64,000 nucleotides of DNA from Leptospira sp. (GTDB taxonomy: Bacteria > Spirochaetota > Leptospiria > Leptospirales > Leptospiraceae): positions 1-64,000 of the forward strand of contig JAWXAQ010000012.1 of the NCBI GenBank assembly GCA_034439575.1, given 5' to 3'. Below, in pieces: positions 1-64,000 of this stretch; position 1 is the first letter of the stretch; each line of letters begins with the position of its first letter. The notes beneath the pieces were generated by a model. The model had not been told where the DNA came from. It ran no database searches and saw nothing but the letters and a program-made list of their open reading frames with translations. Both the position numbers and the translations under genes were made by a program.

Positions 1-75
1 CCAACAATCAACAAGTACGATACCACTTGCAGTTTCTGTTTTAAAGTTGGCGTCATTGATTTCAGTAAGTGCCAT
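1..75 (-). CDS. trxA: Thioredoxin, N-terminal part (runs off window edge)
   Basis: Manual translation of the minus strand from ATG at 75 gives MALTEINDANFKTETASGIVLVDCW, the segment just before the WCGPC motif; AAGGAG RBS upstream. Confidence 0.88.
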   Translation of the reverse strand, partial: MALTEINDANFKTETASGIVLVDCW

Positions 76-148
76 GATTCATTTTCTCCTTTAGGAAACT
101 TTCGATCTATCTACAAACTAGACTGTTTAGGTAGGGGGAAATCGTCGA

Positions 149-958
149 TTATTGTTTCTTTTTTTTCTTTTTATCATCAGACTCAAGATCAGTAATTTTT
201 TGTTGGAAACTTTCAATGAGTGTTTTTGTTTTTTCCAAATCCTCATTTTCGCCCGTAATTTGAAATATTTTACGGTTCATCTCTAACATTTCGACAGAAT
301 GTTTCAAATCTGTGGAATCCTGTGTCGACATTTCAAACTTTGATCTATAGTCTTGTGCCGCGGCGTTCGCAAGTTCAATGATTAAATTGAAATGTTCTTT
401 GCGAGTATAATAGTAAGGATTTTCCAGATCTTGTTCTTTTTCATACGCAATAAAATCAAAAAGGTTTTTTGTACATCCCGCCAATCTAAAATGAATGTCT
501 GGCCAACTCCATTTCCATTTAGAATTTGTTCCGAATGCAACGATCGTTTTTTTGATCGTTTCTCTTAAGCCTTTGATCAAGTTCAATCGTTGTGTGGGCG
601 TGATCCTTTCAATCTTTGCTAAAAGCTCTTTGTTTTCGGAGAGAGAACCATCAATGTTATTGGAAACCGTTTTTTCGATAAAGGAGATCGTATTGTAAAT
701 TTCTTTACGAGCCATCTCAAGGTAGTTGTTATTATTGATTTCTAAAATCGCAGTGGAAAGTTCATTGATCACAAGACAGGTGTTAATTGTTTTAACGGAA
801 TTGATGGCTAGGGCAATGTTGAAATATGGTTCTAGGTCTTTGCTCTTTTTAGCCTGTACTTTGTAGATATTGGCTTCTTTTTTAAGTTCTTCTAAATAGT
901 TCTTAAAATCCGAAAGTTTTTCGTTAAAATCAGCCTTTTTCTCTTTTGTAATCGCCAT
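149..958 (-). CDS. Hypothetical alpha-helical protein, Lys-rich C-terminus
   Basis: 269 aa ORF, co-oriented upstream of trxA, no recognisable motif. Confidence 0.8.
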
Positions 959-1066
959 GGTTCTTTACTTATTTTCGGTCAAGTTTTCAGCCTAGAAGTC
1001 AAAAAAGGAACTCTATTTGAAAAAAACAAATCGACCCCTTTCTATTCTTACATAGTCTAGAAAAAA

Positions 1067-1279
1067 ATGGAACAATTCCCCCAAATTAAAAGAGATTTTA
1101 TGGATCTTTTCGAGACCTATAAGTACATGAACGAGTCAATTTTTTGGGAAACTATGGAATTGGACGGAAGATGGGATCATGGACAAGGTTGGGTCAGCTT
1201 AAATATTCCAGACAAGGAATGGCGCCTACGATTGGCAGGAAATTTATTCCAAAACTTCCCAGAAAGCCCTTCTTTATAA
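1067..1279 (+). CDS. Small hypothetical protein
   Basis: 70 aa ORF filling the gap, 28 nt before the Lgt-like gene. Confidence 0.45.
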   Translation: MEQFPQIKRDFMDLFETYKYMNESIFWETMELDGRWDHGQGWVSLNIPDKEWRLRLAGNLFQNFPESPSL

Positions 1280-1307
1280 AATAATTTCAAACAAAGCGAT
1301 ACAAAAT

Positions 1308-2324
1308 ATGTACCCAGTCAATATTGATTTTTGGATTTTTCACTTCCGAGGTTATGAAGGCCATTGGGCTGTCGGCATTTTGATTTTAGGATTTTTTTAT
1401 CAAAAAGCTCGGTCACTGAAAGCTGGCTATAAAATCGAATGGTATGAAAGGGCTTGGGCTTATGCCATATTATCCGGGATGGTTTTTTCTCGGGTATTTC
1501 ATTTCCTTTTTTGGGATACAAAACGTTTTTTTGAAGATCCAAGTATCATCATCACATCCACAGGCGGCTTTGCCATATTAGGTGCTACCATCGGGACTGC
1601 TTTTGGAGCATGGGTTTATTGCCAAGTTACGCGCGTTAACTTTTTGCACTGGTGTGATTCGCTTATGGTTCCGCTCACATTAGGTTTATGCCTGAGTAGA
1701 TTTTCATGTTTTTTGAATGGGGATGCCTATGGTCTTCCTACAAGTTCTATTTTTGGAGTTGTCTTTTCAGAAAATAGTGATGCTTGGATGGCAGAGTGGA
1801 ATAGTATGCACCAAATGTACGCGAATCACAAAGATCCGCTTTCTATTATCTCTCAAATCTTTGCACCATATGTAAATCTATCTGATATCCCAATACCGAG
1901 TTCTCTTGCTCATTTAAAAGAATTAGGATATCAAAATTTAGCCCAACTAACAACACTTTATCCACCGACCGCTACTGGTGATTACCAATCAAAATTAGTC
2001 ACACTTGGGCTTTTTCCATTTCCTGTCGTATATCCAAAAGTCCATCCAGCACAATTGTACGAAGTATTTTTCTTAAGCTTGGTACTCAGTGCAATGTATA
2101 AAATTGAAACCTATTCCTTTTCCAAAGAGAGAATGTTTTTTGTGTTTTGGGTTTTTTATGGACTGAACCGATTCATCATCGAATTCTTTCGGGGAGATAG
2201 AAACCTTGCCATTGGGGATTTAACGTATGCACAAGTCATTTCCTTATTGCTGGTATTCTTTGCGGTGATAGGCTTTGTCGTTAAATCAAAGTTAATGGAT
2301 AAACAATTAAAATCGAATCAATAG
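1308..2324 (+). CDS. Prolipoprotein diacylglyceryl transferase (Lgt) family protein, probably a paralog
   Basis: Multi-TM; motifs SRFSCFLNGDAYG, HPAQLYE, RFIIEFFR; long insert between the G-x-P-T and HP motifs. Confidence 0.85.
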   Translation: MYPVNIDFWIFHFRGYEGHWAVGILILGFFYQKARSLKAGYKIEWYERAWAYAILSGMVFSRVFHFLFWDTKRFFEDPSIIITSTGGFAILGATIGTAFGAWVYCQVTRVNFLHWCDSLMVPLTLGLCLSRFSCFLNGDAYGLPTSSIFGVVFSENSDAWMAEWNSMHQMYANHKDPLSIISQIFAPYVNLSDIPIPSSLAHLKELGYQNLAQLTTLYPPTATGDYQSKLVTLGLFPFPVVYPKVHPAQLYEVFFLSLVLSAMYKIETYSFSKERMFFVFWVFYGLNRFIIEFFRGDRNLAIGDLTYAQVISLLLVFFAVIGFVVKSKLMDKQLKSNQ

Positions 2325-3091
2325 AGAAAGGGAAAGATTCTCTTTCTCTCGAGTGGAAATCCTGGAACTTTTGTTATGTACCATTCTTTTGTTTTTTTAC
2401 TTCTTCCTGTTAGGTAAGCTGCCATAATTATAAAAACAAAATATACATCTATATATGTGGACACAAAGGCAAAAGAAAGCCAGGCTAGAAGTTCAAAAAA
2501 ATAATGTGGGCAAACTAAGATTTTAAAAAGACCATCGCTCGGAATTTTATAGGATTTGTCTTCACTAGAAGTTCTCAATTTTCGAAGTAATATATGATGA
2601 TATAGATTTCCAACTTCTCCTACCATAAATAATACAAATCCAAAAATCATCCAAATCATGGGAATTTGATTTGTTATTTCAGTCGTAGCTCTATTGTGCA
2701 AAGAACCTGATAAAAATCCAATATTTGAATATGCGAATGTAATAAATACCACTGCTACAGTTCCAATTTTTCCAGAAAATTGATGTAGAAAAAGAACTTC
2801 CAAACATCTTTTCCCAAAATGAAAAACAAACATAGCGAGTAATAGGTAATGGTAAAACGAAGCTTTCTCTGAAAGCTCTCCCCAGGTCGATAGGTATGCG
2901 AGAATGGGGAGAAAATAAATGATAAACATCCCGATACGCGGATTTATACCAGAAGCTTTTGCAAACTTGCTGTATGGCAAATTGAAAGAACCACTTGATT
3001 CAAGTTTGAAAGCAACTATCGCCAAAAAAATATAAAAAGCATAGGTGTATAAAACAACATCTGTTAAATGAGGGAAATGAATTAAATTCAT
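2318..3091 (-). CDS. 3-oxo-5-alpha-steroid 4-dehydrogenase / trans-enoyl reductase-like membrane protein
   Basis: HFGKRCLEVLFLHQFS, GNLYHHILLRKLR, YKIPSDGLF, CPHYFFELLAW match the Steroid_dh/Tsc13 family. Confidence 0.85.
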   Translation of the reverse strand: MNLIHFPHLTDVVLYTYAFYIFLAIVAFKLESSGSFNLPYSKFAKASGINPRIGMFIIYFLPILAYLSTWGELSEKASFYHYLLLAMFVFHFGKRCLEVLFLHQFSGKIGTVAVVFITFAYSNIGFLSGSLHNRATTEITNQIPMIWMIFGFVLFMVGEVGNLYHHILLRKLRTSSEDKSYKIPSDGLFKILVCPHYFFELLAWLSFAFVSTYIDVYFVFIIMAAYLTGRSKKTKEWYITKVPGFPLERKRIFPFLY

Positions 3092-3092
3092 C

Positions 3093-4910
3093 TTATGCCT
3101 TTACGCTTGTAAAAAGAGATAACAAATCAACAGGCCAATCCGGGGTACCAGATCTTAGTATTTCGATTTTTCCTTTTGTTTGTTTTTCTTTATCCAAAAT
3201 AATATTGGTAACCATTTTGGCTGTTACATTCGTTTTTTCCATAAAAACAGAATGGTGGGGAACGAACACCCAATCACCTATAAAATATAGATTGGAGATA
3301 GGAGACTGGATTTCTGGGCGATTGGCTTCATCACCAGGACGAAAACCAGTGTATGTATCCCAACGGTTGATATAGAATTCAGAATATTCTGGCAATGTAG
3401 GAACAACTAACTTCAGTTCTTCGTGAACTTTTTTTGCAATGTCTGAATTGGTCATCCCTACAAATTGGGACCACTTAGCTACTTGTACTTCGATAAGATC
3501 GATACGCTTTTCTTTGAGTTCTGGAATTTGACGTGCCGACCAATTTGATGTGAATCCCAAAATCTTAAATCCAGTAGGGAAAAAATCATGAGCATTCCAA
3601 AAAGACTCCTCTGGGAATCTTTTTTCCCATGCGTCTGTATTTTCATACATAAGATTGACACAAAGAATTGTAGCAGTTGAAAGTTTTTTCGCCTTATCGA
3701 AGTAAGTATGATTCTGCAAAGAATTATTTGTAATGAGTTTTTTAGCACCTGGTAAATCCATTGCTGTGATCACATGGTCTGCTGTATAAGTTCTAATTTT
3801 GGAATTTTGTGGAGTCAAAAGTTCTAACATAGATTCATGTGCCCCGCAAAACGGACAATCACCGCTATGCCCAACACCAACAACATTTCCACAGACTCGG
3901 CAACGTTTCACTTTGCCTGAAGGATACATGGAATTGACTTCTACACTTGTAACTCGATTGTTTTCAATTTTGATTTTAGAGACTTCCGAATCAAAATGAA
4001 CCTCGCCACCCTTTTCTCTAATATAAGAAACCATAGGATAGAGGAAAGTTTCGTCTGGTGGCCATTTGTAATAGTCAACTCTGGAATCAGACGGTAAACA
4101 TCCTAGTTTCAAAAAATTTGCAATGGCGAGCGCCGAACACTCCTTAGTTGACATGAAGAAGCCCATCTCAGCGAGCCCTTCAAAATAATGTTTGATGTAT
4201 TGTTCGTTGACTCCGAGTTTGACTGCCCAATCATAAAAAGATATACTATCTAAATAATTTCTTTGTTCAGCATCCAGATAGTCAAATCCCCAAAGTTTGG
4301 AAGCAGCTTTTAGGGCATTTAGCTGGTTAGGTGCAGGGACGTTTACATCCTCCGCTGAGGGAACATAGATTCCACTTTTTAACATTTGCAAACGATCAAA
4401 TGGAATAGGCCAAGTTGGGGTTGTGATTTTACTTTGGGTTTTTTGAGAAGAGACAAAATAATAAAAACTATCATGGTCTTTCATCTTATTGATTGGAAAA
4501 TTATGCCGACCAATAAACTCGCGTAAGTTTTTATAAAATCCCCAAATCCCGTGTAATCCATGTTCTCTGGAATATGGTTTGTTATTAAAAATCTTCCGAG
4601 CGAAATGTGAATCTTTCCAGGCTTTGAGTTTTCCGCCAGGAAAGGATGTTTTTTCGAGCATGATAACTTTGAATCCTCGATCCACAAGTTCGCAACCTGC
4701 CTGTAAACCAGCAAGGCCGCCGCCAAGGATAAGGACTGATTTACCATTTTTGGGCAGATCTACTTTGTTATCCGGTACAAGCGGAAATTCCATCTTATAA
4801 CGTCCGTTTGCAAAAAACGAATATCCAATACCAGAAAGCATTGAAGCCCCGAGGCCAGCTCCAGTATATTTTAATATACGTTTGATAAATTCTTTACGGT
4901 TTAAATCCAT
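3093..4910 (-). CDS. FAD-dependent oxidoreductase (carotenoid desaturase/CrtU-like amine-oxidase fold) with rubredoxin-like insert
   Basis: GGGLAG Rossmann motif, GGK, EHGLHGIWGFYKNL, C-terminal NLYFIGDWV...ME; CRVC-x12-CPFC insert; Tat-like N-terminus NRKEFIK plus TM. Confidence 0.85.
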   Translation of the reverse strand: MDLNRKEFIKRILKYTGAGLGASMLSGIGYSFFANGRYKMEFPLVPDNKVDLPKNGKSVLILGGGLAGLQAGCELVDRGFKVIMLEKTSFPGGKLKAWKDSHFARKIFNNKPYSREHGLHGIWGFYKNLREFIGRHNFPINKMKDHDSFYYFVSSQKTQSKITTPTWPIPFDRLQMLKSGIYVPSAEDVNVPAPNQLNALKAASKLWGFDYLDAEQRNYLDSISFYDWAVKLGVNEQYIKHYFEGLAEMGFFMSTKECSALAIANFLKLGCLPSDSRVDYYKWPPDETFLYPMVSYIREKGGEVHFDSEVSKIKIENNRVTSVEVNSMYPSGKVKRCRVCGNVVGVGHSGDCPFCGAHESMLELLTPQNSKIRTYTADHVITAMDLPGAKKLITNNSLQNHTYFDKAKKLSTATILCVNLMYENTDAWEKRFPEESFWNAHDFFPTGFKILGFTSNWSARQIPELKEKRIDLIEVQVAKWSQFVGMTNSDIAKKVHEELKLVVPTLPEYSEFYINRWDTYTGFRPGDEANRPEIQSPISNLYFIGDWVFVPHHSVFMEKTNVTAKMVTNIILDKEKQTKGKIEILRSGTPDWPVDLLSLFTSVKA

Positions 4911-4917
4911 ATGATTA

Positions 4918-6027
4918 CTACTTTTTGAATTGATTTTCGACGATAAAAACGAAAAAGGCCATCATTCTTTGGTGATAGATTGGCCACTGAAAATAATGAT
5001 CATTTCTCCATGAAGGATAAGTGATCGCACCTTCTACATAACTATCTGCGAGTAAGGTCATGCCATCATTTGGACCACTAGGTATCATGGATTCATAGAA
5101 TGGAAAGGCACGTTTCGTTACTTGGCGGTATTGGGGGACGGCAATCACATTGATTAACATTAAATTTTTTGGAAGTTCTAATTCAAAGTCCAAAGGTGCC
5201 CCTTTTTCTGCACTCATGGAAAGAAATCCATCGTAATCATATCCCTTCCAAAAAAAGTAAGAACGAGCTTCATAACGATAACGCCAATTTGATTCAATAG
5301 TTTTTACTAGAGGAGTGCCTTTATTTAATCCACCAATATTGTACCAACCTTTCACCTTTTCGAAGTAAGGTTCTTTACCGCAAATCTGTATGGCCTTTTT
5401 TAAATCCCCGCTACCTTTGGAAACCGAAGCAAATATGATGCCATTAACATCTGTTTTGTTTTTGACATATTCGCAAATGAATTTGGCATTTTCATCTATG
5501 GTTCCAGTTTGATCCACTTGTAAAAGTTCTTCTTTGAGACCAAGTTCGAGGGCAATGTCCCTTAAAACTTTGCCATCAGCACCCACTGCAGGATTGTCTT
5601 TATAAAACATTCCGGGTACCATTGCCAAAATGATGTTTTTATTAGTGTAATTAGGAAGTTTTTTTTTCAGTTCTACTTCTTTGCGTTTTAAAAACTGTAT
5701 AAACTGATTATTTTTTTTTTCTATGATAGAGCGGTGGTAAAATAAGGCTGAGGTCTTATCTATATCCAGTGTTTTTTTTGTTAAATCTGCCAAAACATCT
5801 TTCGTGAGACTCTTTAAGGTAGGATATTCTTTTTGGCTGGCTGCCCAATCTAAATATGCTTTTTCGTCTTCGCAAAGATTGTCTATTTCATATGCTTTAA
5901 TATCACAACGAACCATTTTTGTTTCTTGGTTTGCGATTTCAAGTTTGCGATCAGCATGGCACGCAACTAACATAGATATTGTTAGAAGCGTGCAAAAAAT
6001 ACGCAAACTTTCGAAAGGGAATTTCAT
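4918..6027 (-). CDS. Alpha/beta-hydrolase (lipase-like) lipoprotein
   Basis: Lipobox LVAC; VPGMFY oxyanion-type motif, SVSKG nucleophile elbow, PNDG and late DH. Confidence 0.7.
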   Translation of the reverse strand: MKFPFESLRIFCTLLTISMLVACHADRKLEIANQETKMVRCDIKAYEIDNLCEDEKAYLDWAASQKEYPTLKSLTKDVLADLTKKTLDIDKTSALFYHRSIIEKKNNQFIQFLKRKEVELKKKLPNYTNKNIILAMVPGMFYKDNPAVGADGKVLRDIALELGLKEELLQVDQTGTIDENAKFICEYVKNKTDVNGIIFASVSKGSGDLKKAIQICGKEPYFEKVKGWYNIGGLNKGTPLVKTIESNWRYRYEARSYFFWKGYDYDGFLSMSAEKGAPLDFELELPKNLMLINVIAVPQYRQVTKRAFPFYESMIPSGPNDGMTLLADSYVEGAITYPSWRNDHYFQWPIYHQRMMAFFVFIVENQFKK

Positions 6028-7247
6028 TTGTTAGGTTTTATAACCGCAATCAGATCGTTTTTCTTTTTATAAATCAACAAGCCAAAAAATGCGAATGATA
6101 AAAAGAGAATGATATCAACAGACTGTGGATAAATAGTCACTCGAAGGAGCAAAGCGACAAGTATCATCAATACTCGAATTCCCACAAAAATCCAATATTT
6201 CATTTTGTTTTCATAAGAATAATAAGGTTTTAATAAGAAAAAATCGATCGGGCTATATACCAGCCAAGCGATTGTTTCATCCATAAAGCTGAAACTTGTA
6301 AAAAAATAAACTAAGGTAGCTATGGTTCCGCCAATTCCAGAAACAAGCGCATATGTTACTTCTGAGTATCTTTCAAAAAGTTTAAGTAAAGGGAAGGGGA
6401 GTGAAAAAATAATGATGATTGCAAATATAATTCGCCATAGGGCACCACTTTTTCCTGATTTATCTCCCCACCTGTCTTTTAATAAAACAATTGGTTCAGC
6501 AGATAAGCCTGAATCAGTTACCGCTTGGCGTAAATCCTCTGGCAGATAAATAAGATCATGTGAATTTCGCACAAGGTCAGTATCTTTGTCGAATAACAAG
6601 GTTTCGTTGACGTTTAACCAAACTATAGTTGTCGAATAAGGAAGAACACGTTTGCGCCAAGTGTTTTTATCCGCGTCCATAGTCAGGAGTTCTAAGGGTT
6701 TACCATTTATTTTTGAAATAATTTCCCTTAAAAAAGTAACACAATTGTTTGTGAAATTATCATAATAATAACCGTTTTTATTGGCTTCATAGACATTTAA
6801 AATCTCAGACAACATAGCATGTTTTTGCGCATCAGTAAGGTTTAATTCTGAAACTCGAATGCCACGACCTGACTCATCCCAGGTTTGGTATGCTGAACTT
6901 GTGGGTATGATATTTACGAAAAAACTGGCTTCGCCTTTCATAAAGCGCCATAAAAATCCAGGTGAAGGATCATAAACACCGAAATCTAAATAATAATCGT
7001 TGTCCCCGTATTCTTTACCTTCAAAAATTCGAAGTGCAGAGTGTCCGAAGGCAGTGGTAACACTGATGCCTGGAGAGACTGTCCATAATTGAATTTTTAG
7101 GTTTTTTAAATTCTTTTTCTCTTGGCTTCTTAACAGTTCCAAGAAGGAGTCCTGTGCCTTGGATTTCCAAGTTTCAGAAGTTTGAGAGTGAATCGGGTTT
7201 AGAAGGAGAAGGAATGTGAAGAGAGAGAGTGTGAATTTTTTGAGCAT
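6024..7247 (-). CDS. DUF4105 / Lnb-like protein (candidate lipoprotein N-acyltransferase)
   Basis: FGHSALR and YYYDNFTNNCVT (His/Cys dyad) followed by about 5 C-terminal TM helices. Confidence 0.8.
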   Translation of the reverse strand: MLKKFTLSLFTFLLLLNPIHSQTSETWKSKAQDSFLELLRSQEKKNLKNLKIQLWTVSPGISVTTAFGHSALRIFEGKEYGDNDYYLDFGVYDPSPGFLWRFMKGEASFFVNIIPTSSAYQTWDESGRGIRVSELNLTDAQKHAMLSEILNVYEANKNGYYYDNFTNNCVTFLREIISKINGKPLELLTMDADKNTWRKRVLPYSTTIVWLNVNETLLFDKDTDLVRNSHDLIYLPEDLRQAVTDSGLSAEPIVLLKDRWGDKSGKSGALWRIIFAIIIIFSLPFPLLKLFERYSEVTYALVSGIGGTIATLVYFFTSFSFMDETIAWLVYSPIDFFLLKPYYSYENKMKYWIFVGIRVLMILVALLLRVTIYPQSVDIILFLSFAFFGLLIYKKKNDLIAVIKPNK

Positions 7248-7252
7248 GTATT

Positions 7253-7288
7253 AAAAAACAAACATGGTTCCCTTGCGAGAACCATGTT
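7253..7288 (-). terminator. Rho-independent terminator after the TRL gene
   Basis: 10-bp stem AACATGGTTC/GAACCATGTT, 8-nt loop, TGTTTTTT tail on the minus strand. Confidence 0.75.
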
Positions 7289-7297
7289 CTGACTAAA

Positions 7298-7633
7298 TTA
7301 GTCTCCTCTTGCGATTGTACAAGTAGTAGAAATTACAGAACCAAGTAGGCTATTGTTTTTATAGTCTACGTAGTTGATTTTTGTAATTCCACCAGCTGCA
7401 GCAGCTGCCTTAAGAGATGCATCTCCAGAAGAGATGATTCCAAGGTAACCAGTTGCACAAGCTTCGCCTGATTTAGCACCAACTGCAGTAGCAGGTGTGA
7501 AGTCAGCTTGAGCGCTAAGAGCAAGGCTAGTGTCTTGCATAATAGAGCCAGACGGAGCAGAGTATCCACCACCAGAACAAGCGATAGCTAGAGCTACTGC
7601 GAAAACTGATGTTAAAGCGATATATTTTTTCAT
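7298..7633 (-). CDS. TRL-like family lipoprotein
   Basis: Lipobox AIAC; KSGEACA..YLG....GDAS...AA..GGITKI..VD is the TRL pattern; AGGAG RBS. Confidence 0.85.
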   Translation of the reverse strand: MKKYIALTSVFAVALAIACSGGGYSAPSGSIMQDTSLALSAQADFTPATAVGAKSGEACATGYLGIISSGDASLKAAAAAGGITKINYVDYKNNSLLGSVISTTCTIARGD

Positions 7634-7762
7634 TCAAATTCTCCTATGAATTATGAACCAGATACTAGCATTGTGAATTCCCTTGACAATTAAAAAATTA
7701 AACGAAAGAAAAAAAAATCGTGTACGCTTGTTTTGCACAAAAAAATAATAAATCCAAAGAAA

Positions 7763-8545
7763 ATGAAAAAATATTTCCGAGTTTTTGTTATAACGATTTT
7801 AATAAATGGCCTTTTTTGTATCCCAAATGTAAAAAAAGAACACCTTCCTTATATAAGTGAAAGTGGTGCGGTGCAAAACGAACTAGTAAAAGTTAAATCT
7901 TTTTTGTTCGGTTATTCGAAGTTAGATGGTAAGTTCACTCAATCTTTGTGGGAATATGCAAATAAAAAATGTAATTTCAAAGAGTCGACAAAGATCAATA
8001 TTTATCTTTCTCCATTCTATGAGTTAAAAAATGAAAATCAATATTGTTATTGGAACTTTCGAAAAGAATTAATCACATATTCCATCAAAGATCCTGAAGA
8101 TATTCAAAATTTAAAATTCCTTTTGGCACATTTTTATAAAGATAAACCTACAGGTCTAATCCTTCAAACTACCACAAGTGATTGGAAAGTAGAAAGAAAT
8201 CACGAATGGAATCTTTCTAAAAACAATTGGCGATCCCTTCTCGTGAAATTAGAATTTGAACATATAAAAACAGGGCGAATCATTACCTATCATGTACACC
8301 GTGAAACAAATGAGATTTTAAAAAAGGAAGAATTTTTATCCCCAAAAGGGGAAAGGCAATTGGATGGATGGCAGTTCAAACCATCCTTTTTGAAAAATCC
8401 TGAAGTCTGTCATTATTATGAAAATGGCAAATTCATAGAGGATAAAAAAGATTGTCTACTTATGGAGAATGCTCCCTTGGAAGTAGAGTTATCTCAATTG
8501 CCTACTTTGCCTGCATATGAACGTTCTTGGATTTGGTTTTGGTAA
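7763..8545 (+). CDS. Hypothetical lipoprotein
   Basis: ATG 7763 gives the signal MKKYFRVFVITILINGLFC; 3' end overlaps the convergent desaturase by 52 nt. Confidence 0.7.
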   Translation: MKKYFRVFVITILINGLFCIPNVKKEHLPYISESGAVQNELVKVKSFLFGYSKLDGKFTQSLWEYANKKCNFKESTKINIYLSPFYELKNENQYCYWNFRKELITYSIKDPEDIQNLKFLLAHFYKDKPTGLILQTTTSDWKVERNHEWNLSKNNWRSLLVKLEFEHIKTGRIITYHVHRETNEILKKEEFLSPKGERQLDGWQFKPSFLKNPEVCHYYENGKFIEDKKDCLLMENAPLEVELSQLPTLPAYERSWIWFW

Positions 8546-9531
8546 AAAACCTTACCACCTTCATCTGGTACAAATATGCATTCTTTCATACTGCGGAAAA
8601 AAACTTGTAAGATTGATTCTTTTGATTCGCGGTAATCTTCTCCAAGAAAACTTTTTAATCCTTGTTTGGCGAGTTTGAGTTTATAGTGAGGGATTGTCGG
8701 AAATAGATGATGAATCACATGTGTGCCAATATTGTGATGAATGGATTCAAAGATTCCGTACGATCTGTCCACAGTGGAAAGAGCACCTTGGATATAATTC
8801 CAATCATCACCACGATACCAAGGCACATTCTTTTCGGTGTGATGTAAAAAAGTAACAAGAGACAACCATACTATGAACACTATGTACGGAACAAAGTAAT
8901 AACTAAGAAAAAAAACAAATCCGTAATTATAAGTAATCAAGCCAAGAAAAGCGATCATACCTAACATCCAGATATCACTAATGATCACATTCTTTCTTTC
9001 ACCAACAGGAAACAAGGGACTCTTGGGATGGAAATGAGAACCATCACGACCAGAAGAACGCACAAAAAGATAAATCGGGAACACAAAGAGTGGAAACTTA
9101 AATCTTACAATTTTTTCTAGAAGGCCATATGATTTGTATTGGGTTTCTGTGAGTGGATGCCAGCTTTCGTCTTTGTCAATATCGCCTGTATGATTGTGAT
9201 GCGTTCTATGACTGACTTTCCATCCATGAAAAGGTACAAGCAGTGGGGTATGAGATAGATGTCCTATCAAAAAATTGAGCCAAGTTTTGTGAGAGAAAGA
9301 ACCATGTCCGCAATCATGACCCACAACAAATAATGCCCACATCATCGTACCACTGGCGAACCAAAAGAATGGCATGATCCAAATCGAATCTACAGAGAGT
9401 GTAAACCAGTAGAGTAGGCCAAGGATAGTGGTGTCTAAAAAGAAGTAAAAAAGGCTTCGGGGAATAGAAGGAATAAAGGCACTTTCGGGAATAGATCGTT
9501 TTAATTCAGCAATCGTATAAGGAGTTTTCAT
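8494..9531 (-). CDS. Acyl-lipid fatty acid desaturase, Delta12/omega-3 type
   Basis: Three His boxes HDCGH, HRTHH, HVIHH; TFLHH, SHFHP and IPHY motifs of DesA/DesB/FAD2/FAD3-type enzymes. Confidence 0.92.
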   Translation of the reverse strand: MKTPYTIAELKRSIPESAFIPSIPRSLFYFFLDTTILGLLYWFTLSVDSIWIMPFFWFASGTMMWALFVVGHDCGHGSFSHKTWLNFLIGHLSHTPLLVPFHGWKVSHRTHHNHTGDIDKDESWHPLTETQYKSYGLLEKIVRFKFPLFVFPIYLFVRSSGRDGSHFHPKSPLFPVGERKNVIISDIWMLGMIAFLGLITYNYGFVFFLSYYFVPYIVFIVWLSLVTFLHHTEKNVPWYRGDDWNYIQGALSTVDRSYGIFESIHHNIGTHVIHHLFPTIPHYKLKLAKQGLKSFLGEDYRESKESILQVFFRSMKECIFVPDEGGKVFYQNQIQERSYAGKVGN

Positions 9532-9579
9532 GCGAGGTCGTTTCAGACAAACTTAACTGGTTAAGTACAGCCTTAAAGC

Positions 9580-9613
9580 AAAAAAAAAGCAAACCACAAG
9601 GGTCTGCTTTTTT
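9580..9613 (-). terminator. Rho-independent terminator
   Basis: Minus strand AGCAGACC-CTTGT-GGTTTGC followed by a T-run, downstream of 9637..10500. Confidence 0.75.
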
Positions 9614-9636
9614 CTATCATCGGTTCGGAAAAAAAA

Positions 9637-10500
9637 TTATTTTGATAGTTTCAAATCAGAGATGTCAAAAAACCTTCTGAACAATAATCCATTGACTGGC
9701 TTTTTCGTATCAAAGATCAAAACTGCAACTTTATTGAAAGATAAAAAGTTCGGTCTGAATTGAGTGTAGTGATGCGAAGTTATGGACGCCTGATACTTGT
9801 TATTGTAGATCGTATACGTATGCTTAGGCAGAGTATCATGAACTTGTTTCTTTCTTTCTTCAGGCGTCTGTGCGATATAATTATGCACTACTATTTTGTC
9901 AGGAGTAGGACCTGCTTCGCCAAAAAGTGTAAAGGGATGTGCCTTCGCTTGGTTTTTGCATAGATAATCCACAACTTCTGTGAAAGTTGGTTCTGGGATT
10001 TCTGCTTCGAAACCTTGCCAGTGCAATTTTTCCACTTCGGCAATTTTCTTTTTATAGGTTTCTTCGCCCCATACTTCTTTGGCAGTGACTGGAGTTGGCA
10101 TTACATTAGAAAAATATAGAGTTTTGGCTTCTTTTTTCGGATCGTATTTTCTCCATTCTGGATAAGGAACCACTCTTCGTTCCGCTTCGTTGATGGAATT
10201 TTTTTCGTGTGCTGCTAAAACATAAATTGCATAGTCATGGTTTTCCATAACTCGAGATTCGATTTCAACTAACACATCCAAGAACTCGCCACGACCTGTA
10301 TCTGCATGACGTTTCACAAAAGAAACCGTCTTCAATCGAATGCGTGGGTCATAAATGGAAAGAGGATAAAGGTCATGAACGTCTTTATTTTCCCCTTGTG
10401 AAATCGTTGTCCCGCTAGTTGTGGAAGCGGGCTGAGTGTCCTGTGCGTTTATTGCAAACGTGAGGAGTAATAGAGAAAGTAAGGTATATAGTTTTTTCAT
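9637..10500 (-). CDS. Hypothetical exported protein
   Basis: Signal peptide MKKLYTLLSLLLLTFAINA; 287 aa. Confidence 0.8.
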   Translation of the reverse strand: MKKLYTLLSLLLLTFAINAQDTQPASTTSGTTISQGENKDVHDLYPLSIYDPRIRLKTVSFVKRHADTGRGEFLDVLVEIESRVMENHDYAIYVLAAHEKNSINEAERRVVPYPEWRKYDPKKEAKTLYFSNVMPTPVTAKEVWGEETYKKKIAEVEKLHWQGFEAEIPEPTFTEVVDYLCKNQAKAHPFTLFGEAGPTPDKIVVHNYIAQTPEERKKQVHDTLPKHTYTIYNNKYQASITSHHYTQFRPNFLSFNKVAVLIFDTKKPVNGLLFRRFFDISDLKLSK

Positions 10501-10566
10501 GTTCCGACTACCGATTAGATTATGTAGTAAGTATCGAAGCTTTGGCCTAGAAAGATTAGGATAAGA

Positions 10567-10923
10567 TTAGGCTTTTTTCGGATGATTGTGCTCGTCCACG
10601 AAAACAATCTTTGGCTGGTAATGGGGCGGAAGCGAATCTTCGTCCACTTGGCCATATGTGATGATAATGACTTTGTCGCCTTTCATCCCTAATCTGGCGG
10701 CAGCTCCGTTCAGACATATAGTACCCGAACCACGTTTTCCCACAATCAAATAGGTCTCAAAGCGGGCGCCATTATTCACGTTCACGACGGAAACTTGTTC
10801 GAATGGACGCATTCCTGCCATATCCATCAAATCTTGGTCTACAGTAAGACTTCCTTCGTAATGGAGTTCTGCCTCTGTAACGACGGCACGGTGGATCTTA
10901 CCTTTGCAAATAGTGATCATCAT
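10567..10923 (-). CDS. panD: Aspartate 1-decarboxylase
   Basis: [15 protein letters not shown] self-cleavage site, [14 protein letters not shown]. Confidence 0.97.
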
Positions 10924-11456
10924 TCAGGGGACCTCTCAAATAAAACCCTAAACATTTTTCCCGATAGCTGTAAAAGGCTTTTTTGTATTAGAACATGGAT
11001 TTTCGTATTGATCCTATTTATGGCAAAGGGAATGGCTTCATAAAGAGGAGTGACGACATAATTTTCATATAAATTTGGATAATGACGGCTTTCATCTACC
11101 ACTTTTCCCCGAAAAGCTTCCACGACTTTCATCATAACCCGTTTTTCTTCTTTGGTCAAAATCAATCCTTCTAGAGGTTTTACGAAACGCAAAGTAAAGG
11201 CTTGGATCCCTTGGGCTGTGATGAGGGGCACTGTATCGATTGTGCCTTTTTCTATTAAAATAAGCAAGGCTTCGTTCAGTTTGACGGGATAGGGTGAGTC
11301 TTCTAAATGGATGTAGGTTCCACCCGTAATCATCCGAGCATGTTTTTGGAAATGAACTCCCTCTGAAAAATAAAGGAGTTTTGCCAAATCCAAACGGCTT
11401 CTACCGTTCGGAGATTTTTGCAGGATCCATAGAATTGCATGGCAAAGTTTCTCCAT
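10920..11456 (-). CDS. Panacea (DUF4065/SocA-like) domain protein
   Basis: LAKLLYF...H....ITG..Y......PYP resembles the KLxYY...GPV Panacea signature; stop overlaps the panD start. Confidence 0.7.
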
Positions 11457-12101
11457 TCTAAACTATTTCCTTCCTTTGCACTAAGTCATCCCATTTCATA
11501 CGATCGTTATCTTATATTCCAAGATAAGGCCAGAAAACATAGAAGGGAATCCATACTTTTTTTGGAACACTATCCATGTTTAACAGGAGGGATAGGGGCG
11601 AAAGCCGAAAATCTCCTGAGTGATCTAGAATCCTTGCAGAAGGCGGGCATAAGTCTTGTCCAAATACAGCGCGGTGGGGATTATACCGCTCATGAACCTG
11701 GCCAAATTGTAGGTTACTTGCACATTGACTTGCGCCAAAGGAATAAACAATTGGGGGATTTTCTGAGTTCCTTCACAATTTCGATTCGAAATGCATGCCT
11801 TGAGATTTGGGGGCTGGAACTTGTGGAAAATCGAACAGCGCCAGGATTGTATTTAAAGCAAACACCTGAAAAAAAGTTGGTATCCATTGGCGTTTATGCC
11901 AAATCCTATTTTACGAGTTTCGGTTTTGCGTTAAATGGAGTGAATGATCTTTCTACGTTTCGGCACATCCATCCTTGTGGTGGCCTTTTTTCAAATGTGG
12001 TAAATCTTTCGAATTGCGGGCTTATCAAAGATTGGGAGAAAGAAAAATTTAGGTTTATGGGAGCCTTCCAATTTCACTTTGATCAGCTATTTTCTCGCTG
12101 A
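11439..12101 (+). CDS. lipB: Octanoyltransferase
   Basis: LEHYP, RGGDYTAHEPGQ, KLVSIG, GFALN, IHPCG. Confidence 0.92.
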   Translation: MAKFLHSKLFPSFALSHPISYDRYLIFQDKARKHRRESILFLEHYPCLTGGIGAKAENLLSDLESLQKAGISLVQIQRGGDYTAHEPGQIVGYLHIDLRQRNKQLGDFLSSFTISIRNACLEIWGLELVENRTAPGLYLKQTPEKKLVSIGVYAKSYFTSFGFALNGVNDLSTFRHIHPCGGLFSNVVNLSNCGLIKDWEKEKFRFMGAFQFHFDQLFSR

Positions 12102-12168
12102 TTTTACATAAAATTCGTCACTTTGGTTTTGTTTTCTGACCGAAAATAATTTTAGGAGGACTTCTCAT

Positions 12169-13125
12169 ATGTTTGTCCTAAGATCTGTTATTTATTTTAT
12201 ACTTTTATTTTTTATGTTTGAAGCTGTCGCACTAAGTGCTGTTTTGTGGTCTTTTTACGAATCAACGCAAAACTCATTAAAACAGGAACTTCTTCTTGCA
12301 GATCATAGGGCTCGTGACTTCACTCTTGCTATTGCTAAGGCATCTGAACTAAGGCTAAATACAAACGGATACGCTGAATTAAATACGACTTATGCTCGTT
12401 ACGTGGAAGTTACATCAAAAGATCCAGAAAAATTTCTATTAAAGAAAATTAGACTTTATAGTCCTGAAGGTTTGCTTTTATCTTCTTCTGATGCTACAGA
12501 AGTCAAAGAAGAATTATCAAAACGTAAACCTAATGTTGAGTTAACGAAAGAAACTTATTTTCGTAAAGCATTGAGAATGAAAAAATGGGAATGGCCAGAT
12601 GAAGATCGAGATGTAAAATCCAATGCCAAAGATACCTTTCCTGAATTACCAAAGTATGCTTCTATCATTTTGAAGTTTTTTCCATTAGCACGAGTGAATG
12701 AAACAACTACGTATGCGCCTGTGTATCATGAAGTTAAATTGGATGTGATGGGAGCTGTATTTGTGATTTATGAAAGAGCCAATTTAACTTTATTATTTGA
12801 AAATCAATTTAGTTTATTAAAATGGATGTTTGTGAATTATAGTTTGATCGCACTTGTACTTTCTATTTTGTTATGGGGACTCTTTTTTCTATTTCAAGTT
12901 TTTTCTAAAAAGGAAGGAAGAGAAATAAATCAAAGTCCTGAACATATAACAACAGAAAACGCTAATTTGCCACTGCTTCAAATAAAGACTGTCAGCCAAG
13001 CTACAGAAGAAATTTCAGAATTAAAACAAGTTGAGCCCGAGACCATAACTAACATTTCAGAATCTAAGAGGGATATGATGAATCCTTCTGACAAAGAAGT
13101 ATTGGATGCTATTTTTCTAGGATAA
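12169..13125 (+). CDS. Hypothetical membrane protein (2 TM, periplasmic domain)
   Basis: AGGAGG RBS; two hydrophobic segments flanking about 190 aa. Confidence 0.8.
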   Translation: MFVLRSVIYFILLFFMFEAVALSAVLWSFYESTQNSLKQELLLADHRARDFTLAIAKASELRLNTNGYAELNTTYARYVEVTSKDPEKFLLKKIRLYSPEGLLLSSSDATEVKEELSKRKPNVELTKETYFRKALRMKKWEWPDEDRDVKSNAKDTFPELPKYASIILKFFPLARVNETTTYAPVYHEVKLDVMGAVFVIYERANLTLLFENQFSLLKWMFVNYSLIALVLSILLWGLFFLFQVFSKKEGREINQSPEHITTENANLPLLQIKTVSQATEEISELKQVEPETITNISESKRDMMNPSDKEVLDAIFLG

Positions 13126-13130
13126 ATTTT

Positions 13131-14012
13131 ATGCAAATATCAGATCAAAAAATATTTTCTATCCAATTGAAAGGTGCTCTTGATGGGGCAAGTTCTGAGG
13201 ATTTACTTTCTTATATCAAAGCACAGTTAGAGCTTGGTTACACTCGGTTTTTATTTAATTTTAATCATGTTCAATTTATCACATCAAATGGAATCAGCAC
13301 CTTAATCAAAATTCAAAAAATGATGAATGAGAATTCTGGTTTATCATTTGTATTTTATGGTTTGAAGGAAGAAGTAGAAAATGTTTTAAATTTACTTGGA
13401 TTATACAAAAAACTGCCAATCAAAAAAACTTTACAGGATGCAGAAGTTTATTTGCGTTCTGTGAATGTTTCGACAAAAATAACTCCTTCAGAGTCTAGGG
13501 TAATGACACCGAACACTCCCTCTGAGAATTTAAAATTTTATTATTCAGGCATTCCCAAAGGTATGAGCAGAGAGGATAATTTAAAAGTCTCTAGTTTAGA
13601 ACCCATTTCTATTAAAGAAAATCAAAAGACTGAAATTATATCCGAACAACTCAATAAAGTGGAGACTCACGTCAAAGAAATTCCGGCTATGGAAAAATTA
13701 TTGGAGGATAAACTTTCTTCACTGCGGAATGAAATAAAGGATGCCCTTTCTCAAGAACTAGAAAAAAGATTATCTCATGTAAAGGTCGCTTCAACAAATT
13801 TGGATGAAGTGAGAATGGGTAGCTTACCTAGTTACATTCAAACCAAAAACAAAAAGACTGATTTAAATTTTGAAAAAATATTCCCATGTGAGGCTTGTGG
13901 TGCAAAACTTCGAGTTAAAAAAGTCGGAGCGCATCAATGTCCGCTATGTAAAACAGAAGTGTATGTTAATACCGCTGGAAATACTCGATTTATAGAAAAG
14001 TTTAATTCTTGA
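13131..14012 (+). CDS. STAS domain protein with C-terminal Zn ribbon
   Basis: LKGALD, VQFITSNGISTL (STAS); CEAC...CPLC at the C-terminus. Confidence 0.85.
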   Translation: MQISDQKIFSIQLKGALDGASSEDLLSYIKAQLELGYTRFLFNFNHVQFITSNGISTLIKIQKMMNENSGLSFVFYGLKEEVENVLNLLGLYKKLPIKKTLQDAEVYLRSVNVSTKITPSESRVMTPNTPSENLKFYYSGIPKGMSREDNLKVSSLEPISIKENQKTEIISEQLNKVETHVKEIPAMEKLLEDKLSSLRNEIKDALSQELEKRLSHVKVASTNLDEVRMGSLPSYIQTKNKKTDLNFEKIFPCEACGAKLRVKKVGAHQCPLCKTEVYVNTAGNTRFIEKFNS

Positions 14013-14022
14013 TTCTCATTTT

Positions 14023-15639
14023 ATGAAAAACAAAAGCGAAACCGAAGGCCAAGTTTCTAGTACGAGACGAAGCCTTGCTTTATCATTTTATACTTTCTTA
14101 TCAAGGATCTTAGGTCTTGTCCGAGACCATTTTATGGCTGTTAGTTTTGGAACTGGGATGGTCGCCTCTGCTTTCAGTGTAGCCTACAGATTACCAAATA
14201 TGTTTCGAAATTTACTCGCGGAAGGGACTCTTTCCCAATCTTTTATGCCCATATTTTCGGAATATGAAGCTATGGGTGTTACGGAAGCTAGGGTGATGGC
14301 AGGAACTGTGCTTAGCTTTTTGTTTTTATGTTTGTCTTTGTTTGTGGCGGGTTTTTGGTTTTTTGCGGCTCAGTTTTTACCAGCATTAGTTGGTGGGACT
14401 TTAGAATATGGAAATCTAGTCGTAGATTTATCATTGGTACTATTTTTTCTCATCATGACCGCGAGTTTATCTTCCATTTTTATGTCGATTTCGAACTCCC
14501 ATCATAAATATTTTATCCCTTCTTTATCACCAATTATACTTAACTTTAGTTATCTGATAGTTTTTATATTCTTTTTCCCTTATATCGGAGAACTAAAAGA
14601 GAAGGTGTTTACTTTAGCATATGGAATTGTCATAGGTGGCATTTTGCAATTGTTAGTTCAAGCAACCTTTGTTTATCGTTTGGGTTTTGGCCCGATATTT
14701 CGTTTGAATTTCAAACATCCTGCCATCAAAAAGATTTTTGTTCTTATGATTCCAGCCGCACTCGGTGGAAGTTTCTATCAAATTGGATTGTTAATTGATA
14801 TATTTTTGGCAAATTATATTCAAAATCAAAATCCAGGACTTGGTGCCGTTGTGAGTTTAGATTATGCTCAGCGTTTGGTGCAACTTCCCACAGGTATCAT
14901 TGGAGTGGCATTAGCTACTACAATTCTTCCATCCCTACTCAAAGATTTGCGCGCGGGCGAGATTGAAAAAGTTCCGAGTGAGATATTGGATGTTTTAAGT
15001 TTTTGTTTTTATCTGACAATTCCTGCCGCGATCGGATTATCAATATTAGGCGAGACGGTTATCGATGCCATTTATTTTGGTGGAAAATGGGATGCTCTTG
15101 CCACCCAAACTGCATTTGTGCCACTTATATTTTATTCTATGGCCATTCCTTTTTATAGTGCCAACAAAGTTCTCGTTTCATCCTACTATGCGTTTCAAGA
15201 TACGAAAACTCCCTTAAGAGTTCAATTGGTATCATTTTTATTTAGCATCATAATGAGTCTTTCGTTTATGTTTCTCTTAAAACATGGAGCGATAGCCCTG
15301 TCTTCTGCAGTCTCTGCATCGATCACATCTTGTTTGTTAGTTTTTTTTCTCATCCGTCATAAAGTGCATATTCCTTGGAAATCTTTATCAAAACGACTGA
15401 TGGCAATGTTAGTTCCATTTGCTGGTTTAACATTTTATTTAATTTTCTGCGAACTTCTTATAAAACAAAAACTACTCTATAGATTGGAACTCAATTTTTC
15501 CCATTCCAGTGCATCTAGGATTTATTTAATCTTTACAATCATGCCTGCTATTCTGATATTTTTTGGACTTTCATTTATGGTAAAGTTAAAGGAATCGGAA
15601 ATCTTTTTAGGCAAGTTATTTAGGAAAAAATTCAAATAG
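14023..15639 (+). CDS. murJ: Lipid II flippase MurJ (MviN)
   Basis: SRILGLVRD, AYRLPNMFRNLLAEG, RLVQLPTG, FQDTKTP. Confidence 0.96.
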   Translation: MKNKSETEGQVSSTRRSLALSFYTFLSRILGLVRDHFMAVSFGTGMVASAFSVAYRLPNMFRNLLAEGTLSQSFMPIFSEYEAMGVTEARVMAGTVLSFLFLCLSLFVAGFWFFAAQFLPALVGGTLEYGNLVVDLSLVLFFLIMTASLSSIFMSISNSHHKYFIPSLSPIILNFSYLIVFIFFFPYIGELKEKVFTLAYGIVIGGILQLLVQATFVYRLGFGPIFRLNFKHPAIKKIFVLMIPAALGGSFYQIGLLIDIFLANYIQNQNPGLGAVVSLDYAQRLVQLPTGIIGVALATTILPSLLKDLRAGEIEKVPSEILDVLSFCFYLTIPAAIGLSILGETVIDAIYFGGKWDALATQTAFVPLIFYSMAIPFYSANKVLVSSYYAFQDTKTPLRVQLVSFLFSIIMSLSFMFLLKHGAIALSSAVSASITSCLLVFFLIRHKVHIPWKSLSKRLMAMLVPFAGLTFYLIFCELLIKQKLLYRLELNFSHSSASRIYLIFTIMPAILIFFGLSFMVKLKESEIFLGKLFRKKFK

Positions 15640-15686
15640 GAATATGAGTCGAATTCGCTTGTTAGACGAATTCGATAATATTTTGT

Positions 15687-16064
15687 TTAAGTGAAACTAT
15701 AAGCCCAGTATAAAAGTGGAATTTGAAGAGGTAATCTAAGGAGGAGTAACCATTTTGGAGGATCTTTTTTTGTCCTTGATTTGAAATGGTAATAATTTGC
15801 AGGCCAAACGGCAAGTAAAAGTAAAAATATTCCCCAAGCCGCATAACTTCTTGTCATATTCGGAAATAATAATATTCCAAAAATGATTTCGACAGCACCA
15901 CTAATAAAATTAGCATATTTTGGATAAGGAACCCATTTAGGTACAATTCTTAAAAAGAATTTTGGGATTAAAAAATGTGCAAATCCTGCCGATATAAAGA
16001 ATCCTGCAAAGATATACATATCTGGGCGAATTAAACTCCAGCTAACATTAAATAATTCATTCAT
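15687..16064 (-). CDS. DoxX-like membrane protein
   Basis: AGFAHF, SGAVEI, VWPAN, LRLPLQ; likely start is ATG 16064 overlapping the ileS stop (ATGA). Confidence 0.8.
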
Positions 16065-18811
16065 GCGATGGCTCCTTGGCATCTATTACAAAGATCCCCT
16101 TCGTTTTTGATTTCTATCGTATGGCGCCAACAACGAGGGCATTCTGGTTCTATGGGTTTAACGACTTGGATTTTGAATTTTTCCGTAGTAACAACTGATA
16201 ATTCATTTTCACGACTTAACTCAGAAAAGTCTACTTGTGATACCACAAAGAAAAGTGCTAAATCTTCTTTCGAAAATTGAAGTAATTGCTTGTTATCTGG
16301 TTGAATTGAAGTTAGATGAAGTTTCGCTTCCAGAGATTTTCCGATTTTACCTTTTTGGCGTGCTTCTTCGAGCGCTTTTTGTACAGATTCTTTTGTTTCA
16401 AAAATAATTGATAATTCATTTTCTAATTCAGAATTTTTGTAAGAATTTAAGTTCGGAAAGTCATGAAAGAATACAGAATCAGAATGCCCAAATTCTTTCC
16501 ATACTTCTTCAGCAGTAAACGAAAGAATCGGTGCAATAAGTAGTGCCAATGTTTGAAGTATTTGAGCCAAAGCAAATTCAGACGACTTACGTACCTTAGA
16601 CGATCTATTTTCACAATACATACGATCACGAATGATTTCGAAATAGTCTTGAGATAGATCTACTGTGCAAAATAATAAAAGTTTTTGATAGACTTGGTGA
16701 AATTGGTAACTTGAATAATATTTTTGAATTTCTTCACTCAAATGATTTAAACGACTTAAAAAATACGCATCAACTTTGTCTAAATCTTTCAAATCAGAAA
16801 AATGGTTCAGCGCACTTTTGTTGGTATTTCCAAGTAAGTAGCGGAATGTGTTTCTTATCTTTCTATAAGTTTCTGCAACAATTTTGATGGAATCCTTTCC
16901 GACTTTCACATCATCCCGAAAATCTTGTGTTGATACCCAAAGTCTGAGAATATCAGCCCCATATTGATTGATGATATCTGTTGTGGGATTGATCACATTG
17001 CCAAGGGACTTGGACATGGCATGACCTTTTTCATCTAACACATAACCATGAGTCAATACCGATTTATAAGGGGGAACTCCTCGTATCGCCATTGATGGCC
17101 AAAGGGAAGACTGAAACCAACCTCTATGTTGGTCGGAACCTTCTAAATATAAATCGGCAGGCTCTTTATTTAAAGAGTCACCAAATACGGAGAAGCTGGA
17201 AACCCCTGAATCAAACCAAACATCTAAAATATCTTTGTCTTGTTTGAGGTCGGTTGATCCACATGATTCACATTTTGTCCCTTCTGGAAGAAGTTCACTT
17301 GCGGGTTTTTCATACCAAACTTCGATCCCTTCTTTTTTGACAATTTGTATAAAGTGAGAAATGGTTTTTGCAGTTAAGTGAGTGTGGCTACACTGATTGC
17401 ACGTGAAAGAAGGAATAGGGACTCCCCAATTTCTTTGTCTCGACAAACACCAGTCAGGTCTAGTCTCCACCATAGAACGAATACGAGAGATCCCCCATTC
17501 AGGAATCCACTCAACTTTATCGATCGCCTTTAATGACTTTTCTCGTAATGAATCATGATCAATGGAAAAAAACCATTGAGGTGTGGCTCGGAATATTAAA
17601 GGCTTTTTACTTCGCCAACTATGTGGATAAGAGTGAACAAATTCAGAATAATGAACTAACATATTCTTTTCACGAAGTAAGTCGATGATTTTGGGATTCG
17701 CATCCCATATTTTGATACCTTTCATCATTGGAAATTCGTCCGTATAACGACCGTAATCGTCTACGGGAGAAAAAGTATCCAAACCTGCCGCAGATCCGAC
17801 ACGGTAGTCATCCGTTCCGTGACCTGGAGCTGTATGAACGCAACCTGTTCCTGCATCAAGGGTGACATGTGGTCCGAAAAGAGGAATCGATTTTTGATCT
17901 AAGAAAGGATGCAAAAAAACCATTTTACTAAGCTCATCGGATGTAAATTTTTTAACAAAAGTTAATGTGATGCCTGTTTTTGAGCTTACACTTTCGGCAA
18001 GTCCTTCCGCGATAATTAATTTACCATGTCCATCTGTTTCATACAATGCATATGGAAGATCATGATTAAAGCATATTGCTAAGTTAGCTGGTAGCGTCCA
18101 AGGAGTTGTTGTCCAAATTAAACAATAACTATCTATTTCACCAAGGATTGGAAACTTAACATAGATAGAAGGTGAGGTATGGTTTTGGTATTCGATTTCT
18201 GCTTCTGCGTGAGCAGTTGCTAAATCAATGCACCAATACACAGGTTTTTTACCTTTATAAACATATCCTTTTTCAAAGAGCTGACCAAAAACCTCAACAA
18301 TCTTTGCTTCAAATTCTGGAGCCATGGTTAAATACTTTTTGTCTTCTTCCCAAAAACATAGGAAACGACTTAAGTCTTCGCCTTGTTTGGTGACAAACTC
18401 ATTCGCATATTCGCGACATTTTTTTCTAAGTTCAGTCGGAGATGTATTTCTTGCTTCTTTACCTAAATTTTTTAATACTTGAACTTCAATCGGTAGGCCA
18501 TGACAATCCCAACCTGGAATCATATCGGTATGAAACCCTGCCATGGTTTTTGATTTTACGATTTGGTCTTTTAGGATTTTATTTAATGAATGGCCAACGT
18601 GAAAATTTCCATTCGCATAAGGTGGCCCATCGTGCAAAACAAAACTCGGTTTGTTTTTGCGAATTTCTTTCATCTTCGCAAAAGTTTTGTTAGTTTGCCA
18701 TTCTTTAATTTGTTTTGGTTCCCTAGAAGCAAGGTCTGCTTTCATAGGGAAGTTAGTTTGCGGTAGAGCTACCGTTTTTGAGTACGGGTTTTCCGATTCC
18801 GATTTGGCCAT
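16061..18811 (-). CDS. ileS: Isoleucine--tRNA ligase
   Basis: [27 protein letters not shown]-terminal Zn finger CPRC..CNRC. Confidence 0.98.
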
Positions 18812-18873
18812 GATAAGACCAATGTCTTAAAACTATGCCTTTCGGAAAACGGAAAAAATACCAAAGTTTCAGC

Positions 18874-19506
18874 TTAGAGTTTGATTCGGACTCCTGGAAG
18901 CTCATCTCTGAGTCTTACCACATCTGATTTTTCAAATGGAACTTTTTGAAGGAATAACTCTTTTAAAAATGATAATTTGGATAAATTTTTGGGAAGGCTC
19001 TTTAGGTTACGAAGTAGGGTCAAATCTAGAATTTGTAAATTTGGCATTTGTGCTAAAACTTCTACATCGGCCTCTGTTAAACTAACCTGTGTTTCATCTA
19101 AGGCAAGGGTTCTTAGTTTTTTTAGTTTTGGTAAAAAAGTCGGAACTTTGGTAAGTTTGGTTCTACCAAGTAACAATATCTCCAAATTTTCTAAATTTTC
19201 CATAGACTCTGGAAGATTTGAGATTGGGTTACCAAATAAATTTAAAATTCTGAGTGAAGATAAATTTCCAAGTTCAGTCGGAATTTCTGTTAAAGAATCA
19301 TATTGCAGAGTGAGTTCTTCTACATTTTTTAAGGTTCCTATGGAGGCAGGTAATGTCCCTAATTCTTTTTTTGAGAGGTTGATAATTTTTTCTGTTTTGT
19401 TTTCTTGGATCCAATCTTCGATATTTATGCTCTCTTTCGCGCAAGAGACAAAAAACAAAAAGGTTAAGCTGGGCAGGATCAATTTTAAAAAAGAAATTTT
19501 AAACAT
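18874..19506 (-). CDS. Leucine-rich-repeat lipoprotein
   Basis: Lipobox FVSC; 23-aa LxxLxLxxNxLxxLP repeats. Confidence 0.9.
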   Translation of the reverse strand: MFKISFLKLILPSLTFLFFVSCAKESINIEDWIQENKTEKIINLSKKELGTLPASIGTLKNVEELTLQYDSLTEIPTELGNLSSLRILNLFGNPISNLPESMENLENLEILLLGRTKLTKVPTFLPKLKKLRTLALDETQVSLTEADVEVLAQMPNLQILDLTLLRNLKSLPKNLSKLSFLKELFLQKVPFEKSDVVRLRDELPGVRIKL

Positions 19507-19764
19507 AAATCATACTATATTTAACTCGGATTCTTTTTGGCAAGTAAGGATTTTTTATCTTTTTGAAGAATGCAGTTTGTATTAGGATAAAAATATTGGT
19601 GAAATAACTCGGAGAATATAGACTAACGGTAGTATTGTGATTTGACAATTGTTGAATTGAGATAACATTCGTAAAATTTAACATTGATCCATTTTGATTC
19701 AAATAAAAAATATAAAAATTAAATTCTATACAACGTCTATATACATAAGAGGAAGTGAATTAAG

Positions 19765-20685
19765 ATGGCAATCATAAAGTATTCTATAGATAGAAAGGTA
19801 CTAAACACAATAGAAAAAGAATCTATTTTAGAATGTTCTCTTCGTAATGAAATCCCCCACAAACATGCCTGTGGTGGAAAGGCAAGATGTTCCACATGCC
19901 GCGTTTTAATTCTTGAAGGATTGGAAAATTGCCCTCCAAGGAACGAAGCAGAAGAAAAATTAGCTATCTCTAAAGGATTGGAGGCTAACATCCGTCTTGC
20001 GTGTCAAACCATTCCTACAGGAACAGTTCATCTTCGCCGTTTAGTTATGGATGAGGAAGATGAAGAAATTGCAAGAACGCAAACGATAGGAATTCATGGG
20101 AAAGAAAAAGAGATTGCCGTCTTATTTAGCGACATTCGAGGATTTACGACATTCTCCGAAAACAATCTCCCTTACGATGTGATCCATATATTAAATCGAT
20201 ATTTCAAAAAAATCGGGGATGTGATACTAACTCATAATGGATACATTGATAAGTACATAGGCGATGGAATTATGGTGCTCTTTGGTGCGAGTGGAAATTT
20301 GTCTAAAGAACAAATCTGTGAAAATGCTATACTTTCCGCATTGGATATGTTAAGTGAACTTAAAAAATTAAATGAATATTTGAGCCTTACTTTTGAAACT
20401 AAATTTAGTATAGGTATTGGGATTCATTTTGGTGAAGTGATTCTCGGCGAAATTGGACATCCTAGTAAAGTGCAAATGACTGCTATCGGTGACAATGTGA
20501 ATCTCGCCAGTCGGATTGAGCAGGCGACAAAATCTGCCAAAGCAGAATTGCTCGTGAGTGAAGAAGTAAAACAAATTTTGGGTGAAAGACTACAAATAGG
20601 AAGACGATTTAAAACAGAAATTAAAGGAAAAACAGGAATATATAAACTAACAGAGGTTCTTGGATTGACGTCAAATAGGACTTAA
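19765..20685 (+). CDS. [2Fe-2S] ferredoxin - class III adenylate/guanylate cyclase fusion
   Basis: CGGKARCSTC...RLAC; DIRGFT, DKYIGDG, TAIGDNVNLASR. Confidence 0.93.
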   Translation: MAIIKYSIDRKVLNTIEKESILECSLRNEIPHKHACGGKARCSTCRVLILEGLENCPPRNEAEEKLAISKGLEANIRLACQTIPTGTVHLRRLVMDEEDEEIARTQTIGIHGKEKEIAVLFSDIRGFTTFSENNLPYDVIHILNRYFKKIGDVILTHNGYIDKYIGDGIMVLFGASGNLSKEQICENAILSALDMLSELKKLNEYLSLTFETKFSIGIGIHFGEVILGEIGHPSKVQMTAIGDNVNLASRIEQATKSAKAELLVSEEVKQILGERLQIGRRFKTEIKGKTGIYKLTEVLGLTSNRT

Positions 20686-21009
20686 AGTTAATCCAGTGAA
20701 ATTTTCTTCACTTTTTGTTTGAATTAAAAAGGACGTTAGTTTAAGAATTTTTAAAATTCTTTGTACGCTTTTACTTGTATTTAATAAATAAATTTCTTTC
20801 CCCAGTTTTTTTTGCTTCATCTTCTTTTGTAATAAGATACCAAGAACCGCCGATGACACTTCTTCGACTTCTGAAAAATCCAAAAATAAATGTTTGTTTG
20901 TGTTTTGAAGTAAATACTCAAGCTCACTTTCGAAGGTTCCCATGGAGAGGATATCTAGTGATTTAGTTTCTACTTTATACACATAGGTTTTTTCTGTTTC
21001 TGTTATCAT
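20671..21009 (-). CDS. STAS domain protein (anti-sigma antagonist-like)
   Basis: LDFSEVEEVSSAVLG, IYLLN...VQRILKILKL. Confidence 0.85.
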   Translation of the reverse strand: MITETEKTYVYKVETKSLDILSMGTFESELEYLLQNTNKHLFLDFSEVEEVSSAVLGILLQKKMKQKKLGKEIYLLNTSKSVQRILKILKLTSFLIQTKSEENFTGLTLSPI

Positions 21010-21238
21010 GTTCTTAAATTCCTTACATGATATGAAAACGGATTTTTAAAAAATTAATTAACGAATAGGTGATCAGTTTTTTTATTTTTTTACATTTGTT
21101 TGAAAAATAAAGATTCATAATTTTTTCTGAAATTCCCCAAATTATAAAAAAAAGACTAAAGTTGAATTTTCATTCTTAATTTGTAGAATTTGAAGGGCGA
21201 TTGAAAAGTCTGGATGGAAATAGCAATAGGAAATAAAG

Positions 21239-22735
21239 ATGATCAAGATTTCTAATTTAAACAAATCTTATGGAAGCCAGTCTCTGTTTGAAGACTTGAC
21301 CTTTAGTATCAATCGCGGTGAAAAAGTAGGAATTGTCGGTCGTAATGGTCATGGAAAGTCCACTTTGATTCAGATCATGTTAGGAAATTCTGATTATGAC
21401 TCAGGTACAGTCACGGTTCCAAAGAATTATAAAGTAGGACACCTCGAACAACATCTTAAATTTTCGCAAGCAACAGTCCTGGAAGAATGTTCTCTCGGTC
21501 TTCCCGAAGATGAGCAGTATGAAACTTGGCAAGTGGAGAAGGTGTTATTCGGCCTTGGTTTCAGTGCTGAAGATATGGAACGTAGTCCAGATGAATTTTC
21601 AGGTGGTTATCAGATTCGTATGAATTTGGCCAAACTATTAGTATCAAAGCCCGATATGCTTATGTTAGATGAACCAAATAATTATTTAGATATTGTTACC
21701 ATTCGTTGGTTAGAAGATTTTTTAAGAACTTGGGAAGGGGAAGTTGTTCTTATCACGCATGACAGAAGTTTTATGGATAGTGTAGTGACTCATGTTGTGG
21801 CCATTCATAGAAAAAAAGCAGTAAAAGTAGAAGGGGATACTGAAAAGTTATACACTCAGATTAACCAAGAAGAAGAAATATATGAAAAGACTCGGTTAAA
21901 CGAAGCTAAGAAACGTAAACAAGAAGAAATATTTATCGCAAAGTTTAAGGCAAAAGCAAGTTTTGCCAGTCGTACACAATCCAGGGTCAAAAAATTAGAA
22001 AAACAAGGTGAAATGAAAGCACTTGAAAATATAGATGATCTTGAGTTATATTTTAACAGTGCACCATTTGGCGCCAATCAAATGTTATCTGCTGAAGAAT
22101 TATGTTTTTCTTATTCTGGTAAAGCCCCATATATCATAGAAAATTTCTCTATACCAATTGGAAAAAGGGATCGCATTTGTATCATCGGGAAAAATGGAAA
22201 AGGAAAATCGACCTTACTAAAAATTTTAGCTGGGGAACTCCAAGCTGTTTCAGGCACAGTTACCAAACATCCTTCACTCAAAGAAGGATACTTTGGACAA
22301 ACAAATAAAATGAGCCTTAAAGACAATGCTACGATCGTAGAAGAAATTATGAGCGCTGATTCTTCTTGTTCGGAAGGCAAATCACGAAACATCGCCGGTG
22401 GTTTGATGTTTTCTGGCGATGCCGCTTTGAAAAAAATCAAATTTTTGTCAGGTGGTGAAAAAAGTCGCGTTATGCTCGGTCGTATATTAGTAACACCTTG
22501 CAATTTACTTTTCCTCGATGAACCAACGAACCACTTAGATATGCAATCATGCGATTCACTTATAGAAGCCATAGATACCTTTGAAGGATCCGTTGTGATG
22601 GTCACACATAATGAAATGCATTTACGCGCTGTCGCTACCAAGCTTGTGGTTTTCGATCATGATAAAATAAGAGTTTTTGATGGAACTTATGATGAATTTT
22701 TGGAAGATGTGGGTTGGTCTGATGAAGATGTTTAA
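21239..22735 (+). CDS. ABC-F family ATPase
   Basis: Two ABC cassettes ([17 protein letters not shown] and [20 protein letters not shown]), no TM. Confidence 0.95.
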
Positions 22736-22765
22736 ATTTTAGTAAAATATTTTTCAAAATTTATT

Positions 22766-24805
22766 ATGACGGATTTAAATTTCATTCTCGAGAAAGAGGC
22801 CAAGGACTCAAAAGCAAGGGCCGCCACATTTAGGACTTTGCATGGTGAAGTAAAAACTCCTATTTTTATGCCAGTGGGAACGCAGGCGACTGTGCGCACG
22901 TTAAATGTAGATACATTAAATCATGTTGGTTCAAATGTATTACTAGCAAACACTTATCACTTATTACTCAGACCAGGTGCTGAGGTATTTCGAAACATTG
23001 GTGGCATTCACAAATTTATGAATTGGGATAAACCAGTTCTCACTGATTCTGGTGGGTTCCAAATTTTTAGTTTGCCCAATGATAGGAAAATGACAGAGGA
23101 TGGTGCCGTTTTTCGAAGTTATGTGGATGGACAAAATGTAATGTTATCTCCAGAAATCAGCATTGAAATGCAAATGGCAATTGGTTCGGATATCATGATG
23201 GTTTTGGATGAATGTGTTCCTTCTACTGTCGATTTTCAGAGAGCAAAAGAAGCAATGGAGCGTACACACCGTTGGGCTCTTCGAAGTTTAAAAGCCCGCA
23301 AACAGAGCAAACAATCCTTATTTGGAATCGTACAGGGTGCATGTTTTCCTGAATTACGAAAAGAGAGTGCCAAAGTTTTGACAGAGATGTCCTTTGATGG
23401 TTATGCGATAGGTGGACTCGCTGTTGGTGAGACAAAGGATGAACGAAATGACTTTTGCGAATTGAGTGCATCTCTTTTGCCAAAAAACCTTCCTCGTTAT
23501 CTGATGGGTGTCGGAACTCCACTTGATTTACTCGAGGCTGTGCATCGCGGTGTTGATATGTTTGATTGTACAATTCCAGTTGAACTTGCACAGAGAGGTG
23601 TGGCGTTTACGAGTTTAGGAAAACTCCAAATTCATAGAGGTATTTATAAATTTTCTGATGCAAAACTGGATCCGAATTGTGACTGCAGATGTTGTCAAAA
23701 TTATTCTCGTAGTTATTTACATCACTTGATAAAAGCCAATGAAATCCTCGGTTGGCAATTGATAGCTGAACACAACCTAACATATTATCATACTCTAATG
23801 TCTGGAATGAGAATTGCCATATTGGAAGATAAATTTTTACATTTTTATCATGAAAAAAAGGAAGAAGTGAGTCAAAGTGATAATATAAATCCTCCTTTCA
23901 CAGTAAAGGCTCCCAAAAAAGACAAACGCCATAGCCTCGGTGATTATGAAATGATTGAAAGTAAAAATGGAAAGTACTTTAGCATCAAACAAAAGAGTTC
24001 CGGTGAAGTGATGCATTCGGTAAATTCACCAATCGAAGAAGCCAATGCACTTTATATTCTCCAATCAAAATTAGCAGAAAAACTTTCATCTCATTTCAAT
24101 GATATAAATTTATCTGAATCTCCGATTAATCCAACCAAACAAGAATTAGTTTTATGGGACGTTGGACTTGGAGCAGCGACAAATGCAATGGCAGCTGTCA
24201 TTTGTCACGAAACCCTTCTACAAAAAACAAAATTGATCATTGAAAGTTTTGAAAACGATTTAACTCCTCTAAAACTAGCATTTAATAATCATGGAAAATT
24301 TCCGCACCTATTCCATAAGGCTCCAAAACAAATCCTTCAAAATCAAAATTGGCTCGGCGATGATGGACTTTTGGAATGGAAATTATATCTCGGCGATTAT
24401 CAAGAGATGTATTCTTTAGCGAGAATTCCTGATATTATTTTTTATGATCCCTTTTCTTCTAAAACAAATTCTTATTTATGGTCGGTCGAATTTTTTTCTA
24501 AGCTTTATGCTTATTTAAGTAAATCTGAAAAACAAGTTTCGTTGTACACCTATTCTGCGGCAACTTCCATAAGAGCAGCTATGTTATACGCTGGATTTTT
24601 TGTAGGGAAAGGAGTAGCCACTGGACCAAAAAGTGAAACTACGATAGCTTATACTTTATATCCAGAAAAAAATATGGAAAGATCCTTACTCGATTTGAAT
24701 TGGCTTGAAAAATGGGGCAGAAGTGATTCAAAATATCCAGATTTGTTGTCTGTAAATAAAAATGAATGGGAGCAAAAAATTATTAATCACCCGCAGTTTA
24801 AATAA
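22766..24805 (+). CDS. tgt: tRNA-guanine transglycosylase fused to an MnmC-type SAM methyltransferase domain
   Basis: TPIFMPVGT, TDSGGFQ, GIVQG, YLMGVG, DMFDC, CxCxxC Zn site; C-terminal DVGLGAATN, YDPFS, YTYSAA..IR. Confidence 0.93.
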   Translation: MTDLNFILEKEAKDSKARAATFRTLHGEVKTPIFMPVGTQATVRTLNVDTLNHVGSNVLLANTYHLLLRPGAEVFRNIGGIHKFMNWDKPVLTDSGGFQIFSLPNDRKMTEDGAVFRSYVDGQNVMLSPEISIEMQMAIGSDIMMVLDECVPSTVDFQRAKEAMERTHRWALRSLKARKQSKQSLFGIVQGACFPELRKESAKVLTEMSFDGYAIGGLAVGETKDERNDFCELSASLLPKNLPRYLMGVGTPLDLLEAVHRGVDMFDCTIPVELAQRGVAFTSLGKLQIHRGIYKFSDAKLDPNCDCRCCQNYSRSYLHHLIKANEILGWQLIAEHNLTYYHTLMSGMRIAILEDKFLHFYHEKKEEVSQSDNINPPFTVKAPKKDKRHSLGDYEMIESKNGKYFSIKQKSSGEVMHSVNSPIEEANALYILQSKLAEKLSSHFNDINLSESPINPTKQELVLWDVGLGAATNAMAAVICHETLLQKTKLIIESFENDLTPLKLAFNNHGKFPHLFHKAPKQILQNQNWLGDDGLLEWKLYLGDYQEMYSLARIPDIIFYDPFSSKTNSYLWSVEFFSKLYAYLSKSEKQVSLYTYSAATSIRAAMLYAGFFVGKGVATGPKSETTIAYTLYPEKNMERSLLDLNWLEKWGRSDSKYPDLLSVNKNEWEQKIINHPQFK

Positions 24806-24833
24806 AGTATATTATAAAAATTGAATTAAGATA

Positions 24834-26276
24834 TTAATCTTCTTCTACAATTTCAGAAATTACTTCACCTTCAAAGTTTATATCCACTTCTGCTTCGTAA
24901 ATTGAATAACCAACTTGCTTATTTTCTTTCAGTGGAATTTCTAATTTTTTGATTTGATTGCCATCCAAGATTCGACCTTTTAGTTTTCGGCCAGATTGTT
25001 CTGATACAAAACGAAAAGGGAATTTTCTTCCAGATTCCCATACGGCGGGAGTGGATGCGATCTCGGTCGCCAATTCCACAGAAAATATATGAGATTCTAA
25101 ATTTCCATCAATGGATTCTTGGATGTTTAGTTTAGTTTTGCCAAAACCACTTACAGTAACGGGAATCATACGATATAAATAAGAACCAGGTGACAATGAA
25201 ACTTCCATTTTACCATTTGTCCAACTTGAAAAAAATGTTCCATTCTCTACAGAAATCGTATAGTTTCTTTTTTGCAATTTGCCTGAAGCGTTTTCCCTTG
25301 CTAAATATAAAAATCCATTTCCTTTATTGTTTGTTGGAACAAAAAAAATACCATCTGTTCGTTCATTACTTTCAAAAAGTATGGATGCATTTTTGTCTTC
25401 CTTACTCGCAACAAGAGTAGGATCCCACCAGCTGAGCACAGCGGAATCTCCAACGACGGGATTTTCTTTATCTACTTCATATTCCCAATCACTTATAAAT
25501 GCTAATCCCCAATTAACAAGAGCTACGCGATTTGGAGGATCTAATGAGTCCCCAAGTAAACTGGTTCTTAAGAAACCGCTTCTTGGTTCATCTGGATCAA
25601 ATGTTTCCCAGGAAGGACTGGAGGCTGGGGAAAATTTTACTTCATGTGTATAGATAGAGTCTATCCCTTGCGAAAGGCCTGGCAATATAAATGGCACCCC
25701 ATCACTCCTTCCAGCCCATGTATCGAGTAACAAACGAAATCCGATGTATAAGGAGTTTTTACCCTCATTAACGGCCGTTAACTGAAATTTGAACCCATCT
25801 TTTCCCTTTGGTTTTAAAGTTAAAGTGACTTTGATGGGATAATCAGGAACTAAACCTGTTAATACAACAGTATCTTCTGTTGATTCATATTCTTTGTTTT
25901 TGAGTTGATCAAATTTAAAATTTTTACCTTCGACTGAAATAGTGATATAGGAAGACCAAATTCCTTCCGAATAAGCTCCGTTAGGATGACCATAAATCAA
26001 ATCAAGTTTTTCGAAATTTCTTTCGGTCCCTAAGCTAAACCTCCCATTGGACAATACACTCATGCTATGCACACCGTTTCGAATGGTAATAGGGGTTTCT
26101 TTTAATAAATATGGGTTATTAGTGGTATTTGACTTATTTATTTCCAAGTCTTTGTTTTCGGAAGTATCAATATTGGATTCATCTGTTTTTACTGGATCCA
26201 AAGTAGCACAATTTGTTAATTGTAAACTAATACAAATTAGTGAAATATATAGTATGTGGAAGTGGTATTTTTTCAT
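24834..26276 (-). CDS. Hypothetical lipoprotein, beta-rich
   Basis: Lipobox LTNC; FRLLLDTWAG and GDSAVLSWW segments; 480 aa. Confidence 0.75.
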   Translation of the reverse strand: MKKYHFHILYISLICISLQLTNCATLDPVKTDESNIDTSENKDLEINKSNTTNNPYLLKETPITIRNGVHSMSVLSNGRFSLGTERNFEKLDLIYGHPNGAYSEGIWSSYITISVEGKNFKFDQLKNKEYESTEDTVVLTGLVPDYPIKVTLTLKPKGKDGFKFQLTAVNEGKNSLYIGFRLLLDTWAGRSDGVPFILPGLSQGIDSIYTHEVKFSPASSPSWETFDPDEPRSGFLRTSLLGDSLDPPNRVALVNWGLAFISDWEYEVDKENPVVGDSAVLSWWDPTLVASKEDKNASILFESNERTDGIFFVPTNNKGNGFLYLARENASGKLQKRNYTISVENGTFFSSWTNGKMEVSLSPGSYLYRMIPVTVSGFGKTKLNIQESIDGNLESHIFSVELATEIASTPAVWESGRKFPFRFVSEQSGRKLKGRILDGNQIKKLEIPLKENKQVGYSIYEAEVDINFEGEVISEIVEED

Positions 26277-26278
26277 TT

Positions 26279-27037
26279 TTAGTTTTCGATTGAATTTTTA
26301 TTACAAGTTATTTCAAATATAGAAGACGGATTTCCCGCATTGTCAACGGCATAAGACTCAATAACCAATGAGTTTGCGTTAGTCGAATGATTTAATTTAA
26401 TAGGTGTCGTATATTTTTTCCAAATTTCTTCATTCGAATATTTCCAATAGATAAATTTGAGACCAGATTGACTATCTGATCCTTCCAACATTAATTTTGA
26501 ATTTGTTGTGCAGATATCGGTTTTAATATTTCCTTTCTCTTCACCTAACCAATATGATTTTAAAGTAGGTGGGATCAGATCAATGGCGATGATTTTTTCT
26601 TTGTTGTCGTTTCGATTACCAAAGATGTCCAAAGTGTAATACCTAAGGACAGTAGTTCCTTGTTTTGGAAGTGGTATCGGCCCTATGGCGTGCTGAAAGG
26701 GAGAACCATCTATGGAATAGAAAGAGTTAAGAGAATAATAATATTCAGGAGAATTTATATACAGTAAATCCTGAGGTCTAAGGTAAATATATTTTGTGGA
26801 TACTTGTTTGTTTGTTATAATTTTTGTATCTTGAAACCTATATAATGAGATCACACGAGGAGAAAGAGAGGGAATTTTTGATTTTAAATTTACAATTGTC
26901 GGAGTCGTTTTTTCCTTTTTTACTTCCTCTCTAATGATTTGAGAAGGCGCAATAAAACTCTTCTCTCTCGATAGCACGCGTTCGGCTTTTAATCCGAGAA
27001 AGCTAAAAAAAATAAGAAAAGGCAAAGATCGGTACAT
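26279..27037 (-). CDS. Exported protein with OmpL47-type/Ig-like repeats
   Basis: Signal peptide; two repeats YSIDG...YYTLDIFGN..IDLIPP and DSQSG...YAVDNAGN. Confidence 0.7.
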   Translation of the reverse strand: MYRSLPFLIFFSFLGLKAERVLSREKSFIAPSQIIREEVKKEKTTPTIVNLKSKIPSLSPRVISLYRFQDTKIITNKQVSTKYIYLRPQDLLYINSPEYYYSLNSFYSIDGSPFQHAIGPIPLPKQGTTVLRYYTLDIFGNRNDNKEKIIAIDLIPPTLKSYWLGEEKGNIKTDICTTNSKLMLEGSDSQSGLKFIYWKYSNEEIWKKYTTPIKLNHSTNANSLVIESYAVDNAGNPSSIFEITCNKNSIEN

Positions 27038-27054
27038 TTATACCGATCTTAGTG

Positions 27055-27093
27055 AAAAAGCTATAAATTGGAAGAAAAAAACAATTTATAGCT
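27055..27093 (-). terminator. Probable terminator after the acyl-CoA dehydrogenase gene
   Basis: 12-bp perfect inverted repeat AGCTATAAATTG (27059-70) / CAATTTATAGCT (27082-93) with a short T tail on the minus strand. Confidence 0.55.
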
Positions 27094-27113
27094 GCTGTTA
27101 GTTCTGAATTTTT

Positions 27114-28820
27114 TCAATCTTTCATGGTATAAGTATCTTTTAGGGAAAGCACTCTATCTTTGTAAAAGGAATTGATCGCCGTTTCGTCGTAATGAGCTTT
27201 TTTGACGAGTAACAAACAGAGTTTTGATTTTTCCTCGGAAATTTTTTCCTTTCCCGATAATTCGGCGGCAAATTTTGAAAAATCCCGCACAAATACATGA
27301 AAGATCATATCCATGGTTTCATTGTCCGTTTTATCAAACTCTGCGTGCTCCAAAATCAATTGACCGTAAATAATCAGAGTCAATAATTCTCCGATTGATA
27401 ACATTAAATCGATATCTGTTTGGTCATCTTTTGTTAACTTTAGTTCGGTGATCAAATTTACGAAAAGTTTAATTTGTTGTTTAAAAATTTCCAAATTTGG
27501 AGTACTGAATTTGGAATATACTTCTTCATAATCTCCTAATGGAACATTGCGTATTGCTTTGGTAGTCGCACCTTGTTCAAATAAAAATTGGTCATTTTTT
27601 GGCTCTACCATATGTGGGATTTTCGGTGCCGGCTTTTTTTCGAATAGATAGGCATTTAAAAACTGAGTCACAAGCATCATATTGATATGAACGGTACCTT
27701 CCAGTTTTGGTAACATACGTATGTCTCTTGTTGCCATTTCAAAATACATATCTTTCTCAAACCCACGAGCCGCTATAACATCCCAAAGGTGGTTGATTAC
27801 TTCTTCGGCTTGCATGGTGACTTTCATTTTGACCATGGGATTGAAGAGTAGGTATCGTCGGTCTTCGTTTGATGCCGCTTTCATATAATCACATGCTCTA
27901 AATGCAAATGACTTCATGGCTATCAATCTTGCATAGGCATCAAGAAAGAGTCTTTTGATATGAGGAAAATTTGCCACTGATTCATTGAATAACTTTCTAT
28001 TCGCTGCATGGTTTAAGGCCTCATGAAAAGAATGACTTGCAATTCCAATGGAGGCCCAACCCAAATTATATTTTGCGTAAGCGACAGTGGCTAGAGCCGC
28101 ATCCCAAGCATCACGGTCCTTAGTTAAAATATCTTCCTCTGTGATAGGATAGTCGTCTAATTTAAATTCGGCGACATATTTTTGAGATTGAACTACATTT
28201 TGAATCAGTTTGTATTTTGGATGATTCGTTTTGACAGCAAAGAATACAAAGCGTCCGGTTTTTGAGTTTTTACCAAATACGGATATACGGCTAGCCACAT
28301 TTCCATTGCCAATATAGTATTTTGAACCTCTCGCAGTGTAGGTTCCATCATCATTTGGAATGAGCTGCATATCTGATGAAATTAAATCAGCGCCATGCTC
28401 TTTCTCAGAAAGACCAAATCCAAAAACTCCACCTGCCAATAAATCTGCTTTCGTTTCTAATTTAATTTTTTCATTTTTGGAATTCCAAATCGGACCAAGT
28501 CCCAATATGCTTACTTGCCAAACATACCAGTAGGAAAGTCCATAAAAACCCAATATCTCATTAAAATAACAATTTCTATAATTATCAAAGCGACTCCCCT
28601 CACCTCCGTAAGCTGGTGGTGCAAGAAGTTGACCAAATATGTTTTCTTTTTTTAAATGTGCTAAAAAATCTTCATACCACACAAAGGCGTGATCATCGGC
28701 TTTTAATTTCTTTTTACCTTTGTTTTCGAAAAATGATATTGTTGATTTCAAAATGTTTTGAGTGGATTTATCTAAATGAGAATAATCTACATTTTTTGGG
28801 TTTAGAATTTGCATAAACAA
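27114..28820 (-). CDS. Acyl-CoA dehydrogenase
   Basis: GFGLSEKEHGADL, GSKYYIGNG, RDIRMLPKLEGT. Confidence 0.93.
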   Translation of the reverse strand: MFMQILNPKNVDYSHLDKSTQNILKSTISFFENKGKKKLKADDHAFVWYEDFLAHLKKENIFGQLLAPPAYGGEGSRFDNYRNCYFNEILGFYGLSYWYVWQVSILGLGPIWNSKNEKIKLETKADLLAGGVFGFGLSEKEHGADLISSDMQLIPNDDGTYTARGSKYYIGNGNVASRISVFGKNSKTGRFVFFAVKTNHPKYKLIQNVVQSQKYVAEFKLDDYPITEEDILTKDRDAWDAALATVAYAKYNLGWASIGIASHSFHEALNHAANRKLFNESVANFPHIKRLFLDAYARLIAMKSFAFRACDYMKAASNEDRRYLLFNPMVKMKVTMQAEEVINHLWDVIAARGFEKDMYFEMATRDIRMLPKLEGTVHINMMLVTQFLNAYLFEKKPAPKIPHMVEPKNDQFLFEQGATTKAIRNVPLGDYEEVYSKFSTPNLEIFKQQIKLFVNLITELKLTKDDQTDIDLMLSIGELLTLIIYGQLILEHAEFDKTDNETMDMIFHVFVRDFSKFAAELSGKEKISEEKSKLCLLLVKKAHYDETAINSFYKDRVLSLKDTYTMKD

Positions 28821-28981
28821 TGACTACCTTTTTAGTGAATTGATTCTTTGCGCAAGATTCGTTTTCAGTGTTTTGATTGCGATCATTTTTAATTGGTGAA
28901 ATTTAATATCGTTAGTTTAAGATAGACAGCTTGAGATAAATTTAATTATATAGACTTTATTCCTTATCCTCAAAATTTTTT

Positions 28982-29491
28982 ATGATCGAATTTGAAAAAC
29001 TAACAACATATAAAAAAGTTCCGAACCAAGAGAATGGTACTTGTTTTGCTTGTGGGCAAAATCATTCTACAGGTTTACATATGAAATTTTATACAGATGA
29101 AACATCTGTTTTTTCCGAGCTAAATCTTCCTCATACATTTGCTGGATGGAGTCGACTCATTCATGGAGGAGTGACTGCGACGATACTTGATGAGACACTT
29201 GCTTGGACCGTTATTTATCTTAGGCAATCTTTTATCTTAACAAAATCATTAACTATAGATTATTTAAGACCACTTTTTGTTGAAGAAGATATTTTTTCGA
29301 TTGGAAACATTTTATCTCAAGTTTCAGACAAAGAATTGTTAGTCGAAGCTACCATTCTAAATTCAAAAAAAGAAATTTGTGCCAAGGCTAGTGGTAAAAT
29401 TGTAATGTTTAGTGCGGAACAGATGCGAAAAAAAGATCTATTTCCTCGCGAATTTCTGGAACATTTTGAAAGTTCCGTGTTCGGAAAATAG
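28982..29491 (+). CDS. PaaI-family thioesterase
   Basis: CFACG...GL, HGGVTATILDE. Confidence 0.9.
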   Translation: MIEFEKLTTYKKVPNQENGTCFACGQNHSTGLHMKFYTDETSVFSELNLPHTFAGWSRLIHGGVTATILDETLAWTVIYLRQSFILTKSLTIDYLRPLFVEEDIFSIGNILSQVSDKELLVEATILNSKKEICAKASGKIVMFSAEQMRKKDLFPREFLEHFESSVFGK

Positions 29492-29562
29492 TTTAGCATA
29501 ACAAAAAGTACTAGAATAGTTTAGCTCTCTCGAGTAGGATTACACCCGTTCGGGAGGCGAAT

Positions 29563-30180
29563 GTGACTGCATTTCAACAAAATTTACCGGTTCAGATCAT
29601 GCCTAAGGAAAATAATCCTGATGGATTAAAATACCAAGGTGTTTTCGAAGCCATGGAACCATCCCGAATGAAGATCAAAGTCGATCAGGATTTATTTGCG
29701 ACAGAACATGGAAGTGACATCGTAGTGGAATTTACCATGTCCAGTTATAATTTCCAATTTGAATCTTCGATCCTTCCTGAAAGAGAGGGTGATTTTATCT
29801 TTATCATCAAACCAAGGGTGATCCACAAAAGCCAAATTCGAAAAGCCTCGCGTTTAAAATGTTTTATCAAATTTAATTTTACGATTTGGACAGAAGGTGG
29901 AAGATATGATGCTAATATAACAGACCTTAGTACGGTTGGTCTTAAAATGATTGGTAGTAAGGGACTTTTTAAAAATATGATTTTAAGTTTAAATGTCTTT
30001 ATCCCAGGCACTAGTTTGCGATTTATTTGTCAAGGTTTAGTTATGTGGTCAAATCCTGCTCCTAGCCAAGACAATACTTATATAACGGGAGTTAAATTCA
30101 CTACTCTTTCTATAGATGCTATGAAAAAAGTAGATAAATACATCCAAGAGCAACTAAGATTACAATCAGCTTCCAGTTAA
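29563..30180 (+). CDS. PilZ domain (YcgR-like) c-di-GMP receptor
   Basis: RKASR (RxxxR) and DLSTVG (DxSxxG); GGAGG RBS. Confidence 0.88.
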   Translation: MTAFQQNLPVQIMPKENNPDGLKYQGVFEAMEPSRMKIKVDQDLFATEHGSDIVVEFTMSSYNFQFESSILPEREGDFIFIIKPRVIHKSQIRKASRLKCFIKFNFTIWTEGGRYDANITDLSTVGLKMIGSKGLFKNMILSLNVFIPGTSLRFICQGLVMWSNPAPSQDNTYITGVKFTTLSIDAMKKVDKYIQEQLRLQSASS

Positions 30181-31359
30181 ATGGTTAGATGAATTGGAAT
30201 TATTTCTTAAACTAAGTGAGTTTAATAATTCTCTTTGAGATTCACCCAATTCAATGAATTCGGCTCCAACGTGAAAATTGTTGAGAGATCCTTTTTCTTT
30301 TCTAACTATTTTGATTTTTGCATTAATGTGTTCACCAGAAGTATCATCTTTTAAATGTACATCGATCAAATCATTTAGTTCGATGGGATGGTCAGTTTCA
30401 AAAGCGATCCCTGTAATCGAAATATTTTTTGACATTGTTTTGATTGTTTTGTCTGGCAGTTGGCAAGATAATTCTAAATTTGCATTAAATCTAAAACTCC
30501 CTCTTTTGTCATGCGAGTAGGCGACAATGCGATCTTTTCCAGAGTATTTCGCATAGTATAATGCTCTATCTGCAAAGTCATACAAATGATTTACATCCTT
30601 GGCTTTTTCAGGAAAAGAAGCAATCCCACCACTAACCGTTACATGTTTATCAGCATATTCTATAGTTCTAATGCTTTCAAGTAACTTCTGTGCGACGATG
30701 AGTGAGCTTACTTCATTCGTTTGTGGAAGGATAATGGCAAATTCTTCGCCACCTATGCGGCATGCTGTGTCTTCCCCGCGAAGATTTGATTGAATCATTT
30801 TTGCAACGTTTGCTAAAATTTCGTCACCCTTGGGATGACCATAGGTATCATTGATTTTTTTGAAATTATCAATATCTAAAATCAAGACGGTTAGTGGTTG
30901 GTTGTATCGTAATGCTTGTTTGAATTCTCTTTGGATACAATTTTGAAAATGCCGTCGATTATATAATTTTGTCAATTCATCGATCAGAACTAATTTTTCC
31001 GTTTCTGCAAAAAGCCTGATTTCGATTAACTTTGGATTGATCATCTTTTTATTTATGTTAATAAAATAATCAAGCATAGCTACACGAAAACCTACATCGC
31101 GTTTCAATTGGAGAGTTAGATTTTTTTTGTAAGCAATGACCTCATTCCAAATTTCTTCGGCTTCCTCTTCAGGAAATTCCATGGATGTAAATACTCTAAG
31201 GAGTGCAGTATGTATCTTTGATTCTGTGAGTAATGCTGGTTCTGTGCTTTTAATTTTTTCAAGAAGATACTCTTCATTTGCAGCATCTTCATCCAATATT
31301 TCCATAATTTTCTCATCGATTCTATATTTGGTATATGGAGTTGGAATATTTGAAATCAC
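30166..31359 (-). CDS. Diguanylate cyclase with C-terminal PilZ domain
   Basis: DELTKLYNRR, DIDNFK, RGED I-site, GGEEF; RGSFR and NISITG. Confidence 0.92.
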   Translation of the reverse strand: MISNIPTPYTKYRIDEKIMEILDEDAANEEYLLEKIKSTEPALLTESKIHTALLRVFTSMEFPEEEAEEIWNEVIAYKKNLTLQLKRDVGFRVAMLDYFININKKMINPKLIEIRLFAETEKLVLIDELTKLYNRRHFQNCIQREFKQALRYNQPLTVLILDIDNFKKINDTYGHPKGDEILANVAKMIQSNLRGEDTACRIGGEEFAIILPQTNEVSSLIVAQKLLESIRTIEYADKHVTVSGGIASFPEKAKDVNHLYDFADRALYYAKYSGKDRIVAYSHDKRGSFRFNANLELSCQLPDKTIKTMSKNISITGIAFETDHPIELNDLIDVHLKDDTSGEHINAKIKIVRKEKGSLNNFHVGAEFIELGESQRELLNSLSLRNNSNSSNHLTGS

Positions 31360-31506
31360 AGGTACGCCTCTTGGAAATTTATTAAACGTGGGAAGTTGAC
31401 CAAAATTATAATCTTGTAATTCATTGTAAACTAAAGGATTGAGAAGAAAACTGTGTTCAGTTTGAATCTTACTTTACCTTTTGTCCCATAGTTCCAGTTT
31501 GTCAGG

Positions 31507-32256
31507 ATGAGTGACCAAAATGAAAAAAAAGAATTTGAATTACATTCTTTAAGAAATCTACTCGGATTAACCCCGCATGATTTTCCTTTTTTAGAAAAAT
31601 TAACGGCTGAAGATTTAAACATTTTAAAAAATCAATTTCTTAAATCTGTGCAAGATGGTCAGCGTGAAATTTTTGTAACCATAGCAAAGGTTAGTCGTTA
31701 TATGCCGAATTTTTTGAATGCCAAAGTTTCACAAGATATCCTCGGGCCTCAAATTACTGCAAATTTGTCTTATTATCTTTCCGCTAAGGAAGCTATTAGC
31801 ATCGCAAATTATTTTCCTACAAAATTTTTTGCGGATGTTATAGAATATTTAGTTCCCGAAAAAATCAGTGAAATGATTTCACTAACACCTTTTGATCAAA
31901 TGAGAAAAGCCGTTGACGAATTGATTTCTAGAAACAATTTTTTTGTCATTGGTTCGCTTATGGATTATACGCCCTTAGGTTCAGTTGATAAAATCGCGCG
32001 TGGCATACTTGACCCAGGCCACCTAATATTAATTACCTATAATTGTCAGGATAAGGCTAGAGTATTGGATTTATTTCAGAAATTTGGTGAAAAAAGAATA
32101 TTTGATGTAATTTCAAGAGGACTTAAACCAGATTTATTTATGGAAATGAAAATTATATTCGAACATGCGAATGAAGAATTAATAGAATTCACTAAAAAAT
32201 CGATTTTAGAAAATGATTCTGAGCTTATCCAAAGATACGAAGAGATGTTAGGCTAA
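31507..32256 (+). CDS. Hypothetical alpha-helical protein
   Basis: 249 aa ORF, no recognisable motif. Confidence 0.75.
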   Translation: MSDQNEKKEFELHSLRNLLGLTPHDFPFLEKLTAEDLNILKNQFLKSVQDGQREIFVTIAKVSRYMPNFLNAKVSQDILGPQITANLSYYLSAKEAISIANYFPTKFFADVIEYLVPEKISEMISLTPFDQMRKAVDELISRNNFFVIGSLMDYTPLGSVDKIARGILDPGHLILITYNCQDKARVLDLFQKFGEKRIFDVISRGLKPDLFMEMKIIFEHANEELIEFTKKSILENDSELIQRYEEMLG

Positions 32257-32463
32257 TAAAGGAACAGAAACTTTATTTTGCTCTTTGACTCACAGATACC
32301 GCTCTTACTAGCTATAGCGGCCCTTGTGGCTAATTGTGCCTGTCGCATTCCTATTCATGTTTTTGGAATTATTTTAGGATTTCAAGAAAGGAAAATTAAG
32401 GTAAACGAACAAAATATATATCAATCAAACTAAAAGAAAAAATATTTGATCTTTTTAAAATCC

Positions 32464-32507
32464 AATATAGTCGTTTTTTAAATTATTATATTTAAAACGA
32501 CTATATT
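32464..32507. terminator. Inverted repeat between convergent genes, probable bidirectional terminator
   Basis: 14-bp perfect IR AATATAGTCGTTTT / AAAACGACTATATT with a 16-nt spacer. Confidence 0.55.
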
Positions 32508-32515
32508 ATATAATT

Positions 32516-33646
32516 TTAATAATTCACAGCTTGCGCTACTTCCTCTTCTTCAGCTTCAGAATCGGCAAATTTAGAAAGGTATGCTTTTAAGGTTGCGGAA
32601 AAATTTTCTGTAACATCTGTGAATTGAACACCGACTCGAAATTTGGATTCCATATTTTTTATATTTCGAATGATACCTTTCACAGGAATTTTGGCATCTG
32701 CGATATTCAAATCAAAAATTAAAGATTCTCCAATAGCAAAACTTTTGATGAAAAATATATTTTGAGAATTTAAAAAGCTGAGACCATTTTCACTTATGTC
32801 TACAATTTTACAAACTTCAGGTGCCTCTTCAAAAAAACCTGTTTTACAAATTTCATCAGCAACTCGATTTGCTATAGAATCCACCAAATCGAAAGTAGTC
32901 GAGTCCAATATCTTTTTATGGTTCACTTGGATATAGCCAATCGGAATGAATCCTTTGTATTTTAGCATAATTGAAATTTCAGATATATGGCTCTCGTGAA
33001 TCAATTTTGGAATTTGTACTTTTTTTGAAAATTCATCATACGGGAGGAAATCATGGTCGGGATTTACATTTTCATTCTTATCTGGAATAAAAATCGGTTT
33101 CAGATATTTATTAAGAAGCCGTAACCTTGCATCTTGTTTTGAAGTCAGGATGATTTGACAGGAATCAAATCTCTTTCGAAGGATCATTCTATACTTTTGA
33201 ATGATATCATCTATTTTTGAATTATCAAAACTCAATTGTTTTTGAATTTCATTGATGTTTACGATTTTTTCTAATGACAATGCCGAATATTTATCATCCA
33301 ATTTGATTCGAGATGTATCTTCTCTGTTCGCTTCGGAGATGTACAATTCGTAAGGTGTTAGTATTTCTATTTGTGCATGTTTTGTCGCAGCCGCGTTTAA
33401 ACGAAACTCTAGTTTCATCCCGTTATGTGTTAGATAGATAATTCTCTTCGATTCATATTCGGTTCCAATAGGCAATGAAGTAACCACACCAAAGTTATTA
33501 ATTGAAAGTGGTTTTATCTGTATCTTTGAGCCGCATGTATCAAGATACATGGGAACAGATCGATAAAGAATTTTAAGAATATCATACATTTGTACTTTGT
33601 TGTTTATGACCTTTTCCATAACCAACAGTATATTGAATGTATACAC
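32516..33646 (-). CDS. Leptospira DUF1577-like protein with C-terminal PilZ domain
   Basis: IPIGYIQV, C-terminal IVDISENGLSF...GIIRN...VGVQF. Confidence 0.78.
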   Translation of the reverse strand: MYTFNILLVMEKVINNKVQMYDILKILYRSVPMYLDTCGSKIQIKPLSINNFGVVTSLPIGTEYESKRIIYLTHNGMKLEFRLNAAATKHAQIEILTPYELYISEANREDTSRIKLDDKYSALSLEKIVNINEIQKQLSFDNSKIDDIIQKYRMILRKRFDSCQIILTSKQDARLRLLNKYLKPIFIPDKNENVNPDHDFLPYDEFSKKVQIPKLIHESHISEISIMLKYKGFIPIGYIQVNHKKILDSTTFDLVDSIANRVADEICKTGFFEEAPEVCKIVDISENGLSFLNSQNIFFIKSFAIGESLIFDLNIADAKIPVKGIIRNIKNMESKFRVGVQFTDVTENFSATLKAYLSKFADSEAEEEEVAQAVNY

Positions 33647-33920
33647 AAATGAAATCCCGAAGGGGATAAATATAGGCCATTTTTAACGAATTAGGCTAAA
33701 GCGAATCATCAATAGCCAAAAAAAAATATCTATGTAAAACAATTGGTCAACAAAGCGGAAATATTATAAATTTTTAATCTCGTACGGCTATTTCTTTGCA
33801 ATGGGTTCACTAATATTCTCCCCGGGATAGCGAAATTTGCTATTGTGTTATCTAATTAGTAAACAAGAAAGTTTAGGATTCATTACTTATAAACCTGAGT
33901 TTGAATTCTGACGTTGGTGG

Positions 33921-36820
33921 ATGCTGATGACAAAATTTATAAAAATACTATTCATTACTTCAATAATTGTCCTAAATAATTGTACGTATTGGCCAGTAGC
34001 AAATGGACTGATTTCTGATTTGCTAACAACTGCAGGTGGACAAAACAATTCAACATCTCTTATACTTGCTTCTCTTTTGAACCAAGGGGGTGGAGGTTCT
34101 CAACTAGATATAATTCTTTTTGATCCTGCACCAGCTAATATGATAGTAGGCGAATCTCAGACACTCAAAGTAAAAGCGCGAATAAATAATGGGGAAACCC
34201 ATGAGTAGCGAATGCAGGGGAAATACAATTTCTTTCCTCGGATTCTGCGATACTTTCTACTTCTGGAAATACTGTGACTGCTCTCTCAAATGGCAGTGCG
34301 AGTATCACGGCTAGTTATAAAGATAAACTGGTATCAGCAGGAATCACTGTCAGTGCCAATGATGGATCAACTGCTACTGCATCCACTTTACCAGCTGCAG
34401 TCCCACCTACACCAGATACCACTGCACCCACTGTCACATCTGCTTCAGCAATTTTACCAAATCGGGTGAGAGTAATCTTCTCTGAAGATGTAAATGCGAC
34501 AGGTGCAAGTCTTGTAGCAAGTTATAAAATTGTATTCCAAGCGGATGTTGCTGGTCTTTGTTCTACAAATGCTAATTTTGCTAGTACCTCTACCGTAGGC
34601 ACTTTAGGTTCTGCTTCTGCCACAGATTTGGGATTTAATATATCATCTGTAACAGCGATTGATGCAAGAACTTATGACCTAAATTTAAGCCACAATCAAT
34701 TCCCTGGCGCAAACTACACAGTGATCGTTGATAAAACTGCGATAGAAGATCTCGCGACCACACCGAATGCTCTCGGATGTTCTAATACAGGAAACTTTAC
34801 TGGCGATGAAGCAATCAAAGTTACTTCTGCGACTTGCATAGATACTACGAATTTTGTCCTTACATACTCCAAGCAGGTATTAGGCGGAGTCGGCACTACT
34901 GGATCTGGCGAATGTGATACGACTTCCACACCTTCATGTGCTGATCTTTATAAAATCCCAGCAGGCCTTGGTGCTGTGCAATCGGTGAGAAGATTAAATG
35001 GAACTGCTTGTGGCGGTTTAGCCGCAGACAATACAAAAGTCTGTATCAATCACAGTCTACCTCAATCAGGTTCTTCGTATACGGTGATGGTGGCTGATGC
35101 TACAAATGGCGATACATTTGATAATGGAACCATTAAGATTAACAGTAATTCCACTCCATCGACATCCATTATCCCCGCGAGTGATTCGGCAACATTCACA
35201 GGATGTGGCACAACGCCTGTAAATTTATCCGATGGAGCTCTCTTAGAAGATCCGTTTGGTGATGGATCTGATTATGGTGATCTTACAGCTTATCAATCAA
35301 ATATACTCATTGGACCAAATCGAAATGGAAACCGAGCTGCAAGATTTGCCATTGATGGGACTTCACTCACAAGTTTAACTTTCGCTCTTCAGAAAGATAC
35401 AAACTCAGGAAGTGGCTCTCGGTCACCCCAAAATACAATAAGTAGCTCACTAGCAGTCGGTGATCCATATACTTATTCATCTATTGGTGGTCCATTGTGC
35501 GTAAGCTCCCACACAGCTACCTGCGGACCAAACAACCAGGATGGAAGAGGGGTCTTTTATTCTGGAATGATCGGAGGCTTTGAAACCTTAATATTAACTG
35601 GCTCAAAATCATCAGATGGTACAGGATACCCGAAAAACGATTATATCTATTGGACAAGAGATACAGATACTCAGCTGGATTTTCAATACATCGATACAGG
35701 TGCTGTACTAAATTCACCGGCAGTGAATGGCTCTTCTGTTGGAGGGGCAACCGTTGCTATCGAGCACAATACAGGAAGTGAATCGGTGGCGTTTCATAAT
35801 GATCACCTGTATTTGTCTTACCCAACGACTGACCCAAAACGACCAACAATCCTTCGATTGCAAGATGTTACAGTACCTGAACCCCTACCATCTGCGATTA
35901 ACAGAGATTTGTCTCTCTTCTCTATGATAAACATTGGAATGATTGCTGACAATTCTTTCAGCAATATGAATCTGTATCAAATATTAGGTGGAACGGTGTA
36001 TTCCTTTAATAATCGGGTTTATGTTGCAAATACAGGAAAGATTCGTTACAATGCTGCATCTTGCAGCCTTGGGAATAGCTCAACTTATTCGGGAGGGACT
36101 TGTGAGCAAAGAGGGGGAGTTATACGTTCTACGGTAGTTAATCCGGCACCTTGCTCAGGATTCGGAGCATGTGCCGATTGGGTTAATATTTCTCCTTCAG
36201 CAACCCAATACGCTCGAAACTTTTCCAATCCTCTAACAAGAGTTTTAAATTTAAAGGCTGGTGATAGACCCATTCCAAGCTTTGAAACATACAATAGTAA
36301 ACTTTATATGCTCAGAAATGCATGTCGTACTGTGCCAATGGTCGGTGAATACTGGTGGGCACCTGCGACCTTTAACGAAGGTACTTGCCCAATTGGCAAT
36401 GAAAGACCTCAGTTATGGAAATGTAGCCCTGGTGGGGACTTAGAATGTGATGCGGCTGATTGGACTTTGGTGGCAGAAGATGGAGTTACTACAGGCGCAA
36501 CTAACTTTGGAGATACGAATAACCGAAGGATCACACTCTTAAAGACAAATGGTAGCCGCTTATATATTGGATTCGACAATCCAAATGGAATCCAAGTGTT
36601 TAGAACAAGGTCAGGAATTACAGATCCTGCAAGTGCCGCTGACTTTGAAGCCGTACCAGGCCCGACAGGGGCTGCAAGTTTCAATTCCCGATTTGTGCAA
36701 GAGATCTATTCCGCTGCGTCAAGGTTAGATGGAACGATTTACAATCTTTACATTTCTGTCGGTGGGAGAAATGGCGGAACTCCAGTTCCTGTAAAGGTTT
36801 ACAGACAAATCAATAACTAG
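33921..36820 (+). pseudogene. LigB/LigC-like Ig-domain lipoprotein split by a 1-nt frameshift at about 34203-34205 (pseudogene or sequencing error)
   Basis: ORF 33921..34208 has lipobox LNNC-TYWP and the first half of a Big_2 domain. The -1 frame is open from 34205 (VANAGEIQFLSSDSAILSTSGNTVTALSNGSASITASY), completes the domain, and continues into a LigB-like C-terminal region (DTTAPTV..RVIFSE, DPFGDG, CGPNNQDGRGVF, PQLWKC..ECDAADW). Confidence 0.82.
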
Positions 36821-36842
36821 TATATAGAACTCCTGGATTTTC

Positions 36843-36882
36843 TACCTTATGATTCTTAAAAAAATCATAAGGTATTTTTTTT
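36843..36882 (+). terminator. Rho-independent terminator after the lig-like gene
   Basis: 12-bp stem TACCTTATGATT/AATCATAAGGTA followed by T8. Confidence 0.85.
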
Positions 36883-36991
36883 ATTTCATACGGTCAAAAA
36901 AAACCGTTCAGAACTTAGTTTGTTCCGCTTGGGCTTGCGCAATTTTTCATTTTTTGATTAAATTAAATAATGTTCCGCTAGGGATAGTAAA

Positions 36992-37357
36992 ATGAACAAT
37001 CAGACACTTTCGTTATTTATAATTTTGTTATTGGTTTCCTGCCAACATGCCCGTGTGCGTTTGGAGATGAAACCACCTAATGAATGTATAAGCAATGAAT
37101 TTTCTGAATCTGATTGTATGTTTGCCAAGGCAAATCTTCTGAACAAAGTCAGAGAAGGTGGGACTCTCTCTCATAAATTTAAACAAGATTATTATTTTTG
37201 GGGTTTTTATCCAAGAAATATGGAACTAGATCTTTCTGAAGTTTGTCCAGCTGGCATTTACGAACTGCATAGATTTGCAACATTTAGTGATACTCTATTT
37301 GAACAATTAACAATTGGAATTTATTCTCCAAGGACTATTAAATTATTATGTTATTAA
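36992..37357 (+). CDS. Bor/Iss-like lipoprotein
   Basis: Lipobox LVSC; YYFWGF...VCPAG...LTIGIYSPRTI..C is the Bor-family pattern. Confidence 0.8.
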   Translation: MNNQTLSLFIILLLVSCQHARVRLEMKPPNECISNEFSESDCMFAKANLLNKVREGGTLSHKFKQDYYFWGFYPRNMELDLSEVCPAGIYELHRFATFSDTLFEQLTIGIYSPRTIKLLCY

Positions 37358-37659
37358 AATATAAAATTTCATCAACTTTCTTTATTTTTATAATCATATT
37401 TGCTATGAATTGCCATACTGTTACACTGAAAATGGGCGATTTACCAGAAAATTCGGAACCAATCAATCCAGTTTCTTTACAACATTATACAACGATTATG
37501 GGATGGAAAGAAATCAGCCAAACTAAAAGTATCGATTGTCCTAAACAGGATGGAAATATTGTCATTCAAGAAGATGTGTGGGATGGAATCATATATTTCT
37601 TTTTAGCTCCGTTTTTAATTTCCGAATCGATTGAGATATCATGTTCGGAGGTAAAATGA
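37348..37659 (+). CDS. Small Bor-like lipoprotein
   Basis: Lipobox AMNC; C...C spacing and layout parallel the preceding gene; overlapping start/stop. Confidence 0.65.
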   Translation: MLLKYKISSTFFIFIIIFAMNCHTVTLKMGDLPENSEPINPVSLQHYTTIMGWKEISQTKSIDCPKQDGNIVIQEDVWDGIIYFFLAPFLISESIEISCSEVK

Positions 37660-39164
37660 ATTTTTTCGCACCTCCTCCATCTACAAAAGTTTTTAGCTCC
37701 GTTCGGTTTAAAATAGCTATCGCTTATTCAATATTAGCAATAGTAAATATATCTATTTTTTCGAATTTGATTTTTGAAAATCAGGTAGATTTGATTATTA
37801 ATAATTTCAAATTGCATTACGACAACTTTGCATCTGTGGTTTCTAAAAGTTTAACTGATGGAGAAGTAAACTTTGAATCGGAGGAAGGCAAAAAAACATT
37901 TAAAGAAACTCTCTTTGTGAACGGCATCACAAAATTTTTAGTTTTCGATGATTCAAAAACAATTGTATTTAAGGAAGATGAATCTGAAGAATTAAAACAA
38001 ATTGAATCTTACATTCAATTTTTATTTCCAAAGTCTGATTCTATTGATACAGGTCGCTATCGAATCGAATTGGATGTAAAGACATACCAAGTAAAGATCG
38101 GATTCTTTATGAAAAATTTAGAATCGAAAAAATTTTATATTTATACAGAAGAGACAGTTCGAATCGTCCAAGACAGACTTCGTCAACTCTACATTCAAAT
38201 TGGCGTGGTGATCGTTTTAGGTATATTGTTTCATGCATTTTTTGCCATCTATCTCTATCGCTTGATTTTTTCACGTCTGACGATTTTAAAAGAAGTTAGC
38301 ATTGCGATGAAAGCAGGCAAATTGGATAAAAGAGCAGAATGGAATTTTAAAAGCCGCGATGAATTAGATGATTTGGGTTTATCTTTCAATTCCATGGCAT
38401 CCACTTTGCAGACAAAAATAACAGAGATTTCTGAATTAAATCATGAAATCCAGATTGAACTAGAAATTGGGAAGGAGGTACAAGGTTTTTTCCTACCCAA
38501 TCATGAAATTTTTAAAAAGAACGATATTGCCGTACAATTTGTACCAATGCGCGAAGTTAGTGGTGACGTATATAATTTTTATAAATTTAAAGATGGGTCT
38601 CGTGGTTTGTTTTTTGCAGATGCCATGGGACATGGTGTTCCTGCGGCTCTAGTAACAACTGTAATCAATTTAGGTTTGCACATCATTCTCAAAAAAACAA
38701 ACAAACCAAATGAAGTCATGACCCACTTAAATAGTTATGTGAGCTATCATTTGAAAGGTTCTTACTTTGCCTCAGGTATTTTTATCCTTTTCCCAGCCAA
38801 TGAAAATATAATCTATTATTCTAATGCAGCTCAAAACGACCCACTTATTTTCAAAAGAGATAATCCTGAACCAACTAACTTAGAATCAATGGGATTGAAT
38901 CTTGGTATGATATCTCCATTTGAGTATCCATTGGCACAAACAAAATTTGAACCAGGTGATAAGTTGGTGGTGTATAGTGACGGAGTTACAGAAGGCCGAA
39001 ACGCAGAGAAAGTTCAGTTTGGAAATCCTAAGTTAAATGAAATTGTAACTTCTAATTTTGACCGTTCAAATCAAGAAATTTCAGAAATTATCTTGAAAGA
39101 GTTAACTGAATTCACTGACGGTAAGTTTGATGACGATGTAACCATACTTGTGTTAGGTAAATAG
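37656..39164 (+). CDS. Membrane HAMP + SpoIIE (PP2C/RsbU-type) phosphatase
   Basis: GGAGGT RBS before ATG 37656; 2 TM, DELDDLG..FNSM HAMP, VSGD, ADAMGHGVPAA, YSDGVTE, DDVT. Confidence 0.92.
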   Translation: MNFFAPPPSTKVFSSVRFKIAIAYSILAIVNISIFSNLIFENQVDLIINNFKLHYDNFASVVSKSLTDGEVNFESEEGKKTFKETLFVNGITKFLVFDDSKTIVFKEDESEELKQIESYIQFLFPKSDSIDTGRYRIELDVKTYQVKIGFFMKNLESKKFYIYTEETVRIVQDRLRQLYIQIGVVIVLGILFHAFFAIYLYRLIFSRLTILKEVSIAMKAGKLDKRAEWNFKSRDELDDLGLSFNSMASTLQTKITEISELNHEIQIELEIGKEVQGFFLPNHEIFKKNDIAVQFVPMREVSGDVYNFYKFKDGSRGLFFADAMGHGVPAALVTTVINLGLHIILKKTNKPNEVMTHLNSYVSYHLKGSYFASGIFILFPANENIIYYSNAAQNDPLIFKRDNPEPTNLESMGLNLGMISPFEYPLAQTKFEPGDKLVVYSDGVTEGRNAEKVQFGNPKLNEIVTSNFDRSNQEISEIILKELTEFTDGKFDDDVTILVLGK

Positions 39165-39166
39165 CA

Positions 39167-41020
39167 TTGCGATTTTTCACATATTCAGTTTTATTCATAT
39201 TTTGTCTAATTTATTTGTTATTTGGATCGGGCTGTATTCTGAATGCAAGAATGTTCGATTTAGATATGCAATTGAAAAAAAGTCAATTATTGAATTATGA
39301 ATTTTCTTCGGAAATTTTAAAGTTAAAATTTCAAGAAACAATTCTCCAAAAAGAGGATCTTGGTTCTGAAGTAAACCAGCTTATCATGGAATCTAATGTG
39401 ATGAACCAATCAATTGGTCACTTACATAATAAATTTACTTGGAGAGAAAAAGCAGGAGAATACTTAATCAATACAATACACTATCTAGTATTTAAACCAT
39501 TAATTTACTTAGCTTCAGAGAATGATTATCTATTCGATTTGCAAAAAGCATTTTACTTAGAAAAAAATCAAAAATGTAATTTAGCCATTCCCATATATAG
39601 AAATTTAGAAATAAATCTAAGAAAATCAAGAGGTGATGACCACGCTTTTGTGCAATTGCATTTAGGGTATTGTGAAGCGATATTAGGTAACAATGAAAAT
39701 GCGATTAAAAATCTCTCTTCTTTAATTAGTGAATATACTGGATCGCATTTTGCCGATAGTGGTCAAGTTATGTTAAATATTATACTATCAAATCTTAAAA
39801 AAGAAGAAAAGTTTAATAAGAATAGTTTAAGCGATAGCGAACTTGGCAAAAAATATTATGATAACGCTTTATTTGCCAAGGCGATTTTACAATTTAACAA
39901 ACTTGAAAAATTAACTTTAGATGAAAAATATATGAAAGCTCGTTCTTTTGAAAGAGTAGGGCGAATCACAGAAGCTAGTAATTTATATTTGGATATTGTT
40001 GCTGAAGGTGATTCGGAAATTGCCAAAAAGGCAAATCGCCGTTTGATGTTAATCGGAAATTTTTATGATGGCGGAGAAGAAGTTAAAGATATCGCCAAAA
40101 AAAATGCTGAAAAATTAGGAGATACTGTTATCTCCGAATTTGTCGAATCATCCGTTTCTAAACAAACAACTTCTCTCGTTTTAGAGACTTTAAAAAAGGA
40201 AGAAAAATTAGATACAAATCAATATTCTTTCCACCAAGAAAAAGTTATAGTGAGTGATGAACAAATAAAAAAAGTTAATACAGGCTTAGATCAAAAAAGA
40301 CAAACTAACGAAAAGATGGCTACCACTGAACCACCGATTCTGAAAAACAATTCGCCGAAGAAACAGTTGGCGGAAGAAAAAAATGTTAAGAAGAGCACAA
40401 ATAACGAATGTTTGCAATTCAGATCCCATGAAGGGGGTATTCATAAAGCTGAAAAAGTTTTGGTACTAGATGGTAAATTTGTCACTACGTACCTTGGAAA
40501 GACATTGGCCACTCCTGTTTCCGATTTTGAATTACTAGAATCTTGTAAAATTAATTCACCATTTACTATAGCTACTGATAAACTAGGAAAAGTTTCTGTT
40601 AAAACCGCAACTATTAAAGATGATCAAATGTTCTTAGAAACAGATGCTGGTATTAAAATCATTAATGTCGCTGATGTGCAATCCATGATTCCAGATAGTA
40701 TTCTAGAAAAAATTCGTTTTATTGTAGTACGCAGAAAAGATGGAAATTTTCATTATTGCAATAACATAGAATTTATTGGAAACAAAGAAGTACGCCTAAA
40801 TTCAAGATCAGGGGTTTCCGTTACAAAAAATGTTTTAGATTTGGATTATGTTCAGTTAGGTGATAATTCCATCAATTTTGTTATCATTAAAAAAGATAAA
40901 ACATTAGCAAAATCTATCGCCAATTTGTATATTAAAGATAATTTGATCAATTTCAATAATGATTTAGGTGATTTACAAATAATTAGCTTAGAAGACGTTC
41001 AAAAAATTGAATCAGAATAA
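39167..41020 (+). CDS. TPR-containing exported/lipoprotein with C-terminal tandem beta repeats
   Basis: Signal ending GSGC; TPR-like helices (LHLGYCEAILG, ARSFERVG); four repeats of about 45-50 aa at the C-terminus. Confidence 0.78.
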   Translation: MRFFTYSVLFIFCLIYLLFGSGCILNARMFDLDMQLKKSQLLNYEFSSEILKLKFQETILQKEDLGSEVNQLIMESNVMNQSIGHLHNKFTWREKAGEYLINTIHYLVFKPLIYLASENDYLFDLQKAFYLEKNQKCNLAIPIYRNLEINLRKSRGDDHAFVQLHLGYCEAILGNNENAIKNLSSLISEYTGSHFADSGQVMLNIILSNLKKEEKFNKNSLSDSELGKKYYDNALFAKAILQFNKLEKLTLDEKYMKARSFERVGRITEASNLYLDIVAEGDSEIAKKANRRLMLIGNFYDGGEEVKDIAKKNAEKLGDTVISEFVESSVSKQTTSLVLETLKKEEKLDTNQYSFHQEKVIVSDEQIKKVNTGLDQKRQTNEKMATTEPPILKNNSPKKQLAEEKNVKKSTNNECLQFRSHEGGIHKAEKVLVLDGKFVTTYLGKTLATPVSDFELLESCKINSPFTIATDKLGKVSVKTATIKDDQMFLETDAGIKIINVADVQSMIPDSILEKIRFIVVRRKDGNFHYCNNIEFIGNKEVRLNSRSGVSVTKNVLDLDYVQLGDNSINFVIIKKDKTLAKSIANLYIKDNLINFNNDLGDLQIISLEDVQKIESE

Positions 41021-41037
41021 ATAACAAAATTATTCAT

Positions 41038-41649
41038 TTAATGTTGGAACAGCGACTGCAGTTTTTCTAGATTTAAGAATGCTAATTTAGTTTCGCTCGT
41101 TTCTTTTTTGAAGAAATCATTCATATCTTTCCAATAGAAACATTCTTCTTCTAGTTTTTGATTCCCTATTTTAACTTCGCTTTCATCAATTTTCATGGAA
41201 CCTTTCGTGAAGAAAGAACGATTATTTATATTCTCTTTGAAGATCCAAACACAGAGACTTTTAAATCCTTTACGAATTAAAAGTCTACAAAGAGCATTTC
41301 GAAGTTTTTTTCCTATACCAAGATGTTGGTACTCTTTTAATAAATAGATCGCATAGATTTCGCTATCGCATGATTTTTTAGAACGAAATTTTCCGCCCGA
41401 AATAAAACCTATTACATTTGAATTTTGATCTTCTGCTACTAAAGTTGTGCAAAATTCTTTTTTCAATATGCCCTTCCAGACTTCTGTTCTAGAGTTAATC
41501 GTCATATTATCTAAGTATTCTTGCTCAACTAATCCGGAGAAAGATTCTCTCCAACTAGTTACATATATGGACGCAATTTTTTCAGCATCCAGAATATTTG
41601 CTTCTCTCACATTAAAATTCATTTTGAAATCCTTTTCATTTTTTAGCAT
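41038..41649 (-). CDS. GNAT family N-acetyltransferase
   Basis: VREANILDAEKIA, EIYAIYLLKEYQHLGIGKKL. Confidence 0.9.
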   Translation of the reverse strand: MLKNEKDFKMNFNVREANILDAEKIASIYVTSWRESFSGLVEQEYLDNMTINSRTEVWKGILKKEFCTTLVAEDQNSNVIGFISGGKFRSKKSCDSEIYAIYLLKEYQHLGIGKKLRNALCRLLIRKGFKSLCVWIFKENINNRSFFTKGSMKIDESEVKIGNQKLEEECFYWKDMNDFFKKETSETKLAFLNLEKLQSLFQH

Positions 41650-41667
41650 TCGACTTATTGATTATAA

Positions 41668-44601
41668 TTAAACATAACTTAAAAATTGAATTCTGTTTCT
41701 GCCTTTTCTTTTCGCAATATAAAGTAAATCATCAGCATGTTTAATTAATTGCTCAAAAGTTTGTATTTCACCGCTGTTATGCGAAATTCCAATACTCAAA
41801 GTTCTCTTAATGGGAGGATGATTTTCTCGAATGATTTCTATTTTATCAATACCTTTCCTGATCCGTTCGGCGATCAGAATCCCTGTATCAAAATCTGTAT
41901 TAGGAAGAAAAATAATAAATTCTTCGCCACCATATCTTCCAACGATATCTTTTTCCCTGGCTGAAAAATGTAATACCTCTGCGACTTTTTTTAGAAATAG
42001 ATCACCAATTTCATGTCCATAATTATCGTTTAATGATTTGAATTCGTCAATATCCAACATTAGTAAACATACTGGTTCTGATTTAATTAAGGAAGATTCC
42101 CATTCCGGGTAAGCAGAATTAAAAAAGGATCTTCTATTCCTAAGTCCCGTTAGTTCATCTGTATTGGCTAAGTATCTTGCTTCTTTTAATTGAATTTCTT
42201 TAGCTATAACATCTTTTGTTGCAGAATTTAATTCTAAAAGATTCTGAATGCGTGCAAATAATTCTGATTTATCAAATGGTTTTGATAAAAAATCATTGGC
42301 ACCTGATGCTAGACCCATGGCAAAATCTTCTGACTGATTTCTTGCTGTTAAAAGTATGATGGGAAGTTCTGTTAGATTGTATACACTTCGCAATTCTCTA
42401 CATACTTCATAACCAGACATGATAGGCATCATCACATCCAAGAGTACGAGGTCATATTTTTTCGAATAACATTTGTCCAATGCTTCGCGACCATTTCTTG
42501 CTAATTCGATCTGGCAATTTTTTGTTGATAAAAAATTTCTTACAATATGAAGATTGATTTCTTCGTCGTCAACTATGAGAATTTGTTTACACAGAGTAGT
42601 TGATTGGTAATCCTTATTGATAACTTCGCGAAATGATTCTATGTTCGTATGGTGTTTGTTGTTAATGGAATCACTTTTATTCTCATTATTTTCTGACGTA
42701 ACAACTAAAGGCATTGTAAAACTAAATGTTGAACCCTTCCCTGGTTCAGATACAACCTCAATGAATCCAGAATGTAATTCAATCAATTGTTTGGTGATTG
42801 TCAGTCCTAGGCCTGACCCTTGATATAAATGTGGATCGGGGATTTCTAGCTGTTCATATCTTTTGAATATTTTTTGAATATCTTTCTTTTCGATCCCACT
42901 GCCAGTATCATGGATAGAAATTTTAACCTTACTGCCTATTAACTCATGACTTAAAATTATAGTTCCTGAATTGGTAAATTTGATCGCATTACTTAATAAA
43001 TTAAATAAAATTTGTTGGATTCGATTTTCATCGCATAAAACAAAAGGAAGATCAAACGGAATAAGATTATTTAATTTTAAGTTTGATTTGTTTGTAGAGA
43101 TATCTAAAAGTGCGATAACATGATTTGAGACTTGAAATAGATCTACAGGTTGTATATTTAATTTTAGATCTTTATGTTTTAGTCTAGTAAAATCTAAAAT
43201 GTCATTGACGAGCAAGGAAAGTCTTTTTCCACTTTTATGTATTAAATTTATATTTTCTCTTATGTTCGCAGATAGACTTCCCAGGCTCCCATCTAATATA
43301 GATTCGGTGATGCCTACGATTCCATGTAAGGGAGTTTTGATTTCATGAGAGGTGTTGGCGAGAAATTCATCTTTCAGTTGATTTAATTTGATCGTTTGTT
43401 TTTTGAAATGGCGAAAGTTTCTTTCTTTACCTTGTTGGTATCGATTTACTTTGTTTGCCAATGCTATAGATAATAATATGGATTCTAATCCAACACCGAT
43501 TTTTACAATTTGATGGCTGAATTGTTGCCCAGGCAAAAAACCCAATAAGAGTAGAGCATAGTATGATATCGAACTTAATGCGATGCCCCAAGAGAATAAA
43601 TATAATTTTGCTGGGCCGTATCCTTTAGCGACAGCTATAATGCCCATAGATAAAAGACAAAGTGCCGTGATTATGACTGTGAAAGTTAGATACTGGAGAT
43701 ATTTGCCAAAACTTAATGGAATGAATAATAGAGATACTATTGCCCATAAACTAAAAATGATATATTTTGTTATTTTTAATTTTTTTGATCTTCCTTTCGC
43801 ATCTAGAAAGTTAATTGTAAAGAGAGTCGCAAATATGGCGGCAGAAGTGATAACGACAGAGATTGAGTATAAGTTCCAAGTCACATACTTAGGCCATAAA
43901 TATTGGTAAGCAATTCCAGACATAGAAGTTATATAAAAGAGAATTGAAATAATATAACAGGTGTAAAATATATAGGCTCTATCCTTAATTAATATCCAAA
44001 GGAAAAAATTATAAATGGCCATTCCAAGCAAAAGACCCACAAATGTGAATTCAAAACTTAATAAAATAGCATCATATTGATTGAAATACGATTCGGTAAA
44101 AACATTTAATGAAACTAACAAGCCTGATGAAGTTTTGATTCTTAAATAGATGTCTCCATTTGGCTTTAAATTATTTAAACTGAAAATAATATTTCTATTT
44201 CCGAATTCCCATTTTTCATGAGGGTAAATTCTACCTCCAGATTTAGATTCCCACATTCCATTTTGGTTTTGATATTTTAATTGAACGTCAGATAAAGCAG
44301 GGAAACCCAATTTCATTATATAGGTTAGTGAATCATCTATGACTGAGTATGGTACTTTAATCCAAATTGGTCTTTCTATATGACCAAAATTAAGAGAAGG
44401 CTTTTTAGAAAAAGAAAATGGAATCCTACTTTCATTATTGATTATATCATTCCAACTGAATTCATTATTCGTATCTAAATAATAATAAAATTCACCTGAT
44501 TCAAATAAATCGTTTTTAGTATCCTCCAACTGCAATTCTTTTGATAGAATTGATGTAAGAAAAAATAGAAAATAAAAAACTAAAAAGCATATAGATTTCA
44601 T
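41668..44601 (-). CDS. 7TM-DISM hybrid histidine kinase - receiver - GGDEF protein
   Basis: 7TMR-DISM periplasmic domain + 7 TM; SHEIKTPL, NLLSNAIKF, DTGSG, GSGLGL; VDD/LLDVMMP/KP; REKD..GGEEF. Confidence 0.93.
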   Translation of the reverse strand: MKSICFLVFYFLFFLTSILSKELQLEDTKNDLFESGEFYYYLDTNNEFSWNDIINNESRIPFSFSKKPSLNFGHIERPIWIKVPYSVIDDSLTYIMKLGFPALSDVQLKYQNQNGMWESKSGGRIYPHEKWEFGNRNIIFSLNNLKPNGDIYLRIKTSSGLLVSLNVFTESYFNQYDAILLSFEFTFVGLLLGMAIYNFFLWILIKDRAYIFYTCYIISILFYITSMSGIAYQYLWPKYVTWNLYSISVVITSAAIFATLFTINFLDAKGRSKKLKITKYIIFSLWAIVSLLFIPLSFGKYLQYLTFTVIITALCLLSMGIIAVAKGYGPAKLYLFSWGIALSSISYYALLLLGFLPGQQFSHQIVKIGVGLESILLSIALANKVNRYQQGKERNFRHFKKQTIKLNQLKDEFLANTSHEIKTPLHGIVGITESILDGSLGSLSANIRENINLIHKSGKRLSLLVNDILDFTRLKHKDLKLNIQPVDLFQVSNHVIALLDISTNKSNLKLNNLIPFDLPFVLCDENRIQQILFNLLSNAIKFTNSGTIILSHELIGSKVKISIHDTGSGIEKKDIQKIFKRYEQLEIPDPHLYQGSGLGLTITKQLIELHSGFIEVVSEPGKGSTFSFTMPLVVTSENNENKSDSINNKHHTNIESFREVINKDYQSTTLCKQILIVDDEEINLHIVRNFLSTKNCQIELARNGREALDKCYSKKYDLVLLDVMMPIMSGYEVCRELRSVYNLTELPIILLTARNQSEDFAMGLASGANDFLSKPFDKSELFARIQNLLELNSATKDVIAKEIQLKEARYLANTDELTGLRNRRSFFNSAYPEWESSLIKSEPVCLLMLDIDEFKSLNDNYGHEIGDLFLKKVAEVLHFSAREKDIVGRYGGEEFIIFLPNTDFDTGILIAERIRKGIDKIEIIRENHPPIKRTLSIGISHNSGEIQTFEQLIKHADDLLYIAKRKGRNRIQFLSYV

Positions 44602-44613
44602 CTATCTTTACCC

Positions 44614-46710
44614 TTAGCTGATAATATGATTTAATGAAAAGTTGCGATTTAAGGAAACTAAATCAAAATCATCAATAGGTAGAGGCTTACTTATATAGTA
44701 TCCTTGAGCATAATTGCAACCAATGTCACGTAACATTTCAAATTGTTCTCTATTCTCAACACCTTCTGCCACTACCTTCATAGATAAACTTTCCGCCATC
44801 TTTATTATGGCTTTTACAACAGACAAACCATTGTTACTAAGTTGAATGTTATCAATAAAAGATTTATCTATTTTAATTATATCGATAGGAAAATGAATTA
44901 GATAATTTAAAGAAGAGTAACCTGTTCCAAAATCATCTAAATATATTGTGAGACCCATTTCCTTTAATTCTTTTAAAACGTGGATACTGTGTTTAATATT
45001 ACTCATGATTAAAGATTCAGTCAGTTCTATATGAATGTTTTCTGCTTTTATATTATGTTTGCTTAGATACTTAGCGAATAACCTAGGTAAGTTAGTGTTT
45101 TCGAATTGAAGTGGTGATAAGTTAATTGCAATTGGGATAATATCACTTTTTTCTAAATTCCAACGTTCCAGTTGTTTACAAGCATTGATCAAAATCCAAT
45201 CACCGATCGTATGTATCTGTCCTGTTTCTTCAGCGATTTGTATAAATTCTGTTGGAGGAATATAACCATGAGTCGCATGATTCCATCTACAGAGCGCCTC
45301 TGCATGAGAAATTTTATATTCCTTCATTGAGACAATCGGTTGCAAATGTAGTTTTAAATTTTCGTTAATTATGGCTTCACGTAACCAAGATTCCATTTGC
45401 AAAGAATTGAATTTTCTTTCGTGCATCTTAGTTTCAAAAATACAAAACTTACCACGTCCAATTTTTTTTGCTTCGTGCATGGCTATATCAGCATTTCTTA
45501 ATAATTTTTCTGAATCAAAAGATGATTTATCGGCTTTTGAAACACCTATGGAGCTAGTTAATAGAATCGATTGTCCTTCAATGTTAATAATTTCCGAAAG
45601 TATATTTTGAATCCTCTGGCAAATATCTGCGATGTTAGTTGGTTTCTCGTTGCAAGGAATCACCATTACAAATTCATCACCACCAATCCTAGACAAGATA
45701 AGATTATTATGTTTGTTGGTTTCTTTTAAGAGCCTATTTGCGACTATTTTTAATACGGTGTCCCCAGCGGTATGCCCAAGACTATCATTGATATCTTTAA
45801 ATCGATCAATATCGATATAAAAAATATAAAACTCTTCTAATTTTCCAAATTTTAATTCTTGAATGAGTAAATCTATTGATTCGAAGAGAAATTTTTTGCT
45901 AGAAAGTTTTGTTAATTCATCCTTAGAAATTTTCTCTAGTAATAAATTGTCATACTGAAATCTTTCAGTAACATCTCGGCCCAAATAATAAACTCTGTCA
46001 CTCTCTCCCGTTTTGTCCGAATAGACAAAAAACTCGATCATCGAGTAGCCACCGGCTCGGTTTTGAACTCTTATTTCAGCTAATTGAATATCTGTGGATT
46101 CGATAGATTTTTTATATAGGTCTCTAAATTTCTTTTTGTCTTCTTCATGTATGAAGTTTTCAAAATTGGTTCCTACTATTTTGGAAGGTAACCAACCTAG
46201 AATTTGATTTAAAGATTCATTTGCCATTAATAGAGTTTTGCTCTTATTAATTAATAAAAGTATGTCGGGAATAGAATGAAACAAATGTGAAAATTGATTT
46301 TCTTTGGTAACGAGTGAGTCCATCAGTCCAAAGAGGTCTGTTACATTTTTAAAATGAAAAATAAATTGATTGTTTGAAATGGAATTGGAAGTTACATCAA
46401 GCAATGTAATTTTTCGTCCGTCATTGAATTCAAGAATCCCTAACCTTTGAATTTTCTTTCCTTTCGTAGTGAATTTTAGTGATAAAAAAAATTCAAAACT
46501 CGATGTCGGCAATTCATCATATTTTAATGTCTTATTGTTTAAATTATCCGGAAGACCAAAAATAAATTTAGCAAATTTATTGGCATAACAAATATTAAAG
46601 TTTTCATCCGCAATAATTACACCTTCACTGATCTCTTCTAAAATTTCAGTATGTTCGATTAACATATTTGTCATAGATCGGGATTCCTTTGAAAAATTGT
46701 TATATCGCAC
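44614..46710 (-). CDS. PAS-PAS-GGDEF-EAL protein (start may be ATG 46674)
   Basis: Two PAS-like segments, GGDEF, EAL, IELTE, DDFGTGYSS, AEGVE, QGY. Confidence 0.95.
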   Translation of the reverse strand: MRYNNFSKESRSMTNMLIEHTEILEEISEGVIIADENFNICYANKFAKFIFGLPDNLNNKTLKYDELPTSSFEFFLSLKFTTKGKKIQRLGILEFNDGRKITLLDVTSNSISNNQFIFHFKNVTDLFGLMDSLVTKENQFSHLFHSIPDILLLINKSKTLLMANESLNQILGWLPSKIVGTNFENFIHEEDKKKFRDLYKKSIESTDIQLAEIRVQNRAGGYSMIEFFVYSDKTGESDRVYYLGRDVTERFQYDNLLLEKISKDELTKLSSKKFLFESIDLLIQELKFGKLEEFYIFYIDIDRFKDINDSLGHTAGDTVLKIVANRLLKETNKHNNLILSRIGGDEFVMVIPCNEKPTNIADICQRIQNILSEIINIEGQSILLTSSIGVSKADKSSFDSEKLLRNADIAMHEAKKIGRGKFCIFETKMHERKFNSLQMESWLREAIINENLKLHLQPIVSMKEYKISHAEALCRWNHATHGYIPPTEFIQIAEETGQIHTIGDWILINACKQLERWNLEKSDIIPIAINLSPLQFENTNLPRLFAKYLSKHNIKAENIHIELTESLIMSNIKHSIHVLKELKEMGLTIYLDDFGTGYSSLNYLIHFPIDIIKIDKSFIDNIQLSNNGLSVVKAIIKMAESLSMKVVAEGVENREQFEMLRDIGCNYAQGYYISKPLPIDDFDLVSLNRNFSLNHIIS

Positions 46711-47062
46711 TAATCTTTAAATTTTTATAAACAATTGCAAAAGTTTCGAAACTTTTGAATGAAAATTTTTGCCATTCTTTGGAACTGCTGTATAAAATAA
46801 GAATATCAATATTCTTTTGACTGCAGTATTTTATAAATTGGACAATAGGAGGTACTGTTGAGGAATTCATAAATTCTAAATCATAGAGCTCTATCGACAA
46901 TTTACGGCCACCAATCTCATCCGCTATATTTGAAAGATAAGGGGTCAGGATTTTTCCTGGTGATATATCATCACTTGTGCCTGACCATATAATGCGTACT
47001 AAATTATTTTGATCTTCAACATTTACGTTTATATTGAGTTTATTGTAAGTTAAATTGTTCAT
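46700..47062 (-). CDS. SiaC/slr1659-like STAS-related regulator
   Basis: WSGTS...P...LTP, LEFMNSST phospho-acceptor-like motif, C-terminal WQ. Confidence 0.7.
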   Translation of the reverse strand: MNNLTYNKLNINVNVEDQNNLVRIIWSGTSDDISPGKILTPYLSNIADEIGGRKLSIELYDLEFMNSSTVPPIVQFIKYCSQKNIDILILYSSSKEWQKFSFKSFETFAIVYKNLKISAI

Positions 47063-47063
47063 A

Positions 47064-47540
47064 TTATTTTCCTAAATGTTTTTTTGCTATAACGGTGATC
47101 TCAGTTTCATTTTGTTCGCAGTTTAAATCAAAACCGCATTCATGAATGATTCTAAAAAGACCAAGACGGTTATGTTTATCCTGGTCATTGTCATAGATTT
47201 CCTTTAATCTTGCTTCATATAATGATTTTGGATCTGATTCATTTTTAATTTTTTTGACTGTGGAAATTAATCTAAGTAAATCATCATCATTATCAAATTT
47301 ATTTGATACTTTGATTTCAATATTTTCATGATCTAGATTAAATTCTAATTCAATGTTCTCATTTTTATTTTTTTCAGATCGATACTTCATCGCGTTTTCA
47401 AGTAACTCGGTCGCAGTGATTTGCACAAAATCTTTCGTGGCTTTCGAAAGTGATGCTGATAAATCACCTAGAGTATCTCTAATGTTTGCGATGGCTGACC
47501 AAGAAGGTTCAATATCTATTTGTAAACAAGTTTTTCTCAT
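47064..47540 (-). CDS. SiaB/slr1658-like GHKL Ser/Thr kinase
   Basis: TELLENAMKY N-box, IKVSN, LY...L, LGLFRI; ATG 47540 follows AAGGA. Confidence 0.7.
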   Translation of the reverse strand: MRKTCLQIDIEPSWSAIANIRDTLGDLSASLSKATKDFVQITATELLENAMKYRSEKNKNENIELEFNLDHENIEIKVSNKFDNDDDLLRLISTVKKIKNESDPKSLYEARLKEIYDNDQDKHNRLGLFRIIHECGFDLNCEQNETEITVIAKKHLGK

Positions 47541-47547
47541 ATATCCT

Positions 47548-48573
47548 TTATACGGCAACCTTTGAAGATTTGTTTTGTCTCATTTTTAATAAATAACTTG
47601 GGTTAATTCCAAATTTCTTTTTGAATGCAATAGAAAATTTACTTAATGAACTGTATCCTATCGAAGTAGCAGCCTCTGTTACATTTAAGCCTTCGTTTAA
47701 AATCATATTATATGTTAAATCTAAACGATAATTGCTTAGATAACCGTAGATCGTATCTTTATAGATTTCTTTGAAGCCTGCCTTTAATTTAGAAGTGTTC
47801 AGAGAGACTTTTTTTGCTAATTCAGAAATGTTAGGTGGATTTTCAAGATCAGCGATCAGTAGTTCTCTTGCACGAAAGATCCTGTTTATATCGATATTAG
47901 AATATCTAATCTTATTTTTTACATTGATGTTATAATTTTTTGTAATAAATAGTATTCGGAATAGGGCATCGTAGGTACGAAATAGAAAATATTCTTTTTG
48001 TTTATCATTAGAAAGCGGGATAGAACTTGAGAAAATTTCCACCAAGCTATTGCCAATATTTTGGAAGTATTCGCTTAAGAAAATCAGACCTTCCTTTCTA
48101 GATTCAGGATTCATACTAATATTTGAAAGTGCAGTATCTAAAAATTCTTGAGTAAAATGAGATTTTAAAAAAGACATATTAACGTTTATCAATATGACTT
48201 TGATTTCTTTTTCAGAGGAAAGATTCGCAGGAAAATTTTCACATTGAATTCCATCTGTAGACAATTTCATTTTTCTTTCTTCGCTAATATCCAATTGAAG
48301 AGGAATCAGAAACAAATAAGGATAATTTATATCTTCTCGTTCTAATTGAATTGTGGATTGTGATTTGATCTTTATATATGAAACTTCAATTCCTTCAGCT
48401 AAATGAATGGTTTTTAGAGTGAGACTCTCACCTTCAGCTACGGATTTTATTTTTTTAATCATCCCTGGAATTTTATCTTGAGTCTCCTCACTGTTTACCC
48501 AATTACTATATTGGCAAATTTTCTTAATATAATTTTCATCCTCTATATGGATCAGCTCGTTTGGAAATATCAT
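47548..48573 (-). CDS. Cytoplasmic AraC regulator, PchR/YbtA-like C-terminus
   Basis: ARELLIADLENPPNISELAKKV..N..KLK.GFK, NVTEAA..IGYSSLSKFS.AFKKKFG..P; GAGGAGG RBS. Confidence 0.9.
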   Translation of the reverse strand: MIFPNELIHIEDENYIKKICQYSNWVNSEETQDKIPGMIKKIKSVAEGESLTLKTIHLAEGIEVSYIKIKSQSTIQLEREDINYPYLFLIPLQLDISEERKMKLSTDGIQCENFPANLSSEKEIKVILINVNMSFLKSHFTQEFLDTALSNISMNPESRKEGLIFLSEYFQNIGNSLVEIFSSSIPLSNDKQKEYFLFRTYDALFRILFITKNYNINVKNKIRYSNIDINRIFRARELLIADLENPPNISELAKKVSLNTSKLKAGFKEIYKDTIYGYLSNYRLDLTYNMILNEGLNVTEAATSIGYSSLSKFSIAFKKKFGINPSYLLKMRQNKSSKVAV

Positions 48574-48627
48574 TTTGTTTCCTCCTCAAAATCTATTAAT
48601 AGTATAACAGTTTGCGAGGATACTTCT

Positions 48628-48682
48628 TCCAAATCGATCGATACGTAGTTGAATAAGTGTGTAATATGATCGAGATGGAATA
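48628..48682. promoter_or_regulatory. Operator-like motif pair 1
   Basis: TCCAAATCGATCGATACG and ATATGATCGAGATGGAATA, cores 32 bp apart. Confidence 0.45.
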
Positions 48683-48753
48683 TTATTTAATCGAAATTCG
48701 TGTAGTGAAATTATCTATAAAAAATAATTTCTATCTGAGCTTTTATAAATAAA

Positions 48754-49866
48754 TTATTTTTTAGAAAACTTTTTTCTAAATATGTTAGGTGACATTTTCC
48801 ATTTTTTTCTAAATGCAGAATAGAATGTTGATTGAGAACTAAAGCCCACTTCAAGTGCAATGCTTAGAACAGTTCTTTGAGGTTCGTTAAGAAGAATCTT
48901 TTCTGATTCAATGATTCTATAATGATTTATAAAATCATAAAAATTTGTTTTTAATATTTCATTCAAATACTGAGATAATTTATGTCCACCGATTCCAAGC
49001 ATTTCCGCTAATTTATCCATACTGATATCGTGATCTTCGTATATTTTATCTTCATCTAGAAGGCGATTTAGTTTTTCTTGAATCTTCTGAAGGTTTACAT
49101 TTTTTAGATTTGAATTTTCATATTTTATTTTCTGAAATTCTTTTTGAACTCGTTTGGCACTTTGCGGGAATTTACGAACTATGATATGTAGATAGATCAA
49201 TAAAAATGAAATCATTACTGAAATCAATTTATGAGATAATACTAAATATTCATGGTTCAAAAATATTGTCGTAATTAATCCTACACTTAAAGTAACAATA
49301 CATGTAGTTAGTATGATAAAAATATGAAAGGTAACTTCTTCTCTTTTGAATGATTTTAAATTCACAATCGGTCTTAATTTGATAATGAAGTGAAGTAAAT
49401 AAATAATGGTTTGGATGAAGACTACATAGCGTATCAAACTGATTAAGAAAGAATAACCAAACTCTAATTTTCCTTCGTCGATATTCTCTATAATAATTTT
49501 TTTTTCTTCATCCGAAAGAAATGAATAAGGAATGATGATAATAAGAGCAAGAATTGCAGGGATGAAAGGTAAAAAATACCTTTTGCTGATATTTGTATTG
49601 GTTCTTATAATAATTTGTAAGTAAATATAAAGCAAAGGGCCAATTGTACAGGCAAACGGCAAATCTATGCTATGTAAAAATAAATAATTACCTTCAATCC
49701 CTAAGAACCAAATATAATAAGAAAATTGAACTAATCCTACCGCAAAGAAGAGAACCCCTGTGGCCAACTTTTCCCAAAAACTATGCGAGTCCAATATTGC
49801 CCCGAGTAATCCAAGGAGGCTTGTGACCATTCCGGCAAAGATGATTAATAAAAAAGGGTCAAACAT
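48754..49866 (-). CDS. Membrane-anchored AraC regulator (paralog 1)
   Basis: About 7 TM, KYENSNL, LSQYLNE, VLSIALEVGFSSQSTFY. Confidence 0.92.
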   Translation of the reverse strand: MFDPFLLIIFAGMVTSLLGLLGAILDSHSFWEKLATGVLFFAVGLVQFSYYIWFLGIEGNYLFLHSIDLPFACTIGPLLYIYLQIIIRTNTNISKRYFLPFIPAILALIIIIPYSFLSDEEKKIIIENIDEGKLEFGYSFLISLIRYVVFIQTIIYLLHFIIKLRPIVNLKSFKREEVTFHIFIILTTCIVTLSVGLITTIFLNHEYLVLSHKLISVMISFLLIYLHIIVRKFPQSAKRVQKEFQKIKYENSNLKNVNLQKIQEKLNRLLDEDKIYEDHDISMDKLAEMLGIGGHKLSQYLNEILKTNFYDFINHYRIIESEKILLNEPQRTVLSIALEVGFSSQSTFYSAFRKKWKMSPNIFRKKFSKK

Positions 49867-49990
49867 AAGTGACTTATAAGCTGAGCGTTTCTAAAGTAAT
49901 ATCTTGCGATATAAATATTTCATTTAAAGAACCCATATGGTCTGCCCTGGGAGAATAATATTCAGCCATCTATCAGTAGAAATCAAAGTT

Positions 49991-50085
49991 TCCGAATCGG
50001 TCGATTCGGAACAACAGTTTTAAGAAAGGATTGAAAAATTATTACTTATAAAATTAGTTTTTGTCCCAATGATTGAAATGGAATA
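49991..50085. promoter_or_regulatory. Operator-like motif pair 2
   Basis: Palindrome TCCGAATCG-GT-CGATTCGGA (49991-50010) and TCCCAATGATTGAAATGGAATA (50064-50085). Confidence 0.5.
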
Positions 50086-50104
50086 CACTTTAAATTGAGA
50101 AATG

Positions 50105-51256
50105 TCATTCACTAAGTCTAGTTTTTGGAACCTTGGGACTCAAGTTCGCCTGTCCATAAATTTTTCTGTAGGCGTTAGGTGACATTTTCCATTTTTTACC
50201 AAAAGCTGAGTAAAAGGTAGATTGAGAACTGAATCCAACTTCAAGGGCAATACTTAGTACGGTCCTATCTGAGCTATTTAACAATAATGATTCTGATTCA
50301 AGCAAACGATGATGATTGATCAAATCATAAAAATTTGTTTTCATAATTTCATTGAGATATTGTGATAATTTATGAGAACCGATTTCGAGTTGTTCTGCAA
50401 GTTTATCTAAACTAAGTTCATTATCTCTATATATTTTTTCGACATCCAAAAGATAATTTAATTTGATTCGAATTTTATCGAGGTCTACATTTCGAAGGTT
50501 TGAATTTTCATATTTTACTTTTTGGTATTCATCATGAATTTTTGATGCACTTTGAGGAAACTTTCGAACTAACAGGTGTAAATACAAAAGTAATGCTGTA
50601 ATCATTAATGACATGATTTGATGGGCAAAACGAAGTCTCTCAAACTCAAAAAATACTTGAGCTACTAGTCCCAACAATACTATTCCGATTGTCGCTAATA
50701 TAATGATAAATATATGCAATGTTAGTCTTTCTCTTATAAAAGACTTAAGGCTGACTAAGATACTTGTTTTATAAATGAAATATATAAGATAAAGCGTAGT
50801 CTGAATAAAGATGACCATCCTGATCACTAAAATAAGGAAAGCATATCCAAAACTTTGAACCCCATAATTCAATTCTTGTAATATGATTCGTTTATCATTA
50901 TCTGGAATCATCGCAAAAGGTAGGATGATAAATAAGGATAGAATTGCAGGAATAAAAGGTAGGTAAAATTTCGAATAGGAAGAAGTTTTATTTTCTATAA
51001 TTCTGTTTAAATACAAAAATAACAAAGGCCCTATGCAACAAGCAAATGGCAAATCTATACTACTAAAAAAAAGGTAGTTTTCTTCAAGGCCTGAATACCA
51101 TAAAAAATATGAAATTTGTTTCATTCCTATCGAAAAGAATAATAGGAAAGTTCCAGCCTTTTCGAAAAAAGAAATTTTGTCGATGAGTGTGCTAATTGCA
51201 CTTAAGAAACTAATGATTACTCCACTCAAAATAATTAACAAAAAAGGATCATTCAT
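50105..51256 (-). CDS. Membrane-anchored AraC regulator (paralog 2)
   Basis: Same architecture as paralog 1 with long identical peptides (SIDLPFAC, VRKFPQSA, RTVLSIALEVGFSSQSTFYSAF). Confidence 0.92.
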   Translation of the reverse strand: MNDPFLLIILSGVIISFLSAISTLIDKISFFEKAGTFLLFFSIGMKQISYFLWYSGLEENYLFFSSIDLPFACCIGPLLFLYLNRIIENKTSSYSKFYLPFIPAILSLFIILPFAMIPDNDKRIILQELNYGVQSFGYAFLILVIRMVIFIQTTLYLIYFIYKTSILVSLKSFIRERLTLHIFIIILATIGIVLLGLVAQVFFEFERLRFAHQIMSLMITALLLYLHLLVRKFPQSASKIHDEYQKVKYENSNLRNVDLDKIRIKLNYLLDVEKIYRDNELSLDKLAEQLEIGSHKLSQYLNEIMKTNFYDLINHHRLLESESLLLNSSDRTVLSIALEVGFSSQSTFYSAFGKKWKMSPNAYRKIYGQANLSPKVPKTRLSE

Positions 51257-51434
51257 GGTCTTTCATGGACAAGATTGTAAAAGGCTATTAATCCACCAAG
51301 AAGTAAAATTTGTTAAAATCTAATATGTAGACCTTTGCGGAATAATAGTTATTCCTTCGGCGAAGGAGAAAAATTTATCTTTTGAAAATTTATAACCATA
51401 GTTGATAAAGGAAAAATCAATTATCATTTGAAAT

Positions 51435-51489
51435 TCTCAATCGGTCGAAATGGAATATATAAAAACTTTTATCCGATCGAAACGGAGGA
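51435..51489. promoter_or_regulatory. Operator-like motif pair 3
   Basis: TCTCAATCGGTCGAAATGGAATA and ATCCGATCGAAACGGA, cores 32 bp apart. Confidence 0.5.
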
Positions 51490-51523
51490 CTAATGATAAA
51501 AAATAAATTATAATTAAATCACT

Positions 51524-53152
51524 TTGAATGTTACTACTCTTAAAATTTTTAATTCACTTCTAATAAGTGATAGTTTTTCACCAAACTATGAATTGGTGCA
51601 ATACTGCTCATTTTTCTTTCTATTGAATTTCGTCATATATTTCAATTTTTCAAAAAAAACTGAATTTTTAAAAATAGAATTTCAGTTTCTACGTTTTTTT
51701 ACTAACTCCCTATTTTTACTAGCAGTCGTCAGTATTTTAGAGAAACATTTTGGTGATGCTAAGGTAATTTTAAATTTCTTGATCTTTGTAAGTGAAATTG
51801 TCAAATTTTCAATTGTAATAGCCATAGTTAATGTTATATCAAAATTATCTGACAATCAATTTAGATTTATTTATTATCCATTGAGCCTCATTTCTTTACT
51901 TTCATTTGAATATTTACAAAATGACTTTAAATTTTTAATGATTACATCAGACAATTATCTGCGTTTTGGAATTCCTTTTTCAATGGCTTTGATTACATTT
52001 CATTCATTGCTAATTTATTTGAAAAAAGTTAAAGGGTTCTTTATATTTTCAATCTTTTCATATAATTTAAGTGTTTTATTTTCATATTTATTTTTAATGG
52101 ATAAATTTTATTTAGCCTTCTGTATTGTTAGTTGTTTGTTGCTTATGTTTAATTTTTATTATTTTAATCGTGAAAAGAACTTACAATTCCTTTATCAGCA
52201 AAATCAAATACACGATCTAAAAATTGAAAAACAGGATTTCATTGGCCTTCGGCAAGAATTACAGAGAAGACAAAAAATATTCAGTAGAAAATTACTCTTT
52301 CTCCAAAAGTCATATTCAATTTTCAAAAATAGAGTAGATGAAATATTATCAAAAATTAAAGAGTTAAATCAAAATTTATTAAGTTTTTCTAATGATAATA
52401 TAACCTCGACTGAAAATTTGCTGAGCCAAGATATATCGATACAGAATTTAAAGTATCGTTCCTATTCATTGAAAGAAACTTTAGATGAGATGGTTAAATT
52501 CATTATCGAATTGGATTCGAGAGGAACAAAAGTAAAAGAAGATAGTGCCAAAGTGGCAGTTTCTTCAAAAAACATTGATGATTCCATGAGTTCTATTTAT
52601 AATTCTTTTAAAAATATGCATAATATAATCAATGTTATGTCAGAAATTGCATCCAAAACTAATTTGTTATCTGTAAATGCATCCATTGAAGCTGCTCGCG
52701 CTGGAGACTATGGACTCGGGTTTTCTACTGTTGCGACTGAAATTAATAAACTAGCTACATTCTCGAAGCAAAACGTTGGTAAGGTGAACAAGATTATTCA
52801 AGACTCACAATCTACAATTCTCAATGTATCAAGCGCTGTCGAAAATTCTATGGATTTGACAATCTATCAAGAAAGAGAATTGAATAGTTTTATCACAATT
52901 ATTCAAAGGTTAAAAGAGATTAACCAACACCAATCAAGTATTGGCATCGAGTTTTTGGATGAAGTGAATCAATTGAGTTCATTTTCAACGGAGACTGCCA
53001 ATTCTTCAAAATCACAACTTATCTTCAGTCAAGGTGTGATCGAATTAGTAGATACTATCAAAGATATGACAGATAATATTGAAATCCAGACAAATCTTGT
53101 ATCTAAGGAGATTAGTTCTCTAAAGGATGCTGCAGAAAAATTGGCGATATAA
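51524..53152 (+). CDS. Methyl-accepting chemotaxis protein with multi-TM N-terminus (start uncertain)
   Basis: IASKTNLLSVNASIEAARAGDYGLGFSTVATEINKLA signalling hairpin. Confidence 0.88.
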   Translation: MNVTTLKIFNSLLISDSFSPNYELVQYCSFFFLLNFVIYFNFSKKTEFLKIEFQFLRFFTNSLFLLAVVSILEKHFGDAKVILNFLIFVSEIVKFSIVIAIVNVISKLSDNQFRFIYYPLSLISLLSFEYLQNDFKFLMITSDNYLRFGIPFSMALITFHSLLIYLKKVKGFFIFSIFSYNLSVLFSYLFLMDKFYLAFCIVSCLLLMFNFYYFNREKNLQFLYQQNQIHDLKIEKQDFIGLRQELQRRQKIFSRKLLFLQKSYSIFKNRVDEILSKIKELNQNLLSFSNDNITSTENLLSQDISIQNLKYRSYSLKETLDEMVKFIIELDSRGTKVKEDSAKVAVSSKNIDDSMSSIYNSFKNMHNIINVMSEIASKTNLLSVNASIEAARAGDYGLGFSTVATEINKLATFSKQNVGKVNKIIQDSQSTILNVSSAVENSMDLTIYQERELNSFITIIQRLKEINQHQSSIGIEFLDEVNQLSSFSTETANSSKSQLIFSQGVIELVDTIKDMTDNIEIQTNLVSKEISSLKDAAEKLAI

Positions 53153-53297
53153 ATAATCTTTGCTAATCCTCTTCGGTCTACATTTTAATTAGATTCATTC
53201 TAAACCAAATTTCGTATCTACAAATCAAAAAAGAAAGACATCAATCATCGTTTCTTTTATCGATGTAATTAATGCCAAGCTGCTTGAATGAGTTTAT

Positions 53298-54437
53298 ATG
53301 ATGTATTTTTCTTTGTTTATTTTTTCAGGTGCCATCGCGAGTTTTACTACTTCTTTGGGGAGCTTATTTAGAGAATCTTCTAAGTTTTTGAAGTATTCGT
53401 CTTCCTTTTTATTTTTATCTATCGGTCTTTACCTGCTAGCAGTTGCTATATGGCTATCACCCATTCGAGATGAATTTATTTCAAGTCAATACTTTCATTT
53501 TCCTTGTGCTTCTACGATTGGCCCTCTACTTTATCTTTATTTACAAACTATTCTTAATGAAAAATGGAAATTCAAAAGAAGACACTTACTTTTGTTTATT
53601 CCCTCTATTGTATTTGTCGCAGAACTAATTCCTTTTTACCTACTTCCGACGGAAGAAAAATTTAGAATTCGTGATGCGATAGACCAAGGAAATACTTTAT
53701 CTGGATTTGCTTATTACTTGAAACTTTCTAGATCATTTATATTTATTCAAAATTTAATTAGTATATTATATTTTTGTTTTCAAACGAGAATTCTTTTTAA
53801 TTTTAAGACATTAAAAAGCCAAAATATTTTAATTCATTTTTATATTTTAACTAGATTCACAATTCTTTCTATTTTCATTTCCCTATTTTTTGAATTATTT
53901 TATCATTTTGATAGTTATCGAGTTTCCGTTATTTCCCTTGGTAGCACGATCACATTGATCGTGTATTATTTACATGTTTTGATCATAAAATTTCCAAATG
54001 GAAATCGCGAATTAACACAAGTTTACTCTAAAATAAAATATGAAAGTTCGAATTTACGAAATCTTGATTCAAAATTATTAATTCTAAAATTAGAAAATTT
54101 AATGTCAGAAGAAAAATTATATAGAGATGAAAATTTAACCATGATAGCGATTGCAGAAAAATTGAATATCAATAAACATCAGTTATCTGAATTATTAAAT
54201 GCTTCGATTGGTGTTAATTTTTATGATTATATAAATAAATATCGAGTCATCGAAGCAAAAAAAATATTAGAAGACTCACCAGAACAAATCATTTTAAGAG
54301 TTGCCTTTGATGTAGGATTTAAATCGCAGTCAACTTTTTATACAGCTTTTAAGAAAGTATTTAAAATGACACCTGCTGATTATAAAAATAATTTTCACAA
54401 ACACAACATTAAACCTTCTAAAATTTCATTAAAGTAG
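53298..54437 (+). CDS. Membrane-anchored AraC regulator (paralog 3)
   Basis: IGPLLYLYL, KYESSNL, HQLSELLN, VAFDVGFKSQSTFY. Confidence 0.92.
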   Translation: MMYFSLFIFSGAIASFTTSLGSLFRESSKFLKYSSSFLFLSIGLYLLAVAIWLSPIRDEFISSQYFHFPCASTIGPLLYLYLQTILNEKWKFKRRHLLLFIPSIVFVAELIPFYLLPTEEKFRIRDAIDQGNTLSGFAYYLKLSRSFIFIQNLISILYFCFQTRILFNFKTLKSQNILIHFYILTRFTILSIFISLFFELFYHFDSYRVSVISLGSTITLIVYYLHVLIIKFPNGNRELTQVYSKIKYESSNLRNLDSKLLILKLENLMSEEKLYRDENLTMIAIAEKLNINKHQLSELLNASIGVNFYDYINKYRVIEAKKILEDSPEQIILRVAFDVGFKSQSTFYTAFKKVFKMTPADYKNNFHKHNIKPSKISLK

Positions 54438-54470
54438 ATTGATATATAAATATAGTAGTTCACTTTTGAT

Positions 54471-55001
54471 TTATCTCGCTTTATTCCGGAAATAGGGATG
54501 GGCTAGGATTATGTGAATTATGGCTACAATTATGGCTCCCGGAAGAAGGTTAATGGCTATAAAATAATAATTAGGCGATGAAGATAAAATTTGAGTCTCA
54601 TTCCAATTAAATGCCTCTTTCGGTTTTATTATAAGATATAATAGTAACATGGATGTATGCAAAGATGTTAATACAACATGCAAAATATATTCTATTGAAC
54701 TTAAACCTCCGAACATAGTTCTCGCTTTTTTTTCTTCCCACATATCAAAACCCTGGATGACTAAATCCAAAATAGCAATAAACAGAACACAAAAGAATAA
54801 AGGTCCTCTTATATCATAAAGAAATAAGCCAATCAGAATCATAGGAAAGATAATGGCTCGAAATGTATGTAATCTATGTTCATAAATAGTTTCTGAGTGG
54901 GAATATAACTTATATTTCCATAAATGTAAGACAATACCATCAAAGAATGCCAATCCGGCAAAACTAACTAAAAAAAACAAATTGATTTCCGCTAAGTTCA
55001 T
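54471..55001 (-). CDS. Hypothetical His-containing membrane protein
   Basis: About 5 TM; DG..LHLWKY.L, EHRLHT.R, EYILH; divergent from arsR. Confidence 0.8.
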   Translation of the reverse strand: MNLAEINLFFLVSFAGLAFFDGIVLHLWKYKLYSHSETIYEHRLHTFRAIIFPMILIGLFLYDIRGPLFFCVLFIAILDLVIQGFDMWEEKKARTMFGGLSSIEYILHVVLTSLHTSMLLLYLIIKPKEAFNWNETQILSSSPNYYFIAINLLPGAIIVAIIHIILAHPYFRNKAR

Positions 55002-55010
55002 GTACCCTCA

Positions 55011-55038
55011 ATGTGCACGTATGCATATACATGCACAT
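55011..55038. promoter_or_regulatory. Probable ArsR/SmtB operator
   Basis: ATGTGCACGTAT-GCAT-ATACATGCACAT: 12-bp arms with one mismatch, between divergent genes. Confidence 0.7.
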
Positions 55039-55117
55039 ATTCGCTCTACATAATTTCAGTCAAGTATAAAATGCAAAAAAGATAGACTTTAAAGATTTCC
55101 ACCAAAATAGTAGGGCA

Positions 55118-55513
55118 ATGGTTGTTAAAGTTCGATCAAATAATGAAAAGAAGAAAGAATCCGCAATTGAAGCTTTAGACAAAGTACTAGATTCGAAATT
55201 TTTGACTGCTTTAGCTGAACCCAGTCGGATTGAAGTTTTAAAACAAGTGATTCGATGTGGAAAAGCCGATATCTCTGAGTTGTCCGAAGGTCTATCCATC
55301 GATAGATCGGTAATATCCAGGCATCTCGGAATTTTGGAAGAAGTTGGAATTCTAATTAGAGAAAAACAGGGAAAACATGTTTTCTATCAACTTGATCCTA
55401 TGGGTGCTGTTAATAAATTTAGATTCATGTTGAATGGCATTGAGGAACTAATAACTATTTGTTGTCCTCCCAACTCATCAAGCGGAGGATCCACTCCTAA
55501 AAAAGGATTTTAA
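55118..55513 (+). CDS. ArsR/SmtB family transcriptional repressor
   Basis: ALAEPSRIEVL, SVISRHLGIL, REKQGKHVFY; C-terminal CC pair. Confidence 0.92.
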   Translation: MVVKVRSNNEKKKESAIEALDKVLDSKFLTALAEPSRIEVLKQVIRCGKADISELSEGLSIDRSVISRHLGILEEVGILIREKQGKHVFYQLDPMGAVNKFRFMLNGIEELITICCPPNSSSGGSTPKKGF

Positions 55514-55848
55514 ATTCATTTCGGATCGGGATCTTTAAATTAAATGAAAGGAAATTTAGAATTCATTTATATTCTTATAAATTTAAATAGATTATGAATT
55601 TGTTGCAGGACTTTAACGTAGAGTATTAAATTAGAAATACTTTTCGATAATATTTTTATTAAAGAATTTACATTATCTTTATTTTCTAAATTAAAAAAAT
55701 TATTTACAGCGTAATTTATTTATATTTTATTTCGACTGCACCATGGTTGATCTATTTCTTGAGAAAGGAAGTAAGGCCAAATCGTCAATGGTCTCGTTTA
55801 TAAAAGAATATAATTGCAAAGATTATCTAAACGGAGAATATTTGAATT

Positions 55849-56176
55849 ATGAAATAGTGAGATTCGGAAAACTTTTTCAAACTATGGCTTTCTTCTTGGA
55901 CTGGGAATCAACGAAATATTTTATTATCATTCTATAGAAAAATTTTCTTTTATTTAGCTCCGGCTGTTAGTTGGGATATCCATAAACATAAAATAATATT
56001 TTCCAAATGAAAAAGTCTTTCTATTGAAATGGAAGGCAATCATTCCTATTTCTAAAGGTGAAATTACCTAGTATGAAATGGATATTGTCGAATTAGAAAA
56101 TGGGGCAATTACGCGAAATGAAGTTTTTTTTATACGCGAAATTTATACTTATCTCGTTGATTCGCAAATTTTTTAA
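55849..56176 (+). pseudogene. Decayed SnoaL/NTF2-like gene
   Basis: Frame from 55849: MK**DSENFFKLWLSSWTGNQRNILLSFY..FFYLAPA; second frame from 56000: FPNEKVFLLKWKAIIP..GEIT*YEMDIVELENGAITRNEVFF. Confidence 0.7.
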
Positions 56177-56252
56177 TTTTTTTCTATCTACAATTCAAGT
56201 AATTTCAGAAAACTTTTGATTTATATTGATCAAAGAGCATTCAGAAAAAAAA

Positions 56253-57068
56253 TCATGGCGATAATAATATTTGAGCTAATTGTGTAAATGGCGTTAAACT
56301 GTACGTAACATTAATATTTGATGAAACGCCAACCTGTCTTCGAAATACAGATACGGATTGGGCAGTTGAAAAATTAGCCGTAGTAAAACCAAAGGCATGG
56401 GCGGAGTTCAAACCTCCTGCATCAAATGTAAAATCAGCGGAGACAGAACCTAAATTAATTGCTACCGTGGAACCAGGGTTACCGTCTAAAGAAAAATTTA
56501 AAGTTTGACTATCTCCTACTGTGTTGCCAACGGTTACCCCTGAACCTCCAGAAGGATTTGTGCCAAAACAATAAACAACGACGATGATATTGTAAGCTGG
56601 CATAACTCCGGCAGGCGTAGGAATATTACATACCCGGAATCCGACAGACGGCTGTGATGTGACATTAACGATATATCCTGCGCCTGCAGCCACTTGGTTC
56701 GAAAATGTATGATCACGAACTGCATTTCCAGTTGTAGAAACAGCCACCGATGGCGCTCCATTCAATGAGACTTGGATATTGGCGCTTCCGGCTGCGCCTG
56801 CCATATTATTGACTCGGACGATTATGTTGTAAGAAGGAGTTGTAGCAGATCCTGAGTTTGTCTCACTATTTGTTTGTGCATTTGATATTGTGGCTGAATT
56901 CTCGCTCCCCTCTGTGTTAGTTGAAGAAACTGAAGAACCGCCTCCACTTAATAAAATTCTAGTTAAGTTACCAGCAATTGAATGAGGATCGCCTGGATTT
57001 TCTAAGTTAGTCGGTTTGCAAGATATCAATATAATAACTAATATACAAATTAAATATTTAATAACCAT
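56253..57068 (-). CDS. Surface lipoprotein, Ser/Thr/Gly/Asn-rich with Ig-like beta domains
   Basis: Lipobox LISC, ENPGDP, low-complexity linker, YIVNVTSQP...C...G......V.C repeat type. Confidence 0.8.
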   Translation of the reverse strand: MVIKYLICILVIILISCKPTNLENPGDPHSIAGNLTRILLSGGGSSVSSTNTEGSENSATISNAQTNSETNSGSATTPSYNIIVRVNNMAGAAGSANIQVSLNGAPSVAVSTTGNAVRDHTFSNQVAAGAGYIVNVTSQPSVGFRVCNIPTPAGVMPAYNIIVVVYCFGTNPSGGSGVTVGNTVGDSQTLNFSLDGNPGSTVAINLGSVSADFTFDAGGLNSAHAFGFTTANFSTAQSVSVFRRQVGVSSNINVTYSLTPFTQLAQILLSP

Positions 57069-57310
57069 ATTATTATTAATTCAGTTTTCTTTATTCGGAT
57101 AGCTAAATATGGTTCAATTAGTTTCGAAATTGATTTAAATGGCGAATACAAATTTTAAAAATTAAGTATCTATCGCCTAATTCCATATCCTTGTGGGAAT
57201 TTTTTATATCCCATTTTGTATTGCGGGCCAACATAATTTTCATTAGGACATTGTGAATAGGAGATGTATGATATAAATTTAATGCAAATTCCAATTTCAC
57301 AGGCATTTAT

Positions 57311-58363
57311 ATGGTTTGGATATTATTTACTTCTGCATTTTCTATTCTTTTGAGCATCGGAGAGCTGGTTGGATCCTACCGTAATCGTAATCGTTTGTTA
57401 TCTGCTGGAATTTATTTTTGTCTAAGTGCAATTATCTTCTATGTTTGGTGTTTTCTCGAGGGACTACTGTTTACGTATCCCTTTTTTTGTTTTTTTCATA
57501 TCGTATGTTTGATGTTAATGGCGATTTTTTTTTCCAAATGGAGTGATCTGCTTTTAGGAATAGAAAGAACATTTTCTTTGAAAAGAATTCATTTGTATAT
57601 TTTTGTTCTGATGGGATTTTTGCCAGCGCTTTCTATTCCAAATGAAATTAAATTAAAAATACTCTATGCGAGTGAATGGGATACTTATGGAATATTACAA
57701 AGAATTATTTTTGCAATTGGTTTATTCCCGATCTGTTTTTTTTCGATTATAACAAATTTTAAATTTTTTAAAAAATATACCATTTTAGAAATACATAAAA
57801 ATCCAAAAATTCATCATTCAATATTTATCATCATCATAACAAATGTTGTTTGTTGCTTAGGTCTTTTTAATTTCATATTTCCTGGTAAAAAAAGTTTTGT
57901 TCCCTTGACAGTTGCAGTGACATTCATCGTACCCTTGCTTTTTTTTATGGAAAAAATAATTCCTCATTTATTTGTTAAGGATCAAAAATTAGATCCATTA
58001 AAACGGTATTCTAATTCTAAGTTACATTCGTTAAATATAAAAGATTTAGAAGAACAGATAACGAAAGTAATGATATTAGAAAAATTCTTTCTTCATTCAA
58101 ATCTTTCTTTAGGTTTATTTGCAAAAAGAATACATATTTCAACACATCAACTTTCAGAATTTATTAATATCAAATATAATACAAATTTTTCTGGCTTTAT
58201 CAATCGATTCCGCATTATAGAAGCACAAAAAATTCTGAAAAATAATCCAGAATATAACATACTAAGAATTGCATATGATGTCGGATTTGAAAGTAAATCT
58301 ACATTCAATGAAACTTTTTTGAAAATGACTGGAATGACCCCTTCCCAATTCCGCAAAACATAA
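57311..58363 (+). CDS. Membrane-anchored AraC regulator (paralog 4)
   Basis: Multi-TM, RYSNSKL, HQLSEFIN, IAYDVGFESKSTFN. Confidence 0.9.
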   Translation: MVWILFTSAFSILLSIGELVGSYRNRNRLLSAGIYFCLSAIIFYVWCFLEGLLFTYPFFCFFHIVCLMLMAIFFSKWSDLLLGIERTFSLKRIHLYIFVLMGFLPALSIPNEIKLKILYASEWDTYGILQRIIFAIGLFPICFFSIITNFKFFKKYTILEIHKNPKIHHSIFIIIITNVVCCLGLFNFIFPGKKSFVPLTVAVTFIVPLLFFMEKIIPHLFVKDQKLDPLKRYSNSKLHSLNIKDLEEQITKVMILEKFFLHSNLSLGLFAKRIHISTHQLSEFINIKYNTNFSGFINRFRIIEAQKILKNNPEYNILRIAYDVGFESKSTFNETFLKMTGMTPSQFRKT

Positions 58364-58480
58364 ATTCATCTTAAAATAAAAAATTTGAATAAAAGGAGTC
58401 CGGTTCTATAGATTAGGACGAATACTATTTAGCATTTATGATATATTATCTCATCATACGCCAAAAATAATTTGGTGTAA

Positions 58481-59719
58481 TTGGAGAATGTATCAATGAG
58501 ACAAATACCTTATAAACTGAATACCAAGTTGATTTTAAAAATTAGTTTAGTGCTATCTATATCATTTACGCTATGGTTTTTTAATGATTTAAAACGTCTG
58601 ACAAACGTAATTTATTTATTTGATAAAAACCGAATTGTAAACAATTTTCGAAATATGGATTCTATGTTTGATTCAAGAATCATCAGAAAAAGTACAGAGC
58701 CAAAGTTATTTAAACATGAATTAGTCGAGTTACCTGAATATTTTTTATGGAAAGATAAAAAGTTAAATACTAAGGAATTTTTAAAGGATACTTGGACGAC
58801 AGGGTTACTCATCCTGAAAAATGATAAAATAATTTATGAAAAATATGATTTGGGAAATAATGTAGAATCTAAAACAATCGTTTGGTCTGTAACAAAGTCT
58901 ATTGTTTCTGGTTTGTTGGGCATTGCACTGAAAGAAAAAGGTGTGAATGACTTATCTTTACCGATTACAAAGTTTATCCCTGAATTGAAAAAATCAGGTT
59001 ATGATAAAGTACCAATAATTGATTTACTTCACATGACTTCTGGGATCAGTTTTAACGAAGATTATGGCGATTTTTTTTCTGATATAAATCGTATGGGCAG
59101 AGCTTTGGCATTGAAAACTTCCATGAAAGATTTTGTTTTATCTTTAAAATCAAAAAGACCACCTGGTGAATATCGACATTATGTAAGTATGGACACACAG
59201 GTTTTAGGTATGTTAGTCGAAAATCTTTCTGGAGAAAATCTTTCTGACTATTTAAGTAAAAAAATTTGGGAACCAGCAGGCATGGAGTCGGATGCATATT
59301 GGCTTATAGATAGTGATGGAAAAGAACTTGGATTTGCTATGTTAAATATGACTTTGCGTGATATGGCAAAAATTGGATACATATATTCTAATGAAGGTTA
59401 TATGGATAAAAAGCAAATCATCCCAAGGGAATGGATTTATGATTCGATAAAAACTGACCTCCCGATATTAAAACCTGGGAAAAATCCAAATGCAGATGTT
59501 CCTCTTGGTTACGGTTACCAGTGGTGGATTCCAGAAGAACCTGACGGTGATTTTTTTGCATCTGGTGTTTATTTACAATTTATCTATGTTAACCTTAAGC
59601 ATAAGATTGTCATAGCAAAAACTTCAGCTTATCCAAATTACACCAAAGATGGTTTTTTAAGAGAACAAATGACACATCGATTATTTCAGGAACTTTCCAA
59701 GGAATTAGGAGTAAAATAA
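58481..59719 (+). CDS. Serine hydrolase, beta-lactamase class C/NylB-like (start probably ATG 58496)
   Basis: WSVTKS (SxxK), LLHMTSG, HYVS, YGYQWW, ASGVYLQFIYV. Confidence 0.9.
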   Translation: MENVSMRQIPYKLNTKLILKISLVLSISFTLWFFNDLKRLTNVIYLFDKNRIVNNFRNMDSMFDSRIIRKSTEPKLFKHELVELPEYFLWKDKKLNTKEFLKDTWTTGLLILKNDKIIYEKYDLGNNVESKTIVWSVTKSIVSGLLGIALKEKGVNDLSLPITKFIPELKKSGYDKVPIIDLLHMTSGISFNEDYGDFFSDINRMGRALALKTSMKDFVLSLKSKRPPGEYRHYVSMDTQVLGMLVENLSGENLSDYLSKKIWEPAGMESDAYWLIDSDGKELGFAMLNMTLRDMAKIGYIYSNEGYMDKKQIIPREWIYDSIKTDLPILKPGKNPNADVPLGYGYQWWIPEEPDGDFFASGVYLQFIYVNLKHKIVIAKTSAYPNYTKDGFLREQMTHRLFQELSKELGVK

Positions 59720-59779
59720 TGAATTGATGTCTTTGGAAAATTCCCTTTACATTAACAAGAACGGTGTTCCTTTTGGTTA

Positions 59780-60619
59780 ATGGCACTTCAGAAAACTATC
59801 TCTCGTACTACAAGTATCGCCGACCTAGATTGGAACCGTCATGTAACTAGTCGCACCTATGAAAGGTTTTGTTATGATGGCAGATTTTCCTTATTGGAAG
59901 ATTTGGGATATTCGGTACATTCTTGTTTGGCGAAAGAAATAGATTATGTATCTGTTGATACCTTTGTACGCTTTCTTGGCCAACAGTTCGCTGAATCTGT
60001 TCTTTCTATCGAAACCAAACTAACTAGGGGAGGCGATGGCCAACTATTTTTTGAACAATTTGTAATTGATAAAGATAATAAAAAGGTATGCGATCTTAAA
60101 GCATCTGCTTTTCTCAAAGATAAGAGTGGGAATGTAATTGTTTTAAATGAAATTCCTCTTAGAGATTCAGATTGGATACCTTCTGAAATAAAAAGCAGAT
60201 TGAAACATCAGGAAGCACTATTGCATGATATTCATATTCCGTTTAGTGACATGAGTTGCTTTTGGAATTTGCCATCTGAATCTATCTGGAAGGTTTTTGA
60301 AGAAGGAAGATTTTTATTTTTTAAAGAAATTGTTGATTTGAATTTAATCAAAGAAACAGACACGACAACTTTCTTTATGGGTGGCGAAATTAAAATTTAT
60401 AAATTGCCTGAACCTGGAGAAAAAATAGTTCTTCATAGCTGGATCGAAGTAGTAGAAAAAATTCGTTTTTATTTTAGACAAGATATAGTTAATACTAATG
60501 GAGAGACTTTAGCAAGTATGAGAGATGAGCAGTTGTTTGTTGCTCTTTCTTCTTCCAGACCCAGGAAAGCCCCACTGGCTTTTATAACGAAAGTAGAAAA
60601 TTACATAGAGAAAAAATGA
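59780..60619 (+). CDS. Tandem hot-dog-fold acyl thioesterase
   Basis: DLDWNRHV...Y and a second DMSCF.N...FEEGR unit. Confidence 0.8.
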   Translation: MALQKTISRTTSIADLDWNRHVTSRTYERFCYDGRFSLLEDLGYSVHSCLAKEIDYVSVDTFVRFLGQQFAESVLSIETKLTRGGDGQLFFEQFVIDKDNKKVCDLKASAFLKDKSGNVIVLNEIPLRDSDWIPSEIKSRLKHQEALLHDIHIPFSDMSCFWNLPSESIWKVFEEGRFLFFKEIVDLNLIKETDTTTFFMGGEIKIYKLPEPGEKIVLHSWIEVVEKIRFYFRQDIVNTNGETLASMRDEQLFVALSSSRPRKAPLAFITKVENYIEKK

Positions 60620-60656
60620 ATTTCATTATTATTTTTCTAAATAAGGAGATTCAAAT

Positions 60657-61880
60657 TTGTCACCACTTGTAGATGAAATAGTAAAAGAAAGAGCCCGTAT
60701 CAACGAAATCAATGTTGGTTTTGGTCGATTGTTTTTTTTGAGTTTTTTTTCTGTGACCGATTTACTGAGCTATATTAATTGGATCGATTATGCTATAATA
60801 CGGCCAAGTCCGTTAACCATTTATTTAGATTTTGGATTTTTACTTTTTGCATTAATCGTCCAATACACAGTTATGTTTCGCGGAAACCCTCCCGCTTTGA
60901 AATATTTTATAGTTACTGGCGATTTTTTATTTTTAGGTATCATGTTGATTTACGATCCTTCTGTTCCTAGAAATGGTGAAATGGTTTATTGGACTTCGAT
61001 GGTAGGAACATTATTTCTTTATTATTTAAATATATTAAGGTATTCTAAATTAACTGTCATTTATGCCTTTTTTTTGGCTGTTTTGGTTTTTTCCGTTACG
61101 AGTCTTCATTTTGGTAGATCTAATCTTGATTATCTTATACCAATGTACTTTCCATTTTTAGTATTTTTATCTATTGGATACTTTATCACCGTTGGAAATA
61201 AGAAAATGGTCGAAGAAATAAATACAAAAATGCTAATGGAAAGATATCTTGCACCACAATTAGTAAACGAAATTTATAAGAACCAAAATTTGCCTACAGT
61301 TCAAAAAGTTGATGTAGCATTATTATTTTCAGATATACGTTCCTTCACTGAAATTTCTGAAAATCATTCTCCTGAAGATGTGGTTCAATTTTTAAATGAA
61401 TACTTAAAATCAATGACCGAGATCATCTTTGAAGAAAAGGGGACTCTCGATAAATTTATTGGAGATGGAATATTGACAATTTTTGGAGCTCCGATCAAAA
61501 CCGATGCTGATTGTTTACATGCTCTTAAATGTGCGATCAATATGCAAAATTCGATGATTGGTTTTTCAAAAGGGAAGCTTAATCTAAGAAAACCTTTGAA
61601 AATAGGTATTGGTTTGCATTATGGGGAAGTCATTGCTGGAAATATAGGTTCAGATAAAAGACTCGATTATACTGTGATAGGTGATACTGTCAATATTGCA
61701 AGTAGGATCGAAAGTCTAACAAAGTATTATAATATTCCAATTATCGCATCTGAAGCATTTATAAAAACAATTTTGCCTGAGACTTTAAACACTTTTTGTG
61801 TTCTTCGGGAATTGGATACAGTTCGTCTCGTTGGCAAAAATGTAGCTATCAAATTATATGAAATAATCGCAATTACTTAA
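60657..61880 (+). CDS. Membrane-bound class III adenylate/guanylate cyclase
   Basis: About 6 TM; FSDIRSFT, DKFIGDG, DYTVIGDTVNIASR; AAGGAG RBS. Confidence 0.93.
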   Translation: MSPLVDEIVKERARINEINVGFGRLFFLSFFSVTDLLSYINWIDYAIIRPSPLTIYLDFGFLLFALIVQYTVMFRGNPPALKYFIVTGDFLFLGIMLIYDPSVPRNGEMVYWTSMVGTLFLYYLNILRYSKLTVIYAFFLAVLVFSVTSLHFGRSNLDYLIPMYFPFLVFLSIGYFITVGNKKMVEEINTKMLMERYLAPQLVNEIYKNQNLPTVQKVDVALLFSDIRSFTEISENHSPEDVVQFLNEYLKSMTEIIFEEKGTLDKFIGDGILTIFGAPIKTDADCLHALKCAINMQNSMIGFSKGKLNLRKPLKIGIGLHYGEVIAGNIGSDKRLDYTVIGDTVNIASRIESLTKYYNIPIIASEAFIKTILPETLNTFCVLRELDTVRLVGKNVAIKLYEIIAIT

Positions 61881-62460
61881 GTCGAAGAATAGATAATGCC
61901 AAACAATAATTGGCAATGGCAAGACCAATATGAAAAATATCAACGTTTAGGACTGGTCCACGTGATCCTTTCGTTCCAATCACAAGACCTGCTAATATAA
62001 ATAAGACGGCTCCTATGAGCCCATAAATCGCACCACTTCTTTCGCTCGGTAATTTTTTCGCCGAAACGATAATCACAATCAGCATCGCTATTCCACCAAC
62101 TACGGTTCCATATAAGGGAATAGGGAAAAAATAAACAAAAACTAAGTAAGCAACGAACAATCCCAATATTTTTAAAAAGAATAATTTTTCTGTAAAAGGT
62201 TTTATCCCAAAATGAAAAAAACTAACTCCGATTAAAGGAACAGCTACACAACCAGCCAATCCCACAAAAAAACGATAGATTGGATCTAGAGTTAGAATGC
62301 CTAAGAAATGTAGGGAGCCAAGTCCCGCAGAGATACCAATGATAGCGAAGGCATATAAACCAGCACGTGCAGGAATTGAATTAAGTCCTTTGAAGCGGTA
62401 AGCCATCGCCAAGGAAACGATTGAAAGTACTAAGTCTGAAAAAAATGTGCTGATTACCAT
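61873..62460 (-). CDS. Hypothetical 7-TM membrane protein
   Basis: Hydrophobic ORF, likely start ATG 62460 (MVISTFFSD), NVDIFH near the end. Confidence 0.75.
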   Translation of the reverse strand: MVISTFFSDLVLSIVSLAMAYRFKGLNSIPARAGLYAFAIIGISAGLGSLHFLGILTLDPIYRFFVGLAGCVAVPLIGVSFFHFGIKPFTEKLFFLKILGLFVAYLVFVYFFPIPLYGTVVGGIAMLIVIIVSAKKLPSERSGAIYGLIGAVLFILAGLVIGTKGSRGPVLNVDIFHIGLAIANYCLALSILRLK

Positions 62461-62565
62461 GGGTATGTTTTTAACCAAAGCTAAATGGATTGCAATCGTA
62501 ATTCGAAATTTGTTATGGTTTTGTATCAATTTGTTTGATCATTTTGATCACAGAAATAATTGATA

Positions 62566-63282
62566 TTATGTTCTTTTTAATAAAGATTCTTCTAGGTCCA
62601 TCAACTCTCTATAAGTTCCCACAGACAAAGTAGGATCTAGAGTTATAGCTCCCATTTTTTCCCTTCGCAAATATATAACTTCTTTTTCTAATGTAACAAA
62701 CATTCTACGGATCTGACGAAATTTTCCTTCTCTGATGGTTACTTTTACTTTCGAAATATCACCTGACTCAAGGATTTCAAGTTTGCCAGGAAGGGTTTTA
62801 TAACCATCATCGAGTGTTACACCTTCCGAAAAAGCCAATATATCATTTTCTGAAACGATTCCTTGGATTTCGGCATAGTATTCTTTCTCTATTAAGTGTT
62901 TTGGTGAAGTATAATGATGTGCAAAATTTCCATCGGTTGTAAAGATTAGCAGTCCTTCTGTTTCTTTATCAAGTCTTCCAACTGGGAATAAGGACATTGA
63001 CCTATGACGTCCTTTCAAGTATTCCATTACGGTTTTTTCTCTTGGATCGTCTGTGGAAGTTATGCAATCAGGAGCTTTATTCATCATAAAATAGTAGTTA
63101 TCTTTTCTGATTAGAATTTCTTCTTGAACTTGAACCAAATCAGATAATTTGACTTTAAAGGAAGGATCTTTCACAAGGTTACCGTTTACTTTCACCATGC
63201 CTTGGTTTATATTTCGTTTGACATCTGTCCTTGATCCAAATCCCAAGTTTGATAATATTTTATCCAATCTTTCCATTTTCAT
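62566..63282 (-). CDS. RsuA-family pseudouridine synthase
   Basis: S4 domain RLDKIL, PVGRLDKETEGL, EGKFRQIRRM. Confidence 0.93.
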   Translation of the reverse strand: MKMERLDKILSNLGFGSRTDVKRNINQGMVKVNGNLVKDPSFKVKLSDLVQVQEEILIRKDNYYFMMNKAPDCITSTDDPREKTVMEYLKGRHRSMSLFPVGRLDKETEGLLIFTTDGNFAHHYTSPKHLIEKEYYAEIQGIVSENDILAFSEGVTLDDGYKTLPGKLEILESGDISKVKVTIREGKFRQIRRMFVTLEKEVIYLRREKMGAITLDPTLSVGTYRELMDLEESLLKRT

Positions 63283-63287
63283 AAAAT

Positions 63288-63932
63288 TTATATTTTATGC
63301 GAACCAGGTAAAGAATTTGTTCTTATTCCCAATTCCTTGGCTCTTTCCAATCGAAGGAGTGAATAATTTTTATCTGACTTTGGAATCGCGTTTTGATCCC
63401 AAGCATCTATCGGTATTAATCCGGATTCACTCAAAGACTTATGCAATTGAATTTCTTCTTCTATCGAACGAGAAAATAAAAATGGATTTCTATAGATACC
63501 ACCTAAGTTTGGATAGTTGGTGTCATTTTTATCAATAAGTTCAATAATTTCTAAACCTCTATGATAGATATAATCTAAAAATTGGTCACCAAATGGATCT
63601 GTATCGTCATCTACTTTTTTCTTTTCTAAGATCCATTTTAACCAATCGTATCCGTATAATAGATCATGTACATAACGAAATTTTATCTTCGAGTGCGCGC
63701 CAAATAATTCGAAAATAGCAATTACTTTTGTCGTGATGTGAGTGCTGTTCGCTTTGAATTCAAGAGGGGAATTCATAGCATTTGAAATCATACGAAATAC
63801 AAAAAAATCAAAGTCCCAAAATATGTTTTCTGGAAAATGGTAAAGTGCCGCTGAGATCAGGTTTTCCAGATTTTGATATAAATTTTCTCGGTCTTCTATT
63901 TTTGTTACTAACAAATTGATCTCTGATTCCAT
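63288..63932 (-). CDS. Hypothetical protein (frame stays open to the window edge, so the true start may lie upstream)
   Basis: 214 aa ORF with FRYVHD..YGYDW, YRNPF; no stop in frame between 63932 and 63998. Confidence 0.75.
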   Translation of the reverse strand: MESEINLLVTKIEDRENLYQNLENLISAALYHFPENIFWDFDFFVFRMISNAMNSPLEFKANSTHITTKVIAIFELFGAHSKIKFRYVHDLLYGYDWLKWILEKKKVDDDTDPFGDQFLDYIYHRGLEIIELIDKNDTNYPNLGGIYRNPFLFSRSIEEEIQLHKSLSESGLIPIDAWDQNAIPKSDKNYSLLRLERAKELGIRTNSLPGSHKI

Positions 63933-64000
63933 TTCTGAGAAATTCGTAGCTTGTCGCTTAACTGGGCTTAAACTTTGCCGAAAGGGGCATTGTGAACTTA

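Follow-up and report, generated by a model that had tools for sequence, protein, structure and literature searches.

A 964-residue putative lipoprotein of an S1-type Leptospira as a short relative of LigB and LigC

LigB and LigC of pathogenic Leptospira carry a tandem array of 12 Big_2 domains, and LigA carries 13, according to the parts of PMC4758666 drawn on here, which include Table S10B. In the portion of PMC7821625 cited here, the LIPAD sequence is the fibronectin-binding motif of the LigB extension, binding is the only function reported for this extension, and LigB is treated as surface-exposed. Two much-cited sources describe saprophytic Leptospira as having no lig genes: PMC4758666, whose Table S10B covers six saprophyte genomes, and section 6 of PMC7821625; the latter section infers an arrival of an ancestral lig gene after the split of the P and S clades. 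In L. interrogans, LigB (LIC10464), LIC10463, LIC10462, and LIC10461 bear consecutive locus tags and are co-regulated, and LIC10462, two tags after LigB, is annotated as a "Bor domain" protein (PMC8638967, Table 1). The literature searched, which contained few subscription journals, yielded no account of a short Lig form, nor of the LigB extension containing a propeller; in the text consulted on this point, the word propeller denotes other proteins.

We analysed a gene in a window of 64,000 nucleotides, by which we mean the whole stretch of DNA under study (Table 1). An earlier note on this DNA had joined two overlapping open reading frames into a lipoprotein of about 965 residues. In the contigs of all four public runs compared (X1, X2, X6, and X11, from four studies), an extra letter stands behind position 34205, and one added letter at this point joins the two frames. 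A protein search identified the joined product as P0006, an intact 964-residue protein on record with three member sequences on three contigs. The two frames are one gene encoding a 964-residue protein, as the note had proposed; the break reflects either an error in the window's assembly or a variant of it. Metagenomic contigs from microbial mats, groundwater, and lake water contain the sequence, and RNA runs (X18‒X20) contain small shares of its words; X1 and X2 are nearly identical to the window over the whole stretch and may be its own source.

Table 1 Features of the short-form gene and its neighbours in the window.
Feature	Position	Strand	Description
ORF1	33921-34208	+	95 aa, first part of the putative lipoprotein gene
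Second frame	34205-36820	+	871 aa from stop to stop; overlaps ORF1 in a different frame
Frame break	34205..34206	+	window one base shorter than every public contig aligned
Signal peptide and lipobox (putative)	33927..33983	+	residues 1-19, L-N-N-C at 16-19, then TYWP; from sequence
Low-confidence linker, lipid anchor to first domain	33984..34103	+	residues 20-59; AF2 pLDDT 35-53, two short helices
Single divergent Big_2-like Ig domain	34104..34354	+	residues 60-143; AF2 beta-sandwich, pLDDT 77-91; frame break falls inside
Pro/Thr/Ala-rich linker	34355..34414	+	residues 144-163, contains PAAVPPTP; AF2 pLDDT <50 at 148-161
Ig-like domain 2	34415..34801	+	residues 164-292, begins DTTAPTV; AF2 strands, pLDDT mostly 77-94; disordered loop 220-234
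Ig-like domain 3	34820..35206	+	residues 299-427; AF2 pLDDT 85-97; aligned to P0021
Seven-bladed beta-propeller with long insertions (predicted)	35207..36817	+	residues 428-964; stop codon 36818-36820
Terminator-like hairpin	36843..36884	+	12-pair stem then T run, just past the stop codon; consensus scan only
Bor-domain small lipoprotein gene	36992..37357	+	Pfam PF06291 at 44.7 bits (cut-off 25)
LIC_10461-domain-like small lipoprotein gene	37348..37659	+	overlaps both neighbours; NCBIfam NF047524 E 1.8e-9, NF047453 E 1.3e-6
HAMP and SpoIIE-type phosphatase gene	37641..39164	+	Pfam; overlaps the small lipoprotein gene
PilZ-domain protein gene	32516..33646	-	Pfam PilZ E 3.7e-9; left end of the block common with the G010 plasmid

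The window comes from a genome (G000) that shares its GTDB genus code (g1) with a second genome, G010, whose ORF is 100% identical to a protein named as Leptospira sp. WS60.C2, that is, L. milleri of subclade S1. This code, borne also by one named S1 strain, makes an S1-type (saprophytic) Leptospira the probable host, in agreement with the non-pathogen lineage suspected in the note. The G+C content of the gene is 42% against 34% for the window, and its GC3 of 29.7% equals that of its neighbours (27.8‒28.6%), so that a foreign origin, considered in view of the high G+C, was rejected. The excess is due to the amino-acid make-up of the protein, in which Thr, Ser, Gly, and Ala account for 8.6‒10.6% each.

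The protein starts with a signal sequence, LNNC, and TYWP, as described earlier from the sequence. Cys19 of the lipobox (33981‒33983) is kept in all six short forms that possess an N-terminus, and its surroundings align with CMVWP of P0021, a LigB-type protein of L. mayottensis; judging from this sequence pattern, Cys19 is probably lipidated. In the AF2 model, only one beta-sandwich precedes the linker, whose PAAVPPTP stretch is found at about residues 155‒163 of P0006. The claim of exactly one Big_2 domain holds in part. The Pfam model Big_2 (PF02368) matched none of the seven short-form proteins even at E ≤ 10, but a profile of residues 55‒146 finds 11 matching stretches within P0021's Big_2 array (best i-E 9e-9; database of 160 proteins). 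Since this family-specific profile matches the Big_2 repeats of LigB-type proteins, we regard residues 60‒143 as a divergent Big_2 relative; the single sandwich stands, while the assignment to the Pfam family does not. Pfam and NCBIfam recognised no family in the two halves or in intact P0006. A weak match to the SBBP beta-propeller repeat in one short form (E 0.0075) was set aside.

The relationship to LigB is clearest in the C-terminal region. Residues 116‒963 of P0006 align with residues 1074‒1909 of P0021 over 848 residues with 32% identity (BLASTP, E 2e-120), so that the region matches the LigB type over its full length, as the earlier note expected. A search for longer proteins with residues 160‒964 retrieved P0021 at 1.5e-103 with 99% coverage (HMMER), while residues 1‒131 aligned weakly to its N-terminus and first Big_2 domain (E 0.006). 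P0021 itself is tied to LigB through PDB matches to LigB12 (2mqg and 2mog) and the LigB-like 2mh4, and the first match in a protein atlas is the "Immunoglobulin-like B protein family" (score 0.91). Of the motifs that the note lists as LigB-like, those that read here as CxxWP, DPFGDGS, CGPxNxDGRGVF, RPQLWKC, and CDxxDW all line up with P0021. At the position of the DTxAPTV motif, P0021 reads NKAVPTV, but P0019 carries DTTPPTV. The LIPAD position reads LKAGD in P0006, and the motif is not kept. The C-terminal region is the family's conserved core: among 73 full-module proteins, 67 end with the module, behind N-terminal extensions of between 0 and 2575 residues.

The module in common with the LigB and LigC C-terminal extension begins at the DTTAPTV start of Ig-like domain 2, which is aligned to P0021 from residue 1127 onward. 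Ig-like domain 3 follows with conserved Cys residues at 304, 330, 338, 362, 373, and 427. Eighteen Cys residues lie in the 801 residues of the module (2.25%), which the earlier note called Cys-rich; all of them are invariant in the seven short forms, and they are mostly conserved in an alignment of 40 proteins. The AF2 model has a pLDDT of 82.8 for the whole protein and of 90.5, with a pTM of 0.93, for the propeller alone, and residues 428‒964 are predicted to fold as a seven-bladed beta-propeller. Among 48,161 chains compared with the propeller model by VIA-align, 694 reach Z ≥ 8; the best is 2z2n_A (Z 23.7, rmsd 2.8, 289 of 293 residues aligned), below which the seven-bladed propellers level off at Z 20‒22, and none of these matches exceeds 11% identity. 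A second structural match list also contains seven-bladed propellers, up to Z 22 and with at most 15% identity, including the leptospiral antigen Lp49. With a plateau as flat as this (Z 20‒24), no particular ligand can be read from the fold. A sequence search of the PDB, with the single protein and with a profile, gave no matches. R797, C833, C841, W846, and Y880 are among the invariant residues of the propeller.

In the tree of the module, the short forms are a tight clade inside long multi-repeat proteins of other Leptospiraceae genera and apart from the LigB/LigC clade, with 99% support (SH-like and SH-aLRT). An exclusive clade of the short forms and the Lig proteins, a group named after the tree had been seen, was rejected by the AU test (p-AU 0.0002). 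The short forms are a separate subfamily outside the LigB/LigC clade. Short N-termini also occur in several unrelated places of the unrooted tree (P0026/L013, P0029, P0038/P0041, and P0042). The earlier idea of a possibly ancestral, repeat-poor architecture is not supported: the subfamily is separate, short N-termini are scattered over the unrooted tree, and, as described below, the module is widespread and the gene belongs to a block colinear with a plasmid. A 965-residue frame in G051 (L017), tried as a further short form, runs into a contig end and groups with the 1413-residue P0008; it is probably a fragment.

The module itself is widespread, with 364 representative clusters and very variable N-terminal arrays. 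Homologues are found in the window's genome and three of the 40 other genomes of the S1-type genus g1 (4/41), in four of the five genomes of genus g13, and widely beyond Leptospira sensu stricto. This distribution weakens the view that the module was acquired by pathogens only. A profile scan of genome contigs with the short-form alignment yielded a single locus, in a Leptospirales MAG.

The genes downstream resemble those of the lig locus. By tblastn, 25 of 41 loci have a Bor homologue directly after the Lig-type ORF, including 11/11 loci of g21, 7/7 of g22, the single g13 locus, and the short-form locus of G010; g13, g21, and g22 are provisionally equated with S2, P1, and P2 from genome counts and from the L. 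mayottensis protein among the g21 rows. The next gene of the window scores 37.9 bits with NF047524, short of the cut-off of 60; its copy on the G010 plasmid is 56% identical. By sequence similarity, the short-form gene keeps the Lig-locus context, with Bor-domain and LIC_10461-like genes downstream. A complex prediction for the module (residues 164‒964) with the mature Bor-like lipoprotein scored 0.00 in two runs, made without controls, and speaks neither for nor against binding. The hairpin scan that placed a terminator-like site behind the gene found six sites, against 2.6 ± 1.6 in shuffled sequences.

The gene is located within a block of about 21 kb colinear with an L. milleri plasmid. The HAMP/SpoIIE phosphatase is 72% identical to its counterpart on the G010 plasmid versus about 36‒40% for paralogues elsewhere, and the PilZ protein has its best match outside the host genome on contig C3 of G010 (54%), whereas the G010 chromosome and all 39 other g1 genomes contain only paralogues of about 30‒34% identity. 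Pfam recognises PilZ, GGDEF, EAL, hybrid kinase, and MCP domains in the block, which is rich in c-di-GMP signalling genes. Two further genes of the window, encoding proteins of 567 (27114‒28820) and 412 residues (58481‒59719), have no match at E ≤ 1e-30 in five complete g1 genomes, so that the variable region is larger than the plasmid-colinear block; neither of its ends was located. No tRNA gene was found in the 64-kb window.

Two readings of the gene's history compete with an intact member of a separate short subfamily. Were the gene truly a pseudogene, the reading frame would shift behind residue 93 and leave a lipoprotein stub of 93‒95 residues and an untranslated remainder. The window itself carries the break, and a public 93-residue record (P0065) is identical to the truncated ORF1, so that a truly broken copy may exist in some strain; rare variants can also drop out of contigs, and a minority broken allele may be present. 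Nevertheless, we consider the pseudogene distinctly unlikely, since the extra letter is present in all four runs from four studies, two of them nearly identical to the window throughout, the downstream frame of 871 codons has no further stop, the intact form is on record three times on three contigs, and the short forms are readily aligned with one another (52‒78% identity to the G010 ORF and 53‒74% to P0006). A recent transfer of LigB or LigC from a pathogenic Leptospira, with eleven Big_2 repeats deleted, would explain why the signal sequence and CxxWP start, the C-terminal module, and the downstream Bor gene are the same, and why the first domain is most similar to Big_2 repeats one and two in LigB-type proteins. 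The identity to LigB-type modules is only 32‒40%, however, and the strongly supported position in a different clade (99% by both measures), the AU rejection (p-AU 0.0002), and a GC3 matching that of the host make such a transfer highly improbable.

For the function, we favour a binding role. The protein would be lipid-anchored in the outer membrane, where three Ig-like domains would form a short stalk that holds out a disulfide-stabilised propeller. The propeller would be the head that binds the ligand, a polysaccharide or a protein belonging to the biofilm matrix or to other environmental surfaces, and pathogens would use this head as well, but behind a Big_2 stalk of twelve domains that carries most of the known host-binding sites. 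Alternatively, the propeller may be an enzyme (a polysaccharide lyase, a glycosidase, or a Vgb-type lyase), in which case the protein would be a degradative enzyme, tethered and displayed on the surface, and its head would not be a passive binder. The Foldseek matches include the PL24 ulvan lyase LOR107 (TM 0.45 by target), a PL42 rhamnose-glucuronate lyase, and beta-propeller glycoside hydrolases, the best VIA-align match (Z 23.7) is a virginiamycin B lyase, and the polar residues R734, R797, R893, N702, and N866 are invariant or nearly so. On the other hand, WD40 scaffolds, lectins, integrins, and sensor domains lie within 2‒3 Z units on the same flat plateau, identities to the structural matches do not exceed 11% (VIA-align) or 15% (second list), and binding is the one function given for the LigB extension in the part of PMC7821625 cited above; we judge an enzyme unlikely. 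Comparable odds apply to a subsurface lipoprotein that faces the periplasm and acts, not as an adhesin, but in envelope signalling, together with the SpoIIE/HAMP phosphatase and the two adjacent small lipoproteins (Bor-like and LIC_10461-like). The overlaps among the small lipoprotein and phosphatase genes, the signalling-rich character of the whole block, and the occurrence of propellers as periplasmic sensor domains (BT4663, Z 20.5) point in this direction. The hairpin between the gene and the Bor gene, although a consensus match only, argues against it, as do the surface exposure accepted for the homologue LigB in the same part of PMC7821625 and the pairing with Bor at many loci, the phosphatase neighbour having been looked at only here.

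The proposed surface-binding role, be it adhesion or ligand binding, stands at about even odds, while the identity and architecture of the short-form protein, taken alone, are very likely. The explanation as a whole, which combines the intact gene, this architecture, the Lig neighbours, the separate short subfamily, the S1 host, and surface binding, seems probable to us. A wider reading is tentative and rather doubtful: the Lig extension and the Bor-type lipoprotein may together form an old device, older than pathogenicity, that serves Leptospirales for adhesion or matrix binding in the environment, and of which pathogens only lengthened the Big_2 stalk, gaining host-binding sites thereafter. 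The short form would then be its natural minimal version, moving among saprophytes on plasmids; since it would travel with c-di-GMP signalling genes, it would serve biofilm life. If this is true, a harmless saprophyte could reveal the true ligand that the LigB/LigC propeller binds. A 964-residue protein of a non-pathogen that consists almost only of the Lig extension is convenient for structure determination, ligand screening, and genetics, and this short relative is a small model for the unexplored tail end of LigB and LigC. A second lead open to testing is that Lig-type genes are conservedly paired with Bor genes.

Among known systems, Lp49 (PDB 3bws) resembles the short form in having a seven-bladed beta-propeller after an Ig-like domain; model residues 344‒964 align to residues 124‒454 of its chain (Z 21.2, rmsd 3.2, 298 aligned). 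However, Lp49 is only 9% identical and much smaller, has neither the long insertions nor the cysteine pattern, and is missed by the PDB sequence search. Outside the short-form clade, the module is most closely related, at 41‒46% identity, to long proteins of other Leptospiraceae genera (for example P0014, 3341 aa; P0024/L016, 1813 aa; P0025, 1224 aa), which belong to the same 18-row clade. They differ in their long N-terminal arrays of Big_2, Calx-beta, and other domains, and some end in a hydrophobic C-terminal tail of 51‒59 residues; at nine loci of such proteins, no Bor gene was found within the available flanks. Within the same genus, 1329-residue Big_2 proteins of S1 Leptospira (G018, G019, and the G010 chromosome; P0067) have the same kind of module, with a Bor gene downstream in two of three genomes, the third locus being too short to tell, but they are only 32‒39% identical, carry several Pfam-recognised Big_2 repeats, and form a third, distant clade. 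The neighbouring small lipoprotein belongs by its Bor domain to the Bor/Iss family (PF06291, 44.7 bits), which in Leptospira differs in being a fixed neighbour of Lig-type genes. LigB and LigC have 12 Big_2 domains in about 1900 residues, occur in pathogenic (P1 and P2) hosts, and form their own clade, whereas the short form has one Big_2-like domain in 964 residues, resides in a plasmid-like block of an S1-type saprophyte, and does not keep the LIPAD fibronectin motif. Both have in common the lipobox Cys followed by xxWP, a first domain of the Big_2 type, a Bor-domain lipoprotein gene downstream, and a C-terminal extension of about 770 residues that is homologous from end to end, with conserved Cys and Trp landmarks.

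The gene for the short Lig-family lipoprotein is divided in the window between ORF1 and a second open frame, which lie in different frames and overlap by four bases. ORF1 encodes a hydrophobic signal ending in L-N-N-C, followed by TYWP, and stops partway through an Ig-like domain, the rest of which is encoded by the second ORF. The protein search retrieved an intact 964-aa product (P0006), marked as belonging to the window itself, with the same sequence as both halves except at the junction, and the representative search retrieved a 93-aa protein (P0065) identical to the truncated ORF1. Aligned over 33600-34800, the contigs of 4/4 public runs carry an extra letter behind 34205 and no other indel; the runs belong to four studies (metagenomes of microbial mats in two cases, of groundwater in one and of lake water in one), and two of them, near-identical along the entire stretch, may be the window's own source. 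Since this evidence consists of contigs, a minority broken allele is possible beside the intact gene. We read the gene as whole and the break as an assembly error or as a rare variant that this assembly carries; P0006 and the extra letter thus bear out the proposal of the earlier note that the two ORFs form one lipoprotein.

Features of the window and of the short Lig-family protein
Feature	Position	Strand	Size or basis
ileS, murJ, tgt	14-25 kb of window		
tgt	22766-24805		679 aa
ORF1	33921-34208	+	95 aa
Second open frame	34205-36820	+	871 codons, stop to stop
Disordered tether	residues 20-59		AlphaFold2 model
First beta-sandwich domain	residues 60-143		AlphaFold2 model
Disordered Pro/Thr/Ala hinge with PAAVPPTP	residues 148-161		AlphaFold2 model
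Second beta-sandwich domain	residues 164-292		AlphaFold2 model
Third beta-sandwich domain	residues 299-427		AlphaFold2 model
Large all-beta domain reaching the C-terminus	35207-36817	+	AlphaFold2 model
ORF directly after the SpoIIE phosphatase gene	39167-41020		617 aa
Five HTH_18 genes	47548-48573, 48754-49866, 50105-51256, 53298-54437, 57311-58363		340-382 aa

Searches of the protein against Pfam and NCBIfam recognised no family. The domain boundaries are from an AlphaFold2 model of the whole protein based on a 40-sequence alignment (mean pLDDT 82.8, pTM 0.76). A profile of short-form residues 55-146 matches 11 stretches in the Big_2 array of P0021, a LigB-type reference protein (best independent E 9e-9 in a 160-protein database), and the first domain is accordingly predicted to be of the Big_2 kind despite the absent Pfam/NCBIfam match. 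Modelled alone from 81 sequences, the all-beta C-terminal domain reached a pLDDT of 90.5 and a pTM of 0.93, and in a comparison with 48,161 solved chains its fold overlays that of seven-bladed beta-propellers, with a propeller core of ~290 of the 537 residues and insertions making up the remainder. The top-scoring chain is that of virginiamycin B lyase (2z2n_A; Z 23.7, rmsd 2.8, 289/293 residues aligned), with WD40 proteins, lectins, integrin alpha heads, YncE and Lp49 next at Z 20-22; the whole-protein model gave a similar list. Since no family stands above this plateau of Z scores, the fold is clear and does not give the ligand, and we consider it improbable that the propeller, like the lyase at the head of the list, is an enzyme. 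The 801-residue C-terminal module, comprising the last two Ig-like domains and the propeller, contains 18 cysteines that are invariant in all seven short forms and mostly conserved among 40 relatives, with C833 and C841 present in 40/40.

The solved structures that P0021 (1910 aa; source name 'Ig-like domain-containing protein [Leptospira mayottensis]') matches are the LigB12 domain (2mqg, 2mog), LigB-like 2mh4 and LigA 8gyr. In BLASTP, residues 116-963 of P0006 align with residues 1074-1909 of P0021, namely its last Big_2 repeat and entire C-terminal extension, at 32% identity (E 2e-120), and residues 1-131 align with 1-122 (signal, CxxWP and first Big_2) at E 0.006. The LigB motifs listed in the earlier note line up in this alignment and, since P0006 aligns along the full length of the P0021 extension, its claim of homology was right. 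The locus context is a second, independent line for Lig-likeness. Downstream of the gene come first a Bor-domain lipoprotein gene (PF06291, 44.7 bits) and then a LIC_10461-domain-like one; in L. interrogans, LigB (LIC10464), LIC10463, LIC10462 ('Bor domain') and LIC10461 bear consecutive tags and are all listed as raised by PerRA/PerRB in Table 1 of PMC8638967. By tblastn, a Bor homologue lies directly downstream of the Lig-type ORF in 25/41 loci, including 11/11 loci of genus g21, 7/7 of g22, 1/1 of g13, the plasmid-borne short-form locus of G010, one locus of another family, and two of three loci of the 1329-aa proteins of subclade S1, the flank of the third being too short. The same search found no Bor gene at nine loci of g11, g15, g17, g20 and g23.

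Module trees were computed with FastTree on 102 rows and with IQ-TREE on 45 rows hand-picked from those 102; all are unrooted and contain only modules of 650-1000 residues covering the profile ends, L015, L009, P0001 and L007 having been left out before the first tree as duplicates or fragments. The seven short forms constitute a clade with 100% support, nested in an 18-row clade (99%) with long proteins from other Leptospiraceae genera. The g21, g22 and g13 proteins constitute a separate 18-row clade (99%), with P0021 among the g21 rows, and the S1 1329-aa proteins a third, distant one. Forcing the short forms together with the Lig clade, a grouping named only after tree inspection, was 101 log-likelihood units worse (p-AU 0.0002). 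The ancestral architecture suggested in the earlier note is not supported by these unrooted trees, and the short forms are not a sister or a stump of LigB/LigC.

Short N-termini occur several times in the tree: P0026 and the MAG locus L013 combine a signal, one clear Big_2 and the module, and P0029, P0038, P0041 and P0042 have other short N-termini. L013 (3731-6655, Leptospirales MAG; L018 gives the same ORFs and scores) is an independent single-Big_2 short form of ~971 aa, 38-43% identical, and is broken by one in-frame TGA where the window protein and P0021 have Arg, either as a pseudogene or by a sequencing error. The 1300-1350-aa proteins of 4/5 g13 genomes (P0009, P0010 and L040 of G045) fall within the clade of g21/g22 Lig-type proteins and have Bor downstream; if g13 is subclade S2, a guess from five genomes, S2 would have a true short-stalk Lig. 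The S1 1329-aa proteins (L004 in G018, L005/L012 in G019, L010 on the G010 chromosome) combine several Big_2 repeats recognised by Pfam with a Lig-type module that has diverged strongly (32-39% identity), and represent another lineage of Lig-like proteins among saprophytes.

Searched exhaustively with HMMER, 1.84 billion representatives yielded 364 module-family proteins at E<=1e-3, of which 269 pass E<=1e-10 and 80 pass E<=1e-30. Among 166 retrieved proteins that match the module profile, the module is complete in 73, and 77 have the propeller alone. The module ends <=10 residues from the C-terminus in 67/73 whole-module proteins, and the N-terminal extension before it ranges from 0 to 2575 residues (median 565) and bears Big_2, Calx-beta and other repeats. 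The C-terminal module is therefore what stays constant while the stalk can vary, which supports the suggestion in the earlier note of a C-terminal functional core. The other six whole-module proteins (P0008, P0015-P0017, P0024, P0028) have an extra hydrophobic tail of 51-59 aa after the ...RQQN end of the propeller, absent from Leptospira Lig proteins and short forms, which may serve at the C-terminus as an anchor in the membrane or as a signal for sorting.

The host genome (4.11 Mb, 37 contigs, 35.7% G+C) shares genus g1 with G010, whose 964-codon frame is 68-71% identical to the window gene and is the same as a protein entered as 'hypothetical protein AB3N58_17500 (plasmid) [Leptospira sp. 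WS60.C2]', encoded on a contig of 113,167 nt. WS60.C2 is given in PMC11706286 as L. milleri of subclade S1 with a 113,167-nt plasmid, and the guess of a saprophyte-like host was thus probably correct. Counting module matches at E<=1e-10, 3/40 g1 genomes besides the host have frames, either the short form (G010 alone) or ~1329 aa, compared with 19/22 genomes in g21 (~1900-1980 aa), 22/24 in g22 (~1930-1970 and ~2500 aa) and 4/5 in g13 (1300-1350 aa). From the genome counts and the tree position of P0021, we infer that g21, g22 and g13 are P1, P2 and S2. Saprophytes, or clades S1 and S2, are said to have no lig genes in PMC4758666 and PMC7821625; the sparse occurrence agrees with Table S10B (PMC4758666), where none of the six saprophyte genomes has a lig gene, but does not agree with a module absent from saprophytes in general.

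Over 32516-53150 (~21 kb) the window is colinear with the G010 plasmid, to which it corresponds in two pieces (14.6-23.0 kb and 34.0-45.3 kb). For the flanking PilZ and SpoIIE/HAMP genes, close relatives occur on that plasmid alone (54% and 72%), and all other g1 genomes have only paralogues of ~30-40% identity. The block encodes PilZ, HAMP-SpoIIE, a 7TMR-DISM hybrid kinase with GGDEF, PAS-GGDEF-EAL, GNAT, MCP and AraC-type regulators at 28-32% G+C, below the left part of the window, and looks like plasmid-derived accessory DNA adjoining the housekeeping genes ileS, murJ and tgt. A search of the window for the ends of the variable region did not find them. The gene and its neighbours have equal GC3, and the gene has therefore not come in recently from a donor of different base composition. 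The AraC-type (HTH_18) regulators are five paralogues in a row, two or three of which have G010 plasmid counterparts. The 617-aa ORF is ~66-70% conserved on the same plasmid and has no Pfam or NCBIfam match. The tgt product has a full Tgt domain (residues 11-369) and, at residues 413-628, a below-threshold match to the MnmC2 tRNA methyltransferase domain (55.7 bits vs a cut-off of 136), and may be a fusion of two tRNA-modification enzymes.

Domain order, homology, conserved cysteines and conserved neighbours were observed in or predicted from sequence. The protein would be lipid-anchored in the outer membrane, where its three Ig-like domains may serve as a short stalk and the disulfide-braced propeller as a putative binding head for an environmental ligand. 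The c-di-GMP genes and the mat, groundwater and lake sources suggest a link to biofilm life. We hold it to be unlikely that the protein faces the periplasm, beneath the cell surface, and acts in envelope signalling with the adjacent small lipoproteins and the SpoIIE/HAMP phosphatase. It is a natural minimal carrier of the Lig extension in a probable non-pathogen, which is its practical value. The Lig module is not pathogen-specific, and the comparison brings out a conserved Lig-Bor gene pair. In a literature search mostly outside subscription journals, we found no description of the short form or of a propeller in the LigB extension.

We would class the protein in a short subfamily within the Lig family, separate from LigB/LigC and not ancestral to them. 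PMC4758666, its Table S10B included, characterises LigB/LigC by three features, a lipobox, an array of 12 Big_2 domains in tandem and a C-terminal domain of non-Big type, whereas the short form has a single Big_2-like domain. Fibronectin binding is ascribed in PMC7821625 to the LIPAD peptide in the LigB extension, but the short form has LKAGD at the same place.
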